NCBI GenBank assembly: GCA_943359325.1 | Contig: CALRHD010000001.1 | Location: 6,240 to 70,239, forward strand | From: Candidatus Uhrbacteria bacterium | GTDB lineage: Bacteria; Patescibacteriota; Patescibacteriia; UBA9934 | Length of the DNA: 64,000 nucleotides | Direction of reading: 5' to 3' | Shown: piece by piece, positions 1 through 64,000 of the stretch | Position numbering within the stretch: the stretch's first letter is position 1 | How the letters are laid out: each line of letters begins with the position of its first letter | Notes under the pieces: model-generated | The model's input: the letters and a program-made list of their open reading frames with translations, nothing else | What the model was told of the DNA's origin: nothing | Database searches by the model: none | Translations under genes and position numbers: made by a program

Positions 1-74
1 TCCGAGCCAGTGACGTCATGTGCCAAGGGTTCGCAAAATGTAAAAGCGAGCTGCGTGTGAGCTCGCTTTTACAT

Positions 75-1928
75 TTATGCGTTGACGGATTGAATAGCGA
101 TCTTTGGGCGCTTGTTCGCAGGGCCAACGAGTGCTTCAAAAGCTTCCTTCTCAATCGTTTCCTTTTCGAGTAACTCTTTGACGATCGCATCCATCTTTGG
201 CCGTTCTCGGCGAATAACGTCTTGTGCGGTTTTGAGTGCCGTCGAAAGGAAGAGGCTGATTTCTGCGTCGATTTTCTCCGCAATCTTTTCGGAGTAGTCG
301 CGGCCTTCGCTCGATTGTCGCCCGAGGAACAGCGTGCTTTCCCGTTCGCCGTAGGTGCGGGGGCCAAGTTCGTCGCTCATGCCGAATTGAGTAACGAGTT
401 CGCGGGCAAGCGACGTTGCTTTTTGCAAGTCATTGGATGCACCAGTGGTGAGTTCGCCAAAAATTTCTTTTTCAGCGACGTACCCACCGAGTGTCATTGC
501 AAGGTCGTCCTCAAATTCACGTTTGCTGTGCATTTTACGGTCTTCGTCGGGAATGCTCATGGTGTACCCGGCGGCGCGGCCGCGCGCAATGATGCTCACC
601 TTGTGCACATCGTCGCAATAGGGAAGCAGGTGACCAACAACGGCGTGGCCTGCCTCGTGGTACGCCGTGACGAGCCGTTCGTCGGCAGAGAGAATATGAC
701 TCTTCCGTTCGGGGCCAAGCATGACTTTTTCGATCGCATCGAGGAGCTCTAACTGGGAGGTTTCTTTTTTGTCGCGACGTGCGGCGAGAATGGCAGCTTC
801 GTTCATGATGTTCATGAGGTCGGCGCCCGACATACCGCTCGTACGTTCTGCAATGCGTTTTAGGTCGACGTCGGCGGTGAGCGGTTTGTTCGCGGCGTGA
901 ATGGCGAGGATTGCTTCGCGTTCCTTGAGGTCGGGACGGTCGAGGACAACACGGCGGTCGAAGCGTCCAGGGCGGAGGAGCGCAGGGTCGAGTACATCGG
1001 GGCGGTTTGTTGCGGCGATGACAATGACGCCCAAGTTTGGCTCGAAGCCGTCCATTTCAACAAGAATTTGGTTGAGCGTTTGTTCGCGTTCATCGTGGCC
1101 ACCACCGAGTCCTGCACCACGTTGACGACCCACGGCGTCGATTTCGTCGATGAACACAATGCATGGCGCGGCCTTTTTTGCACGAGCAAACAAATCTCGT
1201 ACGCGACTTGCACCAACGCCAACAAACATTTCTACAAATTCGCTACCCGAAATATGAAAGAATGGCACGTTTGCTTCGCCTGCAACAGCGCGAGCGATAA
1301 GCGTTTTCCCTGTTCCGGGAGGACCCATGAGCAAAACGCCTTTCGGGATCTTTGCGCCGAGGTCGGCAAACTTTTTTGGCGTTTTCAGAAACTCGACGAT
1401 TTCGGACAGCTCTTCTTTTGCCTCGACTGCACCGGCAACGTCGGCAAACACCACCTTGTTTTTTTTGCTCGTTGCTTCGCGAACGTTCGCTTGGCCGAAC
1501 ATCATTGCTTTGCTGTTTGCACCTTGCATTTGGCGGAGGAAAAACCACAAGACGGCTCCGAACAAGACAACGAAGAGCAGCGTGGGCAAGAAATTGCGGG
1601 CAAATTGGGCGGCGGCGCTTGGTTCTTTGACTTCAATAGTGATTGCGCCCAATTGTTCAGGCGTTACGCCGTAGGAGACGAGTAATTCGCCGAGCGCTTG
1701 GTTTGATTCTTTTTTGGCAGTGTACGCAGTGTTGTCTTTGTTCGTAATTGTTAACGTGTCTTCACTCACGTCAATTCGGGTGATTTCGCCTGCTTCAATT
1801 TTCCCGACAAGTTCCGACACGCCGATGGTTTGTGGAGCGACTTTTTTCGTGTCGATCCGCGAAAATACAACACCAAGCGCAACAATGAAGAACAGGGCGA
1901 GAAGAATGTTTTTTGAAAGTGGTTTCAT
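75..1928 (-). CDS. ftsH: ATP-dependent zinc metalloprotease FtsH
   Basis: 617 aa. N-terminal TM segment, AAA+ Walker A GPPGTGKT, second-region-homology motifs, zinc site HEAGHA. Confidence 0.95.
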
Positions 1929-1937
1929 AGCGGGGGC

Positions 1938-3074
1938 TTACGCCGTCGCTTCTGCTTCTGCGTTTTTCGCTTCTTCGGCTTCTTCAGCTTCGTCTTTGAG
2001 CGAAAGTCCGAGGCGGTGTTCGTTTGCTTCGATACTGACGACGCGGAATTTTTTTGTTTCGCCAATCAAGCCGAGTTTTGCAATGTCCTCGATCGGTTTT
2101 GAAGAAAGTTCAGAAACGTGTGCAAGGCCTTGAATGTCTTGGTCAAGTTCGACGAAGAATCCGAATGGGTTAACTTTGATGATTTTTCCTTCGACCCATT
2201 CGCCGATTTTGTATTTCTTCGCAACGTCCTTCCACGGGTCGTCGATAAGTTTCTTCATGGAAAGGAAGATTTTGCTGCCTTCGATACCGATAATTTCGGC
2301 GCGCACACTATCACCAACCTTGAGGACGTCCTTCGGGTGGTCAATGCGTTGCCATGCGATTTCGGAAATGTGTACTAAGCCTTCGAGCGGGGTTGACGCG
2401 TTCTTTGGATAGAACTTTACGAATGCGCCAAAATCGGCAATCGCGCTGACATCGCCAGAAACCGTGTCGCCGACGCGACATTGTGCAATGACGTTCTTTT
2501 GTTCGTCCTCCCACACCGCCTTTTCGCTGACGATAAGTTTTTCGTCGCCTTCGTTTGCATCGAGAATTTTGACGCGCAAATCTTCACCCACAAAACTCTT
2601 CAACTTTTCAAGAATTTTTTGCTTGTCACCACCGGCAACGCGTGGATAGTGTTCGGGCGCCAATTGCGACACAGGCAAAAAGCCTTGTACGTGGCCAACG
2701 CGCACCAAGAGGCCGCCTTTGTTTGCATCGAGCACTTTGACCGCGATAGGTTCGCCAGAAACGCGAAGGCCGTCCAAATCGCCCCATGCTTTCTTTTGCC
2801 CCGCGTAACGGAATGAAAGCTCCATTTCGCCGTTTTCATTTTCCAAATCAACAACTGTTGCTTCTACGGTGTCGCCTGCGTGGAGATTTTTGTAGACTTC
2901 TGCTTCGGTGTAGAGCTCGCGGCCACGAATGACGCCGACCGTAAGGCCATTGACGTCAACGCGGACTTCACGACCTTTTGTGGAGAGCACAAGGCCTTTT
3001 ACCAAGTCGCCAAGCTTCGGGATTGCGACGTACTGACCTGCTTCGAGTAACTGCTCCATTTGGCTCGTTGTCAT
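1938..3074 (-). CDS. rpsA: 30S ribosomal protein S1 (four S1-domain repeats)
   Basis: Repeated S1 OB-fold motifs (GxV.G.V). The track ORF runs to 3263, but its N-terminal 63 aa are non-homologous; the likely start is the ATG at 3072-3074 (MTTSQMEQLL). It is shorter than the 6-domain E. coli S1. Confidence 0.85.
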   Translation of the reverse strand: MTTSQMEQLLEAGQYVAIPKLGDLVKGLVLSTKGREVRVDVNGLTVGVIRGRELYTEAEVYKNLHAGDTVEATVVDLENENGEMELSFRYAGQKKAWGDLDGLRVSGEPIAVKVLDANKGGLLVRVGHVQGFLPVSQLAPEHYPRVAGGDKQKILEKLKSFVGEDLRVKILDANEGDEKLIVSEKAVWEDEQKNVIAQCRVGDTVSGDVSAIADFGAFVKFYPKNASTPLEGLVHISEIAWQRIDHPKDVLKVGDSVRAEIIGIEGSKIFLSMKKLIDDPWKDVAKKYKIGEWVEGKIIKVNPFGFFVELDQDIQGLAHVSELSSKPIEDIAKLGLIGETKKFRVVSIEANEHRLGLSLKDEAEEAEEAKNAEAEATA

Positions 3075-3201
3075 ATTTTGTGCGTAACCGTGCCGCTTGC
3101 TGCGTCGCAGGGCGGGACGTTCACGTGTTAAGGATAGAAAAGTGCGCCAACTGTAGCCGAAGGGCGATTTTTGGTCAATTTTTTGAGTTAAAGAGAGAAA
3201 G

Positions 3202-3387
3202 ATGATAGTATATAATGAATCTGTGACCTTTTTGAATATGAAAAAAAATATACTCATCACCAAAAAAGCTCTAAAAAAAGCAGTTTCTCAGTCTTCAAAG
3301 ATGGAAGGTCAGAGCCTGCAAAGGGCTTCGCGTAATATCCTACTCATCAAAAAGCTCAAACATTATGGCAGAGCATTCTCGCTATAA
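3202..3387 (+). CDS. small lysine-rich ORF overlapping the Fic start (doubtful)
   Basis: 61 aa with a TTG/ATG start, lying in the AT-rich islet just upstream of the Fic fragment. It has no recognisable motif and could be the upstream part of a doubly frameshifted gene. Confidence 0.15.
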   Translation: MIVYNESVTFLNMKKNILITKKALKKAVSQSSKMEGQSLQRASRNILLIKKLKHYGRAFSL

Positions 3388-3927
3388 CTTGAAAGACGAA
3401 AGCGCGGGGCTTCAGCGTGGGGTATTAAAAAATAGGCTTGGTATACAAAATCAAAACGAACTTGATGATGCCGAAACACTACTTTTGATTGCGAGCTCTT
3501 GCTAAGGATTCACAAGTATTTTCTTGCTCCATTGTATTCTTGGGCGGGGAAGATTCGGACGGTTGATATGTCGAAAAACGAGGTTCTGTTTGCGTCGGCA
3601 GATCATATTACTGCATCGCTGCGAGAATTTAATTCTGTGCTTCGCACTCACACTGCAGCGTCTCGATATACGAAAAAGTCGCTCGCTGAGGATTTCGCCG
3701 TTATTCACTGTGAGATAAATGCTATTCACCCATTTCGAGAAGGCAATGGAAGAACAATCCGTCTTTTTCTTGATCTTCTTGCATTGCGTGTCGGGTATGA
3801 TTTTATTGATTGGAGCAGAAGCTCTCAGGAAAAATATATTCATGCATGTATTGCAGGAATGGCAAAAAGATATTCGTTTATGCAAAGAATTGTGTACAAG
3901 GGTTTGGTGAAGCGTGCTACCATATAG
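3365..3927 (+). pseudogene. Fic/Doc family protein, interrupted by a frameshift near 3480-3495
   Basis: An ATG at 3365 opens frame 2 (MAEHSRYNLKDESAGLQRGVLKNRLGIQNQNELDDAETLLL), which ends at TAA 3503-3505. The reading continues in frame 1 (ELLLRIHKYFLAPLYSWAGKIRTVD...) and carries the canonical Fic motif HPFREGNGRTIR. The local GC content is clearly lower than in flanking genes. Confidence 0.65.
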
Positions 3928-3932
3928 CTACT

Positions 3933-4664
3933 ATGCTTCATCCTCATAATGCCATGTTGCAAGAGTTCCAGATTTCAATCGACAAATTGGTGCCGTTGAC
4001 ACCAAAGGATATTGTCGACGAAGCGAAGCAGCTTCACGATAGTCTTGTTGCCGACGAAAACAGTACCGAAAAGCAGGTGCATGATGCGCTTGTATATGTT
4101 GGTCGCAAGGAATTTCCGTACCGAAAAGCGTATGAAGAGTTGTGTGTGAGTGACGAAGAGCAACGCTTGCAAGAAGCGGTGTTTGCACATTTGGAGCCAG
4201 CGGTGCGCGAAAAAATCCACAATGTGACTCACCACGGGGTACACGTGCTTGATTATGTAAACAGCAGGCTCTTCGAAGAGCAGCTCACGGCCGACGAACG
4301 TTATTCGGTTGAACAGGCGATTTTATTAGCGCACGATGTCCTCAACAAACAATGTAGCGAACGCGCTGTGGAACGAGCGAAAAATTACGAGGATCTCGTG
4401 ACACGATGGAAAACAGAGGCCGACCGCCTACAGGTGCTGATTGACACGCTGCGTTCCTTTGCCGACCGCGACCCGAAGTGGCAAGGCGAAATTCTTGGCC
4501 GTGTGGCGACGCTCGAAGAGGGTTGGTCGGTTGTGGAGCGTGACCCGACAGAAGAGGAAATTAAAAAAGAACTTGAATACTGGACAGACATTTTTGCAGG
4601 GGAGGATGAGGAGCCTGTGTCTCCAAGCGCAGAGCTCGCAGATGACGGAATGGATGCGGTATGA
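3933..4664 (+). CDS. hypothetical protein with acidic C-terminus
   Basis: 243 aa from the ATG at 3933, which is in frame with the longer track ORF that starts at 3810 inside Fic. No recognisable motifs. The C-terminus is acidic (EDEEPVSPSAELADDGMDAV). Confidence 0.5.
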   Translation: MLHPHNAMLQEFQISIDKLVPLTPKDIVDEAKQLHDSLVADENSTEKQVHDALVYVGRKEFPYRKAYEELCVSDEEQRLQEAVFAHLEPAVREKIHNVTHHGVHVLDYVNSRLFEEQLTADERYSVEQAILLAHDVLNKQCSERAVERAKNYEDLVTRWKTEADRLQVLIDTLRSFADRDPKWQGEILGRVATLEEGWSVVERDPTEEEIKKELEYWTDIFAGEDEEPVSPSAELADDGMDAV

Positions 4665-4679
4665 TACCATTTTGCTGTT

Positions 4680-5300
4680 ATGCAAATCGCTTGGAATGGG
4701 TTAGGGAGTTATGTTTTTTCGACGAAAACCGCACAGGGTGACGTCACACTCGTGACAAATCCGTTTGTATCGGGTGACATAAAGTTTCCACGTTCGCAGG
4801 TGGCTTCGATTGTTGTTTCGTCACACAACGGTGACGATGCACGGAGTTACGACGCGTTAACGTCGGAATATCCCGAAGATAAACGCTGTCCGTTTAACGT
4901 TGAACATGCGGGCGAATACGAAATTCGTGGTGTCGCGGTAACGGGAGTCTACGTGCCGAAGAAAGATGCTTCGATGCACGCGATATATCGGATTGATGTT
5001 GAGGCGATGTCGATAGGTTTTTTGGGTGCAATCGACCGTGTGCTCACTGAAAAAGAAGTCGAAGCTCTTGGAAACATCGACGTACTGATTATCCCCGCAG
5101 TAAAAGAACTATTGAGCGCGTCGATGGCTGCAGAGATCGTTGCGCTTATTGAACCGCGTATGGTTATCCCGTCGTATACTGACGATGCATCGGCACTATG
5201 CCGCGAGTTGTCGTCGCCAACAGAGTCAACCGCAAAGCTGAAATTGACGCGCGCGGTGCTTCCCGAAGAAGACATGAAGATTGTTACGTTTACTCGTTAA
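4680..5300 (+). CDS. metallo-beta-lactamase-fold protein (COG2220/UPF0173-like) with degenerate metal motif
   Basis: 206 aa. Its overall pattern resembles Zn-dependent MBL-fold hydrolases, but the HxHxDH site is replaced by SSHNGDD. Confidence 0.5.
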   Translation: MQIAWNGLGSYVFSTKTAQGDVTLVTNPFVSGDIKFPRSQVASIVVSSHNGDDARSYDALTSEYPEDKRCPFNVEHAGEYEIRGVAVTGVYVPKKDASMHAIYRIDVEAMSIGFLGAIDRVLTEKEVEALGNIDVLIIPAVKELLSASMAAEIVALIEPRMVIPSYTDDASALCRELSSPTESTAKLKLTRAVLPEEDMKIVTFTR

Positions 5301-5505
5301 TATGGCAGGAAAGCATATTTTTCTCGATGAACGCCACCGTGTGCGGCAGCACAACGCATTTGCTGCCATGATTATCGTTGGGCTTCTCGTGGTGTTTGCC
5401 ATTTGGTTTGTGCAAATTCGCCTCATGGTCAACACGAAAGACTTGGCAAAGGTTGGTGCGGACGTCGAAGCAGCGCGTGCAGCATTTGGTGAGGCATTCA
5501 AATAA
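5281..5505 (+). CDS. small membrane protein (hypothetical)
   Basis: 74 aa with one predicted TM helix (IIVGLLVVFAIWFV). The likely start is MAGKHIF near 5302. Confidence 0.3.
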   Translation: MLRLLVNMAGKHIFLDERHRVRQHNAFAAMIIVGLLVVFAIWFVQIRLMVNTKDLAKVGADVEAARAAFGEAFK

Positions 5506-5508
5506 TTT

Positions 5509-8049
5509 ATGGCCGCAAAAAAGAAATCCGACATCTCGAAAAGTACAGAACTTTCGGGCGATGCAGAGAGAACGGCAATGGTGCCGATTGGCAATGTTAT
5601 TCAACAGGGTATTTCGGAGGAAATGCGCCGTGCGTATTTGGATTACGCCATGTCGGTCATCGTGTCCCGTGCGCTGCCCGATGTTCGCGATGGCATGAAG
5701 CCTGTGCATCGTCGTATTTTGTATGCCATGTGGAGTGTTGGCCTTCGCGCGAACGCAAAATTTCGTAAGTCAGCAACGATTGTTGGTGAAGTGCTCGGTA
5801 AATATCATCCGCACGGCGATACATCGGTGTACGACAGCATGGTACGCATGGCGCAGGATTTTAGCTATCGCTATCCACTTGTAACGGGGCAGGGCAACTT
5901 TGGGAGCATGGATGGTGACAGCGCAGCCGCGTATCGCTACACCGAAGCAAAATTGTCGTCGATTTCGGAAGAGCTGCTTATCGACATCGAAAAAAATACG
6001 GTCGACTTTCGTCCGAACTACGATGGAAGCCACGAAGAACCGACGGTGTTACCTGCCCGCCTTCCGAACTTGCTTATTAACGGCACGCTCGGCATTGCGG
6101 TCGGCATGGCGACGAATATTCCGCCACACAACACTCGTGAAGTGTGTCACGCAATTTTGGCGCTCATTGACAACCCAGAGTCGACACTCGAAGACATTTT
6201 GGAGCACATTCCGGGGCCTGACTTTCCAACGGGAGGCATTGTTTACGGCGCAAGTGACCTGCGAACGGCGTATGCCACGGGTCGTGGCGGCGTGGTGTGC
6301 CGTGCAAAAGCGGAAATTGTGGAGAATAAAAAGGGTGAAGAAATTATTGTCGTCGAAGAAATTCCGTACATGGTGAACAAGGCGACGCTTATTGAGAAGA
6401 TTGCCGACTTGGTGCGCGACAAAAAGCTGGAAGGCATTCGCGACCTGCGTGACGAAAGCAACAAAGAAGGCGTACGCATTGTCGTCGAGCTCAAGAAAGA
6501 CGCGTATCCTCGAAAGGTGTTGAATCGCTTGTTTCAATTGACGCCACTCCAGACGTCGTTCCACTACAACATGCTTGCACTTGTCGACGGTATTCAGCCG
6601 CGCATTTTGAACGTGAAGCAGATTTTGGAGGAACATATTAAGCACCGCAAGGAAGTTGTGCGTCGTCGTACGGAGTTTGATTTGGCGAAGATTGACGAAC
6701 GCCTGCACATTTTGGAAGGGTTACGCATTGCACTTGCGCACATTGACGACGTGATCGCGACCATTAAAAAGTCGAATGACAAAGACGAGGCGCGGGCGAA
6801 CTTGATGAAGAAATTCAAAATGAGCTACGCCCAGGCGGTCGCGATTTTGGAAATGCGTTTGCAGAGCCTCGCGAACTTGGAGCAGATGCGTATTGAGCAG
6901 GAATATGCCGAGAAGATGAAATTGAAAGCTGATCTCGAAGCGATTCTCAAGTCGGAGAAAAAGATGCTTGCGGTTATTCGCGGAGAAGTTGAGGCGCTTA
7001 TTGCACAGTACGGCGACGAACGCCGCACAAAAATCGTGAAGGGCGGCATAAAAGAATTCTCGATGGAAGACATTATTGCCGATACTGCGGTTGTTATCAT
7101 GATGACGAAAGACGGCTACATTAAGCGTTTGCCGTCGGATACGTTTAGCCAGCAGGGGAGAGGCGGGAAGGGTGTTATTGGGTTGACGACGAAGGAGGAA
7201 GACAGTATTGAGGCGATTTATTCGGCGACGACGCACCAAGACATGATGTTCTTTACGTCGCGGGGCAGAGTATTCCGTTTGAAGGCGTACGATATTCCTG
7301 AGGCGTCCCGGACAGCAAAGGGGCAGGCAATTGTGAATTTCCTAGAGCTCGGTCCGGGTGAAAAAGTGTCGGCGGTGTTGACGGGAGATCTCAAAAAAGA
7401 GGTAAAGGCAAAATACATCATCATGGTGACGAGCCGAGGGACGATTAAAAAGACGTCCGTTGATGACTTCGAGAATGTCCGTAAGTCGGGGTTGATCGCG
7501 ATTAAATTGAACGACGGCGACAACTTGGAATGGGTGTTTACGTCGACGGGCAAAGACGACATCATGCTTGTGACAACCGCGGGCATGTCCATTCGATTCA
7601 GCGAAGAAGACGTCCGGCCAATGGGGCGTGTTGCGGCGGGCGTTCGCGGCATCAAATTGCGCGGTGAAGACGCGGTGATTGGCATGTCCGTGTTGCGACA
7701 GGAAGACATTACGGCAGGCAGGTTGCTGCTTATTATCATGCAAAATGGGTACGGCAAACGCACGAGCATTGAAGAGTATAGTGTACAGAATCGCGGTGGC
7801 ATGGGCGTGAAAACCGCACAGATTACGGCAAAGACTGGCCCACTTGTCGCAGGGCATATTGTAGAGGAAAAAGACGGCCGCGACCTCCTTATCGTAAGCG
7901 CTGGCGGTCAAGTCATTCGTACCGCCGTCAACACGGTGTCTATTATTGGCCGTGCCACTCAAGGTGTTCGTGTCATGCGTTTCAAGCAGGAGGGCGATAA
8001 AGTTGCAAATGCGACGCTGGTGGGAGGGGATGAGAAGGGGGAGAATTGA
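5509..8049 (+). CDS. gyrA: DNA gyrase subunit A
   Basis: 846 aa with the GyrA signature [28 protein letters not shown], the catalytic Tyr region and C-terminal beta-pinwheel repeats. gyrB is not adjacent. Confidence 0.97.
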
Positions 8050-8104
8050 CGTATTCCGCCTATTCCGCTACTCTTTCGCCATCATAAACGTCGTTCGATT
8101 CCCT

Positions 8105-8365
8105 ATGCCATTGCCCGCATTCCGAAATTCCCGTTCAAAAGTCCGCCGACGTCGGAGTCATGACGCGTTGAAGCCTATTGCGATTGGTGTTTGTAAGGTT
8201 TGTGGTGCCGATCAACTGTCGCATCATGCTTGTGCAAAATGCGGCAAATACAACGGTCGCCAAGTAAAGGGCGGTATGGAAGAGGTAGAAAAGAAGCTCA
8301 TCAAAAAAGCAAAAAAGGAGAAAGCGAAGAAAGTCGTGAAAGAAGAAGCGCCAAAAGCGGAGTAA
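8105..8365 (+). CDS. rpmF: 50S ribosomal protein L32 with Lys-rich C-terminal extension
   Basis: Begins MPLPAFRNSRSKVRRRRSHDALK and carries a CxxC...CxxC zinc ribbon. The start is the ATG at 8105, inside the longer track ORF that begins at 7946. Confidence 0.85.
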   Translation: MPLPAFRNSRSKVRRRRSHDALKPIAIGVCKVCGADQLSHHACAKCGKYNGRQVKGGMEEVEKKLIKKAKKEKAKKVVKEEAPKAE

Positions 8366-8426
8366 CCCACACAGCGCCCGAAAGGGCGTTTTGTGATTCC
8401 GCTTTGCTTCGGTATACTACGGCCGT

Positions 8427-8876
8427 ATGTCCAATCGTCACCTTGCCCGAACTATTGTTATGCAGGTTCTCTACGAATGGGATTTTCGTGGGCGTGATAC
8501 TGCGCGAATTCCTGAATTGGTACAGTATGTGAAGGGTGAATTTGCTCCTGACTTCGATGACGGGGGGTACATTGAACGACAGGTTGTAGCGATTGTGGAA
8601 CGCGTGGACGAACTCGACCAACTCCTTGAGGCATTTGCGCCAAATTGGAAAGTCGACGGTATGACGATCATCGACAGGAACATTCTCCGACTTGGTGTGT
8701 ACGAACTGCGTCACGACGAGAGCATTCCGTCGCGTGTCGCAATTAACGAAGCCATTGAGCTCGGAAAAACATTTGGTGGTGACGCGTCGGGAAAGTTTGT
8801 GAACGGTGTGCTCGGCGCGGTGTATAAAGATATTGTCGAGAAGGGGGAGGTGAAGGAAATTGATAAATCAGAATAG
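8427..8876 (+). CDS. nusB: transcription antitermination factor NusB
   Basis: 149 aa. The N-terminus ARTIVMQVLYEWDF and the overall length are typical of NusB. Confidence 0.85.
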   Translation: MSNRHLARTIVMQVLYEWDFRGRDTARIPELVQYVKGEFAPDFDDGGYIERQVVAIVERVDELDQLLEAFAPNWKVDGMTIIDRNILRLGVYELRHDESIPSRVAINEAIELGKTFGGDASGKFVNGVLGAVYKDIVEKGEVKEIDKSE

Positions 8877-9570
8877 TATGGAAAAAGACATTAAGACACT
8901 CGCGAAGTCGCTCGGCATAAAATATAAAGCAGATGGACATTTGGAGCAGGCGGTGGTGCACCGGAGCTACTTGAACGAACACCCATCCTTTCCACTGTCA
9001 CACAACGAACGTTTGGAGTTTCTCGGAGACGCCGTGCTTGAGCTCGTCGTCACCGAGTACCTCTACAACAACTACGAGAACGAAGAGGGTGAATTGACGA
9101 CGTGGCGCTCAAGCCTCGTGAACGGTGAAAGTTTGGCCGACATTGCGCACGAATTGGCGCTTGAACCGTATCTGTACCTCTCAAAAGGGGAAGAGAAAGA
9201 TGCAAATTCTAAAGCGCGACGTACAATTTTAGCCGACGCGATGGAAGCGGTGATCGGTGCAATATATTTAGATTTTGGTTGGGATGTTTCCAAGGAATTT
9301 ATTTTACGGACAGTTGTTGTTAAACTGAAAGAAATTATCGAAAAACGGCTGTACCTCGACCCAAAGAGCAGGTTCCAAGAAGCGGCGCAGTCCCGAATGT
9401 CGACAACGCCGAGTTATAAAGTCATCGAAGAATCTGGCCCTGACCATCAAAAGAAATTCCGTATTGGCGTGTATCTTGGGAAGGAATTTGTTGCGGAAGG
9501 CGAAGGGACGAGCAAGCAGGAGGCTCAAATTTCCGCAGCAGATAATGGTTTGAAGGCGAAGGAGTGGTAG
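8860..9570 (+). CDS. rnc: ribonuclease III
   Basis: RNase III signature ERLEFLGDAVLELVVTEYLY plus a C-terminal dsRBD. The start may instead be the ATG at about 8878 (MEKDIKTL). Confidence 0.93.
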   Translation: MINQNSMEKDIKTLAKSLGIKYKADGHLEQAVVHRSYLNEHPSFPLSHNERLEFLGDAVLELVVTEYLYNNYENEEGELTTWRSSLVNGESLADIAHELALEPYLYLSKGEEKDANSKARRTILADAMEAVIGAIYLDFGWDVSKEFILRTVVVKLKEIIEKRLYLDPKSRFQEAAQSRMSTTPSYKVIEESGPDHQKKFRIGVYLGKEFVAEGEGTSKQEAQISAADNGLKAKEW

Positions 9571-9581
9571 CGATAACAAAA

Positions 9582-9604
9582 AAGAAGCCCGAGGCTTCTT
9601 TTTT
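9582..9604. terminator. intrinsic terminator hairpin shared by rnc (+) and tRNA-Arg (-)
   Basis: Hairpin AAGAAGCC-CGA-GGCTTCTT followed by TTTT. On the other strand it is preceded by AAAAAA, so it can act in both directions. Confidence 0.6.
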
Positions 9605-9680
9605 GGTGCGGCGTGAGGGACTTGAACCCCCGACCTTCTGGTTCGAAGCCAGACACTCTATCCAGCTGAGCTAACGCCGC
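9605..9680 (-). tRNA. tRNA-Arg (anticodon TCG)
   Basis: The reverse complement folds as a cloverleaf with acceptor GCGGCGT/ACGCCGC and D-arm GCTCAGCTGGATAGAGT. The anticodon stem-loop is TCTGG-CTTCGAA-CCAGA, and the T-arm is GGGGGTTCAAGTCCCTC. CCA is encoded. Confidence 0.8.
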
Positions 9681-9765
9681 AGGTGGTGCGTGCGAAAGGT
9701 ACCAGTAAAATTGACGTTGGTCAATGAATATGGCATTCTTCCGAGCGTTCAGCGACAAAGAATTC

Positions 9766-9840
9766 GCATCGGTAGCTCAGCGGTAGAGCAGGTGACTCTT
9801 AATCACTTGGTCGTGGGTTCGAATCCCGCCCGGTGCACCA
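9766..9840 (+). tRNA. tRNA-Lys (anticodon CTT)
   Basis: Acceptor GCATCGG/CCGGTGC with one G-U pair. Anticodon loop CTCTTAA. T-arm GTGGGTTCGAATCCCGC. CCA is encoded. Confidence 0.72.
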
Positions 9841-9842
9841 AT

Positions 9843-9870
9843 AAAACCCCCGGCAGAAGCTAGGGGTTTT
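9843..9870 (+). terminator. intrinsic terminator after tRNA-Lys
   Basis: Hairpin AAAACCCC-CGGCAGAAGCTA-GGGGTTTT followed by a T-rich tail. Confidence 0.6.
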
Positions 9871-10012
9871 ATTGTGCGCCGTGAGAAGACCAATGACCAC
9901 GTTCCAGAAAGTAAAAATCCTTTTGCTTTCTGATATTGTTTGACGCCGCTGTGCCCAGTCTGCTACCGTTTTGCAGCCAAGTAGCGCATTCGCGCGAAAA
10001 GCAGGAGGTTCC

Positions 10013-10708
10013 ATGCAGGGTTCGATTCTTCGCGCGTCCTTCTCACGTCCAAAGGGACAAACACGAGACCGTGTGCATCGCATGACGGGCTACGATAGCA
10101 TTGTGCACATGGGTCGACACAACAGTGATGGTACCGATCGCAGTTGTGAATATTGTCGGAAGGTGTGTTGTGGCCTCATGCAAAACGTGCACCGGCTGCC
10201 GCTCAGCGATCGCACTGCCGTGCTCCACGGGATTTTGCAAACGGGACGTGGTAGAGGAGATTTGCGGCTATCGCAGTTTCACCGCACGGCACTTCTAGAC
10301 CAGATGCTCGGTGACATCGCCGTGATGGGCGTCAATGTGAATGAAGCAGGTGAGCGTATGCATTTGTCGCTTGACGCGGCACTGGGGCGTCGTAAGGAGA
10401 TTTTCGCCGCATTTCGGAGGTTGGCACGTACGGAAAAGACGGCGATGGCGTTGCGCGGCTCGAAGTACGATCGGCGATATCGCGTCTCTACTGGCCACGA
10501 ATGGGTCGATGCCGCTCCTGCGGACGAATTCACAGACGAACTCGAACGCCGTGCGGCAAAGCAAGCCGCAGCAAGAGAGGCGAAGAACACACTGCCCGAT
10601 ATCGACGGCACTCGGCCGCCGAACGGCGCGGAACTCACACGACGATTGTCGGCAAGTCGGCCACAGCAGCCCGCTCCTGCACCGCGCATTTCCGTCAGCG
10701 GTTCGTAA
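10013..10708 (+). CDS. hypothetical Arg-rich protein (orphan)
   Basis: 231 aa. A consensus Shine-Dalgarno AGGAGG sits 6 nt upstream of the ATG at 10013 (the track ORF starts earlier, at 9971). No recognisable domain. Cys cluster CEYCRKVCCG. Confidence 0.4.
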   Translation: MQGSILRASFSRPKGQTRDRVHRMTGYDSIVHMGRHNSDGTDRSCEYCRKVCCGLMQNVHRLPLSDRTAVLHGILQTGRGRGDLRLSQFHRTALLDQMLGDIAVMGVNVNEAGERMHLSLDAALGRRKEIFAAFRRLARTEKTAMALRGSKYDRRYRVSTGHEWVDAAPADEFTDELERRAAKQAAAREAKNTLPDIDGTRPPNGAELTRRLSASRPQQPAPAPRISVSGS

Positions 10709-10742
10709 CTGCTTCTCACGACTCTAGCTCCGGCTAGGGTCG

Positions 10743-10967
10743 TTGTGTTATTATGTAGTCAATATGTCTTTACTTCTTTTAGTCGGGCTTGTCATGTTCG
10801 GCGTTCCGTTTTTCCTCGTGGTGGGTTTCGCGGGATTCATCTTCGTTTCATTCATGAACGACGACCCTGACGCAAAAGGAATTTTTACCGTTGCACTTAT
10901 TCTCATGGTCATCGGACTTCTCCTTATTGCAGGCCATTTTGTGGGGAGCTGGATTAGCGTGACATAA
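10743..10967 (+). CDS. small two-TM membrane protein (hypothetical)
   Basis: 74 aa with two hydrophobic helices. The start is probably MSLLLLVG at about 10764. Confidence 0.35.
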   Translation: MCYYVVNMSLLLLVGLVMFGVPFFLVVGFAGFIFVSFMNDDPDAKGIFTVALILMVIGLLLIAGHFVGSWISVT

Positions 10968-10968
10968 C

Positions 10969-12252
10969 TTGGTACCATCGGGCGGTATGCGCTATTCTTC
11001 CAATTTTGCGAAAACGCTCAAAAACGCTCCGGCAGATGCCGAAACAACAAACGCGCGGCTCCTGCAACAAGCGGGTTTTGTCGACCAGCTCATGGCAGGC
11101 GTGTATTCGTATTTGCCGCTTGGACTTCGTGTCTTGCGAAAAATTGAGAACATTGTTCGTGAAGAAATGAACACACTCGGTGCAAACGAAGTGTTGATGC
11201 CAATTCTCCACCCTAAGGCGATTTGGGAGGCGACAGGGGCATGGAACAACGTCGACGTGTTGTTCAAATTGCAAAGTCGCACAGGGAACGAATATGCAAT
11301 TGGGCAGAGTGAAGAGGAGGTGGTGACGCCGCTCGTCATGCAACGTGCGCAGTCGTACAAACAATATCCGCTTGCCGTGTATCAAATTCACTGGAAGTAT
11401 CGCGATGAGCTGCGTGCAAAGTCGGGTATTATGCGTGGTCGTGAGTTTTTCATGAAAGACATGTACAGTTTTCACACAACGCAAGAAGACTTTGAGCGAT
11501 TTTATCAAAACGCGAAAGAGGCATATCTCCGTATTTTTTCGCGTCTTGGTTTGACAGCAAAAGTTACCGAAGCGTCGGGCGGGAATTTTTCCGAGAAGAT
11601 TTCGTACGAGTTTGAAGTGCTGACAGATGCAGGCGAAGATGTTGTATATTACTGTGATGCATGTGATTTTTGCGTGGAGGACGAAATTGCAAAGCAAAAG
11701 CCAGGCGACACCTGCCCGCGGTGCAGCAAGGACGTGCTCCACGAAGCAAAGGCGGCGGAGGTTGGCAATGTGTTCGACCTTGGAAAGAAATACGGAAAAG
11801 ACTTTGACCTTAGCTACACGGACGAGCAGGGCGAGAAGCAGTACCCGATTATGGGTTGCTACGGCATTGGCATTTCTCGGGTGATGGGCGTTATTGTCGA
11901 AAAGTACAACGACGAAAAGGGCATGATGTGGCCGAAAAGCGTTGCGCCATTTGCGGTTCATCTTGTATCGATTGTGGGCAAGAATGTCGACGGAACGGTC
12001 GCGGCTACGGCAGAAAGGCTGTACGACGACCTCGTGGTGGTGGGTGTTGAGGTTCTGTGGGATGACCGTGAAGACGTTTCGGCGGGAGCAAAATTTGCGG
12101 ACGCCGACCTCATCGGTATTCCGCTCCGTCTCGTCGTTTCTGAGAAAACGCTTGCGGAGAGTGAGGTCGAGTGGAAGGAACGATCGGCGAGCGAGGCATC
12201 ACGGGTTTCTCTGGCAGAAATTATTGAAAAAGTACGAAGTTTTCAACTTTAG
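10969..12252 (+). CDS. proS: prolyl-tRNA synthetase, short form lacking INS editing domain
   Basis: 427 aa class II aaRS (motif 2 FRAE-like, motif 3). Where the INS domain sits in the bacterial-type enzyme there is a Cys4 segment YYCDACDF...CPRCS. The probable start is MRYSSNF at about 10987. Confidence 0.92.
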   Translation: MVPSGGMRYSSNFAKTLKNAPADAETTNARLLQQAGFVDQLMAGVYSYLPLGLRVLRKIENIVREEMNTLGANEVLMPILHPKAIWEATGAWNNVDVLFKLQSRTGNEYAIGQSEEEVVTPLVMQRAQSYKQYPLAVYQIHWKYRDELRAKSGIMRGREFFMKDMYSFHTTQEDFERFYQNAKEAYLRIFSRLGLTAKVTEASGGNFSEKISYEFEVLTDAGEDVVYYCDACDFCVEDEIAKQKPGDTCPRCSKDVLHEAKAAEVGNVFDLGKKYGKDFDLSYTDEQGEKQYPIMGCYGIGISRVMGVIVEKYNDEKGMMWPKSVAPFAVHLVSIVGKNVDGTVAATAERLYDDLVVVGVEVLWDDREDVSAGAKFADADLIGIPLRLVVSEKTLAESEVEWKERSASEASRVSLAEIIEKVRSFQL

Positions 12253-12259
12253 AAGAATT

Positions 12260-12293
12260 GAAGCCCCAATCGCATTGTTGCGACGGGGGCTTC
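12260..12293. terminator. bidirectional stem-loop between convergent proS and GGDEF gene
   Basis: GAAGCCCC...GGGGCTTC outer stem with an inner ATCGCA/TGCGA pairing. Confidence 0.5.
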
Positions 12294-12298
12294 ACGGT

Positions 12299-12919
12299 TT
12301 ACACGATTCTTCGGGTTTTCTTTTCGTCGAGCATGTGCTCGTCGGCGAGTTCAACAAGTGCGTTTGCGTTCATCCCCTCATCCTTATACGGATTCCAGAC
12401 TACCACACCAATGGATGCCCTTGGGGTAATGTTGTCGATATCTGCATCGAGTGCCTGCGCAGCAAGCAAGGTATTGATGCGCCGTTTGGCTCCATCTGCC
12501 GCACTCCACGACGCATCACGGAGGAGAATGGCGAACTCATCGCCACCCATCCGTGCTACTTCATCGTTCGGTCGCGTTGCGTCGACCATTGCTTTGACGA
12601 CCGCCGCTATGATCATGTCACCAGCGGCATGCCCATACGTGTCGTTTACTTTTTTGAGGCCGTCGATATCGATGTAGAGGACACAGATCGACATACCCGC
12701 AGCATTTTTGCGTGAACACCGCCGATCCATTTCACGTTGTAGCCTCGCCATGAAGGCGGGTTTGTTGAGAAGGCCCGTCACGGGCTCAATCGCGAGCCGC
12801 TGCTCGAGTTCGGAAATACGCCAGTCTTTTTCAATAAGCAGTCCGCGAAGATATCCTGCAGGTTTATCCAAATATTGACGAACAGCCATTTGAAATGCGG
12901 CGTCAGTTTTGGCGGCCAT
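12299..12919 (-). CDS. diguanylate cyclase (stand-alone GGDEF domain)
   Basis: 206 aa. It has a coiled-coil N-terminus, the GGDEF active-site motif RMGGDEFAIL and substrate-binding residues (YGHAAGD). Confidence 0.85.
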   Translation of the reverse strand: MAAKTDAAFQMAVRQYLDKPAGYLRGLLIEKDWRISELEQRLAIEPVTGLLNKPAFMARLQREMDRRCSRKNAAGMSICVLYIDIDGLKKVNDTYGHAAGDMIIAAVVKAMVDATRPNDEVARMGGDEFAILLRDASWSAADGAKRRINTLLAAQALDADIDNITPRASIGVVVWNPYKDEGMNANALVELADEHMLDEKKTRRIV

Positions 12920-12975
12920 GAGTGCTCCGTTGAGAGAAAAACGTCACCGTTATGGCGACGTTTCACTCTAGCAGA

Positions 12976-13260
12976 TTATACTTTTTTCTTCAAGGCGTCC
13001 TTCAGTGCCTTGCCTGCCTTGAATTTTGGTACAAGCACCGCGGGGATTTGCATCTTTTCTGTTGGTTTTTGGGGATTGACGCCCATGCGTGCCGAACGGA
13101 CTTTACTTGAAAATGTGCCGAACCCTGCGATGGTGACTTCCTCGCCGCCGACGAGGGCCTGCGTCACAATATCTTCGAACAATGCAACAAAGTCTTCTGC
13201 GTTCTTTTTGGCGATTCCGAGTTTTTCTGCAACACGCAGTGCAAGTTCTGCTTTGTTCAT
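12976..13260 (-). CDS. hup: DNA-binding protein HU
   Basis: 95 aa from the ATG at 13258-13260. It begins MNKAELALRVAEKLGIAKKNAEDFV and contains GFGTF plus the arm motif RMGVNPQKP. Confidence 0.85.
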   Translation of the reverse strand: MNKAELALRVAEKLGIAKKNAEDFVALFEDIVTQALVGGEEVTIAGFGTFSSKVRSARMGVNPQKPTEKMQIPAVLVPKFKAGKALKDALKKKV

Positions 13261-13419
13261 AAAACAAATATTTGATGTGAATGCGCTTATGTTAGCCACG
13301 TTCGATGGATTGGTCAAGCACCGACACCGGCTGGCGTAAGCCGAGGCCTTGCTGTACGGACTGCGGTCGGAGGGTCGCAGCGAGGAGCGGACTATCCCAC
13401 GCTGCGGTGTTGGTGTGCG

Positions 13420-14949
13420 CTATCTTGCGTATTCAATGACGCGGGTTTCTCGGATGACGGTGACGCGGACTTCGCCAGGGTACTGCAACTCACTTTCAAT
13501 CTTTTTGGCAATGTCGCGTGCAAGCTGTGTGGCGCCGTAATCATCGAGTTTTGACGGCTCGACGAATACGCGAACTTCGCGGCCGGCCTGAATTGCGTAT
13601 GCTTTTTCGACGCCTTCAAAGCCTGTCGCGACCATCTCAAGCCCCTCGAGTCGGCGCAAATAATCTTCGACCGAATTACGACGTGCTCCTGGACGTGCAC
13701 CACTAATTGCGTCAGCAGCCTTCACAATCGTACCTTCAATGGTGCGTGGTCTGTCCTCGTGGTGCGCAATTGACTGGTAGCACATTTCTTCGGGGAAGCC
13801 GAACTTTTTCATGATGTTGTACCCAATTTGTGGGTGGGCGCCCTGCATGTCGTGGTCCACAGCTTTTCCGATGTCATGGAAGAGCCCGCCTTTTTTGCAC
13901 GCAAACGAATCCATGCCAAGCTCGTCGGCGATCATACCCGAAATACGCGCCACCTCAATCGAGTGCTGCAGCACATTTTGGCCATAACTTGTGCGGAATT
14001 TGAGACGTCCCAAGATTGAAACCAATTTCGGATCGATCGACGTCACAGGAATGCCGAGTTCGTAAAGCGCATCCTCGCCGCATTTTTTCATCTCTTTTGC
14101 CAAGTCCTTTTTTGCCTCATTCACGGCGTCTTCAATCTTCGCGGGTTGAATACGACCATCCTTCATGAGCATCTCCAGCGCGCGTTTTGCGACTTGGCGA
14201 CGTACGGGCGAAAAGCCGCTAATGGTGATCGCTTCTGGCGTGTCGTCGATAATAAATTCGCAGCCAGTCAAATGTTCAAGTGCCTTAATGTTACGCCCTT
14301 CCTTGCCGATAATACGCCCTTTCATGTCGTCGGTGGGGAGCTGCACGAGCGACGTTGTGGCGTCGACAACGTGGCTCGACGCAAACCGCTGAATCACGAG
14401 CGAGAGAATTTTGCGCGCTTTTGCTTCGAGTTCGTCTTCGCCAATTTCGTCCAATTTGCGCAGACGCGACATGAGGGCGTCTTTTGACTCTTCCTCAACG
14501 CGCGACATGAAAATTTCCTGCGCCGATTCTTTTGTAAGCCCCGCAATTTCTTGTAGTTTCGTTTCGGCGGCGACGGCAAGTTCGGTGACGCGACCACGCA
14601 TGGCGTCGACTTCTGCTTTGTCTTGGTCGACACGGGCTTTGCGATTTTCAAACTCAAGAAGCGTTTTGTCGAGAAGCTGTTCGCGTTCGCTTAAATGACG
14701 TTGTGCGTCTTTGTGTTCAATGCGGTCGCGTTCCACATCGCGCCTTCCTTCTTCTTGAATGGCGATCGCTTTTTCTTTTGCGTTGATGAGAATTTCTTGT
14801 TCTTTTGTTTTTGCCTCTTGGAGCAGTTTTTCTGCACGAAGTTCCGCAGTGCTCATCTTATTTTGCGAGAGCACGCGGCGAACAACGTAACCAAGGGCGC
14901 CTCCAAGTGCGAGTCCAAAAAGGACTCCCAACACTGTGAATGCGTTCAT
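13420..14949 (-). CDS. rny: ribonuclease Y
   Basis: 509 aa with an N-terminal TM helix, a coiled coil, a KH domain (IIGKEGRNIKALE) and an HD domain (HHEDRP...). Confidence 0.92.
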   Translation of the reverse strand: MNAFTVLGVLFGLALGGALGYVVRRVLSQNKMSTAELRAEKLLQEAKTKEQEILINAKEKAIAIQEEGRRDVERDRIEHKDAQRHLSEREQLLDKTLLEFENRKARVDQDKAEVDAMRGRVTELAVAAETKLQEIAGLTKESAQEIFMSRVEEESKDALMSRLRKLDEIGEDELEAKARKILSLVIQRFASSHVVDATTSLVQLPTDDMKGRIIGKEGRNIKALEHLTGCEFIIDDTPEAITISGFSPVRRQVAKRALEMLMKDGRIQPAKIEDAVNEAKKDLAKEMKKCGEDALYELGIPVTSIDPKLVSILGRLKFRTSYGQNVLQHSIEVARISGMIADELGMDSFACKKGGLFHDIGKAVDHDMQGAHPQIGYNIMKKFGFPEEMCYQSIAHHEDRPRTIEGTIVKAADAISGARPGARRNSVEDYLRRLEGLEMVATGFEGVEKAYAIQAGREVRVFVEPSKLDDYGATQLARDIAKKIESELQYPGEVRVTVIRETRVIEYAR

Positions 14950-15051
14950 ATTTTCAAAAGCCGTCGAACGAAAATGGAAAAATCTTCAAAAAGTTGCTAT
15001 AACATCCGCTTTCCGTAACGACATGCGTCAAGACTTACGTCATGGAGATTA

Positions 15052-15708
15052 TCACGACGTGGCAAGGGCGTCGAGCGTCACCGCATTTTCTACCCGAAAG
15101 TCGCCGATCGCGGTGCGGCGCAGGGCAGTGAGATAGCCGACAGTGCCGAGTGCAAGGCCGAGGTCGCGAGCAAGTGCGCGAATGTAGGTGCCGGAAGAGC
15201 ACTTTATGGAACAGTGTAGGTTGTAGGGAGTAGGTTGTAGGGAGTAGGTCTCAAGAAGTGCAAAAGAGAAAATAGTGACAGGGCGGGGTGCGCGTTCCAC
15301 TTCAATACCTTGGCGTGCGAGGTCGTAGAGTTTTTTTCCGCCGATTTTTATGGCGGAATACATCGGGGGAATTTGGAGAATATCGCCCGTCAACGACTGC
15401 ATGGCTTTTTTGACCATCTCCTCAGTCATGTTCACAACTGGCCCGTCGGTAACGTCGCTTTCAGGGTCGAGTGTCGTCGACGTACGGCCAATACAAATCT
15501 CTGCCTCGTACTCTTTTGTCATGCCGACGTACTGTGCGATGTTTTTTGTTTCCTCGCGACCAACGGCGACGATGAGCAATCCCGTTGCAAATGGGTCGAG
15601 CGTTCCTGCGTGGCCAACGGTCCGCTCGCCAGTGATTTTTCGTACGCGGTCAACAACGTCGTGGGACGTGATGCCCGCGGGTTTGTCGATAAGAAGCAAT
15701 TGCGCCAT
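15052..15708 (-). CDS. truB: tRNA pseudouridine(55) synthase TruB (no PUA domain)
   Basis: 218 aa. Begins LLIDKPAGITSHDVVDRVRKI with catalytic motif GHAGTLDPFATGLL. It contains the GTAGGNN heptad-repeat nucleotides in frame. Confidence 0.9.
   Translation of the reverse strand: MAQLLLIDKPAGITSHDVVDRVRKITGERTVGHAGTLDPFATGLLIVAVGREETKNIAQYVGMTKEYEAEICIGRTSTTLDPESDVTDGPVVNMTEEMVKKAMQSLTGDILQIPPMYSAIKIGGKKLYDLARQGIEVERAPRPVTIFSFALLETYSLQPTPYNLHCSIKCSSGTYIRALARDLGLALGTVGYLTALRRTAIGDFRVENAVTLDALATS
15214..15252. repeat. GTAGGNN heptad tandem repeat (5 units) inside truB CDS
   Basis: GTGTAGGTTGTAGGGAGTAGGTTGTAGGGAGTAGGTC. Its 21-nt core GTGTAGGTTGTAGGGAGTAGG is identical to 20405-20425. Confidence 0.7.
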
Positions 15709-15711
15709 AAC

Positions 15712-16431
15712 TTATGGCGTATTGTTTGCGATGCTGTTTGCTGCGGCAACCATAAGGTCGATGAACGACATTTCGCTGCCATACGAAGTGAGCGCAAACG
15801 AACCGCCTTCGCCGTGTGTCACGGTGACGCCATAGGCAGCCGCGAAATAGTCCCACTCGTTCGTTGTCGTGATGATGGTGGGATTTGATGTTCTTGCGAG
15901 CGTCTCGCGAATTTGCGTGTCTGCGGCATCGAGTTTTGCGAGGTATGTTACGAGGTTTGCTTGGAATGTTGCCCGATAGGCAGGAAAATGGCTGCTCAAA
16001 TCTTTTTCTGCAAGTGTTGCCATCTGTTTCGCGTTTCCGATTGTGAGAAAATAGTAGGGGTTTGGTTGCATGCCTTCGTCTCGGCGGATTGCAATGTCGG
16101 CAGACAACGTAAGGACGTCAGTTTTTGCATCGGCGATTGTTGTTGACCAGTCATCGAGTCCAAATCCAATACGATAAATAACACGCGTGTCGTTTACGCT
16201 GAATCGATCAAGTGTTGACGGTGTATACGTGCGAGGATCGACCTGCGCGGGTACAAGGAGTTTTGTTGTGACGGCGTCGCCTGCGATAGTCTTCACGACA
16301 TCGTAAAGCGGGTACATCGTGACTGCGACCTGTGGGTCTTTTTCGGGTGCAGGCGGTGCGTTGCGTGTGGCAATCGCAATAACACCGATGAGAATAATAG
16401 CTCCGAAAATGAAGAGTGTAATTTTTTTCAT
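15712..16431 (-). CDS. periplasmic solute-binding protein, ZnuA/TroA-like (short, His-poor)
   Basis: 239 aa with a signal peptide. VAVTMYPLYDVVKTIAGDAVTTKLLVPAQVDPRTYTPS aligns with the ZnuA motif ...YPLYDF..VGGD.V.V..L.P.G.EPHDYEP, but the metal-binding His residues are replaced. Confidence 0.5.
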   Translation of the reverse strand: MKKITLFIFGAIILIGVIAIATRNAPPAPEKDPQVAVTMYPLYDVVKTIAGDAVTTKLLVPAQVDPRTYTPSTLDRFSVNDTRVIYRIGFGLDDWSTTIADAKTDVLTLSADIAIRRDEGMQPNPYYFLTIGNAKQMATLAEKDLSSHFPAYRATFQANLVTYLAKLDAADTQIRETLARTSNPTIITTTNEWDYFAAAYGVTVTHGEGGSFALTSYGSEMSFIDLMVAAANSIANNTP

Positions 16432-16513
16432 ATTGTGAAAACGGTATCACTTCTGCCCATGATGTCAACGGAGGTGTATACTGTAACGCATCGAGTAGAA
16501 GTGTAGAAAATGT

Positions 16514-17638
16514 ATGTATCTCGGTAAAATCATCACCTTGAGTATCGCTATCATGTTTTTTGCGACGATAAATGTTTTGGCTGCAGAAGAAACAACAGTG
16601 CCTCCTACAGAGTATCAAAGTCGTGAAGTGATCGGGACGGTCGACGGTGTGAACATTGGCGACGAAGGGCAGGTGGGTTTGTGGGTGACGGGTGATGATG
16701 GGGGGCTCTACACCGTCGACACATCGATTTCCGTTCCTGAGGGTTTACAGTATCGTGTGGCAAAAGGTGACCGTGTTATTTTGCAACTGGTTGATAATAT
16801 TGATGGTACGGAGACTGCGTATTTCAGCGACATCGTTCGTACGCGCGGGCTCTGGTGGGCATTTGCAATTTTTGCGGCGGTGATAGTGCTTGTAGGGCTA
16901 AAACGTGGCGTGTTTGCACTTGTGGGGTTTGTTGCGACCGTCGGAATGCTGTTCTGGTTTATGTTTCCCCGTATTCTTGCGGGTGCCGATCCGGTTCTTG
17001 TCGCAGTAATTGCGGGCGTTGCTATTCTCGCAATCAATCTGTTTTTGTCGCACGGTTTTACACGAAATGCGATGATCGCGCTTGCGAGTACGAGTATTGG
17101 CGTGGTATTGGCATGGGGCATTGGTTCGCTTTTTGTAAGCCTCGCGAAGTTATCGGGAATGGCAACCGACGAATCTGTTTTCTTATATTGGCAAATTGGG
17201 ACACTGCATGTCCCCGCAGGGTTGTTGCTGGCAGGCATCATCATCGGCACTGTTGGTGTACTTGACGACGTCGCCATTACGCAGTGCGAAACAGTCGCAG
17301 AGTTAAAGTCGGCGAACGGTGCGTTCACGGCAAGAGAGTTGTTTGTACGTGCCATGCGCGTTGGTCGGCATCACATTGCGTCGGCGGTCAATACGTTGGT
17401 GTTAGCGTATGCGGGCGCGTCGCTGCCGCTTTTTCTCATTTTTTTGGCGAGTAGCGACGTTTCACTCTGGCGGTTTTTGAACACGGAAATTGTTGCGGAG
17501 GAAATTGTTCGTACCCTCGGCGGCACGACAGCACTTGTGCTCATTGTGCCTCTCGCGACATTTGTTGCCGCATTGGCATGGGGGAGAGTTGGCGTGGAAA
17601 GTCGGGCAGAGTTTGAAGATCACGAACATGATGGGTGA
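16514..17638 (+). CDS. polytopic membrane protein (YibE/F-like)
   Basis: 374 aa. It has a signal anchor, a soluble N-terminal domain and about 6 TM helices. The family assignment is tentative. Confidence 0.45.
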   Translation: MYLGKIITLSIAIMFFATINVLAAEETTVPPTEYQSREVIGTVDGVNIGDEGQVGLWVTGDDGGLYTVDTSISVPEGLQYRVAKGDRVILQLVDNIDGTETAYFSDIVRTRGLWWAFAIFAAVIVLVGLKRGVFALVGFVATVGMLFWFMFPRILAGADPVLVAVIAGVAILAINLFLSHGFTRNAMIALASTSIGVVLAWGIGSLFVSLAKLSGMATDESVFLYWQIGTLHVPAGLLLAGIIIGTVGVLDDVAITQCETVAELKSANGAFTARELFVRAMRVGRHHIASAVNTLVLAYAGASLPLFLIFLASSDVSLWRFLNTEIVAEEIVRTLGGTTALVLIVPLATFVAALAWGRVGVESRAEFEDHEHDG

Positions 17639-17693
17639 TATACTCAGCGACGACACATACTCATGAATAGCTCCCAGCGACATCACACAGGCT

Positions 17694-17760
17694 TGTCATT
17701 CCCGCGTAGGCGGGAATCCAGATAAAATCAATCCGTATCCCCATTTTCATGGGGATGACA
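17694..17760 (+). repeat. two-hairpin intergenic element, copy 1
   Basis: TGTCA-TTCCCGCG-TAG-GCGGGAAT-CCA...ATCCCCAT-TTTC-ATGGGGAT-GACA. The 64-nt paralogue at 56734-56797 preserves both stems through compensatory changes. Confidence 0.7.
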
Positions 17761-17804
17761 ACGAAAGTATGTCTTAAGAAGAAAGGTTTGGATACATTCA
17801 TGTT

Positions 17805-18326
17805 ATGAATTTCGGAAAAACTACTATCGATGTCATGACGAGTACCGCAGTCATTTTTTTGACTGTGGCGATTGTTGCGATGATCGTTGGCCCTGCGCAC
17901 CGGTTGGCGGTCCATAACGACGACGTTCGGACGGACGATGTACGCAATATCATGGAAGCCATTCTCGACATGCAAACCGTCGACCCTGCCCGCGTCGATA
18001 ATTTGCGCAGCGCATTGGAATCTGCCGGATCTCCACCTCGAGTCATGATCTCCGGCGGAGCCGGATCCGGCTTTGCCGGAGGCAAAAATACATCGTGCGC
18101 TGGCGATCACGGCGTTCAGTGCGGTGATGCTATTTTGGCAGACACATGTGTCGACATCATGCCGTTCATCGACGGTTATATTTCTCACATCCCCGTTGAC
18201 ACCGCTGCGGGTTTCACCTCGGCCGCGACAGGATATTACATCGACTTTTCTCCCGGAACGCTCGAAGTCGGCGCATGTAACCCTGAAACACAGTCGACCA
18301 TTCGCCTATCGCGGACGTTTTATTAG
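17805..18326 (+). CDS. hypothetical membrane-anchored protein
   Basis: 173 aa with an N-terminal TM helix (TAVIFLTVAIVAMIV) and a Gly/Cys-containing extracellular region. It was preferred over the overlapping antisense ORF 17661-18188. Confidence 0.4.
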   Translation: MNFGKTTIDVMTSTAVIFLTVAIVAMIVGPAHRLAVHNDDVRTDDVRNIMEAILDMQTVDPARVDNLRSALESAGSPPRVMISGGAGSGFAGGKNTSCAGDHGVQCGDAILADTCVDIMPFIDGYISHIPVDTAAGFTSAATGYYIDFSPGTLEVGACNPETQSTIRLSRTFY

Positions 18327-18332
18327 CCCATT

Positions 18333-20396
18333 TTGTTGACCTCGCAGGTCATCTCGGCTACTATTCGCGCCATGAACATCTCCGAATTGGCGCGGAAGCT
18401 TCGCGTCCCCACAGAAGAACTGCGTAGCAAGCTCCCAGAGCTTGGTTTTGATATTGGTGGTAAGGCCATCAAAATCCCTGATCGCGACGTCGGTCGTATT
18501 CAGTATGCGTGGCAGGAAATGAAGAAACGCCAATACCTCCAAAAGAAAATGGAGGACCAGAAGGCGCGGCTTGAGCGCAAAGAAAAAGTGAAGACAGGCG
18601 ATGCTGAACACATTTTGTTGCCACCGATGATTACGGTTCGCGACTTTGCTGCTGCGCTCAATTTGCCGATCGCGAAAGTCATGCAGGAACTCATGCGGAG
18701 TGGCATTCTGGCGTCATTGAACGAACGTATCGACTTTGCCTCCGCAAGCATTGTCGCTGAGGATTTGGGGTTTATTGCGGAGCCGATGGGTGAAACGAAA
18801 AAGGAGGACGACTCGGGCGCACACCGTTTGGCCGATGTCATGGGGCTTGAGCAAAAAGAAGATCTTGTGCCGCGTGCGCCAGTTATTGTGGTTATGGGTC
18901 ACGTTGACCACGGAAAAACCATGTTGCTCGATACGATTCGTAAAACGCGCGTCATCGACACTGAGGCAGGGGGTATTACGCAACACATTGGTGCGTATCA
19001 AGCGGTGCGGAATGGTAGGGCGTTGACGTTCATTGACACTCCTGGCCACGAAGCGTTCACCGTCATGCGCAGTCGCGGTGCAAAAGTTGCGGACATTGCT
19101 ATTCTTGTTGTTGCTGCCGACGACGGTATTCAGCCGCAAACGCGTGAGGTGATCGACATTATCAAAGCTGCGCAACTGCCGTTCATTGTTGCAATAAACA
19201 AAATTGACAAGCCCGAGGCAAACGTGGAAAAGATCAAGGGTCAGCTCGCGGAATTCAGCATCGTTCCCGAAGACTGGGGCGGTACGACGATTTGCGTACC
19301 GATTTCCGCAAAAGCGAATACGAATATCGACCAACTGCTTGACATGCTCTTGCTGGTTGCGGACATGGAAAAAGAGCGACTTGTTGCAAACCCGAATCGC
19401 AAAGCAATCGGAACGACGATTGAAAGTCACGTCGACAAAGGGCAGGGGCCGGTAGCAACCGTGCTCGTGCAAACAGGAACACTGCGGGTTGGCGATACGC
19501 TTGGACTTCGTGGTGCAAATTATGGTCGCGTTCGTGCTATGAAGTCGTTCGACGGCAAGGATATTAAAGAGGCGCCACCGTCGACGCCTGTGAAAATTCT
19601 TGGTTTTAAAGAAGCGCCGTCAGTCGGAGATATTTTAGAGGTTCCCGAAAGCGCAGACAGCCTAGAAAAATTGCGTTTACAGCCGTCAAAGAGGTCGGGC
19701 GTTGAGGAATTGACCGTGAAGCATGCACAAAAAACCGAAGACGACGCTGAAAGTGAGGAGAAAAAGGTCATGTTGAATATTGTGGTGAAGGCCGACATGT
19801 TGGGTTCGCTCGAGGCGCTGCTTGGTATGCTTGAGAAGATCGACAATCCGTATGTGGGTATCGACATTGTGAGCAAGGGGCTTGGGAACGTGACCGACGC
19901 CGACGTGTTAAGCGCCGAAGCGGCAAATGCAGTCGTGTTCGGGTTTAACGTGAAAACCATGCCGATGGCGGCCGAATTGGCACGCGAAAAAGGTATTGCT
20001 ATCGAAGAGCATGCCGTGATTTATCGCCTGTTTGAAAGCGTGGTCGCACGCCTTAAAAAGTTATTGCCAGACGAAAAAGTCTACACCGAACTTGGTACGG
20101 CCGAAGTGCTCGCGCTTTTCAAAAAGACAGATAAGGGTCAGATTGTGGGCTGTAAAGTGCGCAAAGGAACGCTCAAGCCAGGGGCAACGATTCGCGTGCT
20201 TCGTGGTGGGCAAGTTATTGGTGAGGGTCGGCTCGAGGCATTGCAAAGTGGGAAGTCGTCGGTGAGCGATGTGCTCGCGGGGCAAGAATGTGGGTTGTCG
20301 TTCCTCGGAAAAACAAAAATGGAAGTGGGCGATACGCTTGAAGTATATAAAGAAGAATTGCAAGCACGCACTTTGGCAGTTGAGGGGGCGAAATAG
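18333..20396 (+). CDS. infB: translation initiation factor IF-2
   Basis: 687 aa with a TTG start. G-domain motifs [24 protein letters not shown], and a C-terminal beta-barrel domain. Confidence 0.95.
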
Positions 20397-20402
20397 GAGA
20401 TG

Positions 20403-20486
20403 GTGTAGGTTGTAGGGAGTAGGGAGTAGGTGGTAGTATGTGGTTTCGTGAGGTAGCCACTACACCCTACCTCCTACACCCTACCA
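20403..20486. repeat. inverted arrays of GTAGGNN heptads in infB-trxA spacer
   Basis: Left arm GTAGGTT GTAGGGA GTAGGGA GTAGGTG GTAG. After a spacer of about 25 nt, the right arm is the reverse complement of GTAGGGT GTAGGAG GTAGGGT GTAG. Confidence 0.7.
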
Positions 20487-20495
20487 GCCTATTTT

Positions 20496-20813
20496 ATGCC
20501 CCATATTGAATTGACCGACGATAACTTTGACGCCGCGATGACGCAGTCTGCAACGCCTGTGCTTGTCGACTTTTGGGCACCGTGGTGTGGGCCGTGTAAA
20601 CAGATGGGCCCGATTATTGACGACATCGCTGCGTCGACGCCGGCGCTCGCTGTTGGCAAGCTGAACGTCGATGAGCACCCTTCTGTCGCACAACGGTTCA
20701 ACATTCTTTCTATCCCAACATTTTTAGTGTTCAAGGGTGGGAGTGTTGTCGATCAGTTTTCGGGATCAATGAGCAAAGACGTTATGTTGGAACGGTTGGC
20801 GAGGCATCTTTAA
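20496..20813 (+). CDS. trxA: thioredoxin
   Basis: 105 aa with the WAPWCGPCK active site. Confidence 0.95.
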   Translation: MPHIELTDDNFDAAMTQSATPVLVDFWAPWCGPCKQMGPIIDDIAASTPALAVGKLNVDEHPSVAQRFNILSIPTFLVFKGGSVVDQFSGSMSKDVMLERLARHL

Positions 20814-20970
20814 TTTATATGTCGGGTTGACAAGGATTTACGAAAATGAAAGTATGTAGATACGCAGCAATGGTGCCATCATGGTATCTGCAATTGGTCT
20901 CACGATAGACTCCCTACGCTTAAAAAATTAAGCTGGGGAGTTTTTCGTTTATTCTGCCGAGCAGGATCTG

Positions 20971-21047
20971 GGGCCTGTGATGGTAATGGTTAACCATAGC
21001 TGCGTTGAGACCAGCAAATACGGGTTCAAATCCCGCCAGGTCCACCA
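20971..21047 (+). tRNA. tRNA, atypical (anticodon loop GUUGAGA; anticodon most likely UGA, Gln-UUG alternative)
   Basis: 77 nt. Acceptor GGGCCTG/CAGGTCC with one G-U pair, T-arm GGGTTCAAATCCCG, CCA encoded. The anticodon stem GCTGC/CCAGC has a C-C mismatch at its loop-proximal pair, and the variable loop is only 5 nt. Confidence 0.6.
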
Positions 21048-21171
21048 AAAGTGGAAAAGCTCGGCACCAAGCCAGTCCCGCTGTAACAGGCGGTATTTGG
21101 CGTTTTGATTTTGCGAGGGTGTTTGGTCGTGCTAAACTGTTCGAAGTCATTTTGTAGATAGTGAAAAAATT

Positions 21172-22098
21172 ATGCAGGCAAGAAAGGTAGCAATCATCGG
21201 CAGTGGGCCGGCGGGGTATACGGCGGCGATTTATGCGGCGCGGGCAGACTTGGCACCGACGATGTTTTTGGGATTGCAACCGGGAGGGCAGCTTACGTTG
21301 ACGAGTGACGTTGAAAATTGGCCGGGAGAAGCCGACGGTGTATTGGGTCCAGATTTGATGGAAAAATTAAAAAAACAGGCAGGGCGTTTTGGAACGACAT
21401 TCGTGGAAGACGAGATCGTTGCAGTTGATTTTTCACAGCGGCCGTTTGTATTAACGCAAGGGAAGGGCGGTACCGTGACGGCAGACGCAGTGATTATTGC
21501 GACCGGTGCATCGGCGCGGTGGCTCGGTATTCCGGGGGAGAAAGAATTTCAGGGGAAGGGCGTTTCGGCATGCGCAACGTGCGATGGGTTCTTCTTTCGC
21601 GACAAGAAAGTTGTGGTTGTAGGTGGAGGCGATAGCGCAATGGAGGAGGCGACGTTTCTCACGAAATTTGCGCGAGAAGTCGTGGTATTGGTGCGGAGCG
21701 ACAAATTGCGGGCGTCAAAAATTATGCAGGAGCGGGCGTTGAAGAATCCGAAGATCAGTTTTATGTGGTTTACGGAGCCAAAGGAGGTAGTAGGAGAAGG
21801 CAAAGTGACTGGTGTAAAGGTCGTCAATAGCCAGACGGGAGAAGAGTCATTGGTGTCGGCTGACGGTTTTTTTGTGGCGATTGGACACGAACCAAATACA
21901 AAAATTTTTGAAGGGAAGGTAGCACTCGACGTAAAACAATATATTATGCACGCTCCTGATTCGTCGAAAACGTCCGTAGAAGGGGTTTTTGCGTGTGGAG
22001 ACGTCATCGATGCACATTATCGGCAAGCAGTGACGGCGGCGGGGAGCGGGTGCATGGCGGCACTCGAGGCGGAGCGGTGGCTCGCGGTTCAAGAGTAG
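21172..22098 (+). CDS. trxB: thioredoxin reductase
   Basis: 308 aa. FAD site IIGSGPAGYTAAIYAAR, redox-active CATCDG, NADPH site GGGDSAMEEA. Confidence 0.95.
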   Translation: MQARKVAIIGSGPAGYTAAIYAARADLAPTMFLGLQPGGQLTLTSDVENWPGEADGVLGPDLMEKLKKQAGRFGTTFVEDEIVAVDFSQRPFVLTQGKGGTVTADAVIIATGASARWLGIPGEKEFQGKGVSACATCDGFFFRDKKVVVVGGGDSAMEEATFLTKFAREVVVLVRSDKLRASKIMQERALKNPKISFMWFTEPKEVVGEGKVTGVKVVNSQTGEESLVSADGFFVAIGHEPNTKIFEGKVALDVKQYIMHAPDSSKTSVEGVFACGDVIDAHYRQAVTAAGSGCMAALEAERWLAVQE

Positions 22099-22139
22099 GA
22101 AAAAATTGACTGCGCAGGCTTTTCCTGCTATGTTTCTCG

Positions 22140-22570
22140 TGTTCACGAATCGTTGCATTTGTTATGTAGAACGACTTGCGGGAGTTTTTCTGCTACATGT
22201 GTCAACGAAGTGTCAGTCCGAAGCAATTCTCGCGTCAACGCAACCCTCAACCCCGACGTGCGCTGCAGGTGGGTCGGTGAATGGCGGTACGATAAACCAG
22301 ATTTGCTCCTGGCACGGAGCACTCAAGGCTGCAAAAACCTTGAGTGCTCCAACCATTTACCTTTTGGAGAGGGAGTGCGGCGTGTAGGCTCGTCGAGTCT
22401 CCTAATGTACGACCGAACCGTGTGCACTCTGCGGACTCGTTGCCTCCTTCTCCATTTCATCAATGCGCTTTCGAGGCGTCCTAGAAACAGAGATACAATC
22501 AATCTCGTGGTTGGTCTCCGGTGGCCCTTCGACTTCTCGAGAGCGCACTTTTCTTCAACCGTTCGACGTC
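22140..22570 (-). ncRNA. candidate structured ncRNA (possibly reduced RNase P RNA) in ORF-poor 500-bp spacer
   Basis: There is no credible ORF here. A perfect 13-bp hairpin GGAGCACTCAAGG/CCTTGAGTGCTCC is present. On the minus strand, GAGGCAACGAGUCCGCAG is P4-5'-like, GUGCCAGGAGCAAA...UACCGCC resembles the GUGCCACAGAAA..ACCGCC region, and GGGGUUGAGGGUUGCGUUGACGCGAG resembles CR-IV GGGUGAAAGGGUGCGGUAAGAGCGC. A downstream CGGACU is complementary to AGUCCG. Confidence 0.3.
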
Positions 22571-22606
22571 CTTCGGGATGGCGGCGGTTTTTGTTTTTGT
22601 AAAAGA

Positions 22607-23497
22607 TCAGACCTTGCGCAGTTTTGCAACAAAAAACCCTTCGGCATCTTTGTTTGGGAGGAGCGTGACACTCTTATTTTTATGCACGACAATGGGTGCA
22701 AAAGGGAGGGTGACGAGTCCAGTTTTCATGAAAGGGTATTCCGCAAGGAGCCAGTCGACCATTTGTTCGTTTTCTGGAGGAGCAAGCGTACACGTTGAAT
22801 AGACGAGAATGCCGTTTGGTTTGAGGCAGGCAACGGCGGAGCGAAGCAGGCGACGTTGGAGTTTTGCGTGGGCGATGATATTTTTCTCCGACCAAAAACT
22901 GTAGCTACGTTTATTTTTGAGATCGATACGTCCTTCTGCGCTGCACGGGACGTCGGCAAGAATTTTGCTAAACGCTTCGGGCATCTCGTGGTGAAGAAGT
23001 GTAGCGTCGACATGCTTTGCCTCTACGTTTGCCGCGTCCTGAATACGAAGTGTGTTCACAAGTTTTTGAAAGCGGATTTCGTTTTCTTCGCATGCGACAA
23101 TGCGAGCTCCGACGCACATTGCTGCCATTTGCGACGTCTTACTGCCCGGAGCGGCACACATATCGAGCACCGTGTCACTTTGTTGCGGATCAAGCACAAT
23201 TGCGGGCAGCATGGACGTCAGCCCTTGCAGGTAAATATTGCCTTCTTTCGCAAGGCGATGGTCGAGCATTTCTGCACTGCTGCGGTTCTTGATGACGAAT
23301 GCGTGCGGAATCGTTTTGACGCGTTCAAACTGTATCGCCTCGTTGCGAAAAACCTGCATAACGGCGTCGTCGGTGGTTTTGAGTGTGTTGGCGCGGCATG
23401 TCGTTGGCCGTTCAACCTGAAACGCAACAAGAATGGCATTTGTTGCCCCTTTGCCGAATTGCCCGATAAGCCTATCCTCTAGTTCTTTTGGGAGCAT
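22607..23497 (-). CDS. rRNA cytosine-C5 methyltransferase, RsmB/RsmF (NOL1/NOP2/Sun) family
   Basis: 296 aa. SAM-binding DMCAAPGSKTSQMA, catalytic DVPCSAEG and TCTLAPPENE motifs. Confidence 0.8.
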   Translation of the reverse strand: MLPKELEDRLIGQFGKGATNAILVAFQVERPTTCRANTLKTTDDAVMQVFRNEAIQFERVKTIPHAFVIKNRSSAEMLDHRLAKEGNIYLQGLTSMLPAIVLDPQQSDTVLDMCAAPGSKTSQMAAMCVGARIVACEENEIRFQKLVNTLRIQDAANVEAKHVDATLLHHEMPEAFSKILADVPCSAEGRIDLKNKRSYSFWSEKNIIAHAKLQRRLLRSAVACLKPNGILVYSTCTLAPPENEQMVDWLLAEYPFMKTGLVTLPFAPIVVHKNKSVTLLPNKDAEGFFVAKLRKV

Positions 23498-23511
23498 ATG
23501 GGGAGTATGCC

Positions 23512-23558
23512 ACAGTGCCGAGCACTGACAACACCAGGCACTGTCAGTGCCTGGTGTT
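23512..23558. repeat. palindrome family copy A (small hairpin + 15-bp-arm perfect palindrome)
   Basis: CAGTGC-CGA-GCACTG at 23512-23526. Then CAACACCAGGCACTG-T-CAGTGCCTGGTGTTG at 23528-23558. It lies between the divergent rsmB-like gene (start 23497) and leuS (start 23608). Confidence 0.8.
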
Positions 23559-23607
23559 GGTTTCTGTCTGGCGTTTGGGGTCTTCTATCTGATACCATGA
23601 TCCTCGT

Positions 23608-25905
23608 ATGTCGTATGACCATCAGCGGATAGACAAAAAGTGGCAGAGTGCGTGGGAGAAGGCGGGGATTTTTCATGCAAAAGATGAGGATAGTCGCGAG
23701 AAGTTTTACGCGCTGGTTGAATTTCCGTACCCGTCCGGTGCTGGCCTCCACGTCGGCCATCCGCGGAGTTATACAGCGATGGACGTCATTGCACGAAAAA
23801 AGCGCATGGAAGGCAAAAACGTCCTTTTCCCCATGGGTTGGGATGCGTTTGGATTGCCTGCAGAGAATTACGCAATCAAAACAGGTGTACATCCTGCGAT
23901 TACGACAAAAGAAAACATCAACACATTTCGTCGCCAACTTCAATCTATTGGTTTTAGTTTTGACTGGTCACGCGAGTTCTCCACGACTGACCCCGCGTAT
24001 TACAAATGGACACAGTGGATGTTTTTGCAGTTTTTTAAAGCGGGGTTGGCGTACAAAGCAAAAGCAATGATCAATTGGTGTCCGAAAGACAAATGCGGTC
24101 TCGCAAACGAGGAAGTGATCGGGGGAAACTGTGAGCGGTGTGGCACACCTGTCGAAAAGCGGGAAAAAGAGCAGTGGATGATCGCTATCACAAAATACGC
24201 CGACCGCTTGCTTGCCGACCTTGATACCGTCGACTACCTGCCGAAAATTAAAAAGCAGCAACAGGACTGGATTGGGCGGAGTGAAGGGGCGGAGATAGAC
24301 TTTGATGACATAAAAGTTTTCACGACGCGCCCCGACACCATTCTCGGCGCCACGTTTGTGGTACTCGCTCCAGAGCATCCAATGGTTGGCGCGTTGACGA
24401 CGGACGGGTGCAGGGCGGAGGTGGAGGAATACATCGCATTGGTTTCAAAAAAAACTGACATTGAGCGTGGCGACGATACAAAAGAAAAAACAGGCGTGTT
24501 TACGGGCTCATTTGTCGTCAATCCTGCAAATAATGAAAAAGTGCCTGTGTGGATTGCGGATTACGTTGTCGTCAATTACGGCACAGGCGCGATTATGGCG
24601 GTGCCAGAGCATGATGAACGCGATCACGCTTTTGCCGAGAAATATGACTTGCCGATCGTCGATCGTCCTCTTTTGAGTTTTGACGAAGCTCTTAAAAAGA
24701 CTGGTGGACGCAAAAAAGTGACCTATAAGCTTCGTGACTGGGTGTTTTCGCGCCAGCGTTATTGGGGCGAGCCGATTCCTTTGGTGCATTGTGAGGATTG
24801 TGCTTCGACAGGTTCAGCACCTGACGGCTGGGTCGCGGTACCAGACGAGGATCTGCCCGTGCTGTTGCCTGACGTCAAAAAGTACGAGCCCACCGACAAC
24901 GGTGAGTCACCATTGTCGTCAATAAAAAGTTTCGTGAACACCAAATGTCCGAAGTGTGGCGGAGCAGCGACGCGGGAGACAGACACCATGCCTAATTGGG
25001 CAGGGAGCAGCTGGTATTTTCTACGCTACATAGACCCGAAGAACGACGAAGCATTTGCGTCGAAGGAAAAACTGAAACACTGGATGCCAGTTGATGTATA
25101 CAACGGTGGTATGGAGCATACGACGCTCCACCTGCTCTATTCGCGTTTTTGGAACAAATTTTTGTTCGACCAAGGATTTGTGACAACGTCTGAACCGTAT
25201 GCGCGGCGGCATAGTCATGGGTTAATCATGGCTGACGATGGGACGAAAATGTCAAAGTCAAAAGGCAACGTGGTGAATCCTGACGACATTGTGGCGGAGT
25301 TTGGCGCCGACACGTTCCGCATGTACATCATGTTTATGGGGCCGTTCGAAGAACCGGTGCCGTGGAGCACAAACGGCGTTGTTGGCGTGCGGCGGTTCCT
25401 CGACCGTGTCGCACGATTGCCAGAGATGATTGCAGAAACGGAAAACGCATCGGTTACAAAGGTGCTGCACAAAACAATCGCGAAAGTGACGAAGGACATC
25501 GACGACTTTAGTTTCAACACTGCAGTTGCCGCATACATGGCGTTTGTGAACGTCGTTTATGCATCAGGGAGAGTCACGAAACAGACAGTCGTTCAATTTC
25601 TGATGCTTCTCGCGCCGTTTGCGCCACATCTTGCGAACGAACTTTATGAAACGATCGGCGGGACCGGATTTGCGGAAGTACAGCCATGGCCTGTTTCCAA
25701 TGCTACACTCGCGGCCGATGACGAACTTACTATTGCCGTGCAAGTCAACGGGAAGCTCCGTGGTTCGATTGTTGTTTCTGCGGACATGAACGAAGCCGAC
25801 CTCATCGTCGCGGCAAAAGCCGAACCGAACGTCGCGAAGTACGTCATCGATGAACCAAAGAAGACAATTGTGGTGAAAGGGAAGATTGTGAATTTTGTGG
25901 TGTGA
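23608..25905 (+). CDS. leuS: leucyl-tRNA synthetase (short, 765 aa)
   Basis: HIGH motif (HVGHPRSY), KMSKS (TKMSKSKGNV) and a Zn knuckle CPKCG. It is shorter than typical LeuRS, which points to a reduced CP1 editing domain. Confidence 0.95.
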   Translation: MSYDHQRIDKKWQSAWEKAGIFHAKDEDSREKFYALVEFPYPSGAGLHVGHPRSYTAMDVIARKKRMEGKNVLFPMGWDAFGLPAENYAIKTGVHPAITTKENINTFRRQLQSIGFSFDWSREFSTTDPAYYKWTQWMFLQFFKAGLAYKAKAMINWCPKDKCGLANEEVIGGNCERCGTPVEKREKEQWMIAITKYADRLLADLDTVDYLPKIKKQQQDWIGRSEGAEIDFDDIKVFTTRPDTILGATFVVLAPEHPMVGALTTDGCRAEVEEYIALVSKKTDIERGDDTKEKTGVFTGSFVVNPANNEKVPVWIADYVVVNYGTGAIMAVPEHDERDHAFAEKYDLPIVDRPLLSFDEALKKTGGRKKVTYKLRDWVFSRQRYWGEPIPLVHCEDCASTGSAPDGWVAVPDEDLPVLLPDVKKYEPTDNGESPLSSIKSFVNTKCPKCGGAATRETDTMPNWAGSSWYFLRYIDPKNDEAFASKEKLKHWMPVDVYNGGMEHTTLHLLYSRFWNKFLFDQGFVTTSEPYARRHSHGLIMADDGTKMSKSKGNVVNPDDIVAEFGADTFRMYIMFMGPFEEPVPWSTNGVVGVRRFLDRVARLPEMIAETENASVTKVLHKTIAKVTKDIDDFSFNTAVAAYMAFVNVVYASGRVTKQTVVQFLMLLAPFAPHLANELYETIGGTGFAEVQPWPVSNATLAADDELTIAVQVNGKLRGSIVVSADMNEADLIVAAKAEPNVAKYVIDEPKKTIVVKGKIVNFVV

Positions 25906-27230
25906 TGAAATTCGTTTGGACGCTGTCGTGGGTGGGGAGTGCGGTGCTTGTTGCGATTATTGTGGCGGCGATTATTCGGATCCCGTTTTTTCATCCTGCG
26001 GCAGATTCGGTTGCGTTTTCGGTGGGGGAGCATCGTGTTGAGGGCAATGTTATTGACGTTGATCGCGGCGGAGAAACGGCAGGATTGACACTCGACATGG
26101 TCGACGTCGACGATGTCGCAAAGCGCAACCGCGTGCTTTTGCGCGCTCCTGTTGATCTTCTTCCGAACATTGGTGACCGTATTTCAGTATTTTGCACGCT
26201 CGAAGCTCCACAACCGTTCGACGGGTTTGCATACGACAAATTTTTAGCAATTCGCGACGTGTATGCGACGTGTCGAACGAACGACCTCCCGCTCCTCGTT
26301 CGTGCGAACGCTGACCACCGTGTATTGACGCAGCTTGCGAAAATTCGCGCAGGTTCGATAGCGACGATTCGCGCGGCACTTCCCGAACCGCAGGCGACGC
26401 TCCTCGCCGGATTGTTGCTTGGCGACGCAGGGTTCAGCACTGCATGGCGCGACCGATTTCTTGCAACAGGTACGTCGCATATTGTCGCGGCAAGCGGCTA
26501 CAACGTATCGATGGTTGTTAAGGTTCTGTTCGGTACGCTTATAATGTTCGGCCTGCGACGTCAGCGTGCATTTTGGATTCTGCTTGGCGCGATTGCCGTG
26601 TATGCCGTGTTCGCAGGACTTTCTGCCGCGGTGGTTCGTGCCGGCGTCATGGCGTCGATTATCTTGTTGACGCACCAACTCGGCCGCAAAACGTCGATGC
26701 GCAATATCGTGCTGCTCGCAGTCGCCGCGATGCTCACTATCGAGCCGCGTCTTCTGCTGTATGACGTCGGGTTTCAGCTTTCGGTTGTGTCGACAATCGC
26801 CCTCGTATGGGCTGCACCCATCATCGAAAAACGACTGCGCTGGATCCCCGAAGCGTATGCGCTCCGCGACATTATGGCGAGCACCATTGCCGCAACCGCA
26901 TGCACATTGCCTATCGTCATCATCAGTTTTGGTCAGGTGTCGCTTGTCGGTCCTTTCGTCAACCTGCTCGTGCTTCCTGTATTGCCGTTTGCGATGGCGT
27001 ATGGCGCGATAGGTTTTTGTTCGGGCGTAAAGATTTTTATGATTCCGGCGTGGGGGTTATTGTCGTATATGCTTGGCGTGATTCGTAGTGTCGCAATGAT
27101 TCCATTCGCTGTGGTGACGATTCCCATGGGCGGGCGTATCGCGGTCGCGATTATTGTTACTCTGTTTCTCATTTATTTATGGCGAACATTTTTCGTATTC
27201 AAAACTTCACACGACTCGCCGCTGCGATAA
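25902..27230 (+). CDS. comEC: competence protein ComEC/Rec2, membrane channel part (DUF4131 + competence domain)
   Basis: 442 aa. An N-terminal OB-like region is followed by a polytopic membrane domain carrying the ComEC signature GTSHIVAASGYNVSMV. Confidence 0.8.
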   Translation: MMKFVWTLSWVGSAVLVAIIVAAIIRIPFFHPAADSVAFSVGEHRVEGNVIDVDRGGETAGLTLDMVDVDDVAKRNRVLLRAPVDLLPNIGDRISVFCTLEAPQPFDGFAYDKFLAIRDVYATCRTNDLPLLVRANADHRVLTQLAKIRAGSIATIRAALPEPQATLLAGLLLGDAGFSTAWRDRFLATGTSHIVAASGYNVSMVVKVLFGTLIMFGLRRQRAFWILLGAIAVYAVFAGLSAAVVRAGVMASIILLTHQLGRKTSMRNIVLLAVAAMLTIEPRLLLYDVGFQLSVVSTIALVWAAPIIEKRLRWIPEAYALRDIMASTIAATACTLPIVIISFGQVSLVGPFVNLLVLPVLPFAMAYGAIGFCSGVKIFMIPAWGLLSYMLGVIRSVAMIPFAVVTIPMGGRIAVAIIVTLFLIYLWRTFFVFKTSHDSPLR

Positions 27231-28045
27231 TTGTTGCGTTGGCAGTGCTTAGTGTTGCCGCGTGGCGTGCGGGGACGTGGTTTGACGACACTGCATTGAC
27301 GGTGTGGGTATTTGACGTTGGGCAGGGTGATGCGATTTTTATTGATGCGCCGACCAAACAAATTCTTATTGACGGCGGACGTGACGCCACGGTGCTCGAA
27401 AAACTTTCAGCCGTGTTGCCGCCGTGGGATAGGTCGATCGACGTGATGATCGCAACGCATCCGCATGCCGACCATGTGCGTGGTTTGAATAGGGTGCTCG
27501 AGGCGTATGATGTCGGCGAAGTCGTCACAAGCGGCGTGTCGTATGGCGAAGTGCCCGCGATTGCGTTTCAAAAACTCGTCGGCGACGCAACGGTCGCAAC
27601 GGCAGGAATGACGTGGGACTTGGGGCACGGCGCGCGGCTCGATGTGGTGTGGCCGGCGACGGCAATGGAGGGTGCGGTGCTCGACAATGTGCACGAAGGC
27701 AATGTGGTGACGTTGCTCACCTATGGCGGAACAACCGTGCTGCTCACAGGTGACGTGGAGCAGGCAGAAGAGGATCAGTTTGTGCGGGGACTTCCGCATG
27801 TCGATGTTCTCAAAGTTGGTCATCATGGGAGCGATACGTCGACAGGGTTTTCGCTTTTGAACATCACGTCGCCGACATATGCCGTCATTTCCGTCGGCAA
27901 AGAAAATGACTACGGCCACCCGAGCAATCTCGTCGTCGATCGTTTACGGCGGGCAGGGGCGGTTGTGCTCCGCACCGACCTAGACGGCGACATTCGCATT
28001 CGTTCAACAGGCGGCGAACCCGACGTCGCACGGATTGGGTTGTAA
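27179..28045 (+). CDS. ComEC-type metallo-beta-lactamase domain protein with own signal anchor
   Basis: 288 aa. It overlaps the comEC 3' end by 52 nt in another frame. It has an N-terminal TM helix and MBL motifs HPHADHVRG and GHHGSD, so it corresponds to the ComEC C-terminal nuclease-like domain encoded separately. Confidence 0.75.
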   Translation: MANIFRIQNFTRLAAAIIVALAVLSVAAWRAGTWFDDTALTVWVFDVGQGDAIFIDAPTKQILIDGGRDATVLEKLSAVLPPWDRSIDVMIATHPHADHVRGLNRVLEAYDVGEVVTSGVSYGEVPAIAFQKLVGDATVATAGMTWDLGHGARLDVVWPATAMEGAVLDNVHEGNVVTLLTYGGTTVLLTGDVEQAEEDQFVRGLPHVDVLKVGHHGSDTSTGFSLLNITSPTYAVISVGKENDYGHPSNLVVDRLRRAGAVVLRTDLDGDIRIRSTGGEPDVARIGL

Positions 28046-28077
28046 AAAGTGGAGAGATTCCCTACTATGCACGCATT

Positions 28078-28863
28078 ATGAATATCGCATCATTGCGTCA
28101 GTCGAACAATATCTTTGTCGGTGGCGTTGTCATTCTGGCGATCGTCGTTTTTGTGTTACTCGTTTTACGCGAGCCGCAAACAGTGTGTGTGCAGGCAGTA
28201 TCGGCGTCGGGCATGACAATGCAGATCGACAAAAATACGTTGCTGCTCGGGTATGTTCCTGTTCGTGTCACTTTGCCGACAGGGAAGCACACGTTCACTT
28301 TGTTTACGCCAGAGGGTGCAAGAGAAGGAAGTGTACAAATATTCGACGCGAAGAGTCCTGAGGTGAACGGCGATAACGTGCTCACGGACTTGGTGCGTAT
28401 TGACTACTGTAATTTCTTATCATCGAACGACGTGTATGTGGTTGACGAGGGTGGTGTGCTCGTTGTGTACAAAATAACAACAAAGGGCGTCGAACCGACT
28501 GGTTTGCGATTGACGCCAAATGAGCACGACGGTGCTCTGATGCCGATGAATGTTGTTGTGGCCGTTAACGGGAAGCACATCGCGTATAATGTTACGGATC
28601 CGGACGGCGGTTCCGATTCGATCGTTGTTTCGGAAGTTGATGGGAAAAATGCGCACGATGTCGTTGTTGTTGGTACGGCAGATGGCGAGTTGTTACCGGA
28701 GTCGATGTTATGGTCGGAGATTGGCAAAGTTGTATACACCATTCGCACGCCAATTTCTTCTGAATATAGAGCGACCAATCCAGATAAAACGACGATGCTG
28801 ACCGGTTATACTGTCAACATCGCCACACTCGCCACAACGAAGGATCGCATTGTGTTCGAGTAA
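28078..28863 (+). CDS. hypothetical membrane-anchored extracytoplasmic protein
   Basis: 261 aa. An N-terminal TM anchor (VVILAIVVFVLLVL) is followed by a beta-rich domain. No recognisable motif. Confidence 0.5.
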   Translation: MNIASLRQSNNIFVGGVVILAIVVFVLLVLREPQTVCVQAVSASGMTMQIDKNTLLLGYVPVRVTLPTGKHTFTLFTPEGAREGSVQIFDAKSPEVNGDNVLTDLVRIDYCNFLSSNDVYVVDEGGVLVVYKITTKGVEPTGLRLTPNEHDGALMPMNVVVAVNGKHIAYNVTDPDGGSDSIVVSEVDGKNAHDVVVVGTADGELLPESMLWSEIGKVVYTIRTPISSEYRATNPDKTTMLTGYTVNIATLATTKDRIVFE

Positions 28864-28972
28864 AGAGCATTTACGACCCTCTTCTTTTTGACTTTCCCTA
28901 CGATTCCCGATATTCTTTGGCAAATTATCCACATGTGGGCACCTGAGCGGCCCACATAGTTATCCACAATGT

Positions 28973-29437
28973 ATGGCAGTAGAAATTCAGCGGACATTGG
29001 TGCTTATCAAGCCCGATGGTGTACAGAGGGAATTGGTTGGCGACGTGGTGACGCGATTTGAGCGTAAGGGCTTGAAAATCGTTGGCATGAAGTTGTCGCA
29101 TTTGTCCGAAGACGTATTGACGGAGCACTACGGCCACCACAAGGAAAAGCCATTTTTCCCTGGCCTTGTTGCATTTATGCGTGAAACACCGGTTGTTGCC
29201 GTTGTACTCGAAGGGCTTGGCGCGGTGGACGAGGTACGTAAGATTGTTGGTTCAACGAACCCGCTGAACGCCGATGCGGGGACGATTCGCGCCGACTTTT
29301 CCATGAGTATGGCAGGCAACATCGTCCACGCCTCCGATACGCTCGAGAATGCCGCAATCGAAATTGCTCGCTTTTTTAAGCCAGACGAAGTGTTTAGTTA
29401 CGGAAAATTGACGGACAAGTATCATTTTGGGGCGTAG
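28973..29437 (+). CDS. ndk: nucleoside diphosphate kinase
   Basis: 154 aa. Begins LVLIKPDGV and has the active-site NIVHASD. Confidence 0.95.
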   Translation: MAVEIQRTLVLIKPDGVQRELVGDVVTRFERKGLKIVGMKLSHLSEDVLTEHYGHHKEKPFFPGLVAFMRETPVVAVVLEGLGAVDEVRKIVGSTNPLNADAGTIRADFSMSMAGNIVHASDTLENAAIEIARFFKPDEVFSYGKLTDKYHFGA

Positions 29438-29486
29438 CGTCAACGCACTGCAGGCGGAGCCATTGCGCTCCGCCTTTTGTGTTATT

Positions 29487-30647
29487 ATGCTTCATATGAA
29501 TAAATACGTTTTGTCCGCGGTGGTGACGGCAGGGTGTGTGTTTGCGACTTTTGCACTTGCGGCGTCGTGGCCGCAGACGACGATGTCGACCATCTCCTCC
29601 AGTTTGTCGTCCACATTGCCGCCAAGTGGCCGCGTGTTTGAGCCGAGTGACATTGCTGTTACGTCGACGGGCGTTGTGCTTGTGTCCGACGAAGGCGACG
29701 TGGCAACGATGCGTGATGACGGAACCGAACTTTCCGAGTGGACGGTCGCGGTTGGCGCAGACCTGGAAGGCGTTGCGGTAAGCGGCAACACGCTGTACAT
29801 CGCCCACGAACGTGACCGTGATATTTACGTCTACGACATGACGACGCGCAGCCGTTTGGCGACGTACGACTTATCTCCGTGGCTTGCGGGGAGCGACAAC
29901 CTAGGGATCGAAGGCCTCGCGGTCAAAGGCAGCACGCTGTATGTCGGCTTGCAGTCGAACGGTGCGGTATACGAGTTTGACATTGCGGGAGGCGCGCCGA
30001 CCTTGACGACAAGCTGGGCAACGGGCCTGTCGACGCTTTCTGCACTTTCGTACGCTGAGGATGGAAAGTTGTATGTGATGGGCGCTGGTGTGTTGCGCGC
30101 ATTTGCCGCCGATCGGACCTATATCGAGTACATATTGCCGACGCAGCCGCAGCCCGAGGGCGTAGCACTCCGCGTGAACTGTGCCACGAACAATGCATCG
30201 ATTTTTATCGCAAACGACACTGGCCCCGTCTACCGTTATGAGGGTTTCCCCGTGACGTGTCCTTTTGCGCCGACGCCTGTTCCAGAACCTACTCCACCGC
30301 CAGTTATCGAACCTGCGCCGACGCCCGTGCCCGAACCGACGCCCGAACCAGTTCCTGTGCCAGAGCCGGTGACGTTCATTTCAGCATCTGGTGCGGCGAA
30401 TGGCGCGATTGTTGTGTCGTACAGCGATGGGACGTCAAAAACATTTTCCGTGTTTGCTATCAAGACTAAAACGGCAATTTCGACGGTGTATCAGTATAAA
30501 AGTAGTGATTATCTCGTCGTCTATGCGCCCTTTAACAAGCGTGTCGCAATTGTGAACGCCTACACTGGCGATGTTCTTGCGTGGCGTTGGATGCCACGAA
30601 AAACAAGCCAACTTGACTTGTGGTTGGTCAGTATCATGGGGTATTAG
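29487..30647 (+). CDS. secreted beta-propeller-like protein with Pro/Thr/Glu-rich linker
   Basis: Signal peptide, repeated blade-like segments, then the linker PTPVPEPTPPPVIEPAPTPVPEPTPEPVPVPEPV and a C-terminal domain. The family (SdiA-regulated/YjiK or phytase-like) is uncertain. The start could also be 29427 or about 29493. Confidence 0.55.
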   Translation: MLHMNKYVLSAVVTAGCVFATFALAASWPQTTMSTISSSLSSTLPPSGRVFEPSDIAVTSTGVVLVSDEGDVATMRDDGTELSEWTVAVGADLEGVAVSGNTLYIAHERDRDIYVYDMTTRSRLATYDLSPWLAGSDNLGIEGLAVKGSTLYVGLQSNGAVYEFDIAGGAPTLTTSWATGLSTLSALSYAEDGKLYVMGAGVLRAFAADRTYIEYILPTQPQPEGVALRVNCATNNASIFIANDTGPVYRYEGFPVTCPFAPTPVPEPTPPPVIEPAPTPVPEPTPEPVPVPEPVTFISASGAANGAIVVSYSDGTSKTFSVFAIKTKTAISTVYQYKSSDYLVVYAPFNKRVAIVNAYTGDVLAWRWMPRKTSQLDLWLVSIMGY

Positions 30648-30686
30648 GCATGTCACATCACACATTACCGGCACTCGATTGGCGAG

Positions 30687-32012
30687 ATGCCGGTTTTCCG
30701 TTATCGTATGGGAGCTATGCAAAAATTTTTCATGACAGGTGGGAAGCCACTCAAAGGGACGGTGCAGATTTCTGGTGCAAAAAACGCGGCATCAAAAATG
30801 ATCATCGCGTGTTTATTGACGGAGCAAACGGTGACGCTCGAGAACGTCCCGCTCCAGCAAGAAACAGACATTGCTCGCGAATTGGTCACAATGCTTGGGG
30901 CGACGGTGACGCAAGAGGGGCATACCATGACGGTGACAGCAGAAGATGTGTCGTCGACATCGGTCATGGAACTGACGCGAAAAAATCGGCTGTCGATTTT
31001 AGCGCTTGCACCGCTGTTGCACCGTGAGAAGAACGCGTTTGTTCCTGTTCCTGTTGGTGACAAAATTGGTCCGCGTCCGGTCAATTTTCACGTCGACGCA
31101 CTCACAAGAATGGGCGCAACGGTTGAACAGGTCGATGGCGGTTATCACGCTACTATTGGCGGCCGTTTGAAAGGCGCACTCATTGAACTTCCGTATCCGA
31201 GTGTCATGTCGACAGAAACTATTTTGCTTGCCGGCGTACTTGCCGAAGGGCGAACGGTCATTAAGAATGCGGCTATCGAACCGGAGATTGTCGACCTGAT
31301 TATGATGCTCCAAAAAATGGGAGCGATTATCGAAATGGGTGCGGGGCGACACATCGAAATTATCGGTGTTGAAAAATTGGGGGGCTGCACGCACAGAATT
31401 TTGCCCGATAGAATGGAGGCGGCAAGTTATGGCGCGCTGGCGTTGGCGACGCGCGGCGAAATTTTGGTGAGGGGCGCGAAGCATCGCGACATGGTGACGT
31501 TTTTGAATGCGGTGCGGCGCGTAGGCGGCAGTTATGAAGTCACCAATGATGGTATTATTTTCCGCGGCACCGAGAAATATCGCGGCATCAAGTTAGAAAC
31601 AGACACGCATCCTGGATTTATGACCGACTGGCAACAGCCATTTTTGGTGGTATTAACGCAAGCCGAAGGGACGAGTGTGATGCACGAAACAGTAATGGAG
31701 GATCGGTTCGGCTACACGAAGGCGCTTGTTGCGATGGGTGCCGACATTACGCTATTCGAGAATTGTTTGGGTGAAACGCCGTGCCGATTCCGCGACAAAA
31801 ATTATAAACATTCTGTGGTCATCAACGGCCCAACGCCCCTCACCGCAACCGCGCTTGCGGTCACCGATATTCGTGCAGGCCTTGCATACGTCGTTGCGGC
31901 GCTTGTCGCAAAGGGCACGTCGGAAATTACGGGCGTTGAGCATTTAGAGCGTGGCTACGAAGACTTGCTCGGAAAGCTCCAGTCCTGCGGTGCTGATGTT
32001 CGCGCAGAATAA
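30687..32012 (+). CDS. murA: UDP-N-acetylglucosamine 1-carboxyvinyltransferase
   Basis: Begins KPLKGTVQISGAKNAASKMIIACLL and contains the catalytic Cys region. The track start at 30687 is an alternative codon. The ATG at about 30717 (MQKFFMTGG) is more likely. Confidence 0.95.
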   Translation: MPVFRYRMGAMQKFFMTGGKPLKGTVQISGAKNAASKMIIACLLTEQTVTLENVPLQQETDIARELVTMLGATVTQEGHTMTVTAEDVSSTSVMELTRKNRLSILALAPLLHREKNAFVPVPVGDKIGPRPVNFHVDALTRMGATVEQVDGGYHATIGGRLKGALIELPYPSVMSTETILLAGVLAEGRTVIKNAAIEPEIVDLIMMLQKMGAIIEMGAGRHIEIIGVEKLGGCTHRILPDRMEAASYGALALATRGEILVRGAKHRDMVTFLNAVRRVGGSYEVTNDGIIFRGTEKYRGIKLETDTHPGFMTDWQQPFLVVLTQAEGTSVMHETVMEDRFGYTKALVAMGADITLFENCLGETPCRFRDKNYKHSVVINGPTPLTATALAVTDIRAGLAYVVAALVAKGTSEITGVEHLERGYEDLLGKLQSCGADVRAE

Positions 32013-32014
32013 AT

Positions 32015-32695
32015 ATGATTTGGTCCCTCTTTTCCATTGCTCCACTGCTTGCCTTCCTCTGGATTTTTGTTGTGGTCATGTCGCTTTCTGTGCATGAGTG
32101 TTGCCATGCGTTGGCAGGGAAGTTGCTTGGCGACACAACAGCGGAACGTGCGGGGCGACTCACGTTGAACCCATTCGCACACCTCGACCCCGTTGGCTTC
32201 CTCATGTTGCTCTTCATTGGCTTTGGCTGGGCAAAGCCTGTGCCGTATAACCCGCATGCACTTCAACACCCTATTCGCGACTCAGTGTTGATTGGTCTCG
32301 CGGGCCCTGCGTCAAACATTCTTCTCGCACTTTTGTCGGGCGCGGTTTTTTATATGCTTGTTGTGAGTGGTATTGTGTCGACGACAAGCATGTTGGCGAT
32401 TTTCTTGGTACTCACCGTGTTCATCAACGGCATTCTCGCTGCATTTAACGTCATTCCTTTGCCACCACTCGACGGCTCAAAAATCGTCGACGCAATACTC
32501 GCCGCAACACGCCAGCACGAACTTGCAGCGATGTTTACACGATTCGGGTCATTGTTGCTGCTTGGGCTTGTTATTGTGTCATCGACGTCAAACATTCCTA
32601 TCTTCGATTTTATTTCGTTTCCTGCATCGTGGTTTTGTGACGTTGTGTTGACTCCGGTGTGTACAGAAGTTTTTTCTCACGCACTTGGTGCATGA
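32015..32695 (+). CDS. M50 family (site-2 protease-like) membrane metalloprotease
   Basis: 226 aa. HExxH within a TM segment (HECCHAL), a downstream LDG motif, and 4-6 TM helices. Confidence 0.8.
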   Translation: MIWSLFSIAPLLAFLWIFVVVMSLSVHECCHALAGKLLGDTTAERAGRLTLNPFAHLDPVGFLMLLFIGFGWAKPVPYNPHALQHPIRDSVLIGLAGPASNILLALLSGAVFYMLVVSGIVSTTSMLAIFLVLTVFINGILAAFNVIPLPPLDGSKIVDAILAATRQHELAAMFTRFGSLLLLGLVIVSSTSNIPIFDFISFPASWFCDVVLTPVCTEVFSHALGA

Positions 32696-32761
32696 CCAAA
32701 TGAAACAAAAGCCTCACGGCCATCGAGGGTGGCGGCGTGAGGCGAAGAAATCTATAGACGG

Positions 32762-33148
32762 TTATGTAAGGCAGGCTATTCTTTGTTCTGCGGCGTCGAT
32801 GGAGAGTGGAGAACTCACGAACATGTCGACCAGTGCACGGTCGGTGGAGTTGCTTCGTGGCGCGGTGCTCGGCGCGGCAGGTTCGGCGTGCGGCTTTGCC
32901 GTGAAATGCGCTTGAAGCTGGGCGGGCGTCTCGATGCTGCGCGGTGCATGAGCGTGAAAGTGGCAGCCGCCGTTACAGGTGAGGACGACGTGTGAGTCCG
33001 AAATCGGTTGCGACTGCATTTGTCCACCGCAGAATTTGTGTACGCCGAGCACATGAAGGCGGTCGGTGAAGATACGGGCGGTGGGGTGGTGGAGTAGGTC
33101 AGAAAGTACGAGCGTATTGCCGAATTCGTCGAACGTGATGTTTTGCAT
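32762..33148 (-). CDS. hypothetical protein with CxxC-H-x-H cluster
   Basis: 128 aa. Its composition looks protein-like and it has a CNGGCHFHAH motif, but the family is not recognised. An overlapping minus-strand ORF in another frame is judged less protein-like. Confidence 0.3.
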   Translation of the reverse strand: MQNITFDEFGNTLVLSDLLHHPTARIFTDRLHVLGVHKFCGGQMQSQPISDSHVVLTCNGGCHFHAHAPRSIETPAQLQAHFTAKPHAEPAAPSTAPRSNSTDRALVDMFVSSPLSIDAAEQRIACLT

Positions 33149-33248
33149 TTTAGTCTCCTGCTGCGGGAAGAGGCAGCGAACGTAGTATAGGGGCGGGGCA
33201 AGGAATCTGCAACTTTCCGTCTTGTTTTCAGCATTTTTGTTAAAACGC

Positions 33249-33279
33249 CAACACTACGCACTGACAGTGCGTAGTGTTG
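33249..33279. repeat. palindrome family copy B
   Basis: CAACACTACGCACTG-A-CAGTGCGTAGTGTTG, followed by ATAAT. It lies about 67 bp upstream of the rpsL start. Confidence 0.8.
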
Positions 33280-33345
33280 ATAATGTGTGGATAGGTTAGG
33301 CGCGTTGACCGCTATTTCTGCTTATGTTAGAGTTCTCGCACTTTT

Positions 33346-33786
33346 ATGCCTACAATCAATCAATTGATCCGTAAGGGTCGTACTCCTAATAAAACGAAGA
33401 GCAAGTCGCCGGCGTTGCAATATACGCTCGACTCTTTGCATCGCAAGCGCACGGTGCTCCCGAAGGGTTCTCCGTTCAAACGCGGTGTGTGTGTGCAGGT
33501 TCGCACCATGACGCCAAAAAAGCCAAACTCGGCACTCCGCAAAATTGCGCGTGTGCGTTTGAGTAACGGCACCGAAGTTACTGCCTATATTCCCGGCGAA
33601 GGTCACAACTTGCAGGAGCACTCGATTGTGATGATTCGTGGTGGTCGTGTGAAAGATCTTCCTGGTGTGCGTTATCATATTGTTCGCGGTCGCTACGACG
33701 CAACGGGTGTCGAAGGTCGTAATCGTGGTCGTTCACGCTACGGTGCAAAGCGCCCGAAAGCAAAAAAGAAGGTCGAAAAGAAATAA
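33346..33786 (+). CDS. rpsL: 30S ribosomal protein S12
   Basis: Contains [48 protein letters not shown], and a C-terminal basic tail. Confidence 0.97.
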
Positions 33787-33854
33787 CATAATTAAAAAAT
33801 CAAATCGTCATTCGCAGTACCGCCACGCGGGAAGGAGCGAAGACGAATTAGCCT

Positions 33855-34322
33855 ATGCGTGGTAAACAAGCCCCCAAACGAGAGATGATTCCCGACTTTA
33901 AGTTCGGGAATGTTGTCGTTACCAAGCTCATTAATTACGTCATGAAGAGCGGCAAGAAAACGGCGGCAGAGCACATTGTGTACGATTGTTTTGATATTAT
34001 TGCTGCGGAGACGAAAGAAAATCCGATGGATGTCTTTGACAACGCACTCAAGAACGTTACGCCGACGGTCGAAGTGAAGAGCAAGCGTGTCGGCGGTGCA
34101 AACTACCAAGTACCGATTCCTGTACGTGGTGAGCGCCGCAACGCATTGGCGTTCCGATGGATTTTGGGCGCAGCACGCGGCAAGAAAGGTCGTCCGATGT
34201 GCGAAAAACTCGCCGAAGAATTGATGGCAGCAGCACGCGGCGAAGGCGAAGCATTCAAAAAGAAGCTCGACGTGCAGCGCATGGCAGACGCCAACCGCGC
34301 ATTCGCACACTTGGCCCGATAA
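33855..34322 (+). CDS. rpsG: 30S ribosomal protein S7
   Basis: 155 aa, ending [17 protein letters not shown]...ANRAFAHLA. Confidence 0.97.
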
Positions 34323-34327
34323 TTTAT

Positions 34328-36415
34328 ATGCAAAGAGACTATCCCCTTGATCACGTTCGCAACATTGGCATCATTGCCCACATTGACGCGGGTAAAACCA
34401 CGACGACAGAGCGCGTGCTTTTTTACACGGGCAAAAAACATAAAATTGGCGAAGTGCACGAAGGCGAGGCGACCATGGACTGGATGGAGCAGGAACAGGA
34501 GCGCGGCATCACCATTACCGCTGCCGCGACGACCTGTTTTTGGAAAGGTCACCGCATTAACATTATCGATACTCCAGGGCACGTCGACTTTACTGTAGAG
34601 GTCGAGCGTTCTCTTCGTGTGCTCGATGGCGGTGTGACGGTGTTCGACGGTGTTGCGGGCGTTGAGCCGCAGTCCGAAACCGTGTGGCACCAAGCCGACA
34701 AGTACGGTGTGCCGCGTATTTGCTACATCAACAAGCTCGATCGTACCGGCGCTGATTTCTACAAAGATCTTGATTCAATCCACAAACGTCTCACCACGCA
34801 GGCATTCCCGATTCAGTTGCCGATTGGTGTGGAGTCAAACTTTTTGGGTATCATCGACCTTTTCACTCGAAAGGCGTTCATGTATCGCGATGACATGGGG
34901 AAGATTGTCGACGAAGTGGAAGTGCCAGAAGAATATAAGGCAAAGACCGAAGAGTACCGCGCAAAGCTCGTCGAAGCGATTGTTGAACACGACGAAGCAC
35001 TCATGGAGCGGTATTTGGGTGGTGAAGATTTGGGTGTCGACGAACTAAAGGCGGCGCTTCGTAAGGGTGTCGTCGCGATGAAAATTTTCCCGGTGTTGTG
35101 TGGGTCGTCTCTCAAAAACAAGGGCGTGCAGCAAATGTTGGATGCGGTCGTGGAGTTTTTGCCGTCGCCGCTCGATGTTCCGCCGATTACGGGTTTTGAT
35201 CCTGACGACGAAGAAAAAGTCACTGCGTGTATTCCGTCTGACACCGCGCCGTTCGCTGCGCTTGCGTTCAAAATTGCCGCAGATCCATTTGTAGGCAAGC
35301 TCGCATTTTTTCGCGTGTATTCTGGTTCGGTCAAAGCAGGGAGTTACATCTTAAATACGGCAACAGGCGAGAAGGAGCGTTTGTCGCGTATTGTGCGTTT
35401 GCACGCAAATTCTCGTGAAGACGTGGAGGAAGTGTTTGCAGGAGAAATTGCTGCTGCTGTCGGTCTTCGTGGCACGATGACCGGCCATACACTTTGTGAT
35501 CCCGACCATCCGATTGTGCTTGAGAACATTACGTTCGCGTTGCCGGTTATTTCGCAAGCACTTGAACCGAAAACAAAAGGTGATCAAGAAAAAATGGGCG
35601 TTGCGCTTCAGAAACTTTCGGAAGAGGATCCGACGTTCCATGTGCGTACCGACACGGACACGCTCCAGACGATTATTTCGGGTATGGGCGAATTGCACCT
35701 CGAAATCATGGTCGACCGCATGAAGCGCGAGTATGGCGTCGAGGCAAACGTCGGAAATCCGCAAGTGAGCTATCGCGAGACGATTCGTGGCAACGCTGAG
35801 GGCGAAGGGAAGTACATCAAACAGTCTGGCGGTCGCGGTCAATATGGCCATTGCTGGTTGCGCGTGGAGCCGTTTGTTGACCCTGAGGGTGAAAACTTTA
35901 CGTTTGAGGACGAGGTGAAGGGCGGCGCGATTCCAAAGGAATTTATTACGCCAATCGAGAAAGGTGCGCGTGAAGCGATGGATCGCGGTATTCTTGCGGG
36001 ATACCCACTCATTAACATCAAAGCGACGGTGTACGACGGCAGCTACCACGACGTCGACAGTAACGAAGCGGCGTTTAAGATGGCGGGCAGCATGGCATTC
36101 CAAGAGGCGTGTCGTAAAGCGAAACCTGTTATTCTCGAGCCGGTCATGAAGGTTGAAGCGGTGACGCCAGAGGACTTTATGGGTACGGTTGTCGGCGACT
36201 TGAATGCGAAGCGCGGACAAATTCAGGAAATGGGCGACCGTGGAACAGTGAAATTCGTTCGCGCCATGGTGCCGCTCGCAGAAATGTTCGGCTACTCGAC
36301 GTCGCTTCGTTCCATGACGCAAGGTCGTGCAAGTTACTCCATGGAATTTGGAGAATACCAGGAAGTGCCGCGCAACATTGCAGAAGAGATTATCAAGAAG
36401 CGCAGCGCGAAATAG
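34328..36415 (+). CDS. fusA: elongation factor G
   Basis: 695 aa from the ATG at 34328 ([29 protein letters not shown]). The track ORF at 34157 is an out-of-context upstream extension that overlaps rpsG. Confidence 0.97.
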
Positions 36416-36428
36416 GTTGGCGCAGAGG

Positions 36429-36470
36429 CGGGGCTTTCGTCGACGAACGACGTGCCCCGTTTTTGTTTTT
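36429..36470 (+). terminator. intrinsic terminator after fusA
   Basis: CGGGGC-[CGTCGACGAACGACG]-GCCCCG hairpin followed by TTTTTGTTTTT. Confidence 0.7.
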
Positions 36471-36497
36471 GACGGTATATTTTTGGGGATGTATAGT
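36469..36497 (+). promoter_or_regulatory. sigma70-like promoter for the TA module
   Basis: TTGACG, then a 17-nt spacer, then TATAGT. It sits about 25 bp upstream of the antitoxin start. Confidence 0.55.
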
Positions 36498-36522
36498 ATA
36501 AGAAGAAATAAGCAAAATTCTT

Positions 36523-36726
36523 ATGGCTTCAACGATCACTATTTCACTGCCCGCAGTCACGATAAAAAAAGTTCGTGCGCAAGTGGCAACGGGGCAGTTT
36601 GCTTCGACGAGTGAATTTTTTCGCGACCTTCTTCGTCATTGGGAGGAGCAGAGTTTGGTAAAACAAATTGGGCGGAATAAAAAAGAAAAACCTATCAAAT
36701 TGACATCATTTCAGGATTGGCAATAA
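36523..36726 (+). CDS. ribbon-helix-helix antitoxin (ParD/CopG-like)
   Basis: 67 aa. An N-terminal beta-strand plus two helices (ISLPAVTIKKVRAQVATGQFASTSEFFRDLLRHWEE). It lies directly upstream of the toxin with a 6-nt gap. Confidence 0.7.
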   Translation: MASTITISLPAVTIKKVRAQVATGQFASTSEFFRDLLRHWEEQSLVKQIGRNKKEKPIKLTSFQDWQ

Positions 36727-36732
36727 GCCAAT

Positions 36733-36990
36733 ATGGAGGTGTATTATTATGCGAGTTTTTTGCGTCAGGTAAAGAAACTTCCAAAGTCAATTCGTGCAGT
36801 GGCTATTGAACGGACGAAGCTTTTTATCAAAAATCCTCACGATCCATCACTAAAACTTCATAAACTGCACGGACAACTCAAAGGCCATTTTGCATTTTGG
36901 GTGGATTTTCGTATAAGAATTATCCTAGAAATAAAATCAGAACGGGCATATTTCCATGCTATCGGTGATCATGGTGTATATAATACATAA
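36733..36990 (+). CDS. ParE/RelE-family toxin
   Basis: 85 aa. It has the RelE/ParE fold pattern and a C-terminal ...FHAIGDHGVY, which is typical of ParE/RelE toxins. Confidence 0.7.
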   Translation: MEVYYYASFLRQVKKLPKSIRAVAIERTKLFIKNPHDPSLKLHKLHGQLKGHFAFWVDFRIRIILEIKSERAYFHAIGDHGVYNT

Positions 36991-37080
36991 CGAAGCTGTT
37001 TTATTGGGCAAAGATTTTAACCATGGTTTTGTCACTCTACGTGAGATGTGTTATGACACCCATGTCACAAGGAGCTCCCC

Positions 37081-37293
37081 ATGTCCGAAGTTATCACGAG
37101 ACTTGAGCGTGCAGAGAATGATTTGTCTCAATTTCGCCGTGCCGCAGCAATCATCGTCCTCTTATCGCCGTTGATCTTCTTCGATCGATTCAGGGCCTGT
37201 CATCGGTGGAATACGTGCAGCTTGGCATTACGCCCGAGGAATATAGTGCCGTGCGAAAATTTGCGACGGGGTCGCCATGACCATTCGCATTAA
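37081..37293 (+). CDS. small ORF with Shine-Dalgarno, possibly frameshifted (continues in +2 frame to TGA 37278-37280)
   Basis: AAGGAG lies 7 nt upstream of the ATG. The frame-A product turns nonsensical after about 35 aa. Frame B reads SIQGLSSVEYVQLGITPEEYSAVRKFATGSP and ends in an ATGA overlap with the next ORF. Confidence 0.25.
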   Translation: MSEVITRLERAENDLSQFRRAAAIIVLLSPLIFFDRFRACHRWNTCSLALRPRNIVPCENLRRGRHDHSH

Positions 37294-37468
37294 CCTTGTT
37301 GAGTGGTTACAAAAGCGTGAACGAGCTTTGCGTCGTGCAATGAAAAAAGCGTACGACGCTCCTGCGTCGCCCGAAGAACAATGGAGCAAAGAACACGCAG
37401 TCGACGTATCGGGAACTCGCGCGCTTCTCAAGAACGCTCTCCGCAAGCTCGGCCGCCATTCGTCGTAG
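37277..37468 (+). CDS. small basic ORF translationally coupled to the preceding ORF
   Basis: 63 aa (MTIRINLVEWLQKRERALRRAMKKAYD...). The ATGA overlap links it to the upstream reading frame. Confidence 0.3.
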   Translation: MTIRINLVEWLQKRERALRRAMKKAYDAPASPEEQWSKEHAVDVSGTRALLKNALRKLGRHSS

Positions 37469-37511
37469 CCCCGCCCGTCATCGATCCCCGATGACCGCGG
37501 GGTGTTTTGTT

Positions 37512-37982
37512 TTACACATTTGTTTTTGCATGCAACCACAGTAGCTCGAACATGGTGCGGAGCGTCACCGACGTATCGCCGCTTGTGACAAGAATGACGG
37601 AATTTTCTTTGCGCGTAGTAATGAACGCGGCTTCATTTTCGAATAGCAAAATACTTGCGGGCAAGACAACGTCGCTTGGGAGGAATCGCGACTCGCGTAA
37701 TTCGTTTTTGTCGCGTGCAACAAACTTGTGTGTTTCACGATTCTCGGGAATGAGCTGACGACTTCGTATGCCGCGTTTAATGCGCTCGGCAATAATGCGC
37801 TGCATGAGGTATCGTTCTTTGACGCCGCTTTCGTATAGCCTTCGCCAAAATTGTTTAAACCCATCGGTGCCCTCATACATTGTGACGCCTGTTTTCTCGT
37901 GCGCAGTGCCGTGGAGCGACGAGAGAAGAGGGAGGATCGCTTCGAATGTCCGTTGGCGTTCCTCAAGTTTGCGCAAAAACAT
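37512..37982 (-). CDS. hypothetical protein
   Basis: 156 aa with an ATG start at 37980-37982 and protein-like composition. Family unknown. Palindrome copy C lies about 70 bp upstream. Confidence 0.45.
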   Translation of the reverse strand: MFLRKLEERQRTFEAILPLLSSLHGTAHEKTGVTMYEGTDGFKQFWRRLYESGVKERYLMQRIIAERIKRGIRSRQLIPENRETHKFVARDKNELRESRFLPSDVVLPASILLFENEAAFITTRKENSVILVTSGDTSVTLRTMFELLWLHAKTNV

Positions 37983-38052
37983 TTCTGGTTGCTCGGCAAC
38001 ATAGTGTGTGCGGCCTTTGTTTTATTCACACGTTGTCCACACTTAGCACTGT

Positions 38053-38086
38053 CAGTGCTTAGTGTTGATAATACGAAAACAAATCG
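38053..38086. repeat. palindrome family copy C (one mismatch)
   Basis: GTCCACACTTAGCACTG-T-CAGTGCTTAGTGTTGA, followed by TAAT. Its left arm is nearly identical to copy D, and its right extension matches copy B. Confidence 0.75.
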
Positions 38087-38128
38087 CCCCGCGGCGAGGA
38101 GAGGCTCGGGCGGAGCGATGGAGCAAGT

Positions 38129-38563
38129 CTATTTTTGCGGATTTCCTTTTGCGAAACCGATGAGTGGTCGGTCGGGTAGGAACACTTCGATCTGCCAACA
38201 CATGGGAAGGCGCTCTTTCGCGAATCGCATGCAACAAGCGAGGATGGCCGCGTTCATATTCGTGATGACGAACATGTCTCGCGTTTCTCGATCGAACAGC
38301 CCAACGACGTGTACGATGAGTTCTTCGCCGTGGCCAATAAGGTACCGGTCGCTCGGCATGCTGACAGTCACATGCTCCCGAGTGAGTTCGAGCTCGGGAA
38401 TGTTGGCAACCGCGCCCTTGATCTTCATGATGAGTTGCTCGAGTTCGTGCTGATGACGGTTGATTATTCGAGGTATGCCGTAGATGACGATGTGAGGCAT
38501 TGAAACTCCGAGGGTGCAGCAACATGTTTGCACCGATCGTCGTCTCTGGCAAGACTTGTTCAT
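38129..38563 (-). CDS. hypothetical protein (possible Pro-1 tautomerase-superfamily fold, speculative)
   Basis: The product probably begins MPHIVIYGIPRI, about 123 aa. There is no firm family assignment. Confidence 0.35.
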   Translation of the reverse strand: MNKSCQRRRSVQTCCCTLGVSMPHIVIYGIPRIINRHQHELEQLIMKIKGAVANIPELELTREHVTVSMPSDRYLIGHGEELIVHVVGLFDRETRDMFVITNMNAAILACCMRFAKERLPMCWQIEVFLPDRPLIGFAKGNPQK

Positions 38564-38601
38564 ATTGACGCGCGAGAATTGTCGCCATAAGATGGCGCCA
38601 T

Positions 38602-38991
38602 ATGGTGAACGATCAATTTGAACGCATCATGCGTTTTGCACAACGGACGGGCGATAGGCTTATTGTCACCGACCCGTCGGGGAACGAGCCAGTTGTTATT
38701 ATGGGGCTCGATGAGTACGAGGCGCTTGTGGAAGGTGCGATGGGACCAGACGGTAAATACCCAATGATGGGTGATATCGACATGGATGATGAGGAAGAAG
38801 ATTTTGTGAGCGAGTACGGTGAAGCGCCAACGCTTGAAATTATTGAGGAGCCTGTCATGGAGTCTCCCGTACAGCCGATTATCGACATTCCTACAGAACC
38901 AGAGAAAACTGTGCCAATAATGCAGAATAAAGCCCCAGAAAAACAAGCCGAAATCAACGAAGAGCAGTTTTACTTGGAACCGCTCGGATAA
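38602..38991 (+). CDS. protein with Phd/YefM-like N-terminal domain and long acidic tail
   Basis: The N-terminus ...DRLIVTDPSGNEPVVIMGLDEYEALVEG resembles the YefM/Phd antitoxin core (..ILITR.G..V.VL.S.EEYESL). The C-terminal 70 aa are highly acidic. There is no toxin gene downstream (tuf follows). Confidence 0.45.
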   Translation: MVNDQFERIMRFAQRTGDRLIVTDPSGNEPVVIMGLDEYEALVEGAMGPDGKYPMMGDIDMDDEEEDFVSEYGEAPTLEIIEEPVMESPVQPIIDIPTEPEKTVPIMQNKAPEKQAEINEEQFYLEPLG

Positions 38992-39073
38992 TCACAATCT
39001 CGCTCTTGCGCAATTTTAGGCCTTTTGTTATAGTCTCGGCACTTCACTTTTTAAGAAACCCTTTAATTCAGCT

Positions 39074-40264
39074 ATGGCAGAAGCTTTTTCCCGCAGTAAG
39101 CCGCACGTCAACGTCGGCACCATCGGTCACGTTGACCACGGTAAGACCACGACAACGGCAGCGCTTTTGGCGGTTGCCGCTGGCATGGGTAACGTCGCTC
39201 AAAAGAAGGGCATCGACGATCTCGATAAGTCGCCTGAATCCAAGGCGCGCGGTATTACGATTTCCACCGCACACTGTGAATACGAGACGGCGAATCGTCA
39301 CTACGCACACGTTGACTGTCCAGGACACGCCGATTACGTGAAAAACATGATCACGGGTGCAGCGCAGATGGACGGCGCAATTCTCGTGGTTTCGGCCGCA
39401 GACGGTCCAATGCCGCAAACTCGCGAGCACATTCTTTTGGCCAAACAGGTCGGTGTTCCGTATATTGTTGTGTACTTGAACAAGGTTGACATGGTCGACG
39501 ACCCAGAACTCATCGATCTCGTCGAACAGGAAGTTCGCGATTTGCTCAAGAAATACGATTTCCCAGGCGATGCTGTTCCGGTGATTCGTGGTTCTTCGGC
39601 AAAGGCGCTTGCAAACTTGACGGACGAAGCAGCTATTAAGCCAATTAAAGATCTTTTGAATGCGCTCGACACATACATCCCAGAGCCAGTGCGCGACCTC
39701 GACAAGCCATTTCTCATGCCAGTCGAAGACGTGTTTTCTATTGAAGGTCGTGGCACAGTTGTGACGGGTCGTATTGAACGCGGTCAAATTAAGATCAACG
39801 ACGAAGTTGAAATCGTTGGTTTGAAGGACACCGCAAAAACAGTTGTCACCGGCATTGAAATGTTCAATAAGTCGCTTGACTCTGGTATGGCAGGCGACAA
39901 CGCAGGTATTCTTATCCGCGGCATCAAGAAGGAAGACGTGCAACGCGGTCAGGTGTTGGCGAAACCAGGTTCGGTGAAGCCACACACAAAGTTTGAAGCA
40001 GAAATCCTCGCACTTACGAAGGAAGAGGGCGGTCGTCACAAGCCATTCTTCAAGGGTTACAAGCCGCAATTCTACATTCGTACAACAGATGTTACCGGTG
40101 AAATCACCTTGCCAGAGGGCACGGAAATGGTTATGCCAGGTGACACCGTGAACTGCGTCGTGACGCTTATTGCGCCTGTCGCACTCGAAGAAAAGATGCG
40201 CTTTGCAATCCGCGAGGGTGGCCGTACCGTTGGTGCAGGCGTTGTGGTAAAAATTACTGAGTAA
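39074..40264 (+). CDS. tuf: elongation factor Tu
   Basis: 396 aa with G-domain motifs [17 protein letters not shown] and NKVD. Confidence 0.98.
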
Positions 40265-40272
40265 TGGGTAGT

Positions 40273-40302
40273 GAGCCACGTCGTTTCAAAACGACGTGGC
40301 TC
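40273..40302 (+). terminator. 13-bp perfect stem-loop after tuf (terminator/attenuator before S10 operon)
   Basis: GAGCCACGTCGTT-TCAA-AACGACGTGGCTC followed by a moderately T-rich tail. Confidence 0.6.
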
Positions 40303-40331
40303 GCCTCGTTTCACATTGTTCTTTCATTGTT

Positions 40332-40670
40332 ATGTCGGATACTAAAAAAACAACCGAAGAAGTCGCAAAGCAGCGCATTCGCATTCGTATCCGTGCCTAC
40401 GATCACAAAATTATCGATAGCGCAACGGAAACGATCATCAAAACCGCGGAGCGTTCGGGCGCGGAGGTCATTGGCCCCGTGCCATTGCCAACGGAACGTC
40501 GACGTTACACCGTGAACCGTGCGACATTCATTGACAAAACGTCTCGCGATCAGTACGAAATGCGCATCCACAAACGTCTTATCGACATTGTGAATCCGAC
40601 GGAACGCACTATCGACAGTCTCATGTCACTGAACCTTCCCGCAGGCGTCGACATCGAAATAAAAATGTAA
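40332..40670 (+). CDS. rpsJ: 30S ribosomal protein S10
   Basis: 112 aa from the ATG at 40332 ([29 protein letters not shown]...). Confidence 0.95.
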
Positions 40671-40674
40671 TTAA

Positions 40675-40950
40675 TCCGCAGGGCTTCCGAGATGCGTTTG
40701 AGCATCTGCCAACGGGCAGACTCGAACATGGCTCGGAGGCTCTGCACTCCCAAATACCGAACCGGAAAGAAAGTTCTCCGCTAGCGAGCGGAGATAACCT
40801 TGCCGCCGCTTCGTGAGGGAGAAAAGGAGAATAGTTTCCATTCCCATTTTAAAGACCGACAGCAAGTTGTGTGTTTGTCCTCGCCACGCGGCGAGGGTTG
40901 CTGAAGGCATGAAGTCGTTATGGCTTCACGCTTTTTCGTTAAAACAAACA
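40675..40950 (+). promoter_or_regulatory. structured 280-nt spacer between rpsJ and rplC ending in terminator-like hairpin
   Basis: It contains multiple perfect hairpins: AGATGC/GCATCT, TGCC-AACG-GGCA, CTCCGCT-AGC-GAGCGGAG and CCTCGCC-ACGC-GGCGAGG. A 10-bp stem GCATGAAGTC...GGCTTCACGC followed by TTTTTCGTT lies about 40 nt before rplC. There is no credible ORF. Confidence 0.35.
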
Positions 40951-40954
40951 TCGT

Positions 40955-41599
40955 TTGCTCCAACGGCATCATGCTATGAAGGTACTTCTTGGAACAAAAA
41001 TTGAAATGGATCAGGTGTTTGCACCAGACGGCGCTTCCGTTCCGGTGACCTGGGTTCAAGCCGATCCGTGCACTGTTATTGGAACGCGCACGAATCAAGC
41101 AGGTGTCGCAGTAGCAATGCTTGGCACAGGTTCACGTCGCCATTTGCCAAAAGCACAAAAGGGCGTTTTTGGAGAGCTTGGTGACTTCCGCACCGTGCGC
41201 GAATTCCCGCTTGGTGAGGGCGAAGTGCTTGAGCGCGGAGCCATTCTCGACGTTACAACGTTCGCGATTGGCGATCTCGTCGACTTGGTCGGCACGGCAA
41301 AGGGTCGTGGTTTCCAAGGTGTCGTAAAGCGTCATGGTTTCCGTGGTCATCCTGCAACACACGGTCACAAGGACCAGTTGCGTAAGTCTGGTTCCATTGG
41401 TGCCGGTGGTGTGCAACGCGTGTTTAAAGGAATGCGCATGGCAGGTCGTATGGGAAACAACCGTGTAACGGTAAAAAACCTCGTCGTCATGGCGATCGAT
41501 ACTGCACAAAACAAAATTGCGCTGAAAGGCGCGGTTCCCGGAGCACGAGGTGGTTTGGTCACGATTCTTGCAACTCAAGGAAATGTATGGCGGACGTAA
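40955..41599 (+). CDS. rplC: 50S ribosomal protein L3
   Basis: Begins LLGTKIEMDQVFAPDG and contains GHKDQLRK. The start may instead be the ATG at about 40976 (MKVLLG). Confidence 0.95.
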   Translation: MLQRHHAMKVLLGTKIEMDQVFAPDGASVPVTWVQADPCTVIGTRTNQAGVAVAMLGTGSRRHLPKAQKGVFGELGDFRTVREFPLGEGEVLERGAILDVTTFAIGDLVDLVGTAKGRGFQGVVKRHGFRGHPATHGHKDQLRKSGSIGAGGVQRVFKGMRMAGRMGNNRVTVKNLVVMAIDTAQNKIALKGAVPGARGGLVTILATQGNVWRT

Positions 41600-42219
41600 C
41601 CCTTTACACAATGGACGGCGCACAAGCCGGAACGCTTTCGCTCGCGAAGGCACTCTTTGAAGTCGCGCCAAAACTTGGTGTTATTCATTCGGTGATTGTT
41701 GCGCAAGACGCAAACAGCCGACAGGTCCTCGCACACACGAAGGACCGTTCCGACGTGCAGGGCGGTGGAAAAAAGCCGTGGAAGCAGAAGGGTACGGGTC
41801 GTGCGCGTCACGGTTCAAGCCGCTCACCAATTTGGATTGGTGGTGGTATTACATTCGGTCCACGTAACGACCGAAATTTCACTCTCAAAGTCAACAAGTC
41901 ACAAAAGCGTCTTGCACTTTCTATGGTGCTTTCGGACAAGGTCGCGACAGGTAATTTTGTTGCCGTTGACGTTTTCACCTTCCCGGAACCTAAAACTTCA
42001 CTTGCTGCAGCAATGCGTAAGGTACTTCCTGGTGCTGACGCAAAGGCGCTTATCGTGCTTGCCCCAGGTGAGGAAAACCTCTATCGCGCCGCACGCAATC
42101 TGCCAAACACGGAAACGATCCGCGCAGGCAGTCTCAATGTGCGCGATGTTGCGAAATATCCATACCTTATTACGTCGAAGGCAGGAGTAGACGCGATGAC
42201 GGAAATTTTTGCTTCGTAA
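41587..42219 (+). CDS. rplD: 50S ribosomal protein L4
   Basis: 210 aa with typical L4 conservation, including KPWKQKGTGRAR. Confidence 0.93.
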   Translation: MADVTLYTMDGAQAGTLSLAKALFEVAPKLGVIHSVIVAQDANSRQVLAHTKDRSDVQGGGKKPWKQKGTGRARHGSSRSPIWIGGGITFGPRNDRNFTLKVNKSQKRLALSMVLSDKVATGNFVAVDVFTFPEPKTSLAAAMRKVLPGADAKALIVLAPGEENLYRAARNLPNTETIRAGSLNVRDVAKYPYLITSKAGVDAMTEIFAS

Positions 42220-42613
42220 TATGGCGATATTCAAAAAGAAAATTATCGACGTCGACGCAAAGGCTGTCGAAAAAGGTACAAAAAACGAATCGAAAAAAGC
42301 TTCGCCACGCACGGCAAAGTCGGTTTCTGTTCTTGCGCTCCGCACTATTCTTGCGCCGCTTGCAACGGAAAAATCCGCACTCCTCGCAAGCCGCGGCGTA
42401 TATGCATTTCTTGTCGCAAAAGATGCAAATCGTATTGCGGTGCGTCAAGCGTTCCGCGAATTGTACAACGTCACACCTGTAAAGGTGAACGTTGCGAATG
42501 TTCGTGGAACTGCGCGCCGCTTTGGTCGCTCAATTGGTCGCACGTCCGACACGAAGAAGGCTTTTGTGACGCTCCCGAAGGGCACGCACATTGATGTGTT
42601 TTCCGCTGTTTAA
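42209..42613 (+). CDS. rplW: 50S ribosomal protein L23 (N-terminal extension)
   Basis: L23 core (ILAPLATEKS...) with an extra Lys-rich N-terminal segment of about 40 aa. Confidence 0.9.
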   Translation: MLRNMAIFKKKIIDVDAKAVEKGTKNESKKASPRTAKSVSVLALRTILAPLATEKSALLASRGVYAFLVAKDANRIAVRQAFRELYNVTPVKVNVANVRGTARRFGRSIGRTSDTKKAFVTLPKGTHIDVFSAV

Positions 42614-42622
42614 GAGATTGAT

Positions 42623-43468
42623 ATGCCGATTAAGAAATACAATCCTACTTCTGCAGGACGACGCCAATCATCGGTGCAGACTTTTGACGACGTCACGTCA
42701 ACGACGCCGTATAAAAAATTGCTTGTTTCAAAAAAGCAGATGGCAGGCCGTTCGAGCAACGGAAAAATTTCCGTCCGTCATCGTGGCGGTGGTGCAAAGC
42801 GCCACATTCGTCTTATTGACTGGAAACAAAATAAGTTCGACATTCCTGCTGTTGTACAAACCATCGAATACGATCCAAATCGCGGTGCACGTATTGCACT
42901 CATCGCATACAAAGATGGTGAAAAGCGTTACATGCTTGCGCCACATGGTGTGACGGTTGGTACGCACATTGTGGTGTCGAAGGAGAAGGGCGAACCAAAT
43001 CCGGGAAATCGTTTCCCGCTCGAGAAAATTCCTGTCGGCATGATGGTGTACAACATCGAATTGCAACCAGGGCGAGGTGGTCAGTTGGTGCGTGGTGCAG
43101 GTACGAGCGCGTCGTTCCTTGCAATCGAAGGTGAGAACGCGATGGTCAAGTTACCTTCGGGAGAAACGCGACTCATTCACAAGGCATGCATGGCGTCGAT
43201 TGGTAGCGTGTCGAACCCTGACTGGCGTTTGGTGCGATGGGGTAAGGCAGGCCGCATGCGTCACCGCTCCATTCGCCCAACTGTTCGCGGTAAGGCAATG
43301 AACCCTGTCGACCACCCGCACGGCGGAGGTGAGGCGCGCAACTCGATTGGTCTCAAATACGCAAAGACACCGCAGGGTAAACACGCCCATGGTGTGCCGA
43401 CACGTGGACGAAAACATACAAATCGATTTATCGTTCGACGTCGGAATAAGAAACAGTCTGGATCATAA
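42623..43468 (+). CDS. rplB: 50S ribosomal protein L2
   Basis: 281 aa, including ...NPVDHPHGGGEA... and further conserved L2 motifs. Confidence 0.97.
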   Translation: MPIKKYNPTSAGRRQSSVQTFDDVTSTTPYKKLLVSKKQMAGRSSNGKISVRHRGGGAKRHIRLIDWKQNKFDIPAVVQTIEYDPNRGARIALIAYKDGEKRYMLAPHGVTVGTHIVVSKEKGEPNPGNRFPLEKIPVGMMVYNIELQPGRGGQLVRGAGTSASFLAIEGENAMVKLPSGETRLIHKACMASIGSVSNPDWRLVRWGKAGRMRHRSIRPTVRGKAMNPVDHPHGGGEARNSIGLKYAKTPQGKHAHGVPTRGRKHTNRFIVRRRNKKQSGS

Positions 43469-43471
43469 TTT

Positions 43472-43813
43472 ATGACTCGAAGTATTAAAAAAGGTCCTTA
43501 CGTCGACGTCAAACTCGCCGCAAAGGTGAGCAAACTCCGTCCTGGTGACAAAACCGTTATAAAGACATGGGCACGTGCCTGTTCCATCACTCCCGCAATG
43601 GTCGGGTTCACGATTGCAGTGCACAACGGGAAAGACTTTATTCCGGTGCGTGTGGTCGAAAACATGGTTGGGCACAAGCTTGGAGAATTCTCACCAACAC
43701 GCAAGTTCGTTCGTCACGGAGGTAAAACAACTGCTGCACCTACGACACCTTCTGCAGCGCCTGCCGCCGTAGGAAAAGCCACACCCGCAGCAGGCAAAAA
43801 ACTCACCCGATAA
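43472..43813 (+). CDS. rpsS: 30S ribosomal protein S19 (Ala/Pro-rich C-terminal extension)
   Basis: Begins IKKGPYVD and contains GHKLGEF. About 20 extra C-terminal residues: [28 protein letters not shown]. Confidence 0.95.
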
Positions 43814-43818
43814 ATCCT

Positions 43819-44157
43819 ATGCACGCATTTGCTAAAGCACGTTCCGTTCGCATCGCACCGCGCAAAACGCGGTTGGTTGTTGCACTCGTGCGTGGACTAT
43901 CGGTTGCCGAGGCGCGACGTCAGCTCGCATTCAGTGCGAAGGATGCCGCAGAGCCTGTGCTCAAAGTGTTGAACTCCGCAGTGGCGAACGCGACGAACAA
44001 CCTTAAACTCGATGCCGCAACGCTCTTCATTACGAAAGCGTTTGTCGACGAGGGGCCAAAGTTCAAGCGCTTCACACCAAAAGCACAAGGTCGTGCAACG
44101 CCGATTCGTCGTCGTACGTCACACATCACGATCGTTGTTGAACCAAAAGTCGCATAA
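43819..44157 (+). CDS. rplV: 50S ribosomal protein L22
   Basis: 112 aa, well conserved. Confidence 0.95.
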   Translation: MHAFAKARSVRIAPRKTRLVVALVRGLSVAEARRQLAFSAKDAAEPVLKVLNSAVANATNNLKLDAATLFITKAFVDEGPKFKRFTPKAQGRATPIRRRTSHITIVVEPKVA

Positions 44158-44160
44158 CCT

Positions 44161-44907
44161 ATGGGCAATAAAGTACATCCAAAAGCGTTTCGTCTTTCGA
44201 CGATTTACACGTGGGACTCCAAGTGGTTCGCGAATAAAAAGCAATTTGTCGTCGCGCTCTCCGAGGACGTTGGCATGCGCGTGTTTATTCGCAAGAGCTT
44301 GAAGGACGCGGGTATCGACAAAATCGAAATCGACCGTACGCCAAAAAACGTCGTGATCGCGATCTACGCCGCGAAGCCAGGCTTCGTGATTGGTCGGGCA
44401 GGGCTCGGCAGCGAAGAGTTGAAGAAAAAGCTTCTCGCCAAATTCTTCCGCGGTCGCCGCGTGACACTCGCCATCAACGTACACGAAGTCTCTCGTCCTG
44501 CACTGTCGTCGGAAATCGTCGGCCAGCAGATCGCGAAGGAACTCGAGTCGCGCATGGCGTTCCGTCGTTCCATGAAAATGGCGATCGAACGGGTCATGAA
44601 AGCAGGTGCGAAGGGAGTGAAGATCACCATTTCTGGCCGTTTGAACGGTGCAGAAATCGCACGAACGGAAACATTGTCGCAGGGCTCGATTCCACTTCAC
44701 AACTTGCGTGCCGACATCGAGTTTGCGCGCATTCGCGCAACAACGCTGCAAGGTGTCATTGGTATCAAAGTCTGGATTTACCGCGGTGAAGTATTCGCTA
44801 CAACAAAAGAAAAATCGACAGACGACACCGCAAAACCCACCGAACAACGCCGATCACGCAGCCGTCCCGCTGAGCGCGCATCACGCGCACAACAAGGACG
44901 CGCCTAA
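44161..44907 (+). CDS. rpsC: 30S ribosomal protein S3
   Basis: 248 aa with a KH domain and a basic C-terminal tail. Confidence 0.96.
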   Translation: MGNKVHPKAFRLSTIYTWDSKWFANKKQFVVALSEDVGMRVFIRKSLKDAGIDKIEIDRTPKNVVIAIYAAKPGFVIGRAGLGSEELKKKLLAKFFRGRRVTLAINVHEVSRPALSSEIVGQQIAKELESRMAFRRSMKMAIERVMKAGAKGVKITISGRLNGAEIARTETLSQGSIPLHNLRADIEFARIRATTLQGVIGIKVWIYRGEVFATTKEKSTDDTAKPTEQRRSRSRPAERASRAQQGRA

Positions 44908-44916
44908 ACTCCTTCT

Positions 44917-45330
44917 ATGTTGCTTCCGAAAAAGATGAAATATCGCAAGTGGCAAAAACGTCGGTCAGCCGGCGATCGCTTGGCGACGCAAAAAACGGAC
45001 GTTGCATTTGGTCAATATGGACTGAAGGCGATTACAGAATCGTGGGTAACAGCGCGGCAGATCGAGGCGGCGCGTCGCGCAATGACGCGTGCTATCAAGC
45101 GTGGCGGAAAAATCTGGATTCGTATTTTCCCCGACCATCCTGTAACGAACCACGGTTCGGAAACGCCGATGGGTAAGGGAAAGGGTGCCGTCGATTATTA
45201 CATGACGCCTGTGCGTGCCGGAACCGTGATGTTCGAAATGGACGGTGTCGATGAAGCAACGGCACAGGAAGCATTCCGGCTTGCAGCGCACAAGTTGCCG
45301 GTGAAGTGGAAAGTGGTAACCCGCTCGTAA
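44917..45330 (+). CDS. rplP: 50S ribosomal protein L16
   Basis: 137 aa, MLLPKKMKYRKWQKRR... Confidence 0.96.
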   Translation: MLLPKKMKYRKWQKRRSAGDRLATQKTDVAFGQYGLKAITESWVTARQIEAARRAMTRAIKRGGKIWIRIFPDHPVTNHGSETPMGKGKGAVDYYMTPVRAGTVMFEMDGVDEATAQEAFRLAAHKLPVKWKVVTRS

Positions 45331-45331
45331 T

Positions 45332-45526
45332 ATGTCTGCATATACTGAATTCAAACAGAAAAATGCAAAAGAGCTTAATGGCCTCTTGGCCGAAGGGCGC
45401 GGACATTTGCACGAGCTGGCGTTCCAGCAAACCATTGGACAGCTAAAAAGCGTCCGAGAGATTACCGAAACTCGCAAGCGCATCGCGCGCATCCTGACTG
45501 CGCTTCGCGCACAAAGCCTCGTATGA
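45332..45526 (+). CDS. rpmC: 50S ribosomal protein L29
   Basis: 64 aa. Confidence 0.9.
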   Translation: MSAYTEFKQKNAKELNGLLAEGRGHLHELAFQQTIGQLKSVREITETRKRIARILTALRAQSLV

Positions 45527-45792
45527 CCGAAGAAACAATAATTAAACCGTCTGTACCACAGCGCCGCCGCCTTGACGGCACGGTTGTGTCGACGAAGATG
45601 CAAAAAACCGTCACGGTGCGAATCGACCGCACGGTGTTGCATGAAAAATATCAAAAACGTTTCCGCGTGAGTAAAACGTATCTTGCGCACAATGAATTCC
45701 CCGAGGTAAAAGTGGGCGATGCGGTAACGATTGAAGAAACCCGCCCTGTTTCAACGCGCAAGCGTTGGCGCATAGTGAAAGACGCAAAGTAA
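45523..45792 (+). CDS. rpsQ: 30S ribosomal protein S17
   Basis: 89 aa. Confidence 0.93.
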   Translation: MTEETIIKPSVPQRRRLDGTVVSTKMQKTVTVRIDRTVLHEKYQKRFRVSKTYLAHNEFPEVKVGDAVTIEETRPVSTRKRWRIVKDAK

Positions 45793-45801
45793 AACCTCTG
45801 T

Positions 45802-46173
45802 ATGTTGCAACATCGATCAATGATGAAAGTAGCCGATAACTCTGGAGCCAAGAAGCTTCAGGTTATTCGCGTACTTGGCGGCTACAAGAAACGGTATGCG
45901 CGTCTTGGCGATGTCGTCACCGCAGTCGTGAAAGAAGCTGCACCGCACACTGCCGTAAAAAAGAGCGATGTTGTGCATGTTGTCATTGTGCGCACGCGCA
46001 AAGAAGTGCGTCGCAAAGATGGCTCATACATCCGTTTCGACGAAAATGCGGGCGTCATTATTACCCGTGCGACAAAGGAGCCAAAGGGCACACGTATTTT
46101 TGGACCGGTTGCACGCGAATTGCGTTCGCTCGGGTTCATGAAGATCGTGTCGTTGGCGCCTGAAGTGCTTTAA
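45802..46173 (+). CDS. rplN: 50S ribosomal protein L14
   Basis: Contains KVADNSGAK. Confidence 0.96.
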
Positions 46174-46183
46174 TTCTTCCCAT

Positions 46184-46504
46184 ATGAAAATAAAAACAGG
46201 CGACAAGGTTCGCGTCATGGTGGGCAAGGACAAAGGCAAGGAAGGGAAAATCATTCAGGTTTTTCCTGCACTTGGTCGTGTGGTCGTTGAAGGCCTTAAC
46301 CAGCGCGTGAAGCACATCAAAAAGCGTGGCAACCAAGCGGGTCAACGTGTGACATTTTCTGCGCCGCTCGATGCATCGAATGTCGCCATTGTTGGTGCGG
46401 GCGGTGCAACGGGACGTGTGCATTTCACCATGACGAAAGTCGATAACAAGATGCGCAAGGTGCGTGTGTTGAAAACAAAGAAAGGAACCGAAGAACTCGG
46501 CTAG
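46184..46504 (+). CDS. rplX: 50S ribosomal protein L24
   Basis: KOW motif, KIKTGDKVRVMVGKDKGKEGKI. Confidence 0.95.
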   Translation: MKIKTGDKVRVMVGKDKGKEGKIIQVFPALGRVVVEGLNQRVKHIKKRGNQAGQRVTFSAPLDASNVAIVGAGGATGRVHFTMTKVDNKMRKVRVLKTKKGTEELG

Positions 46505-46507
46505 CCT

Positions 46508-47062
46508 ATGCAAACACTTAAAACACAATATATAAAAGACGTGGCACCGATGCTGCGCGAACGCTTTGGCCGAACGAATATTCACGAGACACCGCGCATC
46601 GTTAAAGTGACGCTGAACGCAGGGCTCGGGAAGGGCAAAGACGCAAAGTTCGCAGATGTCGTTGTCGATACGTTGCAACGGATTACCGGTCAGGCACCTG
46701 TCAAAACCAAAGCACGCAAGTCCATTGCAGGCTTCAAGGTTCGCGAAGGCATGGTGGTTGGTGTGATGGTCACCTTGCGTGGCAATCGCATGTGGGACTT
46801 CCTTGAGAAGCTTGGGCGCGTGGCCTTCGCACGTATCCGTGACTTCCGCGGCATTCCTGAAACGGCGGTCGACAAGCAGGGCAACTTCAATTTCGGCTTT
46901 ACGGAACACACGGCGTTCCCGGAAGTCGCACCAGACGAAGTTGAATCTCTGCACGGCTTGCAGGTGACGATTACGACCACAGCAAACAATCACGAAGAAG
47001 GGCTTGCGCTCTTCAAAGGCCTCGGCTTCCCGTTCGCCGCAAAGAACAGCGAAAAGAACTAA
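46508..47062 (+). CDS. rplE: 50S ribosomal protein L5
   Basis: 184 aa. Confidence 0.96.
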   Translation: MQTLKTQYIKDVAPMLRERFGRTNIHETPRIVKVTLNAGLGKGKDAKFADVVVDTLQRITGQAPVKTKARKSIAGFKVREGMVVGVMVTLRGNRMWDFLEKLGRVAFARIRDFRGIPETAVDKQGNFNFGFTEHTAFPEVAPDEVESLHGLQVTITTTANNHEEGLALFKGLGFPFAAKNSEKN

Positions 47063-47065
47063 CGT

Positions 47066-47254
47066 ATGGCAACCGAAAATCAAATCGCAAAATCCAAGCG
47101 CCGAAAGCAGAAGTTTTCGACGCGCAAAGTGAATCGCTGCTGGCGTTGTGGCCGTACGCGCTTCTTCCTGCGCGACTTCGGTCTCTGCCGTATTTGCTTC
47201 CGTGAATTGGCCAACGTTGGTGAGATCCCGGGTATTCGTAAAGCGAGCTGGTAA
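47066..47254 (+). CDS. rpsZ: 30S ribosomal protein S14 type Z (zinc-binding)
   Basis: 62 aa with two CxxC pairs: CWRCGR...CRIC. Confidence 0.93.
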
Positions 47255-47258
47255 TTAT

Positions 47259-47654
47259 ATGATGACCGATCCTGTAAGCGACATGCTCACTCGCATCCGC
47301 AACGCAACGCACGCGCGTTTGCGTGTTGTTGAGATGCCCCGCTCGAACATGAAGTTCGCACTTGCGAAAATCATGGAAAGCACGGGTTATCTTGCAAACG
47401 TGGAAACATACGAAGACGGCAACCGTCCGATGCTTCGTGTGACTTTGCGGTATGACGAGTCTGGTGTGTCCACACTTTCTTCACTTAAACGTGTCAGCAA
47501 ACCCGGTCAACGCATTTACGTGAAGTCTTCGGACCTCCGTGGTGTGCGGTCGGGGATGGGTATTTCCATCATTTCGACGCCAAACGGCCTCATGACAAAC
47601 CATGAAGCACGGAAGCGTCATTTGGGTGGCGAGCTCATTTGCGAACTTTACTAA
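47259..47654 (+). CDS. rpsH: 30S ribosomal protein S8
   Basis: Begins MMTDPVSDMLTRIRNA. The start is the ATG at 47259, inside the longer track ORF from 47148. Confidence 0.95.
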   Translation: MMTDPVSDMLTRIRNATHARLRVVEMPRSNMKFALAKIMESTGYLANVETYEDGNRPMLRVTLRYDESGVSTLSSLKRVSKPGQRIYVKSSDLRGVRSGMGISIISTPNGLMTNHEARKRHLGGELICELY

Positions 47655-47661
47655 CTCTTCT

Positions 47662-48219
47662 ATGTCGCGTATTGGCAAAAAGCCGGTTATTATCCCCACG
47701 GGGGTTATAGTGACCCAAGATGGACAGACGGTTACCGTCAAAGGTCCGAAAGGCGAGCTCGCGCTCACCCTCCACCACCATGCGTCGATGACGCAAACAA
47801 CGGGTGAGGATGGCGTGGTGCATTGTGATATTTCCGTCATGGATGGTGATCGTGAAGATCGCGCAATTTGGGGCACGATGCGTGCACTTGTAGCGCAGAT
47901 GGTCGAAGGAGTCACGGTTGGCTATACAAAGGCACTCGAATTAAATGGCGTTGGTTTTAAAATGAGCTTGCAAGGAACAACGCTGGTGATGGCGCTCGGT
48001 TTTTCGCACGAGGTGCGTTATGAATTGCCAAAAGAGGTTTCCGCAAAGATTGAAGCAAACGTGTTGACGATGACGTCGGCAAACGCACACGTTCTTGGTC
48101 AAGCAGCTGCAGAAATTCGTGCACTAAAAAAACCAGAGCCGTACAAAGGTAAAGGTTTCCGCTACACCGACGAAATTATTCGTCGCAAAGCAGGTAAGGC
48201 GTCGAAGACGTCGGACTAA
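47662..48219 (+). CDS. rplF: 50S ribosomal protein L6
   Basis: Begins MSRIGKKPV. The start is the ATG at 47662. Confidence 0.95.
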
Positions 48220-48229
48220 CCCCACGCAT

Positions 48230-48589
48230 ATGATGAAACGTATTCTGAAAAAACGTTCTGCCGCTTTGCGCCGGGCAACACGCACACGCGCCCGTATTCG
48301 CGGGAGTGCCGAACGACCTCGTTTGACGGTGTTTCGTTCGAGTGCGCACATGTACGCGCAAGTGATCAACGACGAAATCGGTCGTACGCTTGTTGCGTCT
48401 TCGGACGCCGTGCTCGATGTGAAAGGCAAAAAGCCTCTCGAAGTTGCCGCACTTGTAGGTGCCGACATTGCAAAGAAAGCAAAAGACGCAGGTGTGACGA
48501 CGGTGGTGTTCGATCGCGGTCCGTACCTGTACCATGGTCGTGTGAAGGCAGTCGCAGACGCAGCACGTGAAGGAGGTCTTGCATTCTAG
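48230..48589 (+). CDS. rplR: 50S ribosomal protein L18
   Basis: 119 aa. Confidence 0.94.
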
Positions 48590-49229
48590 ATTTATGACAA
48601 ACGAAGTAAAAACAACAGTAGCAACTCCTTCGACACCAGCGGCACGTCCCGCGGGTGGTCGTGGTGGTCGCGGCAATAGCCAAGGCGGTCGTGGCGGAGG
48701 CGGCGGCGCGGGTGGTGGGCGCGGCGGTAACGATCGTCGCGGTGGCGGCGGGCGTCCCGAGCGCGAACCACGAGAGTTCGAGCAAAAAATTCTCGAACTT
48801 GCTCGCGTCACTCGTGTGACCAAAGGTGGTAAGCGCATGCGTTTCCGCGCCTGTCTCATTATTGGCGACCGAAAGGGTCGCGTAGGCATGGGTGTTGCTA
48901 AGGGTGCAGACGTTGCAATGTCCGTTGAAAAGGCATTTCGAAAGGCAAAAAAAGATTTGGTGACGATCCCGCTCCAAAACGGTACAGTTCCTCACATCGT
49001 TGACCGCAAGTTTTCGGCGGCGCGTGTGCTCATCAAGCCAGCGCCACAAGGTACGGGGTTGAAGTGTGGCGGTGCGGTGCGCGTTATTCTCGAACTCGGC
49101 GGCGTGCCAAACGCAGTGTCGAAGGTCATGGGGTCGAACAACAAAATCAACAATGCAAAGGCAGTTATGGCAGCGCTCAAGTCGCTCTCCATGCCAAAGG
49201 CAAAGTCAAAAGACGTGACAAACGCATAA
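48567..49229 (+). CDS. rpsE: 30S ribosomal protein S5 with RGG-rich N-terminal extension
   Basis: S5 core ([21 protein letters not shown]...) preceded by about 60 aa of Gly/Arg repeats ([25 protein letters not shown]). The start is probably the ATG near 48594. rplO follows directly, and there is no rpmD. Confidence 0.94.
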
Positions 49230-49230
49230 T

Positions 49231-49662
49231 ATGGCAATTTCTCTTCATACAATTACATCGACATCCGGCTCGCGTACGACTCCACGTCGCAATGGTCGTG
49301 GTCTTGGCCGTAAGGGCACAACGGCAGGCCGTGGGCAAAAAGGTCAGAAGTCTCGCACAGGCGTTGGTGGCCTGAAGCGTTTGGGTATGCGCAAAGTACT
49401 TTTGTCGACGCCGAAATTGCGCGGTTTCCGTTCACTTGCTGCAAAAATGGCTGTCGTGAACGTGAGTGACCTTGCGCGCTACATTGTGGGCGAAGTCGTA
49501 TCGCCACGCACGCTTGCAAAGAAAGGCCTTATTACGTCAGCAAAACACGGTGTAAAGATCTGTGGAGGCGGCGAGATGCTTGTTGCGGTTACGATTAAGG
49601 GGTGTGACGTTACGAAGTCGGCCGCAGAAAAAATCGCGAAGGCCGGCGGAAAGGTCGCGTAG
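49231..49662 (+). CDS. rplO: 50S ribosomal protein L15
   Basis: 143 aa with a Gly/Arg-rich N-terminus. Confidence 0.94.
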   Translation: MAISLHTITSTSGSRTTPRRNGRGLGRKGTTAGRGQKGQKSRTGVGGLKRLGMRKVLLSTPKLRGFRSLAAKMAVVNVSDLARYIVGEVVSPRTLAKKGLITSAKHGVKICGGGEMLVAVTIKGCDVTKSAAEKIAKAGGKVA

Positions 49663-49672
49663 ATATATTTTT

Positions 49673-50938
49673 ATGGAAGCACTTTTGCGTATTTGGCGGA
49701 TTCGTGAGATTCGCAATAGTATTCTGTTCGTGCTTTTCGCAGTAACGCTGTTCCGCGTTGCTGCGCATATTCCTGTTCCTGGGATCGATACCGCGGGCTT
49801 GTCGTCGTTGTTGGCGGGCAATCAATTTCTTGGGTTGTTGAATGTATTTGCAGGAGGAACGCTCAATAGTTTTTCCGTTGTTGCACTTGGCGTGGCGCCA
49901 TATATTACATCGTCGATTATTTTCCAGCTTCTTGGCATGATCTTCCCGTCGGTCGAAGAAATGCAAAAGGAGGAACAGGGTCGTCAAAAATTGAACCGCT
50001 ACACACGTTTTGCAACAGTGCCACTTGCACTTTTGCAGGCATACACCATTACCAAACTCATTGGTCAACAAGGTGCACAGTTTGGTGTGACAATTTCGCT
50101 TTCAGGGTTTGAGTGGGCAACGGCGCTCACGTCAATGGTTGCGGGAACAATTTTCCTCATGTGGCTTGGCGAGCTGATCACTGAGCGCAAAGTCGGCAAC
50201 GGACTTTCTATCATGATTTTTGCAGGTATCATTGCAAGCCTTCCCAACTTTATCGGTCAAACGATTGCGACGTACACATCAGGGCAATTACTGAACGTCA
50301 TTCTCTTCATCGCATTGGCGCTTGTTACCATTGTTGGTGTGGTCATCATGAGCGAAGGGCAGCGCAATGTTCCTGTGCAATATGCACGGGGCGCGCGGCT
50401 CGGTGCGACAAAAGTGCAATCGTCTCTTCCGATTCGCGTGAACATGGTGGGCATGATTCCAATCATTTTTTCATTGTCTATCGTGACGCTGCCACCACTT
50501 TTCGCACAGTTTTTTGTTGGCGCACGAACAGTGATTATTCGCGACATTGCCACATGGGTCGTTGCGCTGTTTAGCAATCAGGCATTCTACGGCATTCTGT
50601 ATTTTGCACTTGTTGTTGCCTTTACGTTCTTTTACGCGTCCATCGTGTTTAAGCCTGAACAGGTCGCAGAGAATTTGCAGAAGCAGGGTGGATTTGTTCC
50701 AGGGATTCGTCCAGGTGAGCAAACTGCCGTGTACTTCTCGTGGGTCATGAACCGATTGTTGCTGACGGGTGCCGTGTTTCTTGGCCTGATCGCCATTTTG
50801 CCGACTATCGTGCAGCAAATTACGGGCAACGCAAACTTTGTGGTTGGCGGTTCGTCTGTTATTATCGTCGTGTCGGTCGTTATCGAAATTATTAAACAGG
50901 TAGAGTCACAAATTACGATGCGAAGTTACGATGTATAG
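49673..50938 (+). CDS. secY: preprotein translocase SecY
   Basis: 421 aa from the ATG at 49673 (MEALLRIWRIREIRNSILFVL) with 10 TM helices. The track ORF starts earlier (49562) in non-homologous sequence. Confidence 0.96.
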   Translation: MEALLRIWRIREIRNSILFVLFAVTLFRVAAHIPVPGIDTAGLSSLLAGNQFLGLLNVFAGGTLNSFSVVALGVAPYITSSIIFQLLGMIFPSVEEMQKEEQGRQKLNRYTRFATVPLALLQAYTITKLIGQQGAQFGVTISLSGFEWATALTSMVAGTIFLMWLGELITERKVGNGLSIMIFAGIIASLPNFIGQTIATYTSGQLLNVILFIALALVTIVGVVIMSEGQRNVPVQYARGARLGATKVQSSLPIRVNMVGMIPIIFSLSIVTLPPLFAQFFVGARTVIIRDIATWVVALFSNQAFYGILYFALVVAFTFFYASIVFKPEQVAENLQKQGGFVPGIRPGEQTAVYFSWVMNRLLLTGAVFLGLIAILPTIVQQITGNANFVVGGSSVIIVVSVVIEIIKQVESQITMRSYDV

Positions 50939-51188
50939 TATGGCAAAAATGGTGCGTATAACTGATAGTGATGTTGCAAAGGCGGTAGGGCGCGCAGCTT
51001 CGGGTCGTGAAGCGGTGATGTTGCGCTCGGCGCTTGAAATAGCCATTCGTTCGAGCAGTGGGAGCAGTGTTTCGCTCGACTACATCGAACGTGCACTTGA
51101 TTCTCTCGTTGAATTTTATGTGAGTAACGGTGCAGTGCGAAAGATCGTTGCATCTTTTGAAGCACTGTATGACGAACAAGCAACATAA
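50931..51188 (+). CDS. hypothetical small protein between secY and adk
   Basis: About 82 aa. It is not IF-1 or L36-like, and the family is unknown. The likely start is MAKMVRIT at about 50940. Confidence 0.35.
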   Translation: MYSMAKMVRITDSDVAKAVGRAASGREAVMLRSALEIAIRSSSGSSVSLDYIERALDSLVEFYVSNGAVRKIVASFEALYDEQAT

Positions 51189-51735
51189 AATTCTCATTCT
51201 CGGTCCACAAGGGAGCGGTAAGGGTACGCAGGCAAGTATTCTTGCAAATAAACTTGGCGTTCCTGCACTTTCGATGGGTGCGCTCCTTCGTGATGCTGCA
51301 ACAAAAGGTGGAGTAATTGGTGACGAAATTGCGCGTATTCAAAAAATGGGCGCGTTAGTGCCAGACGAAGTTGCGGGGGAGATTTTTCGTGCACGCATTT
51401 TGGAGTCAGATGCTACAAGTGGGTACATCATTGACGGATATCCACGGAACGAGGCGCAGTACGACGTGTATGCTGCGCTCGACACGCCAACGGCGGTTAT
51501 TGTCATTACTGTGCCACACGGCGTCTCTGTGCAGCGGTTGCACGACCGCGCAATGAAAGAGGGTCGCGCGGACGACACCGTCGACGTCATTACTCGTCGT
51601 CTGCAAATTTATCACAACGACACACAACCGATGATTTCGCATTTTACTGAGCGTGGTATTGTGCATGATGTGGATGGTGTAGGGACTGTTGAAGACGTTG
51701 CCGCGCGAATTGAGGCACTTTTTGTAGAAGTGTAG
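51169..51735 (+). CDS. adk: adenylate kinase
   Basis: P-loop ILILGPQGSGKGTQA. The start is the ATG at about 51169 inside the longer track ORF. Confidence 0.93.
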   Translation: MTNKQHKILILGPQGSGKGTQASILANKLGVPALSMGALLRDAATKGGVIGDEIARIQKMGALVPDEVAGEIFRARILESDATSGYIIDGYPRNEAQYDVYAALDTPTAVIVITVPHGVSVQRLHDRAMKEGRADDTVDVITRRLQIYHNDTQPMISHFTERGIVHDVDGVGTVEDVAARIEALFVEV

Positions 51736-51760
51736 AAAATGGGGAAACTGTAGAAATGGT

Positions 51761-52540
51761 ATGGCGCTCACAAAATCAAATGATGAAGTAGACGCAATGC
51801 GCCGCGGTGGGGCATTACTTTCGGTTGCGCTGCAAACAGCGGTAGATGCAGTAAAGCAAGGTGTCACCATGGCGCAGCTTGATGATATTGCAACGAAAGT
51901 GATTGTCGACGGTGGCGGAAAGCCGTCGTTTATGGGGTACAAAAATGGGAGTGGCGAGCCATTTCCCTCAACGATGTGTGTGTCGGTGAACAACGAAATT
52001 GTGCATGGGCTCGGCAACCGCGACATCACGCTTCGTGAAGGCGACATTGTCGGGCTCGATATTGGGTTGTGGTTGGATGGGTTGTGTACGGACATGGCGG
52101 TTACTGTTCCTGTAGGAAAAATAAATAAAGAACGTCTTGCACTGCTCCGTGCAACACGAGATGCAATGTATGCAGGTGTTGACGCCGCGATTGTTGGTAA
52201 TACCGTTCTTGATATTGGCGGTGCAATTGAAGACGCAATCGACCAAAAAAAATACGGCATTGTGAAGGGGCTTGTGGGGCATGGCGTTGGTCACAAAGTC
52301 CACGAAGCGCCGCACGTGCCAAACTATCGTGGAAAATTCTCTCCCGTCAAACTCGTGCCAAACATGTGTATTGCGATTGAACCAATGTTGACGACGGGGA
52401 GCGACAGCATTACGACGGCAAAAGACGGGTGGACAATTACGACAGTCGACGGCAGCGACGCGGGGCATTTTGAAGTGACATTGGTTATTACGGAAAATGG
52501 TCCGGAAATTTTGACGCCACAGCCGGACGTTGGGATATAG
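51761..52540 (+). CDS. map: methionine aminopeptidase type I
   Basis: 259 aa with conserved metal ligands (D..D, H, E, E). Confidence 0.93.
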   Translation: MALTKSNDEVDAMRRGGALLSVALQTAVDAVKQGVTMAQLDDIATKVIVDGGGKPSFMGYKNGSGEPFPSTMCVSVNNEIVHGLGNRDITLREGDIVGLDIGLWLDGLCTDMAVTVPVGKINKERLALLRATRDAMYAGVDAAIVGNTVLDIGGAIEDAIDQKKYGIVKGLVGHGVGHKVHEAPHVPNYRGKFSPVKLVPNMCIAIEPMLTTGSDSITTAKDGWTITTVDGSDAGHFEVTLVITENGPEILTPQPDVGI

Positions 52541-52545
52541 AAAAA

Positions 52546-52568
52546 CCCCGACTAGTGACTAGTCGGGG
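52546..52568. terminator. perfect palindrome CCCCGACTAGT-G-ACTAGTCGGGG after map
   Basis: A-rich on its 5' side but no T-run on its 3' side on the plus strand. It would be a canonical terminator only for a minus-strand transcript. Confidence 0.4.
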
Positions 52569-52859
52569 GCGTGGAGGCGGCAGGGTGGGGGTTATGGAAC
52601 CTCGCTTCACCCGTACCGCCTCCAGTTGCCATCGCATTCGCGCATGGGGGACTCCTCGCGGCTGTCCCTACTCACATCGTATCGGATGCTCGACACCTCT
52701 AGAGCATAAAGGCTCTAGGAGACTGGTGGATCACCGAGTTCGTGCCGTGAATACGGTCGGCAGGGAACGAGAGTTACTATACCATTTTTTGGTACTTCTG
52801 TCAAGGTACCTGTGCTATTTCTATGCTACGGTTAGCCATTATATGACATTCTGTGAGGG

Positions 52860-53072
52860 GATGTGTTATCCTATATTTCTATGCGAGACCAGACAAAAGA
52901 TGAACAATGGATTCGTGAACACATCGGCGACAAAGTCACCGAAACCATCTACTTGATGCCCAATCACTACGACGCAGGATACGAAGTACGCATTGGTAGC
53001 CTCGACTTTTTCGTTGACTACGACAGCATTGACGCAAATGACGACACAATTATTAAAAAATATCGCGAATAA
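52860..53072 (+). CDS. hypothetical small protein
   Basis: About 64 aa (MRDQTKDEQWIREHIGDKV...). No motif. Confidence 0.3.
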   Translation, partial: DVLSYISMRDQTKDEQWIREHIGDKVTETIYLMPNHYDAGYEVRIGSLDFFVDYDSIDANDDTIIKKYRE

Positions 53073-53544
53073 CTTTTTATTTATGCAAAAAGGTGATTGG
53101 TTTTCTTTGGGGAGCATCGTCGTCATTATTGCGATTGCCGCTACGTTCTTTTTTCTTGCACCGAAAGCACCAAAGCTGGGGATTGGCCTCGTTGAGCTTC
53201 CGGGGTCGACACTCACCGTTGCACCGAAGATGAGTTGGGCAACTATGCAGATGTTTAACATGACACTTGTACAGGATGGATTTATTACGATTCACGAGTC
53301 GATTGGTGGGGCACCAGGCCCTGTGGTTGCTTCGAGATATGTCGACGGCATAGGGCTACATGAAGGAGTGGGTGTTCCACTTGAGACTCCTCTTTTGCAC
53401 GGCGTAGACTATATCGCGCTTTTGCACGTCGATAACGGCGATCATGTGTATGTGCCTGCAGATGATTTGCCTGTGAGTGTAAATGGCATCCCTGTTCGTG
53501 CTGATTTTCAGTCGGATGTTCCTGTTCCAGAAGTGACGCCATAA
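52993..53544 (+). CDS. hypothetical signal-anchored protein
   Basis: The likely start is MQKGDWFSLGSIVVIIAIAATFFFLA at about 53083, followed by an extracytoplasmic domain. Confidence 0.4.
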   Translation: MVASTFSLTTTALTQMTTQLLKNIANNFLFMQKGDWFSLGSIVVIIAIAATFFFLAPKAPKLGIGLVELPGSTLTVAPKMSWATMQMFNMTLVQDGFITIHESIGGAPGPVVASRYVDGIGLHEGVGVPLETPLLHGVDYIALLHVDNGDHVYVPADDLPVSVNGIPVRADFQSDVPVPEVTP

Positions 53545-53545
53545 T

Positions 53546-53947
53546 GTGAAATATCTTGGTGTTGATTACGGATTAAAAAAAATTGGACTTGCCGTTGGTG
53601 ACGATGCAACAGGTATGGCTTTTCCGTTTGGCGTTATCGCAGGAGGTGAAGATGCGGTGAAGTATGTTGTTGACGCGGCGAAGCGTGAAGGCGCCGACGC
53701 GTTTGTGGTTGGCGTGCCTATTCCGAACGAAGATTTTCATTCAGACGAACAATTGAATATCACCATGGCATTTGTGACCGCACTCCGTGCCACAACGTCG
53801 CTGCCCGTGTCTGTTGTCGACGAACAATTTTCGAGTGCCGAAGCCCGTCGCCTTCAAAAAGAATATGGCGCAAGTGCCTCCGAAGACGCCCTCGCGGCGA
53901 TGATTATCTTACAGGCGTATTTGGATGAAGTATGTGGTCGTCAGTAA
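53546..53947 (+). CDS. ruvX: Holliday-junction resolvase-like RuvX (YqgF)
   Basis: Begins YLGVDYGLKKIGLAVGD. 133 aa. Confidence 0.85.
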   Translation: MKYLGVDYGLKKIGLAVGDDATGMAFPFGVIAGGEDAVKYVVDAAKREGADAFVVGVPIPNEDFHSDEQLNITMAFVTALRATTSLPVSVVDEQFSSAEARRLQKEYGASASEDALAAMIILQAYLDEVCGRQ

Positions 53948-54597
53948 AAACTCATGCCGTTGTGCTTTCGTCGCGCGCGTTTCGGGAGGCGGATAGGAGT
54001 TATACGGCGTTGACGCCGCATTTTGGCAAGCTCGCGTTCGTGGGGCGAGGGGCGTTGAAGCCAAAGGCGAAATTGGCTGCGCACTTGGAGCCGTGCGCGG
54101 TTGTTGAACTTGAAATTGTGCGCGGTGCGCGGTCGACGACGGTTATTAATGTTGAACGTCGTGTTGCATTTCGACGCGCAGAAACATCGTTATCGCATCG
54201 TCTCCTCACATTGTCATCGTTATCATTACTCGACGCGATAACACAAACCGATGCGGAAGACCCTCTGCTTTACGACGCGTTGATTGCATGGCTCGAATTT
54301 CTCGACGCGCAAGAAACGCTGCACCCCACACGCAGCACGTTACTCCTCGGCGCATTCTTGCTCCGTATTATGGCGCAGCTCGGCTACGATACGACGCTCC
54401 TCCATCTGCTCCCAAAAAATGAAGCAGCGGCAGCACTTTTGCATTGTGCACGAAACGATGCATATACTGCCCTTACGCAGTTGCCACTCAAAGGCGTCGA
54501 CGTCGAGGCATATGCGACGTGTGTGCACGACCTCCTTGGCTACCACGTTCCCGGATATGCCGACCGTCCGTTTTGGGTTGGCATTATAGCAGGGTAA
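53932..54597 (+). CDS. recO: DNA repair protein RecO
   Basis: 221 aa. An N-terminal OB fold (HAVVLSSRAFREADRSYTALT..GKL) is followed by a helical domain. Confidence 0.75.
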   Translation: MWSSVKTHAVVLSSRAFREADRSYTALTPHFGKLAFVGRGALKPKAKLAAHLEPCAVVELEIVRGARSTTVINVERRVAFRRAETSLSHRLLTLSSLSLLDAITQTDAEDPLLYDALIAWLEFLDAQETLHPTRSTLLLGAFLLRIMAQLGYDTTLLHLLPKNEAAAALLHCARNDAYTALTQLPLKGVDVEAYATCVHDLLGYHVPGYADRPFWVGIIAG

Positions 54598-54628
54598 TAC
54601 TGATTGACCGAAGGTATGGGGTGCGGTA

Positions 54629-54871
54629 TTGTTTTTTTATATGACGCGTAAAGTACAATCTGCGGGTATTACATACCCCGTCATCGTGCACGAAGGCGAG
54701 ACGCGAGGATATTGGGTAGAATGTCCTGCTTTTGAGGGCTGTTATTCACAGGGAAAAACAATAGAAGAAGCATTACGCAACGTTCGAGAGGCAATAGAAT
54801 TATGTCTTGCTGACGTAGATCGAGAGCAAATTCCTACGCACGCGGTTAGTTTGCACCTCGTCACAATATAG
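54629..54871 (+). CDS. hicB: HicB-family antitoxin (UPF0150)
   Basis: YPVIVHEGETRGYWVECPAFEGCYSQGKTIEEALRNVREAIELCL matches the HicB N-terminal domain. Confidence 0.75.
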   Translation: MFFYMTRKVQSAGITYPVIVHEGETRGYWVECPAFEGCYSQGKTIEEALRNVREAIELCLADVDREQIPTHAVSLHLVTI

Positions 54872-54872
54872 T

Positions 54873-55088
54873 ATGACGAAACTTGCGGGATTCTCTGGTA
54901 AAAACATCGTCAAGAAATTGCAAAAAATCGGTTTTGTACAATTACGACAGCACGGAAGTCATGCCCGTCTTTTTTGTGAAGGACGAGGATTTGTGACAGT
55001 GCCAATGCATAGAGAGCTAGATGCAGGGTTTCTTCGTAAAATCATTAAGGACGCTCGACTAGACACAGACGAGTTTCTTGCGTTATAG
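54873..55088 (+). CDS. hicA: HicA-family mRNA interferase toxin
   Basis: 71 aa. ...KKLQKIGFVQLRQHGSHARLF...VTVPMH matches the YcfA/HicA fold. Confidence 0.75.
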   Translation: MTKLAGFSGKNIVKKLQKIGFVQLRQHGSHARLFCEGRGFVTVPMHRELDAGFLRKIIKDARLDTDEFLAL

Positions 55089-55092
55089 TCCT

Positions 55093-55257
55093 TAGAGCCT
55101 GCTTATAATCTTGCTTCCTGAGACATTTGGATGATGTTTTGAGCGAAAAATCTGAAGGTCGACGAAACATAGCCAAAGCTACGTTGAGAAGACCTGAGGA
55201 TTTTGCAGCCAAAACAGCGCCAAAGGGAGTCGGGAGAAAGATTATAAACAGGCTCTA
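55093..55257. repeat. 165-bp element bounded by 18-bp inverted repeats
   Basis: Left repeat TAGAGCCTGCTTATAATC (55093-55110). Right repeat GATTATAAACAGGCTCTA (55240-55257), reverse-complementary with one mismatch. The interior is noncoding, and the element starts directly after the hicA stop. Confidence 0.5.
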
Positions 55258-55375
55258 TAAGGCGTTGACGCGGCTGAACACCCGCTGAGCCGAGAACAAT
55301 TGGGAAAAGTACAAAATGAGGTGGCACCGCGGAGCAATTCGCCCTCATATGTCTGTTATCATATTATGATAGCGG

Positions 55376-56725
55376 ATGTATGTGGGTTATTTTATTTCTA
55401 TGCAAGCAATTATCAGTAAACTTTCTGACCTCGTTGGTCAAGCCGTGACGCTCAAGGGTTGGGCGTATAATTTTCGGAGTAGTGGAAAAATCTTTTTTCT
55501 CCAGTTGCGTGACGGAAGCGGTTTTGTGCAGGTGGTGTATAGCGCAGCGGAAATTTCTGAAGAGCAGTGGGAAAGTTTGAATACGTTAACGATTGAGTCA
55601 TCGGTCGAAGTGACGGGAGTAGTGAAAGCGGAGCCGCGTGCGCCGAGTGGGTTCGAACTCACAGGCACGGGGTTTGGCATGATCCAACGTACGGAAGAAG
55701 AATATCCCATTGGGAAAAAAGAGCATGGGCCGGAATTTTTGTTCGACAATCGTGATCTTGCGCTTCGCACGAAAACGACGTGGGCGGTACTCCGTATTCG
55801 CGACCGTGTATTCTACTCAATTGAACAATTTTTTCACGAAGAAGGGTTTGTCCGTTTTGATACGCCGATTTTGCAGCCAACAAGTTGCGAAGATACGACG
55901 CAATTGTTTACTGTCGATTACTACGGCGACCCGATGTATTTGTCGCAGTCGGGTCAGCTGTATAGTGAAGCGGGGATTATGACGTTTGGAAAGGTGTATG
56001 ACTTTGGGCCCGTGTTTCGCGCAGAAAAAAGCAAGACACGCCACCATTTGTCGGAGTTATGGATGATGGACGCGGAAATGGCGTTCCACGATCAGGCGAT
56101 GAACATGGACGTACAAGAGCGCATGGTAAAACGCATAGTGAAGGATGTCCTTGACCACTGTGCACAAGAGCTGAAAATTTTAGAGCGCGACACGACAGTT
56201 TTGCAGCGTCTTGTCGACGAACCGTTCGTGCACCTCACACACGCTGAAGCAAAGCGTATCCTCAAGGAGGAGGGGTTGGTGACGGGCGAAGGAACGCAGG
56301 ACGACACGTATTGGCAAGACGATATGTCGACAGAAGAAGAAATCGCATTGGGGAACAAATATAAACTTCCCGTGTTTATTGAAAATTATCCTGCGGAAAT
56401 AAAGTCATTCTACATGAAGCGATTCACGGATGAACAGGGCATTGTTCGTGCGCGATGTGCAGATCTTATTGCGCCGGAGGAGGGGCGAGAGATAATTGGG
56501 GGGAGTCAGCGTGAAGAAAGTTATGAGGAGCTGAAAAAAGAAATTATTGATCGTAATTATCCGCTTGCTGAGTATGAGTGGTACTTGAACACGCGGAAGT
56601 TTGGAAGCGTGCCGCATAGCGGATTCGGTATTGGCCTCGAGCGTACCGTTCGGTGGATTTCAGGCGTGCACCACATTCGTGAGACAATAGCGTTTCCGAG
56701 GATGTTAAATCGCATGAAGCCATAA
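55376..56725 (+). CDS. asnS: asparaginyl-tRNA synthetase
   Basis: Class IIb aaRS with an OB anticodon domain, FRAEKS motif 2, and an AsnRS-type C-terminus ...IIGGSQREE...GSVPHSGFGIGLERTVRWISGVHHIRETIAFPR. Confidence 0.88.
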   Translation: MYVGYFISMQAIISKLSDLVGQAVTLKGWAYNFRSSGKIFFLQLRDGSGFVQVVYSAAEISEEQWESLNTLTIESSVEVTGVVKAEPRAPSGFELTGTGFGMIQRTEEEYPIGKKEHGPEFLFDNRDLALRTKTTWAVLRIRDRVFYSIEQFFHEEGFVRFDTPILQPTSCEDTTQLFTVDYYGDPMYLSQSGQLYSEAGIMTFGKVYDFGPVFRAEKSKTRHHLSELWMMDAEMAFHDQAMNMDVQERMVKRIVKDVLDHCAQELKILERDTTVLQRLVDEPFVHLTHAEAKRILKEEGLVTGEGTQDDTYWQDDMSTEEEIALGNKYKLPVFIENYPAEIKSFYMKRFTDEQGIVRARCADLIAPEEGREIIGGSQREESYEELKKEIIDRNYPLAEYEWYLNTRKFGSVPHSGFGIGLERTVRWISGVHHIRETIAFPRMLNRMKP

Positions 56726-56733
56726 TCCTTTGC

Positions 56734-56797
56734 TGTCATCCTCGCGAATGCGGGGATCCATAAGTGGCTCTGGATTCCCACTTTCGTGGGAATGACA
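56734..56797 (+). repeat. two-hairpin intergenic element, copy 2
   Basis: TGTCA-TCCTCGCG-AAT-GCGGGGAT-CCA...ATTCCCAC-TTTC-GTGGGAAT-GACA. It is paralogous to 17694-17760. Confidence 0.7.
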
Positions 56798-56812
56798 GGA
56801 TTCTCGAAGCAT

Positions 56813-58126
56813 ATGAAAAACAGAATTCTTGTAAAAGATCTTGCGGGCAAATTGGGAGAGAGTGTTGTGATTGCCGGATGGCTCAACACGCTGCGTGACA
56901 TGAAAAACTTTGGGTTTGCGATTGTGCGCGACCGAACAGGTTTGGCGCAGGTTGTTGTTGACGTGGCACAGCTTGAGCAGCTGAAGGGTTTACAACTGGA
57001 GACGGTCGTCAAGGTGACGGGCGTGATTAAAGAAAAAAAGTCGAAGGATCCAAGCATAAAAGAAGTTGAGATGCAGGCGGAGACGCTGGAAATTTTGTCT
57101 CCTGTTGTTGACGTTGTGCCTGTCGAAATTAGCAAGCCAGAGCTCGATGTACAGCTCGACACACTGATCGACAATCGCGTGATTACGCTTCGTCACCCAA
57201 AGCAGCGCGCGATTTTTCGTGTACAAGCGGCGCTTGTGCACGGTTATCGGCAGTATATGGAGGCGCAGGGGTTCACGGAAATTTTCTTTCCGATTTTGGC
57301 GGGAGCGGCAAGTGAAGGCGGGGCAGAATTTTTTAAGGTCGACTACTACGGTCGTGAGGCAACGTTGTCGCAGTCTGCACAATTGTATAAACAAATTACG
57401 ATGGGCGTCTACGAAGGCGTATACGGATTGTCATATTCGTTCCGTGCGGAAAAATTTGCAACATCGCGTCATCTTACTGAATTTAATCAGTTTGAATTTG
57501 AGTTGGGGTTTGTCGACGACATGGATGAAGTCATGCAGCATGCCGAGGACTCTATTCGTGCAATGATGGCAACGGTTGAACGGGGCTGTGCCGATGAACT
57601 CGCATTGCTCAATGTGACACTGCCGCCGCTTGGCGAAAAGTTCCCGCGTATTACGCTTAAGGCGGCGCTTGAGGCGTATCGCGACGAAGGCGGTGTCGAT
57701 GAAACGAGTGAGCCAGATTTGTCGCCGGCAGGGGAGCGCTGGCTCTCGACGGTGTGGGCGCCAAAACATTTTGGCAGCGGTTTTGTATTTGTGACCGACT
57801 ACCCAACGGTAAAACGTCCATTTTACGCGAAGCGGGACCCGAACGACCAGTCGAATACGATTACGTTCGACTTGATTGGTTTTGGTAGCGAGATTATCAG
57901 CGGTGGCATGCGCATAAACCGTTACGACGAACAGGTGCAGGCGCTGAAAGAAAAGGGGCTAAACCCTGCAGACTTCGAGGATTACCTCACCATGCACAAA
58001 TTTGGCATTCCGCCCGAGGGTGGTTTTGGCATGGGGCTCCAACGCCTCACGCAAAATGTTCTCGGCCTCGCAAACATCAAAGAGGCAACTATCTTCCCGC
58101 GTGACGTGCAGAGGTTGAGGCCGTAG
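56813..58126 (+). CDS. aspS: aspartyl-tRNA synthetase, archaeal/eukaryal-type (type 2)
   Basis: Class IIb aaRS with a C-terminal ...GGMRINRYDEQVQALKEKGLNPADFEDYL...GIPPEGGFGMGLQRL...FPRDVQRL. The ATG start at 56813 is preferred over the track GTG at 56786, which lies inside the repeat. Confidence 0.88.
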   Translation: MKNRILVKDLAGKLGESVVIAGWLNTLRDMKNFGFAIVRDRTGLAQVVVDVAQLEQLKGLQLETVVKVTGVIKEKKSKDPSIKEVEMQAETLEILSPVVDVVPVEISKPELDVQLDTLIDNRVITLRHPKQRAIFRVQAALVHGYRQYMEAQGFTEIFFPILAGAASEGGAEFFKVDYYGREATLSQSAQLYKQITMGVYEGVYGLSYSFRAEKFATSRHLTEFNQFEFELGFVDDMDEVMQHAEDSIRAMMATVERGCADELALLNVTLPPLGEKFPRITLKAALEAYRDEGGVDETSEPDLSPAGERWLSTVWAPKHFGSGFVFVTDYPTVKRPFYAKRDPNDQSNTITFDLIGFGSEIISGGMRINRYDEQVQALKEKGLNPADFEDYLTMHKFGIPPEGGFGMGLQRLTQNVLGLANIKEATIFPRDVQRLRP

Positions 58127-58155
58127 TCCAAAACGCCAAAAAAGCTATTTTTGAC

Positions 58156-58362
58156 ATGGCCAAAGAAACATGTGAAGATATTTATGAGGTGCTCATGTTT
58201 CGTCTTTATACTTTTTTGTATTGGCGTATTCCGATGAAATTGGCGTCGCGTAAGGGCTACTCGAACATGGAACTCGGTATCGTGGTTGGTGGAGTTGCAG
58301 CCGTTGCGCTCGCGATCGCTATGCTGTACTCCATTGCGCACTTCATTGCGAAATTCTGGTAG
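58156..58362 (+). CDS. tiny membrane protein (doubtful)
   Basis: A single C-terminal TM helix, GIVVGGVAAVALAIAMLYSI. Confidence 0.2.
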   Translation: MAKETCEDIYEVLMFRLYTFLYWRIPMKLASRKGYSNMELGIVVGGVAAVALAIAMLYSIAHFIAKFW

Positions 58363-58380
58363 TCGTCCCGTTTCGTTACG

Positions 58381-58420
58381 TGCCGCTCCTCCATGGGGCG
58401 GCATCTTATTTTTTTTGGTT
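58381..58420 (+). terminator. intrinsic terminator
   Basis: TGCCGC-TCCTCCATGGG-GCGGCA hairpin followed by TCTTATTTTTTTTGGTTTT. Confidence 0.55.
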
Positions 58421-58431
58421 TTGCACAGTTT

Positions 58432-58466
58432 GTCCACACTAAGCACTGACAGTGCTTAGTGTGGAC
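58432..58466. repeat. palindrome family copy D (17-bp perfect arms)
   Basis: GTCCACACTAAGCACTG-A-CAGTGCTTAGTGTGGAC. It lies 33 bp upstream of the scpA start. Confidence 0.8.
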
Positions 58467-58498
58467 GTAGCGTCACTATTTGCTACAATACCACTGTT

Positions 58499-59197
58499 AT
58501 GCAATTTGCGGTCACGCAGGAGGCGTTTACTGGGCCGCTGGGGCTTCTTTTAGAGGTTTTGGAGAAAAGGGAACTCGACATCACCACCGTGTCGCTTGCG
58601 GCTGTGGCGGACGAGTTTTTGGTTCGCATAGCGGAGCAAGAAGTGCCGCCAGAGGAGTTGGCCGACTTTTTGCTTGTCGCGAGCAGGTTGATTTACATGA
58701 AAAGTCGAGAGCTCATGCCGTATTTGCGGTTGGACGACGAAGAAGAGGGCGCGAATGCGCTCACCGAACAGCTGCGTATTTACAAAGAATTTGTTGCAGC
58801 AGCGGAACGTCTTGAGGCACGATTTATGCAGAGTATCCTCTACGTTCGCCCTTCGATTCGGCGGAGTCGTGCGCCCACGTTTCTCCCGCCCGCCAATGTA
58901 CTTGCCTCGACGCTTGCCGATGTGTATCGGACGGTACTCAAACGCCTCGAACCGTTTTTTGCGCTGCAACATGTTTCAATGGAGCGCGTAAAGTCGATAG
59001 AAGAGCGAATTCTCGAATTGCAGGGCGCCATTGCGTCGCGTGCGCAAATGAGTTTCGGCGACGCGGTGCGTGGCGCAACGAAGAAGGTCGACGTGGTGAT
59101 GAGTTTTCTTGCACTTCTCGAACTGTTACGCCGCAACATTGTTCGCGTCACACAACAGGCGGCGTGGGGAGAGATTATGATTCATCGGGTTGATTGA
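58499..59197 (+). CDS. scpA: segregation and condensation protein A
   Basis: 232 aa. The N-terminus FTGPLGLLLEVLEKRELDITTVSLAAVADEF is typical of ScpA. Confidence 0.85.
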   Translation: MQFAVTQEAFTGPLGLLLEVLEKRELDITTVSLAAVADEFLVRIAEQEVPPEELADFLLVASRLIYMKSRELMPYLRLDDEEEGANALTEQLRIYKEFVAAAERLEARFMQSILYVRPSIRRSRAPTFLPPANVLASTLADVYRTVLKRLEPFFALQHVSMERVKSIEERILELQGAIASRAQMSFGDAVRGATKKVDVVMSFLALLELLRRNIVRVTQQAAWGEIMIHRVD

Positions 59198-59738
59198 TAT
59201 GGAGCTGTTAAAAGCGAAAATTGAAGCGGTGCTCTTTGTTGCAACAAAGCCATTGTCGGTGAAGGGTCTTGCGCGTGCCGTTGATGGAAGCGAGACCGAT
59301 GTGCGTACGCTGCTCGATACGATGATTGTCGAGCGAAACGTCGACGAAAACGGTGTGCACATTTTGCAACATGGTGATGACGTACAATTTGTGACTAATC
59401 CGCATTGTGCGGCGATTGTTGCGGCATTCACCGACGATGACATGGACGCCGAACTCACAAAGCCGTCGGTCGAGGCGCTCACGATCGTTGCGTATCGTGG
59501 TCCTCTCACAAAAGCAGAAATCGAAGCGATTCGCGGAGTAAATTGTTCGCTCATTATTCGTAATTTGCTCTTGCGTGGGCTTGTCGTTGAGCGCGAAGAT
59601 GCAATAAAAATGCAGCCTGTCCTTTCGCTTTCGGCCGATGCATTATGTTACTTTGGCGTTCATCGCGTCGAAGAATTGCCCGACTACGACACGCTGCACA
59701 CGAATGCAAAAATCGACCAACTTCTCGCCGCACTATGA
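59190..59738 (+). CDS. scpB: segregation and condensation protein B
   Basis: 182 aa. Tandem winged-helix pattern LEAVLFVATKPLSVKGLA.... Confidence 0.85.
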   Translation: MIDMELLKAKIEAVLFVATKPLSVKGLARAVDGSETDVRTLLDTMIVERNVDENGVHILQHGDDVQFVTNPHCAAIVAAFTDDDMDAELTKPSVEALTIVAYRGPLTKAEIEAIRGVNCSLIIRNLLLRGLVVEREDAIKMQPVLSLSADALCYFGVHRVEELPDYDTLHTNAKIDQLLAAL

Positions 59739-60694
59739 TTGCTGAATTATTGAGTCATCTTTTATTGACGACAAGTGTGCTGCGTATTGTCCCTGTCGAC
59801 GCTGCGTCGCTCGAATGGGCCGCAGGTATTGGCGAACCATCAACACTATTCGCGATACCACCACGAAATCATTTTGCATCATTACCGCGTGCTGCGGATA
59901 GAATTGTTGCGCCGAAAAAAGTCGATCTTGATTCGTACGGGATCGTGACGAATGCAAAGAGTGCGATTGTTGTTGACGCAACAAGTGGCGCCGTGCTTTT
60001 TAGCAAACGTCCTGACGACCCACGAGCAATCGGTAGCATTGCCAAATTGATGGCAGTCTATACGTTTTTAGCAGCAGATCCCGTCCTGAACACGAAAGTC
60101 ACCATCATTGCTGATGATTATGTAGGCGGTGGTCGGGTTTATGTACGTTTTGACGACCCGATTTACTTGTATGATGTGCTGAAGGCAGCGCTCGTCGGTT
60201 CCGACAACACGGCAACAAAATCACTTGCACGACTTTCTGGCGTGAGTGACGATGAATTTGTTGTGAAGATGAACGAGAATGCTGTCGCGCTTGGTATGAC
60301 GTCATCGTACTTCGCCGATCTGACAGGTGTTGATGTACACAGCGTGTCGACAGCGCGAGATTTGACGAAGATGCTTGCAGCGGCAGAGTCGAACCCGACG
60401 ATGGCAGGTATTATGCCAATGAGCAGTGTGACGATTGCACAGGCAAGCGGTTATGGTGTCACCATAGATGCAACAAACGAATTGCTACAAAGTTATTTGA
60501 ACAGCAATACGTATCACATTGTCGCGGGGAAGACGGGGTTTATTCCGCAAGCGGGATATTGTTTAGCGACAGCTGTGGAGCACGATGGGCACCGCATTCG
60601 CGTGGTGGTGCTGGGGAGCGATACGAGTAACGAGCGGTTTGTCGACGCAAAAGGGCTGGCAGGGTGGGCGTATAAAACATTTTCGTGGAAATAA
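59735..60694 (+). CDS. D-alanyl-D-alanine carboxypeptidase (S11, PBP5/6-like)
   Basis: Active-site SIAKLM (SxxK) and SDN (VGSDNTATK) motifs plus a signal peptide. The start overlaps the scpB stop by ATGA. The track ORF begins earlier, at 59645. Confidence 0.8.
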   Translation: MIAELLSHLLLTTSVLRIVPVDAASLEWAAGIGEPSTLFAIPPRNHFASLPRAADRIVAPKKVDLDSYGIVTNAKSAIVVDATSGAVLFSKRPDDPRAIGSIAKLMAVYTFLAADPVLNTKVTIIADDYVGGGRVYVRFDDPIYLYDVLKAALVGSDNTATKSLARLSGVSDDEFVVKMNENAVALGMTSSYFADLTGVDVHSVSTARDLTKMLAAAESNPTMAGIMPMSSVTIAQASGYGVTIDATNELLQSYLNSNTYHIVAGKTGFIPQAGYCLATAVEHDGHRIRVVVLGSDTSNERFVDAKGLAGWAYKTFSWK

Positions 60695-60705
60695 TAGTGT
60701 GAGAT

Positions 60706-61200
60706 ATGCATGAAATAATTATTGCATTTTTTGAAAGTTGGCCAACACCGCTTGCGACGCTCGTGCTTTCTGCAATGCCGATTGTCGAACTCCGTTTGGC
60801 GATTCCGTATGCCATGCATGTATGGAGCATGACGCCAGGGGAGGCCTTCGGGTTGGGCGTGCTTGGCGCAATGCTGCCACTCTTTCCGCTTTATTTTGGA
60901 CTCATTCGACTCCGCGAGTGGCTCTCTCGCGTTGCGCCGAAATTGACTGCGCCAATCGACCGTTTACTTGACCATGGGAAGAATCGCCTCGAACGTCAAT
61001 ATTTGCGGTACGGCGCGTTCGCGCTCTTTCTCCTCGCCGCAATCCCACTGCCACTTGCGGGCGTTTGGACGTCTGCCCTTGCCGCTGCGGCACTCCGCAT
61101 TCCCAAACGCGAAGCATTTTGGAGTATTTTTCTCGGCACCCTTGTTGCAGGTGGGATCGTCACTGCGCTTTCGCTCACTGCAGACGTGGTGTTGCAGTAG
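60706..61200 (+). CDS. small 4-TM membrane protein (putative small multidrug-export/COG2426-like)
   Basis: 164 aa with four hydrophobic helices. The family assignment is tentative. Confidence 0.4.
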   Translation: MHEIIIAFFESWPTPLATLVLSAMPIVELRLAIPYAMHVWSMTPGEAFGLGVLGAMLPLFPLYFGLIRLREWLSRVAPKLTAPIDRLLDHGKNRLERQYLRYGAFALFLLAAIPLPLAGVWTSALAAAALRIPKREAFWSIFLGTLVAGGIVTALSLTADVVLQ

Positions 61201-61203
61201 CCT

Positions 61204-61389
61204 TTAGATTTCCTGGATTCCGAGATCGCGACAGATTTTCTTTACGAGAAAATCGTTAATTTCGTTATGACGTGGTACCGACGACACTCGTCCGAGTGCT
61301 TCATGCAAAAACACGCTGTGTCTTGCACCTTCGCGCAGGAGTACACAGCCGTGTTTTCGAAGATAGTGAATGAGGTCGTGTCGCTTCAC
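61204..61389 (-). CDS. hicA: HicA-family toxin (second copy)
   Basis: MKRHDLIHYLRKHGCVLLREGARHSVFLHEALGRVSSVPRHNEINDFLVKKICRDLGI is a clear YcfA/HicA match. Confidence 0.78.
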   Translation of the reverse strand: MKRHDLIHYLRKHGCVLLREGARHSVFLHEALGRVSSVPRHNEINDFLVKKICRDLGIQEI

Positions 61390-61601
61390 ACGCGTACACG
61401 AATTTTTTCGCGGATCGCCCTTCCTCGCGGACGGGCACGCTCGGAGAGCATGCGATTTGCTACAAGCACCATTGCAAGTGCATCCCTGAGATTTGCTTTT
61501 GCTTCTGCAAGTGTGTCTCCTTGGGTGTTGACCCCTGAAACTTCCTCGATCCAGCCGAGGTAGTGGTTCCCGTGTTTTTGATAGACGGCGGTGAAGGACA
61601 T
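61386..61601 (-). CDS. hicB: HicB-family antitoxin (second copy)
   Basis: 71 aa. ...YLGWIEEVSGVNTQGDTLAEAKANLRDALAMVL matches the HicB N-terminal domain. It overlaps the hicA start by 4 nt. Confidence 0.7.
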   Translation of the reverse strand: MSFTAVYQKHGNHYLGWIEEVSGVNTQGDTLAEAKANLRDALAMVLVANRMLSERARPRGRAIREKIRVRV

Positions 61602-61669
61602 ATAGTGATTACTATAACGTATTATAATCCGAAATACAAAAAATCCCCGTCAAAAGACGAAGGATTTTT

Positions 61670-61746
61670 TGGTTGCAGGGGCTGGATTTGAACCAGCGAC
61701 CTTCGGGTTATGAGCCCGACGAGCTGCCAGGCTGCTCTACCCTGCG
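61670..61746 (-). tRNA. initiator tRNA-fMet (anticodon CAT)
   Basis: The reverse complement reads CGCAGGG-TA-GAGCAGCCTGGCAGCTC-G-TCGGG-CTCATAA-CCCGA-AGGTC-GCTGGTTCAAATCCAGC-CCCTGCA-A-CCA. It has a C1-A72 mismatch and three consecutive G-C pairs in the anticodon stem, both hallmarks of a bacterial initiator tRNA. Confidence 0.8.
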
Positions 61747-61812
61747 ACGAGGACTATGCCGTGTAATTGACTTTCTGTCAATCAAAAGAACCTCCAAATG
61801 AGGAGGTTCTTT

Positions 61813-61888
61813 TGGTGGCTAGGGCGGGGATCGAACCCGCGACAGCAGGCTTATGAGTCCTGTGCTCTACCAACTGAGCTACCCAGCC
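61813..61888 (-). tRNA. tRNA with CAT anticodon (elongator Met or Ile2-lysidine)
   Basis: The reverse complement reads GGCTGGG-TA-GCTCAGTTGGTAGAGC-A-CAGGA-CTCATAA-GCCTG...GCGGGTTCGATCCCCGC-CCTAGCC-A-CCA. Confidence 0.75.
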
Positions 61889-61895
61889 ATATATA

Positions 61896-61975
61896 AAACG
61901 TATCCAAGTTGACTTATGACGTTGTCGTCGCTCCGGTCCTCGCGTCTCCTCGTCCTAAGTCAACTTAATACGTTT
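61896..61975. repeat. imperfect ~25-bp inverted repeat upstream of the tRNA-CAT pair
   Basis: AAACGTATCCAAGTTGACTTATGACG ... CGTCCTAAGTCAACTTAATACGTTT. Confidence 0.4.
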
Positions 61976-62063
61976 TATTGGCAAAAAGTGAACATACTAT
62001 AACAAGGTCAACTTGATTTGACAAGGAACTTTTGTTACCATTCTTTCGCGTAACGCAACACAG

Positions 62064-62149
62064 GCCGTGGTGGCGGAATGGTATACGCGACGGACTCAAA
62101 ATCCGTTCCCCGCAAGGGGTTGAGGGTTCGAGTCCCTCCCGCGGCACCA
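62064..62149 (+). tRNA. tRNA-Leu (anticodon CAA)
   Basis: 86 nt. Anticodon stem-loop ACGGA-CTCAAAA-TCCGT, a long variable arm TCCCCGCAAGGGGTT, T-arm GAGGGTTCGAGTCCCTC. CCA is encoded. Confidence 0.85.
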
Positions 62150-62211
62150 AAAAGTCCTTCTTGAGCCTGTGGGCGACGGGGGATTTTTTGTTTGGTATAC
62201 TATTCCTGTCT

Positions 62212-62994
62212 ATGGCACATATTGTTTCGGTGGTGAATCAAAAGGGCGGAGTGGGGAAGACGACAACGTCAATGAATCTTGCGGCGTATCTTGCCCATTT
62301 TGGCAAATACGTCCTTCTTGTCGACCTTGATCCACAGGGCAATGCCACGAGTGGCTTCGGTCACGACGTCAACACATTGGCAGGAACATACGAAGCATTA
62401 GCAGGAACACAGCGCATGAAGGATTTATTTTTGAAGACTCCACACGACGGGCTGACGCTTTTACCTGGAACGCCCAATTTGGCGGGCGCAGCTGTTGAGC
62501 TTGTGAACGAATTTAACCGTGAGCGTAAACTACAGCAACTCCTTCTCGAAGTACGGAATGACTACGACTATATTATTATCGACAATCCACCGTCCTTGGG
62601 GTTGCTCACGATCAACGGACTCGTTGCAAGCGATAGCGTACTCATTCCTGTGCAAGCGGAGTACTATGCACTAGAAGGTATCGGTCAACTACTGAACACC
62701 GTCAACCTCATAAAACAAAACATCAAGCCCGAGCTTGAAATTATGGGTGCGGTGATCACGATGTTCGACACGAGAACAAATTTGAGTAATCAAGTGTTGC
62801 AAGAATTATATAAACATTTTCCTGGAAAGATTTTTCGTTCCGTGATTCCGCGGAGCATTCGATTAGCAGAAGCGCCGAGTTTTGGAAAGTCAATTCTGCA
62901 TTACGACCCTGAAAGTAAGGCAGCGAAAGCATACGAACGACTGGCACGAGAATTCTTGTTGCGCGAGGAAGCGCAGGTAAGCACCGCAGAATAA
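62212..62994 (+). CDS. parA: chromosome partitioning ATPase ParA/Soj
   Basis: 260 aa from the ATG at 62212 with the deviant Walker A NQKGGVGKTTT. The upstream part of the track ORF runs antisense through tRNA-Leu. Confidence 0.93.
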   Translation: MAHIVSVVNQKGGVGKTTTSMNLAAYLAHFGKYVLLVDLDPQGNATSGFGHDVNTLAGTYEALAGTQRMKDLFLKTPHDGLTLLPGTPNLAGAAVELVNEFNRERKLQQLLLEVRNDYDYIIIDNPPSLGLLTINGLVASDSVLIPVQAEYYALEGIGQLLNTVNLIKQNIKPELEIMGAVITMFDTRTNLSNQVLQELYKHFPGKIFRSVIPRSIRLAEAPSFGKSILHYDPESKAAKAYERLAREFLLREEAQVSTAE

Positions 62995-62995
62995 T

Positions 62996-63883
62996 ATGGC
63001 AAAGCCAATGGGAGGACTGGGGCGCGGGTTGGGGTCGTTGATCCCGACTTTGAAACCGCAAAGCGATCTCGTAGGGGTAGGCTTCATGCCTGACCTGCGT
63101 GACGACGCCGTAGACGGAAGTTTGCGTATTCAGGACGTCAGTCCGTCGAAGATTGTCGAAAATCCGTATCAGCCACGGCGATATTTTAGCCAGGAAGAAT
63201 TGGACGACTTGGCGGCGAGCATCAAAGAGCATGGCATTTTGCAACCGCTTGTGGTGACGGAGAAGGGCGATGGTACGTTCGAACTTATTGCCGGCGAACG
63301 TCGTCTGCGCGCATCGAAGCAAATAGGATTGTCGACGGTGCCTGTTATTGTGCGCGAAGCAGATAACAGGAAGAAGCTCGAATGGGCGCTTATCGAAAAC
63401 ATCCAGCGTCAGGACTTGAACGCTATCGAAGAAGCAATTGCATATAAACAACTTGTTGCCGACTTCGGGTTGACGCAAGATCAGGTTGCCGAGCGTGTGG
63501 GGAAAAGTCGTCCGCAAATTACGAACACGATTCGCTTGCTCGACCTACCGCAGGAAATGCGTGTCGCGCTGCAAGAAGGAAAAATTAGCAAGAGTCATGC
63601 ACGCACACTGCTTGCTGAAGTCAATGCCGACCGTCGTACAGAACTGTTTCAGCGTATACTCGAAGGCGGTTTTACTGTGAAGAGCGCCGAAGATACGGTG
63701 CGCACTACGTCGCAACGAGCGCGTGTGGTGAAAGATGCAAACATTGAAGAAATAGAGCGCACGTTGCGCGAAAAAATGGGCACGAAGGTAGAAATAAAAA
63801 TGAGCAGCACGGCGTCAGGAACTGTTGCTATTCATTTCTATAGCAAGGACGACTTGAAAGCGCTTATTTCTCACTTGACGTAA
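62996..63883 (+). CDS. parB: chromosome partitioning protein ParB/Spo0J
   Basis: ParB box (GERRLRAS), an HTH, and the N-terminal motif ...ENPYQPRR. Confidence 0.93.
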   Translation: MAKPMGGLGRGLGSLIPTLKPQSDLVGVGFMPDLRDDAVDGSLRIQDVSPSKIVENPYQPRRYFSQEELDDLAASIKEHGILQPLVVTEKGDGTFELIAGERRLRASKQIGLSTVPVIVREADNRKKLEWALIENIQRQDLNAIEEAIAYKQLVADFGLTQDQVAERVGKSRPQITNTIRLLDLPQEMRVALQEGKISKSHARTLLAEVNADRRTELFQRILEGGFTVKSAEDTVRTTSQRARVVKDANIEEIERTLREKMGTKVEIKMSSTASGTVAIHFYSKDDLKALISHLT

Positions 63884-64000
63884 CATTCTTCGCACGCTTC
63901 AACATCGACGACAGGAAAGACCGCTTTGTCACACGAAGCGCGTCTTTTATTTTCTCACGGGCGTGGTGCGTTTTCACAAACTTGAGCCAATCGTCGTTCG

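Follow-up and report, generated by a model that had tools for sequence, protein, structure and literature searches.

The window, by which is meant the whole 64 kb stretch of Candidatus Uhrbacteria DNA analysed here, contains two short elements, termed doublet 1 and doublet 2, each composed of two hairpin units (U1 to U4) in inverted orientation (Table 1). The initial annotation had placed both copies between co-directional plus-strand genes, and this is indeed the arrangement, with a YibE/F family gene and a conserved hypothetical gene bordering doublet 1, and two tRNA synthetase genes bordering doublet 2. AsnS and YibE/F both assign the window to Candidatus Uhrbacteria (Patescibacteria/CPR). 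A Pfam scan covered 85 ORFs of the window (best 25 of 124 families), and a ComEC competence gene is also present within it. Promoter and terminator scans around the elements returned no terminator-like sites and nothing relevant.

Table 1. Coordinates and properties of the two doublets, their hairpin units and the neighbouring genes; model matches refer to covariance model R1, and their E-values are rough
Feature	Position	Strand	Sequence	Model match	Remarks
YibE/F family gene	16514-17638	+			Pfam PF07907, E 2.5e-61; upstream of doublet 1
Doublet 1	17694-17760				Head-out inverted pair of hairpin units, ends TGTCAT...ATGACA; 56 nt past YibE/F stop codon, 44 nt ahead of next ORF
U1	17694-17721	+	TGTCATTCCCGCGTAGGCGGGAATCCAG	45.4 bits, E 2.7e-9	
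Doublet 1 spacer	17722-17732		ATAAAATCAAT		11 nt; unrelated to doublet 2 spacer
U2	17733-17760	-	TGTCATCCCCATGAAAATGGGGATACGG (- strand reading)	33.4 bits, E 3e-6	
Conserved hypothetical gene	17805-18326	+			Downstream of doublet 1; synteny kept in relatives
infB (IF-2)	18333-20396	+			Directly after the hypothetical gene 17805-18326
asnS	55376-56725	+			Upstream of doublet 2; AsnS 449 aa, exact look-up without a match
Doublet 2	56734-56797				Head-out inverted pair; 8 nt past asnS stop codon, 15 nt ahead of aspS ATG
U3	56734-56761	+	TGTCATCCTCGCGAATGCGGGGATCCAT	40.4 bits	T:G wobble in stem
Doublet 2 spacer	56762-56769		AAGTGGCT		8 nt
U4	56770-56797	-	TGTCATTCCCACGAAAGTGGGAATCCAG (- strand reading)	44.9 bits, E 3.8e-9	
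aspS-type class II tRNA synthetase gene	56813-58126	+			Downstream of doublet 2

Both copies prove to be inverted repeats of one 28-nt unit, TGTCATYCCC-N8-GGGRATCCAG, such that each strand of a doublet carries one unit reading 5′-TGTCAT and one reading its complement. The doublets are approximately 79 % alike, with unrelated spacers. Structural predictions return fold z-scores of -3.9 to -6, whether the elements are folded as RNA or as DNA and on both strands, and the whole of copy 2 can additionally fold as one long hairpin. Two 8-bp hairpins per copy had been described previously; the positions and the second hairpins stand, but the first hairpin had been mis-registered by one base, its stem being ATTCCCGC/GCGGGAAT with a GTAG loop in copy 1, and ATCCTCGC/GCGGGGAT with a GAAT loop in copy 2. 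The report of stem differences that leave pairing intact is borne out, as three compensatory double changes and one T:G wobble separate the copies, and so is that of a TGTCA/TGACA pair and a TTTC loop common to both.

Alignment of the individual units reveals that the nearest relative of U1 among them is not its partner but U4, the far arm of the other copy, with which it shares 25 of 29 positions. Since the unit pairs are inverted and U1 is closest to U4, the elements read almost the same on both strands, and aligning the copies plus strand to plus strand is an arbitrary choice. U1 possesses a C directly after its palindrome and forms a DNA hairpin of -8.9 kcal/mol. U2 is the most diverged of the four, with a CCCCAT/ATGGGG stem and an A in place of this conserved C, and the same arm is also found in two CPR loci (L086 and L077). 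The stem of U3, CCTCGC/GCGGGG, is a recurrent variant in other phyla, occurring in seven distinct units elsewhere. Its wobble had been taken to single out a plus-strand transcript, a claim that is not borne out: there is one forward unit per strand, and it is within its own unit that the wobble takes the forward strand, in line with the overall tendency of the family described below.

Within the window the unit is confined to these four sites. TGTCATYCYC occurs four times, compared to 0.53 expected, and only at the four unit ends, whilst exact matches to ATYCYC-N8-GRGRAT are likewise restricted to the unit sites. Covariance model R1, for which 148 units from other organisms and no window sequence were used, matches exactly U1 to U4 in the 64 kb and nothing else (rough E-values of 3e-9 to 3e-6). 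A scan with the same model of an extra 6.3 kb from this genome gave no further unit, resulting in a total of four in ~71 kb. No direct repeats indicative of target-site duplication flank the window copies.

Distribution amongst related Uhrbacteria

With regard to conservation within the lineage, doublet 1 is identical in two contigs of the same species (L127 and L130), and doublet 2 is identical in one (L001) and missing from the same spacer in L002 and L003. The asnS-aspS spacer measures 88 nt in the window compared to 26 and 5 nt in relatives with 84 and 81 % AsnS identity, respectively; that from the YibE/F gene to the next ORF is 166 nt long, as against 97, 16 and -14 nt in relatives with 60-66 % YibE/F identity. 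Gene order is conserved in these relatives even though the spacers are short or absent, and a search of the syntenic DNA with a structure-aware model found no unit. As the corresponding spacers are short or absent, and free of units, both elements are lineage-specific insertions. They are not conserved regulators of the asnS/aspS or YibE/F genes. The earlier suggestion of selection on RNA structure can thus be divided: covariation and selection on the hairpin are upheld by the wider family, whereas a conserved RNA element tied to these genes, and with it a gene-specific RNA reading, is not supported. Side effects at the RNA level, where the elements are co-transcribed, are compatible with these data.

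A metagenome search for an empty site at the asnS-aspS locus yielded 0 matches. The species is present in samples ERR3719144, ERR5863107 and ERZ27280223. Two of its Logan contigs, both assembled from ERR3719144, share precisely the 28 nt of U1 at their overlap, which is typical of a repeat. In this one case examined, the assembly broke precisely at a unit, a point of practical relevance.

A hairpin repeat family present in many phyla

To survey the doublet more widely, one genome per species was scanned with a pattern that fixes TGTCATYC..GRAT in each arm, leaves 12 positions per unit free and does not require pairing. At least 120 stretches matched, holding at least 127 doublets and spanning many phyla. 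Amongst the matches listed, CPR bacteria account for about 19 of 120 loci (our own count), and include Kuenen-, Morani-, Falkow-, Wolfe-, Doudna-, Roizman-, Magasanik-, Davies-, Nomura- and Uhrbacteria, as well as Saccharimonadales. The same matches extend to Bacteroidota, Alpha-, Beta-, Gamma- and Deltaproteobacteria, Chloroflexota, Planctomycetota and Ignavibacteria, and further to Cloacimonadota, Poribacteria, Omnitrophota, Elusimicrobia, Atribacteria and others. Uhrbacteria and roughly a dozen further lineages of the CPR are in this way added to the range of a repeat family for which the partner enzyme was not characterised until 2025 (see below).

The 256 units amongst the matches listed give the logo T-GTCAT-(T/C)CCCGCG-A-A-(A/G)-GCGGG(A/G)AT-C-(C/T)-A-(G), and the family consensus is (C/T)GTCATTCCCGCG-AAR-GCGGGAATCCAG. 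Several features that the pattern does not impose are strongly conserved in these units, namely the C after the palindrome (97 %), the loop G (96 %) and the loop A (96 %). Stem positions are paired in 98.4 % of cases, compared to 20-52 % in register-slid controls, and there are 139 double-change cells as against 32 in shuffles, with none of 500 shuffles reaching 139. A total of 51 distinct stem versions occur amongst the matches listed, and wobbles on the forward strand favour G:T over A:C by 27 to 10. Both the hairpins and their covariation are genuine and maintained by selection, and the covariation persists in further copies.

Doublets are largely extragenic, with 9 of 127 (amongst the matches listed) falling inside long ORF-like segments, compared to 1525 of 2400 random windows. 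Units situated outside of the seed doublets comprise 8 convergent pairs, no divergent pairs, 1 tandem and 31 single units, and head-out orientation is the rule for paired units of this family. Doublets copy as whole units: where they share the same spacer (L033, L077 and L034/L105), their flanks are unrelated and carry no target duplication, and homology begins at TGTCAT and stops at ATGACA. One of these loci, L077, harbours two otherwise identical doublets that are one compensatory double change apart. In the Hatepunaea loci and in L120, the doublet forms the core of a longer palindromic element. Doublets are rare in viral contigs, with five stretches found; L137, which is one of them, looks repeat-rich and carries ssnA. 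No gene family recurs beyond chance near the 127 doublets of the matches listed. ORFs called near doublets are partly spurious, consisting of the repeat itself in translation (peptides of the WIPAFAGMT and VIPAKAGIQ types).

Comparison with already described RNAs brought up one partial likeness. At gathering score, Rfam returns only tRNAs over the window and no family for the elements. At permissive E-values a sole family appears, FtrB (RF02748), with 25.4 and 20.1 bits where 66 are needed to reach the gathering score. Part of the FtrB consensus is GuCauuCcCGCGuAGGCGgGaauC, the core of which is identical to U1, and the sub-threshold matches at both copies are thus explained by one shared hairpin unit. 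FtrB is a Northern-verified sRNA of Francisella, the deletion of which produced no growth or virulence phenotype (PMC3091763). That the elements are themselves FtrB genes was ruled out, as only the shared unit aligns convincingly, and FtrB is a 115-nt Francisella-specific transcript.

Candidate enzymes and explanations for the doublets

The unit matches the Neisseria Transformation Sequence (NTS), CGTCATTCCCGCGMAVGCGGGAATCYRG, which contains the classical dRS3 repeat ATTCCC-N8-GGGAAT (PMC11893778), and is identified as a member of this NTS/dRS3 family. NTS is bound as ssDNA by SsnA, a 94-aa GIY-YIG nuclease that cuts a few nucleotides upstream (Chenal et al., Nat Commun 2025, PMC11893778). The reverse strand of NTS is left uncleaved, and the enzyme is inactive on dsDNA and RNA and shows no interaction with RNA. 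The base that counts most for binding is the cytosine immediately following the palindrome, and cleavage depends chiefly on the three bases ahead of the palindrome. Homologues of Ssn and Ssn-related motifs (SRM) are widespread, with ssnA genes often flanked by the motif; what has been shown for SsnA is cleavage rather than transposition, and Ssn-driven mobility is a hypothesis (all PMC11893778).

Three of the loci recovered here (L017, L118 and L137) contain a single-domain GIY-YIG gene (PF01541) of 93-96 aa, in which the Y7/Y18/E65 spacing equals that of Y6/Y17/E64 in SsnA. As read from the DNA of L017 and L137, the ATG is preceded by a forward unit at a distance of 17 and 13 nt, respectively, and the stop codon is followed by a reverse unit at a distance of 0-12 nt. 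For L118, where the layout is given by unit coordinates only, a forward unit at 4205-4227 precedes the gene at 4245-4511, and a doublet lies downstream at 4575-4643. These SsnA-like genes are thus enclosed by units in a cassette bounded by TGTCAT...ATGACA, like the doublet itself. Neither tblastn nor a small GIY-YIG HMM applied to six-frame ORFs turned up an SsnA-like gene in the window, and the extra 6.3 kb likewise gave none. An 81-aa GIY-YIG protein of CPR bacteria, encoded 760 bp from a doublet in L023, was considered as a partner and rejected, as 80 loci (311 kb) yielded six units, none of which flank the gene. In metagenome loci, genes of this type sit just upstream of tRNA-Glu.

The reading that we favour, at a probability of roughly 0.75, is that the elements are REPIN/BIME-like head-out inverted pairs of the NTS/dRS3/SRM-family hairpin repeat, acting and spread as set out in the following. 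The functional form would be a hairpin extruded where DNA becomes single-stranded, be it in replication, in repair or upon DNA uptake. This hairpin may be recognised, on the strand reading 5′-TGTCAT, by a GIY-YIG nuclease of the Ssn family, which could then nick a few nucleotides outside of the element. Because a doublet has one forward unit per strand, a site is offered whichever strand becomes single-stranded. The doublet would represent a gene-less miniature of the unit-ssnA-unit cassette, having entered these spacers as a non-autonomous element, by means of an enzyme that another part of the genome probably encodes or formerly encoded. Any effect on the asnS/aspS or YibE/F mRNAs, via hairpins formed upon read-through, would be incidental. 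Nothing in the ~71 kb points to recent activity, given the small number of units, the divergence and unrelated spacers of the two doublets, and the loss of the key C from U2. If this reading is correct, the covariation reflects a mobile DNA hairpin repeat and not an RNA regulator of tRNA synthetase or transporter genes, thereby removing a false lead.

A more specific version can be put forward only tentatively, and we consider it unlikely as it stands. Herein, the doublet would be moved in trans by an Ssn GIY-YIG nuclease as the miniature of an IS-like cassette, making it part of a class of ssDNA mobile elements that is present across many phyla, including the genome-reduced CPR, and that operates without an HUH or DDE enzyme. 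In CPR bacteria, a further role of the doublets might be to flag DNA that enters via ComEC for single-strand restriction.

Copying as a REPIN by a RAYT, i.e. an HUH/Y1 tyrosine transposase of the IS200/IS605-like type, in place of an Ssn nuclease, is a rather improbable alternative, even though the same repeat core is tied to a Group 2 RAYT, NMAA_0235, in N. meningitidis (bioRxiv 10.1101/2021.07.10.451892) and the architecture is REPIN-like, being an extragenic inverted pair less than 130 bp apart and without target duplication. Searches by tblastn and phmmer detected no RAYT-like ORF in the window or the ~71 kb, in the 0.86 Mb that make up the 120 doublet loci, or in further loci added to these, although the single distant seed used (E. 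coli RayT) may miss divergent RAYTs, and absence from 8-kb samples is weak evidence for genes that are single-copy. A weak RayT match in L120 proved to be ScpA. It is instead the three SsnA-like genes that are tightly enclosed by units. The only gene found within these ends being a nuclease of 93-96 aa also weighs against a classical DDE-transposon MITE, with 27-nt arms serving as terminal inverted repeats recognised as dsDNA, for which we see hardly any likelihood. The TG...CA ends, the inverted arms of ~27 nt and the capacity of copy 2 to fold as one long hairpin would suit such an element; however, none of the copies compared has a target-site duplication, no transposase family recurs near doublets (amongst the matches listed), and each arm is a hairpin with strong internal covariation that dsDNA recognition does not need. 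Of the possibilities listed in the initial annotation, that of a small MITE nonetheless comes closest, provided that it is not understood as the classical DDE kind.

A further alternative is a dsDNA site selected by the host, for instance for a nucleoid, replication or uptake protein, which would recur by function and not by mobility. Extreme sequence conservation across phyla and the presence of ComEC in the window are in keeping with this, and E. coli REP/BIME elements do bind host proteins. We nevertheless regard it as very unlikely, as the free covariation of stem positions is more in line with a structure than with an invariant dsDNA sequence, the 27 to 10 ratio of forward-strand G:T to A:C wobbles points to a single-stranded form, and the sites are not conserved in relatives. 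Equally implausible is a cis-acting structured RNA, selected in plus-strand transcripts between co-directional genes. Both copies would be co-transcribed upon read-through, the RNA folds are stable, the U3 wobble pairs on the plus strand, and the presence of a family unit inside the Northern-verified FtrB (RF02748; PMC3091763) indicates that such units do occur in stable transcripts. Set against this, the orthologous spacers of relatives lack the element, the motif is found in unrelated contexts in many phyla, both strands of the near-symmetric element fold equally well, and no Rfam family reaches its gathering score. Moreover, SsnA does not interact with RNA of this sequence (PMC11893778), and even the FtrB transcript was dispensable for growth and virulence when deleted (PMC3091763).

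Relationship to known repeat systems

In terms of NTS and SRM, the unit shares GTCAT, the ATTCCC-N8-GGGAAT core and a C-Y-R-G sequence, and is similarly an oriented hairpin that is extragenic and widespread. U1 displays only two mismatches to the published NTS consensus. The core is exact in U1 and U4, such that U4 has precisely the dRS3 form, whilst U2 (ATCCCC..GGGGAT) and U3 (ATCCTC..GGGGAT) are covarying variants that are common in the family. TGTC precedes the palindrome in all four window units, and a C stands directly behind it in all but U2; the first base of the window units is T instead of the C of NTS. When the published, hand-made SRM pattern HGTCWYN(0-2)YYVSBRHN(0-5)WNVSBRGN(0-2)RNCYNB is applied, U1 and U3 match, and U2 and U4 are missed owing to AT/AC pairs in their stems, which it does not allow. 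All four units seen in the window are in inverted doublets, an arrangement for which the main text of the SRM study (PMC11893778) gives no description, and the host here is a CPR bacterium, Patescibacteria likewise receiving no mention in that main text.

The doublet form itself has its counterpart in the dRS3 elements and REPINs of Neisseria. The REPIN seed listed for N. meningitidis by Bertels & Rainey is ATTCCCGCGCAGGCGGGAATC, with 241 copies, which they assign to the Group 2 RAYT named above (bioRxiv 10.1101/2021.07.10.451892). The window units possess the same palindromic core, ATTCCCGCGCAGGCGGGAATC, and the Neisseria elements are likewise inverted pairs, with under 130 bp between the partners, each pair replicating as one unit (bioRxiv 10.1101/2021.07.10.451892). 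An inverted doublet of short distance is present here too, with spacers of 11 and 8 nt between 28-nt units. A REPIN population of near-identical doublets is, however, lacking in the ~71 kb, where the copies are few and the two doublets only ~79 % alike.

The REP-BIME elements of E. coli and Pseudomonas, which are associated with the IS200/IS605-like TnpA-REP, are short extragenic imperfect palindromes that often occur as inverted pairs. They are thought to act as ssDNA hairpins, cause no target duplication and are often located between co-directional genes. The sequence of the window units is unrelated to theirs and lacks the conserved GTAG head, and the candidate enzyme is of the GIY-YIG and not the HUH type. 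Both the unit and the doublet are therefore of known kinds, for which there are two competing candidate enzymes. As a recurrent unit with the ends of an ssnA cassette, the head-out doublet bears on whether Ssn nucleases, RAYTs or both spread these repeats. The wider interest lies in which enzyme spreads the doublets, and in the possibility that GIY-YIG ssDNA nucleases characterise a novel type of mobile element.

Repeat variants and other palindromes

The two doublets (head-out inverted pairs of the 28-nt hairpin unit) on the Saccharimonadales contig L077 are distinguished solely by one compensatory double change in a stem, with CCCCGT/ACGGGG in one copy and CCCCAT/ATGGGG in the other. At four loci of Candidatus Hatepunaea (L016, L030, L058 and L083), as well as in L120, the doublet sits inside a longer palindromic element, which occurs in several near-identical copies and whose outer flanks are likewise inverted repeats.

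The window also harbours a second palindromic family, CAACACTAnGCACTGWCAGTGCnTAGTGTTG, with stems of approximately 13 bp, compensatory changes between copies and gene boundaries near all copies. Short tandem repeats of the GTAGG(T/G)TGTAGGGA type occur at two further sites, some 5 kb apart.

Coordinates of repeats and genes in the window and in other contigs
Feature	Location	Positions	Remarks
Doublets	L077	1778-1838; 3917-3977	mutually opposite orientation, 2.1 kb apart
Longer palindromic element with doublet	L120	3507-3577; 5671-5741	
Stop-free frame across repeats	L083	3-929	
Stop-free frame across repeats	L086	3098-3802	
SsnA-like gene	L137	5575-5300	- strand; enclosed by head-out units
81-aa GIY-YIG gene	L023	1924-2166	
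tRNA-Glu gene	L023	2175-2247	
ComEC-type competence gene	window	25902-27227	PF03772
Metallo-beta-lactamase-fold gene	window	27179-28042	follows ComEC-type gene
Second palindromic family	window	23529-23560; 33248-33279; 38035-38067; 58430-58466	
Tandem repeats	window	15200-15261; 20403-20436	

Effects on assembly and annotation

In the Logan assembly of ERR3719144, from the same species as the window, the sequence breaks at doublet 1 of the window, where one contig (L128) ends and another (L130) starts, the two sharing as their overlap exactly the 28-nt forward unit of this doublet. Repeats are also traversed by stop-free reading frames, both in L083 and L086 and at other loci, with encoded peptides that include VIPAKAGIQ, WIPAYAGMT and LDSRLRGND; such frames are likely to give rise to spurious 'hypothetical proteins' in annotations.

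GIY-YIG genes and competence

At least 12 units accompany an SsnA-like gene on L137, a 14-kb IMG/VR contig that is filed as viral and may be a repeat-rich bacterial stretch. Separately, a family of 81-aa single-domain GIY-YIG genes adjoins a tRNA-Glu gene in CPR bacteria. In L023, L152, L158 and L167 the GIY-YIG gene precedes the tRNA gene by no more than about 25 nt, whereas in L170 it lies approximately 45 nt downstream. Many members reside on very short contigs, and the family displays no association with the hairpin units.

The window itself encodes a ComEC-type competence protein, which is of relevance because natural transformation in Neisseria is modulated by SsnA, a GIY-YIG nuclease, and the NTS hairpins that it recognises as ssDNA.

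Follow-up and report, generated by a model that had tools for sequence, protein, structure and literature searches.

REPs are high-copy elements of 20-40 bp, which carry an unpaired GTAG or CGTC tag and are often arranged as inverted pairs (PMC3733652). Most are found downstream of ORFs, between genes in a unidirectional or convergent arrangement; copies within genes occur as well, and RAYT transposases have been linked to the GTAG REPs (PMC3733652). The 64-kb stretch of DNA analysed here (the window) contains a family of palindromes which resembles REPs and REPINs in being short, extragenic, species-specific and dispersed, and in having arms that stay complementary while their sequence differs between copies. 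A second point of comparison is quasipalindrome correction, a known mutational mechanism in which intrastrand template switching turns imperfect inverted repeats into perfect ones. The host belongs to the Patescibacteria, which have tiny, repeat-poor genomes, and whose promoters, regulators and mobile DNA are little known.

The initial annotation had described a family of four palindromes with a common half-site, and this family is present as described. The core GCACTG-W-CAGTGC (GCACTGWCAGTGC) has four matches in the window, compared to 0.07 expected, and none of 100 shuffles reached four. Three perfect palindromes with arms of at least 12 nt and a spacer of 0-1 nt were observed, compared to 0.03 in 30 dinucleotide shuffles. 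Palindromes A (positions 23529-23559, CAACACCAGGCACTG-T-CAGTGCCTGGTGTTG) and B (33249-33279, CAACACTACGCACTG-A-CAGTGCGTAGTGTTG) both have the structure 15+1+15, palindrome D (58432-58466, GTCCACACTAAGCACTG-A-CAGTGCTTAGTGTGGAC) has 17+1+17, and all three are perfect, as had been claimed. In palindrome C (38035-38068, GTCCACACTTAGCACTG-T-CAGTGCTTAGTGTTGA) two of the 17 positions do not pair, rather than one. The coordinates reported initially were exact for B and D, those of A were off by one, and those of C (38053-38086) had arisen by a digit transposition. Beside A, at 23513-23527, is a mini-hairpin, CAGTGC-cga-GCACTG, in which the core hexamer is re-used in inside-out order, and which falls within the 16-nt spacer of the putative rsmB promoter. 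When folded as single-stranded DNA, every copy was predicted to form a hairpin, with z-scores of -3.3 to -6.6 compared to shuffles.

A lone half-site (CAGTGCTTAGTGTTG, 27243-27257, plus strand) is identical to the right arm of C. It lies inside a Lactamase_B (ComEC-C-like) gene (27179-28045), in a weakly conserved N-terminal membrane segment, and the bases before it (GCGTTG-G) show a weak resemblance to the absent inner arm. All four full copies lie in the non-coding DNA, which makes up about 12 % of the window, and the lone half-site is the one member inside a gene. Written as the search pattern ACACNNNGCACTGWCAGTGCNNNGTGT, the family has full copies of 31-35 bp. A search with an nhmmer profile revealed no degenerate copies, only the one extra lone half-site, which indicates that the family is either young or constrained. 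As a further 6.2 kb beyond the left end of the window contain no copy, the family comprises four full copies and one half in about 70 kb. No larger repeat unit was found around the copies beyond approximately 5-9 nt of flank. The idea of a DNA-uptake sequence was rejected, since GCACTG and CAGTGC occur 36 times outside the palindromes, compared to approximately 31 expected, and are thus not enriched.

All nine arms match ACACNNNGCACTG and the form (C/G)nCACAC/CAACAC-N3-GCACTG, and the central base is always A or T, in agreement with the earlier claim that a half-site sequence is common to all copies. The 13-bp core is invariant across the four copies, and within the arms the invariant blocks are the GCACTG core and CAC at positions 10-12. 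The outer part of the arms is of two types: CAACAC is found in both arms of A, both arms of B, the right arm of C and the lone half-site, and GTCCACAC in both arms of D and the left arm of C. The N3 block occurs as CAG, TAC, TAA and TTA. The match between the two arms of a copy far exceeds that between arms of different copies, and the positions which vary between copies are mirrored within the copy. Three pairs were changed on both sides, and 94 % of the cells were paired, compared to 16-48 % with a slid partner; the covariation score was reached by 11 of 500 shuffles and, coming from four sequences only, is modest but consistent. From this covariation within copies it follows that intrastrand pairing is either of importance or constantly re-established.

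Copy C is a left/right chimera, which the initial annotation had suspected. Its left arm together with about 8 nt of flank (CACACGTT / CACAGTTT; CACASKTT) matches D, and its right arm together with the following ATAAT matches B. No direct repeats that would represent a target-site duplication flank any of the copies. The flanks of the eight arm ends have no GTAG or CGTC tag in common; GTAGCGTC follows D only, on the 3' side.

The genes in the window encode FtsH, GyrA, IF-2, LeuS, the proteins of the str and S10-spc-alpha ribosomal operons, two class II aminoacyl-tRNA synthetases, ScpAB and ParAB. The best non-self matches of LeuS, at 77 % identity, bear the names Candidatus Uhrbacteria or Patescibacteria, which indicates a CPR bacterium without a close sequenced relative. 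The motif seems to be restricted to this lineage. An exact scan with the pattern CACNNNGCACTGWCAGTGCNNNGTG over 185,579 species-representative genomes (596 Gb) gave one chance match, in Streptomyces; in the JGI metagenomes the same pattern had ten unrelated matches (low-GC eukaryote-like contigs and tandem CACTG arrays) and in viral contigs none. BLAST of D against plasmids and phages gave nothing, and Rfam had no match overlapping the palindromes at either the gathering threshold or E<=1. A literature string search on the core returned primers only, and a full-text search returned no report of REP-like repeats in CPR bacteria. The family thus appears to be undescribed. Within the same population (99.6-100 % identity), two assemblies from other samples, L021 and L001, carry D and B unchanged, and no presence/absence polymorphism of copies was seen in them. 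L021 (ERR3719144) matches the window up to position 61712, inside a tRNA gene (61673-61746, minus strand), after which 300 nt diverge (L021 6486-6784); this divergence could be a strain-specific insertion, a tRNA intron or an assembly chimera.

Syntenic loci were compared in four related genomes, two reached via LeuS (L015/L016 and L017) and two via TrmB homologues (L023-L025 and L026-L028). Despite the common gene order, none of the syntenic regions compared in L015, L016, L017, L023 and L026 (rsmB/leuS, rpsL and fusA-tuf) contains the motif. Palindrome A is located in the 110 bp that separate the divergent genes rsmB (start 23497, minus strand) and leuS (start 23608), whereas in the relatives the rsmB-leuS interval holds gdh and one further gene; no gdh remnant was found between the two genes in the window. 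In L017 the divergent rsmB-gdh spacer contains, at 7545-7582, an unrelated palindrome with 15-nt arms, ATCAAAGCCTAGCTT-GTACAATG-AAGCTAGGCTTTGAT, in a position equivalent to that of A. The spacer between the M50 peptidase gene and rpsL is 650 bp in the window compared to 80 bp in L015, and the approximately 570 bp that L015 lacks contain both B and a rare small ORF (ORF128), which has only four weak relatives. ORF128 and ORF156 were considered as partner genes of the palindromes and rejected, since they are not homologous to each other and ORF156 is the truncated TrmB gene described below. The two ENA contigs which cover the window share an overlap of exactly 141 nt (the assembler k) at 32543-32683, where the M50 peptidase gene has its 3' end; this suggests that the left edge of the extra DNA around B is an assembly-graph branch or a population variant.

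Copy C is located beside a 5'-truncated regulator gene of the TrmB family (PF01978; 37512-38023, minus strand), the homology of which covers only residues ~67-250 of the homologues. These homologues have 250-253 amino acids and an N-terminal PF01978 winged helix-turn-helix domain. The truncated gene consists of the C-terminal ~167 codons, i.e. two-thirds, and has a further internal deletion of about 16 amino acids without a frameshift. Both protein and DNA homology to TrmB start at 38023-38018, only 12-17 nt from palindrome C, so that C marks a deletion junction and not a promoter. In the relatives an intact TrmB gene is found divergent from a DUF3307 gene, between fusA and tuf; the winged-helix part of trmB, its promoter and the DUF3307 gene are nowhere in the window. 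The initial annotation had placed every copy 30-70 bp upstream of a start codon. The distances are right, being 31, 48, 66, 52 and 32 nt from the starts of rsmB, leuS, rpsL, ORF 37512-37982 and scpA, and the statement holds for three-quarters of the copies, but the ATG at 37982 near C is the internal Met80 of the TrmB family. Taken together, A, B and C coincide with DNA that has been gained, lost or truncated in comparison with the relatives.

Copy C was also considered as an ancestral trmB operator, as the promoter spacers of L023 and L026 share the words TGGACAAC, GCGTAGTGT and GACAACAC with the arms. The words are located in the -35/-10 regions, are individually near chance and form no conserved palindrome, and the idea was dropped. 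The fusA-tuf interval of the str operon is a variable accessory island in Uhrbacteria-like genomes (window 36416-39073; L023 4222-8711; L026 1313-3306), the contents of which include an RHH-RelE/YafQ-like pair, TrmB, DUF3307 and a Phd-like protein; in the window the DUF3307 gene is replaced by an unrelated gene of 123 amino acids (38129-38500, minus strand).

Two of the palindromes overlap putative promoters. The putative rsmB promoter (23504-23531, minus strand) reads TTGTCA-16-(TG)CATACT, followed by 6 nt and the ATG; it matches at 9 of 12 positions, has the TG and would give a leaderless mRNA. The TTG of its -35 hexamer is the outer end of palindrome A, and the N-terminus of the protein (MLP) is conserved in L015/L017. 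The putative scpA promoter (58461-58489, plus strand) reads TGGACG-16-TACAAT, followed by 9 nt and the ATG at 58499, and its -35 hexamer consists of the last 5 nt of the right arm of D and one flanking base. The rpsL promoter of the window (TTGACC at 33305-33310, N17, TAGAGT) has its -35 hexamer 25 nt downstream of the end of B, and the form TTGACC-N17-TAGRST is kept across three genera (window, L015 and L023). The -10 hexamer of leuS is also common to the relatives. The distance from the palindrome centre to the -10 hexamer is 35 nt for rsmB, 35 for scpA, 49 for leuS and 64 for rpsL, and the register is thus not constant. In many genes of the window a TANNNT hexamer begins 14-15 nt before the ATG, as in nusB, leuS, orf261, the phd-like gene and scpA (8413-8426, 23593-23607, 28063-28077, 38588-38601 and 58484-58498), in each case without a Shine-Dalgarno sequence. 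This spacing indicates that leaderless or near-leaderless mRNAs are frequent, and the palindromes would therefore lie outside the transcripts.

The explanation which we consider best, with a probability of roughly 45 %, is that the palindromes form a young, genome-specific family of short dispersed REP/MITE-like repeats, which has partly been co-opted by promoters. The restriction to one lineage, the sharp copies, the location in dispensable DNA and at indel points, the chimeric copy and the symmetric, copy-specific arms favour a repeat of this kind over an operator, and of the two possibilities raised in the initial annotation, a protein operator or a promoter-targeting REP-like element, the REP-like one fits better than a regulon operator. 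The element may exist or propagate as an intrastrand DNA hairpin or cruciform. The hairpin might be needed for copying, as with elements that are mobilised via single-stranded DNA, or the symmetry might be restored by template switching, i.e. by quasipalindrome correction. The chimeric C and the deletion next to it could have resulted from recombination at the invariant core of two copies. Read outwards, the outer arm ends give TTG.. or TGGAC., and copies landing 16 nt from a -10 box would supply the -35 element, as seems to have occurred at rsmB and scpA; such a supply to the leaderless promoters would be a secondary co-option and not the primary function. If this is true, a palindrome family which marks indels and supplies -35 boxes would provide a handle on genome rearrangement and on the origin of promoters. 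Some observations count against a repeat element. There are only four and a half copies in about 70 kb, and neither the scanned ORFs of the window nor the gene tables include a transposase (RAYT, IS200-like or other). The invariant blocks and the extra GCACTG hexamers in the rsmB spacer resemble a protein-recognition sequence, and the identical 35-nt distance at rsmB and scpA could mean a positioned regulator.

These last observations lead to the main alternative, which we consider unlikely, though still a serious rival: that the palindromes are operators of a lineage-specific dimeric or tetrameric DNA-binding protein, either a transcription factor or a nucleoid-associated protein, which would recognise half-sites ACAC-N3-GCACTG and control rsmB/leuS, the rpsL-rpsG-fusA operon and scpAB. 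Retention of the half-site sequence in nine of nine arms, and not of structure alone, is what such a protein would require, and the hexamers within the putative rsmB promoter spacer, the overlap of the palindromes with -35 at the same register in two promoters and the existence of a lone half-site all point the same way. The lack of decayed copies would be consistent with purifying selection. However, the motif is missing at the orthologous, otherwise conserved promoters of the four related genomes, upstream of rsmB, leuS and rpsL, even where the rpsL promoter itself is kept, and this speaks against the regulon operator that had been proposed. The register varies over the four promoters as a whole, and C abuts a truncated gene with no promoter to regulate. 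Furthermore, the non-conserved positions are mirror-symmetric within each copy, a symmetry which independent drift of half-sites would not give, and the conserved CAC/GTG blocks are 7-8 bp apart and would thus not be on one helical face. No candidate regulator gene lies beside any copy, and the only nearby HTH gene, the truncated TrmB gene, has lost its HTH. If the palindromes were bound by a protein after all, they would represent one of the earliest regulons defined for Patescibacteria.

Also unlikely is the proposal that the palindromes belong to an undescribed hairpin-dependent mobile or recombinogenic system of CPR bacteria, which would reshape a minimal genome, delete or truncate genes such as trmB and seed the -35 elements of leaderless promoters. 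As the palindromes have neither a GTAG/CGTC tag nor target-site duplications, they would in this case be moved or symmetrised by an enzyme of a kind not yet known.

Tyrosine-recombinase core sites have inverted arms of 11-13 bp, an overlap region of 6-8 bp and a cognate recombinase. The palindromes can be read in this geometry as 12-7-12, i.e. as lox/dif-like sites with 12-bp inverted arms and a 7-bp CTG-W-CAG overlap, at which recombination would cause deletions and inversions. The exact left/right chimera with matching flanks is what a crossover in the core would give, three of the copies coincide with rearrangement or indel points, and the 13-bp core is the invariant part of all of them. 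We nevertheless regard core sites as improbable, since no recombinase gene is present in the window, the positions that the enzyme would bind in the arms differ from copy to copy, and an overlap region that is itself palindromic provides no directionality. The chimera is explained just as well by homologous or palindrome-stimulated recombination.

A role at the RNA level, as U-tract-less terminators or insulators or as mRNA-stabilising hairpins of the upstream transcripts, is very improbable. The hairpins are very stable, C and D are downstream of genes, and A was flagged as terminator-like by a simple scan. However, the spacers that hold A and B are divergent, the genes leuS, rsmB and scpA appear to be leaderless, which would place the palindromes outside their mRNAs, and Rfam gave no match. 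C follows the terminator of the gene 38129-38500 (minus strand) by 10 nt, and D is located between a canonical terminator (a hairpin and T8, ~58385-58420) and scpA. The genome uses ordinary A/T-tract terminators, found for instance at 9577-9605, at 61783-61814 and after tuf. The rejection of terminators in the initial annotation was thus correct, and so was its statement that no U-tract follows, except for a weak T-rich stretch after A, which here runs between divergent starts. The intrinsic terminator, a GC-rich hairpin with a U-tract where a gene ends, was accordingly set aside as a described counterpart of the family.

Other signals of structured or terminator-like character were observed in the window. 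Directly 3' of ftsH, at 36-76, a perfect inverted repeat with 17-nt arms (AAATGTAAAAGCGAGCT-N7-AGCTCGCTTTTACATTT) probably acts as a bidirectional terminator and has no relation to the palindrome family. An element at 20971-21047 (plus strand) has a weak tRNA score of 39 bits and a sub-threshold tmRNA match, in which the whole model falls in 77 nt; an unusual tRNA is one possible identity, and the tRNA-like portion of a tmRNA that is split or permuted is another. A sub-threshold match (E=0.17) to the 3' end of a T-box is found at 55314-55346 (plus strand), upstream of the first of two tandem paralogues of class II Asp/Asn-tRNA synthetase (55376-56725 and 56786-58126).

The canonical parS is a 16-bp palindrome, TGTTNCACGTGAAACA, which is highly conserved across phyla. 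A function in chromosome organisation, as a divergent parS-like centromere or another ParB/SMC-loading site, is the least probable explanation: the palindromic sites are few and form a cluster of 35 kb, one is directly upstream of scpA, and parA-parB are present at 62032-63883 while canonical parS (at most two mismatches) is absent from the 64-kb window and the 370 nt beyond parB, but the palindromes have no resemblance to TGTTNCACGTGAAACA, their variable arm positions are not expected of parS, and the stretches fetched from the relatives also lack canonical parS, so that its absence in the window is uninformative.

The described systems to which the family can be compared each share only some of its features. 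CIRCE, the operator of HrcA, has the form TTAGCACTC-N9-GAGTGCTAA and is found upstream of chaperone operons. The half-sites of C and D, TTAGCACTG / TAAGCACTG, agree with the CIRCE half-site at 7-8 of 9 bases, but the spacer is 1 nt instead of 9, A and B do not have the TTA, the downstream genes are rsmB, leuS, rpsL and scpA and not groES or dnaK, and there is no hrcA in the window. The stem-loop guide RNAs of the TIGR-Tas systems of CPR bacteria were also considered and rejected, since the palindromes have no spacers and no box C, and no tas gene is nearby. Quasipalindrome correction would explain the perfect symmetry together with the copy-specific arms and is a candidate here, as a mechanism and not as an element family. 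With MITEs that consist of hardly more than a pair of terminal inverted repeats, and with IS ends which donate outward -35 boxes, the palindromes have in common that they are tiny inverted-repeat units at indel or rearrangement points, and that the outward ends of two copies (TTG.. and TGGAC.) serve as putative -35 elements. They differ from MITEs in having no target-site duplications, no parent IS seen and a unit of only 31-35 bp. Compared to REPs and REPINs, the palindromes A, B and D are perfect with a centre of 1 nt, and the unpaired GTAG/CGTC tag is missing. They are single units and not inverted doublets, their sites are divergent spacers or the DNA upstream of genes and promoters, the window showed no RAYT gene, and the host belongs to the Patescibacteria, which the full-text search did not link to REPs. 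The palindromes are thus not demonstrable members of the REP family, but our analysis suggests that they are REP/MITE-like in kind, and that they work like such elements.

Follow-up and report, generated by a model that had tools for sequence, protein, structure and literature searches.

A putative type II toxin-antitoxin cassette in a variable slot between fusA and tuf of a Candidatus Uhrbacteria genome, beside a Phd/YefM-like gene that appears to be a conserved partner of tuf

Is the long interval between fusA and tuf in a Candidatus Uhrbacteria bacterium, one of the ultra-small Patescibacteria (CPR), a single toxin-antitoxin island, or an assembly of separate parts? In the window, i.e. the whole stretch of 64,000 nucleotides that was analysed, 2,658 bp separate the end of fusA (36415) from the start of tuf (39074), whereas in 50 diverse reference genomes carrying both genes on one locus the spacing is 41-417 bp. 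An earlier note had drawn attention to this gap of about 2.6 kb between normally near-adjacent genes, and all the features that it listed were found at or near the coordinates it gave (Table 1). Nevertheless, its reading of the whole 2.6 kb as one accessory insertion does not hold, given that the Phd/YefM-like gene is a fixture of the clade directly upstream of tuf. The gap is a composite of several separate parts: the slot holds an intact toxin-antitoxin cassette and gene debris, and the Phd-like gene lies outside the insertion. The basic layout of the clade would be fusA, its terminator, the Phd/YefM-like gene with its own promoter, and tuf, also with its own promoter; the stretch from the fusA terminator to the Phd-like promoter would lie between independent transcription units and appears to tolerate insertions and deletions, differing between lineages. 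Overall, we consider it likely that the locus consists of a toxin-antitoxin cassette in a variable fusA-tuf slot, with the Phd-like gene as a conserved partner of tuf.

Table 1. Features of the fusA-tuf interval and its boundaries, in window coordinates.
Feature	Position	Strand	Basis or remark
fusA (EF-G)	34328..36415	+	ORF and translation; left boundary of the interval
fusA intrinsic terminator	36427..36470	+	Bulged G+C hairpin, then TTTTTGTTTTT; inverted repeat
Toxin-antitoxin cassette (promoter, leader, antitoxin, toxin)	~36459..36990	+	~0.53 kb, self-contained; similarity limits and GC dip
Cassette promoter	36469..36497	+	TTGACG-17-TATAGT; consensus scan, 10/12 matches
RHH (ribbon-helix-helix) antitoxin, 67 aa	36523..36726	+	Pfam RHH_1, 23.6 bits vs 20.5-bit gathering cut-off
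RelE-superfamily toxin, YafQ/HigB-like, 85 aa	36733..36990	+	AlphaFold model, Foldseek, family profile
o70, small ORF, frameshifted	37081..37293	+	Three-frame translation
o63, small orphan ORF	37277..37468	+	ORF
Terminator hairpin closing the plus-strand unit	37468..37510	+	-24.3 kcal/mol, z -4.94, then TGTTTTGTTTT
5'-truncated TrmB-family regulator gene	37512..38018	-	Homology to L085/L091 TrmB proteins
Palindrome, 19-nt arms	38033..38071	.	Exactly at the TrmB truncation breakpoint
o123 orphan gene (MPHIVIYG...), 123 aa	38129..38500	-	ORF
Phd/YefM-like gene promoter	38565..38593	+	TTGACG-17-TAAGAT; promoter scan
Phd/YefM-like gene, 129 aa	38602..38991	+	PF02604, 23.6 bits, below the 29.8-bit cut-off
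tuf promoter	39006..39034	+	TTGCGC-17-TATAGT; read from the sequence, in the phd-tuf spacer
tuf (EF-Tu)	39074..40264	+	ORF; right boundary of the interval

The terminator hairpin previously proposed behind fusA is borne out by the predicted fold of region 36416-36475, which reaches -30 kcal/mol (z = -4.33), a stability attained by 0 of 200 shuffles, and is followed by a T-tract. Similarity of the cassette to its copies in the related loci L085 and L095/L096 begins at this T-tract/-35 element and stops at the toxin stop codon. The GC content departs from the level of the window (about 51%) only at 36500-37100, where it falls to 36-40%, and this dip coincides exactly with the cassette stretch; the toxin gene has 36.8% GC and the RHH gene 42.6%, which may in part reflect the gene family itself. 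The near-consensus promoter noticed earlier also stands, being conserved in homologous cassettes of other contigs: the -35 element is invariant in four aligned cassettes, the -10 element is the same in L095/L096 and different in L085, and promoter and leader are conserved along with the genes. The product of the first gene, called an RHH antitoxin on first reading, exceeds the Pfam gathering cut-off and further matches the ParD-type model TIGR02606 (E 2.4e-5) and a PHROG annotated 'antitoxin' (E 8e-4), with identities of 75% in L085 and 84% in L095.

The assignment of the second gene relies more on structure. Direct profile matches of the 85-residue protein are weak (Pfam YafQ, E 0.025; TIGR00053, E 0.0013) and stay below every Pfam and NCBIfam cut-off (15.3 versus 30 bits and 19.4 versus 87 bits, respectively), so that for this protein the Pfam search suggested in the earlier note reached no threshold, whereas structure prediction did recover a RelE fold. 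The AlphaFold model, which is only moderately confident (pLDDT 63, with 5 sequences in the underlying alignment), displays a beta-alpha-alpha-beta-beta-beta topology, and its best 50 PDB matches in Foldseek are all RelE, YoeB, YafQ, HigB or other RelE-fold proteins (TM 0.55-0.76). No established ParE gyrase poison occurs among these 50 matches, one entry being named 'YoeB/ParE'. A profile search gathered 814 relatives; among 120 aligned sequences (the 119 top matches plus the window protein), 64 match Pfam YafQ_toxin, 50 HigB-like and 31 ParE_toxin. The family profile finds HigB, HP0894 and YoeB among solved structures (E 1.7e-5 to 3e-3), and the protein itself matches a RelE-like PHROG (E 1.5e-5). 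L45, R62 and Y83 are invariant throughout the alignment and H43, H80, G47 and G78 nearly so, with H43, R62, H80 and Y83 occupying positions typical of the catalytic sites of the superfamily. Judging by the model, the toxin is closest to the mRNA-cleaving RelE/YafQ/HigB/YoeB branch; the RelE half of the earlier 'ParE/RelE-like' label is thus retained and its ParE half gives way to the mRNA-interferase branch. By analogy with its family, the toxin is presumed to be a ribosome-dependent mRNA endonuclease.

Own promoter, RHH match and RelE-fold model together agree with the earlier description of a self-contained module, and sequence and model support a genuine type II toxin-antitoxin pair. From its family, the cassette is expected to act like DinJ-YafQ or RelBE: a dimer of the RHH antitoxin would occupy the cassette promoter and use its C-terminal tail to neutralise the toxin. 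Upon loss of the labile antitoxin, the toxin with its RelE fold would cut ribosome-bound mRNA, leading to translation arrest. RNase activity, neutralisation and autoregulation are all extrapolated here from family members. Could the pair instead be a degenerate or domesticated remnant, for instance a pair of regulators only, with no active toxin-antitoxin system? The failure of the toxin to reach any curated cut-off, its tiny immediate family (5 proteins by word search) and the fact that no operator repeats were identified would all fit such a remnant. We nevertheless regard it as quite unlikely, since every copy has both ORFs intact, the putative catalytic residues are preserved across the 120 relatives, promoter and leader are conserved with the genes, and pN stays far under pS in comparison with L085 (0.15 and 0.74 for the antitoxin, 0.18 and 0.86 for the toxin). 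The sequences thus indicate purifying selection on the cassette.

As to age and mobility, the same cassette lies behind fusA in L085/L086, whose EF-G is 89-90% identical to that of the window (EF-Tu 90% in L085), and it is missing after fusA in L001, L087, L089, L093 and L094 (EF-G 69-83% identical; 83% in L089 and 69% in L001). In L095/L096 it does not adjoin fusA and occurs in another genomic context. These absences, the deviant GC and the change of context support an accessory cassette, as had been suggested from the window alone, and one that is mobile. The proposed 'recent acquisition' has to be abandoned, as the cassette occupies an identical position in L085/L086 (EF-G identity 89-90%), the synonymous sites of the two copies approach saturation, and both genes keep pN far under pS. 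Nothing was found that could account for its movement, neither an integrase nor a transposase nor direct repeats at its flanks. The alternative offered in the earlier note, a hotspot, fares better. Over 31 loci the interval from fusA to the Phd-like gene ranges from 89 to 4,957 bp (median 835), with contents that are unrelated across lineages (APH kinases, an aminotransferase, RecQ, Bro-N, an ABC ATPase, NUDIX, TrmB), and in L104 the place directly after the fusA terminator is taken by another RelE-like pair, with 30% identity and an antitoxin that is unrelated. The sequences therefore support a long-standing variable hotspot between fusA and the Phd-like gene.

The remainder of the slot is more heterogeneous. 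The minus-strand gene that had been taken as hypothetical is a truncated TrmB-family regulator, which as an ORF runs from an internal ATG (37512-37982, 156 aa), with homology extending to 38018 and an in-frame stop just upstream. Its identity is 70-72% to residues 70-252 of the TrmB protein of L085 (253 aa) and 58% to that of L091, and the wHTH domain (PF01978; residues 15-79 in L085) is absent. Since pN (0.155) is far below pS (0.75), the remnant may be functional rather than decayed. TrmB genes are also found beside phd-tuf in both L085 and L091. The palindrome seen earlier upstream of this gene is confirmed; its hairpin reaches -19.1 kcal/mol (z -3.9), and its core is present four times in the window, where chance alone would give 0.14 copies. 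Next to it, o123, previously listed as a further hypothetical gene, is indeed present as an ORF, with GGAG ahead of it and, behind it, a terminator-like hairpin (about 38084-38099). A search of 5.8 billion proteins retrieved only o123 itself; yet it has a distant homologue, a 130-aa protein adjoining TrmB and phd in L091 (30% identity, E 5e-13).

On the plus strand, the two ATGA-coupled small ORFs, one of them frameshifted, are as had been described: the third frame of o70 reads ...AVDLLRSIQGLSSVEYVQLGITPEEYSAVRKFATGSP up to its stop codon, its last bases overlapping o63 at an ATGA. o70 has no homologues in related loci and no Pfam or PHROG matches, and it recurs identically or nearly so in two other samples; o63 likewise has no family match and no homologue in relatives. 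The hairpin closing this unit abuts the 3' end of the minus-strand TrmB ORF. It is possible, though doubtful, that o70, o63 and o123 are not genes and that 37000-38560 is non-coding debris of rearrangements around TrmB, an explanation that would suit the frameshift in o70, the lack, for all three, of family matches and of homologues among close relatives, and the absence of their products from NCBI and ENA sources. It accounts less well for their genome-like GC, the Shine-Dalgarno-like GGAG before o123, the terminators bracketing the units, the L091 homologue of o123, and the overlap of the corrected o70 frame with o63.

The gene preceding tuf behaves differently from the rest of the interval. 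Its product matches only positions 12-50 of the 74 in PF02604 and comprises a conserved N-domain, an acidic disordered linker and a C-terminal EEQFYLEP motif; among its homologues EEQFY[LM]EP is invariant as protein, with codons that vary synonymously. There are 92 such homologues, 87 of which match PF02604 at E<0.01. The gene is directly upstream of tuf in all nine contexts examined, two of which (L091 and L092) have no called fusA in the 5 kb upstream, and in 69 of 80 metagenome loci (start-to-start 458-840 nt, with one exception of 1,862 nt); in two of the 80 (L101 and L108) no tuf appears although the sequence continues for at least 1.1 kb beyond phd. The arrangement spans a clade with EF-Tu identities of 60 to 89%, mostly in loci without a toxin nearby. 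TTGAC[AG]-17-TAAGAT also precedes the homologues in L085, L087, L089, L092, L093 and L094, and because its -10 element ends 8 nt before the ATG in the window the mRNA may be leaderless; upstream of tuf, eight related loci share a conserved cTTGCGn-N17-TA[CT]ACT. The synteny comparison proposed in the earlier note, in which genes present throughout the lineage would not count as accessory, thus divides the interval: the cassette is absent in relatives, and the Phd-like gene is clade-wide and not accessory. This makes it very improbable that the whole 2.6 kb is one recent toxin-antitoxin island, in which the Phd-like gene would be another, orphaned antitoxin and the small ORFs decayed cargo. A gap roughly ten-fold over that of typical bacteria, a genuine toxin-antitoxin pair, an antitoxin-type domain similarity with a disordered acidic tail and several orphan or damaged ORFs would all agree with such an island; nevertheless, synteny already contradicts it, as do the restriction of the compositional deviation to the cassette, the end of the similarity at the toxin stop codon, the sharing of the cassette between species with near-saturated synonymous sites, and the TrmB and o123 homologues beside phd-tuf in the distant L091.

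The earlier identification of a Phd/YefM-like protein with an acidic tail holds below the Pfam cut-off, and its role as a toxin-antitoxin component does not, the gene being tuf-linked and without an adjacent toxin. It is neither the antitoxin of this cassette nor that of any adjacent toxin, none having been found next to it in the nine contexts inspected in detail. One may still ask whether it is a real antitoxin for a toxin encoded elsewhere, its position at tuf being coincidental or protective, e.g. against a Doc-type kinase targeting EF-Tu. Doc, of the Phd-Doc system, phosphorylates EF-Tu, and a folded N-domain, disordered tail and conserved terminal peptide are the typical build of a type II antitoxin; the PF02604 similarity would fit such a role too. 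However, the RelE-family profile detects no second toxin in the window or the 80 loci beyond the cassettes described, the lack of toxin neighbours is consistent, and a single-copy family fixed at one position across a clade is unlike typical toxin-antitoxin genes, so we regard a remote toxin as unlikely. Synteny favours a conserved partner of the tuf locus, which from domain similarity and position probably acts as a small dimer that binds DNA or serves as an adaptor, its EEQFY[LM]EP peptide contacting a partner. A fold search returned nothing significant for this protein, with YefM/RelJ antitoxins only at E of about 3-4.

Compared with known systems, the cassette shares with DinJ-YafQ and RelBE the order of genes, with the antitoxin first and here a coupling gap of 6 nt between ORFs of 67 and 85 codons, an antitoxin with an RHH N-domain, a RelE-fold toxin of the same topology, and a sigma-70-type promoter of its own; the conserved His, Arg and Tyr at C-terminal positions of the toxin correspond to the YafQ motif G-x-H...(F/Y). 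In contrast to those systems, the toxin is only 11-22% identical to solved toxins and misses the Pfam cut-offs for YafQ, HigB and ParE, its immediate family is confined to a few uncultured Patescibacteria, and the predicted pair lies between fusA and tuf and not on a plasmid, prophage or island. Among solved structures, the sequence profile matches HigB of Proteus vulgaris and HP0892/HP0894 of H. pylori best (E 1.7e-5 to 2e-3), in line with the 50 of 120 aligned sequences that match Pfam HigB-like_toxin, whereas HigBA has the toxin gene first and an HTH antitoxin.

The TrmB remnant corresponds to the C-terminal two-thirds of the L085/L091 TrmB proteins (58-72% identity) but, without the N-terminal winged-helix DNA-binding domain of PF01978, cannot be the usual DNA-binding regulator. 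Finally, the N-terminal 45 residues of the Phd-like protein match the alpha1-beta2-beta3-alpha2 core of Phd/YefM, and its C-terminal half is disordered, as in antitoxins. It differs in missing the first beta-strand of the domain and any adjacent Doc or YoeB toxin, in its non-significant structural similarity, in a long linker, acidic or rich in proline, with the invariant peptide at its end, and in being a single-copy, clade-wide gene that has a conserved promoter of its own and a fixed place directly upstream of tuf. Set against these systems, the cassette is an ordinary new member of its family, and the novel lead is the tuf-linked Phd-like protein.

Between fusA and tuf, the str region of the window holds 2,658 bp. 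The two genes are separated by 41-417 bp in the 50 phylogenetically diverse reference genomes in which both were found on one fetched locus, and the interval in the window is therefore unusually long. The elements listed for this gap in an earlier note made from the sequence alone, namely the terminator, promoter, RHH ORF and toxin ORF, are all present in the sequence, the terminator of fusA being a hairpin within 36416-36475 (-30 kcal/mol, z = -4.3) with a T-tract after it. Among named relatives, Candidatus Uhrbacteria bacterium GW2011_GWD2_52_7 (GCA_001004485.1) comes closest (83% identity in EF-G, 88% in EF-Tu), which places the organism in the Patescibacteria/CPR, and at least two other sequencing runs hold contigs identical to the window over the stretch covered. 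Two of the related loci used for comparison, L085 and L086, come from Hainich groundwater and encode EF-G 89-90% and EF-Tu 90% identical to those of the window. An EF-G scan of the reference genomes found no close relative, the best match (69%) being locus L001. This contig (CAZYKS010000035.1) is labelled 'uncultured Gammaproteobacteria', yet displays a Patescibacteria-type fusA-phd-tuf order, and is probably misbinned or mislabelled. In the 84-kb locus L084 (ERZ1286166 contig_3966) fusA, the toxin-antitoxin pair, TrmB and tuf are each split over several frames, which suggests a low-accuracy assembly of an L085 relative rather than real pseudogenes.

Features of the fusA-tuf region and copies of the palindrome (window coordinates)
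Feature	Position	Strand	Remarks
rpsL	33346-33786		ORF
rpsG	33855-34322		ORF
fusA	34328-36415		left boundary of the interval
Cassette promoter	36469-36497		TTGACG-17-TATAGT; consensus scan
RHH antitoxin	36523-36726	plus	67 aa
RelE-superfamily toxin	36733-36990	plus	85 aa
o70, small ORF	37081-37293		genome-like GC; no family match
o63, small ORF	37277-37468		genome-like GC; no family match
TrmB-family ORF, 5'-truncated	37512-37982	minus	homology to C-terminal two-thirds of 253-aa TrmB
o123, orphan gene	38129-38500	minus	ORF; 123 aa
phd, Phd/YefM-like gene	38602-38991	plus	129 aa
tuf	39074-40264		right boundary of the interval; then rpsJ and S10 operon
Palindrome copies	23531-23557, 33251-33277, 38039-38065, 58436-58462

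The proposal that this position is a hotspot is borne out by the 31 metagenome loci carrying both fusA and phd, where the interval between these genes ranges from 89 to 4,957 bp (median 835; below 230 bp in nine of the 31) and its contents differ by lineage. These comprise APH-family kinases (five loci), a class III aminotransferase, RecQ, a Bro-N protein, an ABC ATPase, NUDIX, TrmB and many orphans. The APH-family genes (PF01636, E 1e-22 to 1e-27) lie at L120 1888-2904, L135 2003-3031, L144 1889-2911, L152 4657-5694 and L173 1807-2820, the phosphotransferase sometimes occurring together with a class III aminotransferase, and in L091, a distant relative, an Aminoglyc_resit/NTP_transf_5 protein is found nearby; predicted kinase or nucleotidyl-transferase genes thus recur beside translation-factor genes. 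In L104 the last fusA codons and a terminator are followed by an unrelated putative antitoxin of 67 aa, a RelE-like toxin of 90 aa (30% identical to that of the window; 26.5 bits against HigB-like), NUDIX, phd and tuf; the slot there houses a second, independent toxin-antitoxin pair. Locus L097 (1-1294), a third arrangement around the cassette, has the toxin directly followed by homologues of the 116-aa and 133-aa genes of L085, and is devoid of the 272-aa, TrmB and DUF3307 genes that L085 has, which shows rapid gene turnover within the slot even among close relatives.

No integrase, transposase or recombinase match was obtained for the gap ORFs in Pfam, NCBIfam or PHROG, no tRNA lies in or beside the gap (Rfam matches at gathering thresholds are confined to tRNAs in the window, none of them in the gap), and among 20 large ORFs from the gaps of other lineages no integrase was found and no transposase seen either; by these searches the interval displays neither the enzymes nor the tRNA attachment site of an integrated mobile element or genomic island. 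In the simplest reading, the ancestral order would be fusA, phd, tuf, and the space from the fusA terminator to the phd promoter would separate two transcription units and for this reason tolerate genes being gained and lost. For the str region such a variable slot is moderately unusual, and has a simple structural explanation.

The idea that the whole 2.6 kb arrived as one insertion is contradicted by the genes downstream of the toxin. The truncated TrmB ORF is 70-72% identical to a homologue beside phd-tuf in L085 and 58% identical to one, also beside phd-tuf, in the distant L091; its homology begins at residue 70 of the L085 TrmB, with an in-frame stop just upstream, and the 156-aa product gives no Pfam TrmB match, the winged helix PF01978 (residues 15-79 in L085) being missing. 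The next gene, o123, finds only itself by word-indexed search in an index of 5.8 billion proteins and only chance-level matches among PDB sequences, and has a homologue beside TrmB and phd in L091 (4221-4613, minus strand; 30% identity, E 5e-13). Both o123 proteins start MP[HL]IVI[YH]G, and this N-terminal Met-Pro and putative beta-strand are reminiscent of tautomerase-superfamily proteins. Since the homologues of TrmB and o123 are found near phd in relatives, the rest of the interval is old neighbourhood material, rearranged, and not cargo of the cassette; phd itself belongs with tuf. The small ORFs o70 and o63 have no family matches in Pfam, NCBIfam or PHROG and no homologues in the relatives. 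The frameshift suspected in one of them is confirmed, the third-frame distal part of o70 ending in an ATGA overlap with o63, and a strong terminator follows. A derivation of o70 and o63 from the 272- and 116-aa genes of L085 was considered and rejected, o63 giving no alignment with the 116-aa protein.

A palindrome with 19-nt arms (38033-38071) is located exactly at the breakpoint of the TrmB truncation. It belongs to a family, ACAC-nnn-GCACTG-N-CAGTGC-nnn-GTGT, with four copies in the window against 0.14 expected, each placed 47-82 nt upstream of a start codon; the genes downstream are leuS with a divergent methyltransferase-like gene, rpsL, the truncated TrmB gene and a scpA-like gene. The variable triplets of the two arms change together (TAA/TTA, TAC/GTA, CAG/CTG), which preserves the symmetry or hairpin, and copies A and C, the latter at TrmB, have the 3' flank TGATAAT in common. 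The core occurs in none of the 175 related loci; the family is thus species-specific, and no link to the TrmB protein was found.

The gene preceding tuf had also been counted in the insertion, which was taken for a toxin-antitoxin island, and its surroundings speak against such a role. No toxin gene adjoins phd, by RelE-family profile and neighbour check (separate cassettes excepted), and in particular no Doc/YoeB-type toxin; the upstream neighbours are unrelated to one another, and tuf is the next gene in nine of nine distinct contexts, including L091 and L092, where phd is followed by tuf though no fusA is called within 5 kb upstream. In 69 of 80 metagenome loci a tuf start lies downstream of phd, with a start-to-start distance of 1,862 nt in one locus and of 458-840 nt in the other 68. 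Of the remaining 11 loci, nine run out no more than 630 nt from the phd start, whereas L101 and L108 truly have no tuf within at least 1.1 kb downstream of phd. Each gene has a promoter. That of phd, TTGAC[AG]-17-TAAGAT (38565-38604 region in the window), is its own and conserved; its -10 element ends 8-10 nt before the ATG, with no Shine-Dalgarno, in the window, L087, L089, L091 and L092, which suggests that the phd mRNA is leaderless in the window and these four lineages, and in L085, L093 and L094 a leader of 30-40 nt comes after the same promoter. Short inverted repeats of lineage-specific sequence flank the -10 element (GCCAT/ATGGC in the window, AGGGG/CCCCT in L087). The separate, conserved tuf promoter lies in the phd-tuf spacer (38992-39073 in the window; likewise in the spacers of L085-L094) and reads cTTGCGn, then 17 T-rich nucleotides that in most loci end in TTTTGC or TTTTGT, and TA[CT]ACT. 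Part of the tuf leader (…cggcacc…ccttaattc…) is conserved across lineages, and L085, L093 and L094 have a leader about 100 nt longer than that of the window.

The Phd-like protein matches PF02604 at 23.6 bits (cut-off 29.8) over profile positions 12-50 of 74, and 87 of 92 homologues match this family at E<0.01 (best 4.4e-8). Foldseek with the model gave no significant match, and the family profile found none among PDB sequences; sequence profiles are therefore the basis of the Phd/YefM assignment, which extends over only part of the domain. The homologues share an N-domain of about 45 residues (…RTGDRLIVTD…LDEYEALL), followed by a variable acidic/proline-rich linker and an invariant C-terminus, EEQFY[LM]EP[LIV]. 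In the model the N-domain is alpha-beta-beta-alpha, the linker is disordered and the last nine residues reach pLDDT 82. The codons of EEQFY[LM]EP vary synonymously between lineages, and the motif is probably under selection at the protein level. The protein of L001 ends EDRQYFEDVDY, not EEQFYLEP. A docking motif common to several proteins was also considered; no evidence was found for it, EEQFYLEP occurring just once in the window.

The evidence supports only a conserved functional link of the Phd-like protein to the tuf locus. It is possible that the protein is a trans-acting antitoxin; we favour a local regulator or adaptor whose terminal peptide binds a partner. A wider reading, which we consider conceivable but rather unlikely, is that a domesticated antitoxin-type protein became a fixed, clade-specific component of the EF-Tu locus, either as a small dimeric regulator of tuf at the adjacent promoter or by docking of EEQFY[LM]EP onto EF-Tu or another translation component, and that the interval upstream is a stable landing pad repeatedly capturing RelE-type cassettes. 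If true, the translation apparatus of Uhrbacteria-like Patescibacteria would have a lineage-specific accessory factor not described before. A literature search retrieved no description of a Phd-like gene adjoining tuf in these bacteria, and this tuf-linked family is the only part of the region that might be new biology. The group has no genetic system and many unexplained conserved small proteins. With its deeply conserved place upstream of tuf and its invariant terminal peptide, the solitary Phd/YefM-like protein is the more useful lead, and as a lineage-specific regulator or partner of the translation machinery it is a concrete and testable candidate. It also calls for caution in annotation, in that an antitoxin-domain match beside a real toxin-antitoxin cassette need not be part of it. 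From the earlier interpretation the toxin-antitoxin call, the accessory nature and the hotspot are retained; that the acquisition was recent, that the 2.6 kb form one unit and that the Phd-like gene has a toxin-antitoxin role is not.

As for the cassette, the curated profiles tried with the toxin were Pfam YafQ_toxin, HigB-like and ParE_toxin, and TIGR00053; alone it matches YafQ weakly (15.3 bits against a cut-off of 30 in Pfam, 19.4 against 87 in TIGR00053). The PHROG RelE-like match has E 1.5e-5, and PADLOC gave no match for any gap protein. A word-indexed search returned only five proteins, and a profile search found 814 relatives (E<=0.001) among 1.84 billion representative proteins. In an alignment of 120 sequences (the window protein and 119 of the best hits) Pfam matches were to YafQ_toxin (64), HigB-like_toxin (50) and ParE_toxin (31). 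The profile of this alignment matches HigB (E 1.7e-5), HP0894/HP0892 and YoeB structures at E 1.7e-5 to 3e-3; PDB-sequence matches were significant with this profile only, a 6-sequence profile yielding nothing significant (HigB at E 0.28). The AlphaFold model (pLDDT 63; E2-5, H7-14, H18-33, E52-57, E61-68, E71-79) places the elements in the order beta-alpha-alpha-beta-beta-beta, as in RelE, and the best 50 Foldseek matches in the PDB are all RelE, YoeB, YafQ, HigB toxins or other RelE-fold proteins (TM 0.55-0.76; best E 4.3e-4). The 85-aa protein is thus predicted to adopt a RelE fold, and the fold and family evidence together support the toxin call. The ParE label did not hold, the best structural and profile matches being RelE, HigB, YafQ and YoeB ribonucleases and ParE_toxin ranking third among the relatives; by sequence and model, the toxin appears to group with the mRNA-interferase branch and not with the ParE gyrase poisons. 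Among the 120 relatives L45, R62 and Y83 are invariant and H43, G47, G78 and H80 near-invariant, and the conserved residues may correspond to the catalytic or mRNA-binding residues H50, H87 and F91 of YafQ, as judged by motif position and not by structural superposition.

The 67-aa antitoxin matches Pfam RHH_1 (23.6 bits, cut-off 20.5) and the ParD-type TIGR02606 (E 2.4e-5); its ORF ends 6 nt before the toxin ATG in the same orientation, and the pair is kept together in L085, L086, L095 and L096, so that the toxin has an adjacent, co-oriented DNA-binding antitoxin. In L085 and L086 the pair (75% and 74% identity) directly follows fusA. DNA similarity between the copies starts at the T-tract/-35, takes in the leader and stops at the toxin stop codon, which therefore defines a cassette unit of about 36459-36990. 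Exactly this unit is low in GC (toxin 36.8%, RHH gene 42.6%, window 51%), and both L085 counterparts are also GC-poor. In L095 and L096 the same cassette (RHH 84%, toxin 74% identical) occurs in another context, without fusA, and no cassette follows fusA in L001, L087, L089, L093 and L094; the pair is therefore accessory, as had been proposed. A recent acquisition had been proposed as well. Between the window and L085, pS is 0.74-0.86, near saturation, and pN far lower at 0.15-0.18, which indicates that both genes have been under purifying selection since a fairly old split, and this argues against recency. The toxin-antitoxin pair is a compact, mobile and selected cassette.

A core translation-factor locus, too, can thus hold a long-lived variable slot. 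Ultra-small, host-dependent bacteria are often assumed to have few toxin-antitoxin systems, and the cassette adds a divergent RelE/YafQ-like family from such organisms. By analogy with DinJ-YafQ and RelBE, whose type II scheme is well established, we hypothesize that an RHH dimer would repress the cassette promoter and sequester the toxin, and that a ribosome-dependent mRNA endonuclease would be released once the antitoxin is lost. Alongside these systems, the cassette counts as a divergent new member of a familiar class.

Follow-up and report, generated by a model that had tools for sequence, protein, structure and literature searches.

A conserved structured RNA with a terminator-like hairpin between rpsJ and rplC of Patescibacteria: a candidate ribosomal-protein leader

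In E. coli K-12, the ribosomal protein genes rpsJ and rplC are separated by 32 nt. In the DNA analyzed here, a 64-kb stretch from a Candidatus Uhrbacteria bacterium (hereafter the window), the same gap spans 305 nt (positions 40671-40975), which raises the question of what the gap encodes. The initial annotation of the window had described a structured spacer at 40671-40954 and suggested that it might be a relocated ribosomal-protein attenuator. The gap is indeed structured and hairpins are found where they had been placed, but it extends 21 nt further, up to position 40975. Judged by open reading frames and Pfam matches, the order of the genes on the plus strand is fusA, tuf, rpsJ, the gap, rplC, rplD, rplW, rplB, rpsS, rplV and rpsC, and the start of rplD overlaps the end of rplC. 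The genes next to the gap and the elements within it are as follows:

34157-36415, plus strand: fusA
39074-40264, plus strand: tuf
40332-40670, plus strand: rpsJ, ribosomal protein S10 (open reading frame; Pfam Ribosomal_S10, 8.8e-36)
40678-40745, plus strand: P1, a long hairpin beginning 8 nt past the rpsJ stop codon (inverted repeat; minimum free energy fold)
40747-40821, plus strand: core domain, a long irregular stem (matches of the covariance models R1 and R2; covariation counts)
40824-40831, plus strand: purine-rich, Shine-Dalgarno-like AAGGAGAA, directly 3' of the core
40860-40903, plus strand: P4, a hairpin adjoining the terminator (inverted repeat)
40907-40940, plus strand: intrinsic-terminator-like hairpin with U-tract (terminator scan; our own hairpin and U-tract finder)
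40941-40975, plus strand: tail from the terminator to the start of rplC, including GCUCCAACGG at 40957-40966
40976-41599, plus strand: rplC, uL3 (open reading frame with ATG at 40976; Pfam Ribosomal_L3)

The predicted fold of the gap is considerably more stable than expected by chance. The minimum free energy of the 311-nt stretch that was folded is -119.4 kcal/mol, compared with -93 +/- 5.9 kcal/mol for dinucleotide shuffles; this corresponds to a gain of about 26 kcal/mol and a z-score of -4.47, and none of 100 shuffles folded as well. A comparable excess was obtained for the minus strand (z -5.35), so the folding energy alone carries no information on the strand.

The outer stem of P1 is formed by 40678-40691 and 40732-40745, comprises 14 bp including two G-U pairs and encloses an inner 5-bp hairpin (40706-40719); no U-tract is present 3' of P1. 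In an alignment of 15 sequences, the P1 helix is kept via many two-sided changes (for instance, CG:6 GC:3 AU:1 UA:1). The core domain is closed by pairing of CUCCC (40747-40751) with GGGAG (40817-40821), which is followed by a helix of CGAA (40758-40761) with UUCG (40810-40813) and by P2 (40763-40769 with 40799-40805), which contains one A-G mismatch. An internal loop, in which AAAGU (40770-40774) faces UAAC (40795-40798), connects P2 to the hairpin P3 (40775-40794), whose stem is a perfect 8-bp helix (40775-40782 with 40787-40794). P4 consists of an outer stem, CAGCAA (40860-40865) with UUGCUG (40898-40903), and an inner hairpin with a perfect 7-bp stem (40879-40885 with 40890-40896). Hairpins are also found at the P4 site of relatives, with differing stems (CCCUAA/UUUUGGG, CCUGA/UCAGG and CCUCG/CGAGG); these were recognized by eye, since the alignment of the 3' half with MAFFT and RNAalifold failed due to varying hairpin lengths. 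P4 is therefore supported by inspection, as are the outer core helices, and covariation was counted for the other helices of the core.

The last hairpin of the gap resembles an intrinsic terminator. Its stem, 40907-40916 with 40922-40931, closes a GUUAU loop and is followed at 40932-40940 by TTTTTCGTT / UUUUUCGUU, which comprises a U-tract (40932-40936) and a conserved CGUU. The hairpin had been reported as a 10-bp stem about 40 nt upstream of rplC; its terminator-like character and the distance of 40 nt to the ATG hold, and the stem has to be amended to 9 bp and one A-C mismatch. Our hairpin and U-tract finder assigns it -11.7 kcal/mol, and a simple terminator scan picks 40910-40928 together with its tail. 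Five terminator-like sites were detected in the surrounding 3.1-kb region, compared with 4.9 expected from shuffled sequence, so the terminator of the window, taken singly, is suggestive only. Its significance comes from the comparison with relatives.

The nearest relatives are genomes assembled from metagenomes, of Candidatus Uhrbacteria and of other Parcubacteria or Patescibacteria; a scan with the S10 protein, using one genome per species, yielded 80 loci. In all 78 related Uhrbacteria/Parcubacteria loci with both genes, rpsJ and rplC are separated by a gap of 98 to 549 nt. When the window is counted together with its 78 relatives, 73 of the 79 gaps contain a hairpin with U-tract at or below -8 kcal/mol, mostly 10-110 nt upstream of rplC. 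With a threshold of -15 kcal/mol, such hairpins are found in 73% of the gaps of the 78 relatives, compared with 13% of downstream and 5% of upstream coding segments of equal length. The base of the terminator stem is conserved (GGCYRGARG...CYUCYRGCUUUU), and the terminator is also supported by covariation among the 15 aligned sequences. The U-tract of some relatives directly adjoins the start codon of rplC; furthermore, a scan for sigma-70-like promoters yielded none in the gap of the window. RNA polymerase therefore has to read through the terminator before it reaches rplC. In this respect, the attenuator-like arrangement that had been proposed for the gap was borne out, and it is kept throughout a large clade.

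Two relatives differ in the distal part of the gap: L016 (3322-3870) and L047 (3349-3895) carry an additional 250-300 nt between the terminator and rplC, possibly due to an insertion or to the gain of a promoter region. A further hairpin, with a perfect G+C-rich stem of 14 bp and a C/U-rich tail, lies right after the tuf stop codon (40270-40302), 30 nt upstream of rpsJ. Most related loci have a comparable strong hairpin in their tuf-rpsJ gap, whose median length is 65 nt. Such a hairpin may stabilize the mRNA, terminate transcription or act as a second attenuator.

The most conserved part of the gap is the internal loop of the core domain. About 36 loci share with the window a core of the form P2 - AAG AAAGAUC [P3 hairpin] GAAAAC CUU - P2', with two further short helices around it; the window has the variant AAAGUUC...GAUAAC. 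In the conserved module, an invariant loop, AAG-AAAGWU / GAWAAC-CUU, is flanked by two covarying helices, and about ten nucleotides are strictly conserved. Class 2, with at least 19 loci, has the form CAAGGAG-(A/U)AAGUU[P3](G/C)AUAAC-CUCCCUG, and the closing pair of P3 covaries in this class (C-G, G-C, U-A). Class 3 (five loci) is characterized by AAUAGGUUC[P3]GAUAACGAUUUGC. Across the classes, the loop occurs as AAAGAU, UAAGUU, AUAGGUU and AAGUG.

Two covariance models were built from these sequences, R1 (97 positions, 16 pairs) and the cross-class model R2 (58 positions, 12 pairs). In the window, R1 matches 40737-40828 (56.8 bits, E 1.4e-09) and R2 matches 40759-40809 (46.9 bits, E 2.1e-08), whereby the E-values of both models are rough according to the tool's own statement. 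R1 finds one match per locus, always in the rpsJ-rplC gap and on the gene strand, and no second match within the 64-kb window. At E<=0.01, R2 recognizes the module in 53 related genome loci and in the window, which makes 54 of the 81 sources that were searched, and all of these matches are located in the gap; six more loci match at E 0.013-0.24, again in the gap, and two weak off-target matches have E-values of 0.3-0.6. The comparison with relatives that had been proposed for the spacer thus reveals conservation of the gap in all 78 loci, of the terminator in most of them and of the module in those recognized by R2.

The helices of the module are supported by covariation. In the R1 alignment of 77 distinct sequences, which was fitted to R1 and leans toward it, 85.9% of the cells are paired compared with 72.7% after shuffling, and 180 two-sided changes were counted compared with 58, a value reached by none of 500 shuffles; sliding the register reduces pairing to 35-61%. 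An independent check with the MAFFT seed alignment gave 85.4% versus 71.3% paired cells and 85 versus 29 two-sided changes, and the cross-class R2 alignment gave 87.8% versus 69.3% and 88 versus 29, respectively. With 50 G-U and 60 A-C pairs, the helices show no wobble excess, so the strand is assigned from context alone. Two facing positions of the internal loop are occupied by (A,A) in 22, (U,U) in 13 and (C,A) in four sequences, and never by (A,U). As far as can be judged from sequence, the missing (A,U) pair suggests selection that keeps the loop open.

Both loop strands are also present in nine further, more distant loci (class 4), where the module appears to be circularly permuted: the order is the 5' strand of P3, (U/C)AAC, a short capped helix, AAGUG and the 3' strand of P3. 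Inspection of the eight distinct sequences by eye revealed compensatory changes in both helices (for example, UCU/AGA, UCC/GGA and CCC/GGG). The apparent recurrence of the loop in permuted form would fit a discrete binding module. A search of metagenomes for the exact class 1 core pattern identified 49 contigs, with many hits in samples from Hainich H41. In each of the 49, the module is followed by rplC in the same orientation, and in 46 it is preceded by rpsJ; the remaining three are cut by the contig end. Thus, position and strand of the module between rpsJ and rplC are fixed in approximately 130 loci. Between the module and the terminator downstream of it, a distance of 70-130 nt is bridged by hairpins that vary among loci, and this variable spacing counts against the attenuator reading presented below.

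The sequence flanking these elements is conserved as well. Relatives of classes 1 and 4 have an RGGAGA / GGAGG element comparable to AAGGAGAA 3' of their core; in the window, no start codon lies 5-10 nt past AAGGAGAA. The tail between terminator and rplC lacks a canonical Shine-Dalgarno sequence in the window; GCUCCAACGG is common to the window and its closest relatives, and class 2 relatives have GCGACCAAUCCGA at the same place, just before rplC. None of the 22 gene starts inspected in the window, those of ribosomal protein genes included, is preceded by a GGAG-type Shine-Dalgarno sequence. The sole conserved AAGGAG-like element nearby is the one inside the leader, at 40824-40831.

With moderate confidence, we favor the reading that the gap encodes a cis-acting leader or attenuator RNA for rplC and the genes that follow, which probably senses a ribosomal protein, uL4 or uL3. 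The leader would be co-transcribed as part of the mRNA and end in the intrinsic terminator just upstream of rplC, and rplC, rplD and the later ribosomal protein genes would be expressed only if transcription coming from tuf and rpsJ continues past this terminator. Since read-through is needed, the element would set, and probably regulate, the output of the cluster relative to EF-Tu and S10; most likely, it throttles the expression of the downstream ribosomal protein genes. The module, with AAAGWU facing GAWAAC in an A-rich loop between two helices, is most likely the site bound by a protein encoded downstream. We infer that its ligand may be uL4, in analogy to the E. coli precedent, or uL3, whose gene is adjacent. 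Protein produced beyond the supply of free rRNA would bind the leader and favor termination, and the bound protein could perhaps block translation of rplC, too.

The initial annotation had considered a terminator or antiterminator between rpsJ and rplC; a conserved antiterminator pairing was not found in the related loci, where the best partner of the 5' strand of the terminator varies from locus to locus. P2 (RAGAAG/CUUCUYG) and the base of the terminator (CUAGAAG/CUUCUGG) resemble each other, and an exchange of strands would be conceivable. Pairing of the 3' strand of P2 with the 5' strand of the terminator yields -7.6 kcal/mol, compared with -6.7 kcal/mol for cross-sequence and -6.3 kcal/mol for shuffled controls; a gain of about 1 kcal/mol leaves such a swap unsupported. 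As no conserved switch was found, a mechanism of the E. coli L4/NusA type is more likely, in which the bound protein would boost pausing and termination while the RNA need not switch to another fold.

Termination could also occur without any regulation. In that case, a partial terminator would lower expression of rplC and the later genes compared with tuf and rpsJ, and the upstream hairpins would only stabilize or process the mRNA. Terminator-like hairpins are the most widespread feature of the gaps, the strong hairpin after tuf in most loci suggests stepwise attenuation, and the fact that no conserved antiterminator was found also speaks for this reading. However, it does not explain why an invariant loop and covarying helices are kept across loci whose S10 proteins are only 64-91% identical, why the loop was apparently re-created in circularly permuted form, or why Watson-Crick pairs are avoided at two facing loop positions. 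An unregulated terminator is therefore considered unlikely.

The organisms in question have small genomes and few regulators, and a conserved loop followed by a terminator is a riboswitch-like layout. The module might thus bind a metabolite or an ion, for instance a nucleotide or an alarmone, and control the ribosomal protein cluster via the terminator. However, no Rfam riboswitch matched even at E-values up to 10, just about ten nucleotides are strictly conserved, the loop variants tolerated between classes are looser than typical ligand pockets, and a conserved alternative pairing was not found. A small-molecule ligand appears improbable on these grounds.

It had further been proposed that a small RNA gene is embedded in the operon. 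Such a trans-acting RNA of about 230 nt would derive from the 3' UTR of rpsJ, be released by termination and perhaps by processing at P1, and act elsewhere. A highly structured element with a terminator at its end would suit this function, and the conserved, purine-rich, single-stranded AAGGAGA could serve as a seed. This proposal has lost ground, because no promoter-like site was detected in the gap by the sigma-70 scan, the element was found on the gene strand in every case and nowhere else, and a fixed position and strand in about 130 loci is the pattern expected of cis elements. Moreover, the terminator lies 10-60 nt from the start of rplC in most loci and abuts the start codon in some. 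A role in trans is thus quite improbable.

S10 is also known as NusE, and the element is located directly downstream of its gene and upstream of a terminator. It could therefore be an antitermination site, either a boxA bound by NusB-S10 or a put- or EAR-like RNA, which renders RNA polymerase resistant to the terminator, so that S10 would promote expression of the downstream genes. A weak UUWACAA motif is present 3' of the core in many class 1 sequences, and boxA sites have been proposed upstream of rpsJ in some gammaproteobacteria (bioRxiv 10.1101/091223). However, the boxA consensus GYTCTTTAANA, used along with two variants, is based on E. coli and may not be that of the host, and its matches were not enriched over shuffled gaps (0 versus 2.3 with one mismatch, 24 versus 20.8 with two), which makes antitermination very improbable.

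It is tempting to speculate that the internal loop imitates rRNA, more precisely the peptidyl-transferase central loop of 23S rRNA flanking helix 74. In E. coli, G2057-AAAGAC-2063 and G2447-AUAAC-2452 are arranged around this helix in the same order as G-AAAG(A/U)U and G-A(A/U)AAC in the element. If this were true, the leader would sense a factor that binds the H74 site, such as the long loop of uL3, a maturation factor or a drug-like small molecule, and thereby couple a signal from this site to transcription of the whole ribosomal protein cluster. In the mature subunit, the long loop of uL3 contacts H73 (bioRxiv 10.1101/2022.03.10.483802). Neither R1 nor R2 matched the E. coli rrn operon. By eye, look-alikes were found at 23S 2057-2063/2447-2452 flanking H74, at 23S H97 and at the 16S 3' end, and the fact that three separate rRNA sites offer a likeness makes each of them unconvincing. 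With a loose descriptor, 85 matches were obtained in E. coli rRNA compared with 51 +/- 14 in shuffled sequence, which illustrates that short A-rich matches are easy to find, and mimicry is not claimed. Since two other rRNA sites match equally well by eye and the (A,U) combination that is present in rRNA never occurs in the leaders, imitation of the H74 region is a long shot.

Several other identities of the gap were considered. A search of the whole window against Rfam 15 at the gathering threshold returned tRNAs only, a search of 40200-41100 with E-values up to 10 returned only miRNA and snoRNA noise, and 20 related loci returned nothing at the gathering threshold. The Rfam search that had been recommended thus yielded no ribosomal protein leader family. 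A kink-turn was rejected on the basis of sequence: the A required for the G-A pair is a U in class 2 and in the window, and the opposite strand has no G-A step. Four small open reading frames in the gap gave fragmentary, frame-switching tblastn matches in the closest relatives and were discarded as coding sequences. A repeat or mobile element was dismissed as well, given that blastn, R1 and R2 detected no other copy in the 64-kb window.

In a public assembly of the same sequence, a gene of 79 amino acids is called on the minus strand at 40671-40910 (1346-1585 in locus L132). This open reading frame has no Pfam match, is not conserved in relatives and is very likely a spurious annotation, which should be corrected as it lies opposite the leader RNA.

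Among known systems, the leader of the E. coli S10 operon, an attenuator that depends on L4 and NusA, is the obvious point of comparison. Both are structured leaders with a terminator tens of nucleotides upstream of the first regulated gene and with adjacent upstream hairpins. The tail of the E. coli leader, CAUUUUCGUUUAU, and that of the element, UUUUUCGUU, which is also found in many class 1 relatives, share UUUUCGUU; the shared UUUUCGUU / CGUU in U-rich tails may be chance. The E. coli leader precedes rpsJ, whereas the element of the Patescibacteria follows rpsJ and precedes rplC. A similarity in sequence or structure was not detectable: neither R1, run with filters off, nor R2 matched the E. 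coli S10 operon, including the 230 nt upstream of rpsJ. Together with the lack of a match to Rfam ribosomal protein leaders, this argues against the initial idea that the element is the S10 leader in a new location. We know of nothing in the E. coli S10 leader that would correspond to the conserved internal-loop module.

Like the Bacillus-type ribosomal protein leaders, which are protein-dependent attenuators, the element combines a structure for protein binding, predicted in this case, with an intrinsic terminator. Bacillus-type leaders, however, typically possess a clear antiterminator/terminator alternative, and no conserved one was found in the element. Conserved RNAs upstream of rplC have been described in other lineages. 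Among 20 ribosomal leader candidates, Eckert and Weinberg (2020, PMC7247131) reported a single one upstream of rplC, which is found in Archaeoglobi, and a 2026 survey described a structure upstream of rplC in cyanobacteria (PMC12873609). Similar to the element, these RNAs are located directly upstream of rplC and were proposed to sense a protein of the operon (PMC7247131, PMC12873609). In Archaeoglobi and cyanobacteria, rplC heads the transcription unit or its regulation; in Patescibacteria, rpsJ lies directly upstream and the element contains a conserved terminator. The lineages differ as well, and the element matches no Rfam model.

Full-text searches of the literature turned up no comparable leader in Patescibacteria. 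The element can be regarded as a new RNA family whose general function is of a known kind; its unusual features are the location after rpsJ inside a classical S10 cluster and the apparent permuted form. The candidate phyla radiation makes up a large share of bacterial diversity; its members are mostly uncultivated and have very small genomes, and, to our knowledge, almost nothing is known about gene regulation in these organisms. Within the Patescibacteria, genetic tools exist for Saccharibacteria (PMC10633639). The element would be a first candidate for ribosomal-protein feedback control in this group, acting at the entrance to the rplC-led cluster. Its small size, clear definition and wide occurrence make it accessible to in vitro tests with recombinant proteins, for which its hosts need not be cultured. 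If upheld, the circular permutation would delimit the minimal binding module with unusual clarity.

Two further observations concern other parts of the window. The genes fusA and tuf are usually neighbors; here, they are separated by an interval of about 2.6 kb with non-ribosomal content (36416-39073). It contains an open reading frame of 129 amino acids (38602-38991) with a weak match to the Phd/YefM antitoxin family, whose score of 23.6 bits lies below the Pfam cut-off of 29.8, and minus-strand open reading frames without Pfam match. Furthermore, the gene for tRNA-Ser(UGA) predicted by ARAGORN at 20971-21047 is just 77 nt long and scores 39.4 bits with Rfam, compared with 61-71 bits for the other five tRNAs. 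Serine tRNAs of bacteria normally have a long variable arm; thus, either the gene or its typing is unusual.
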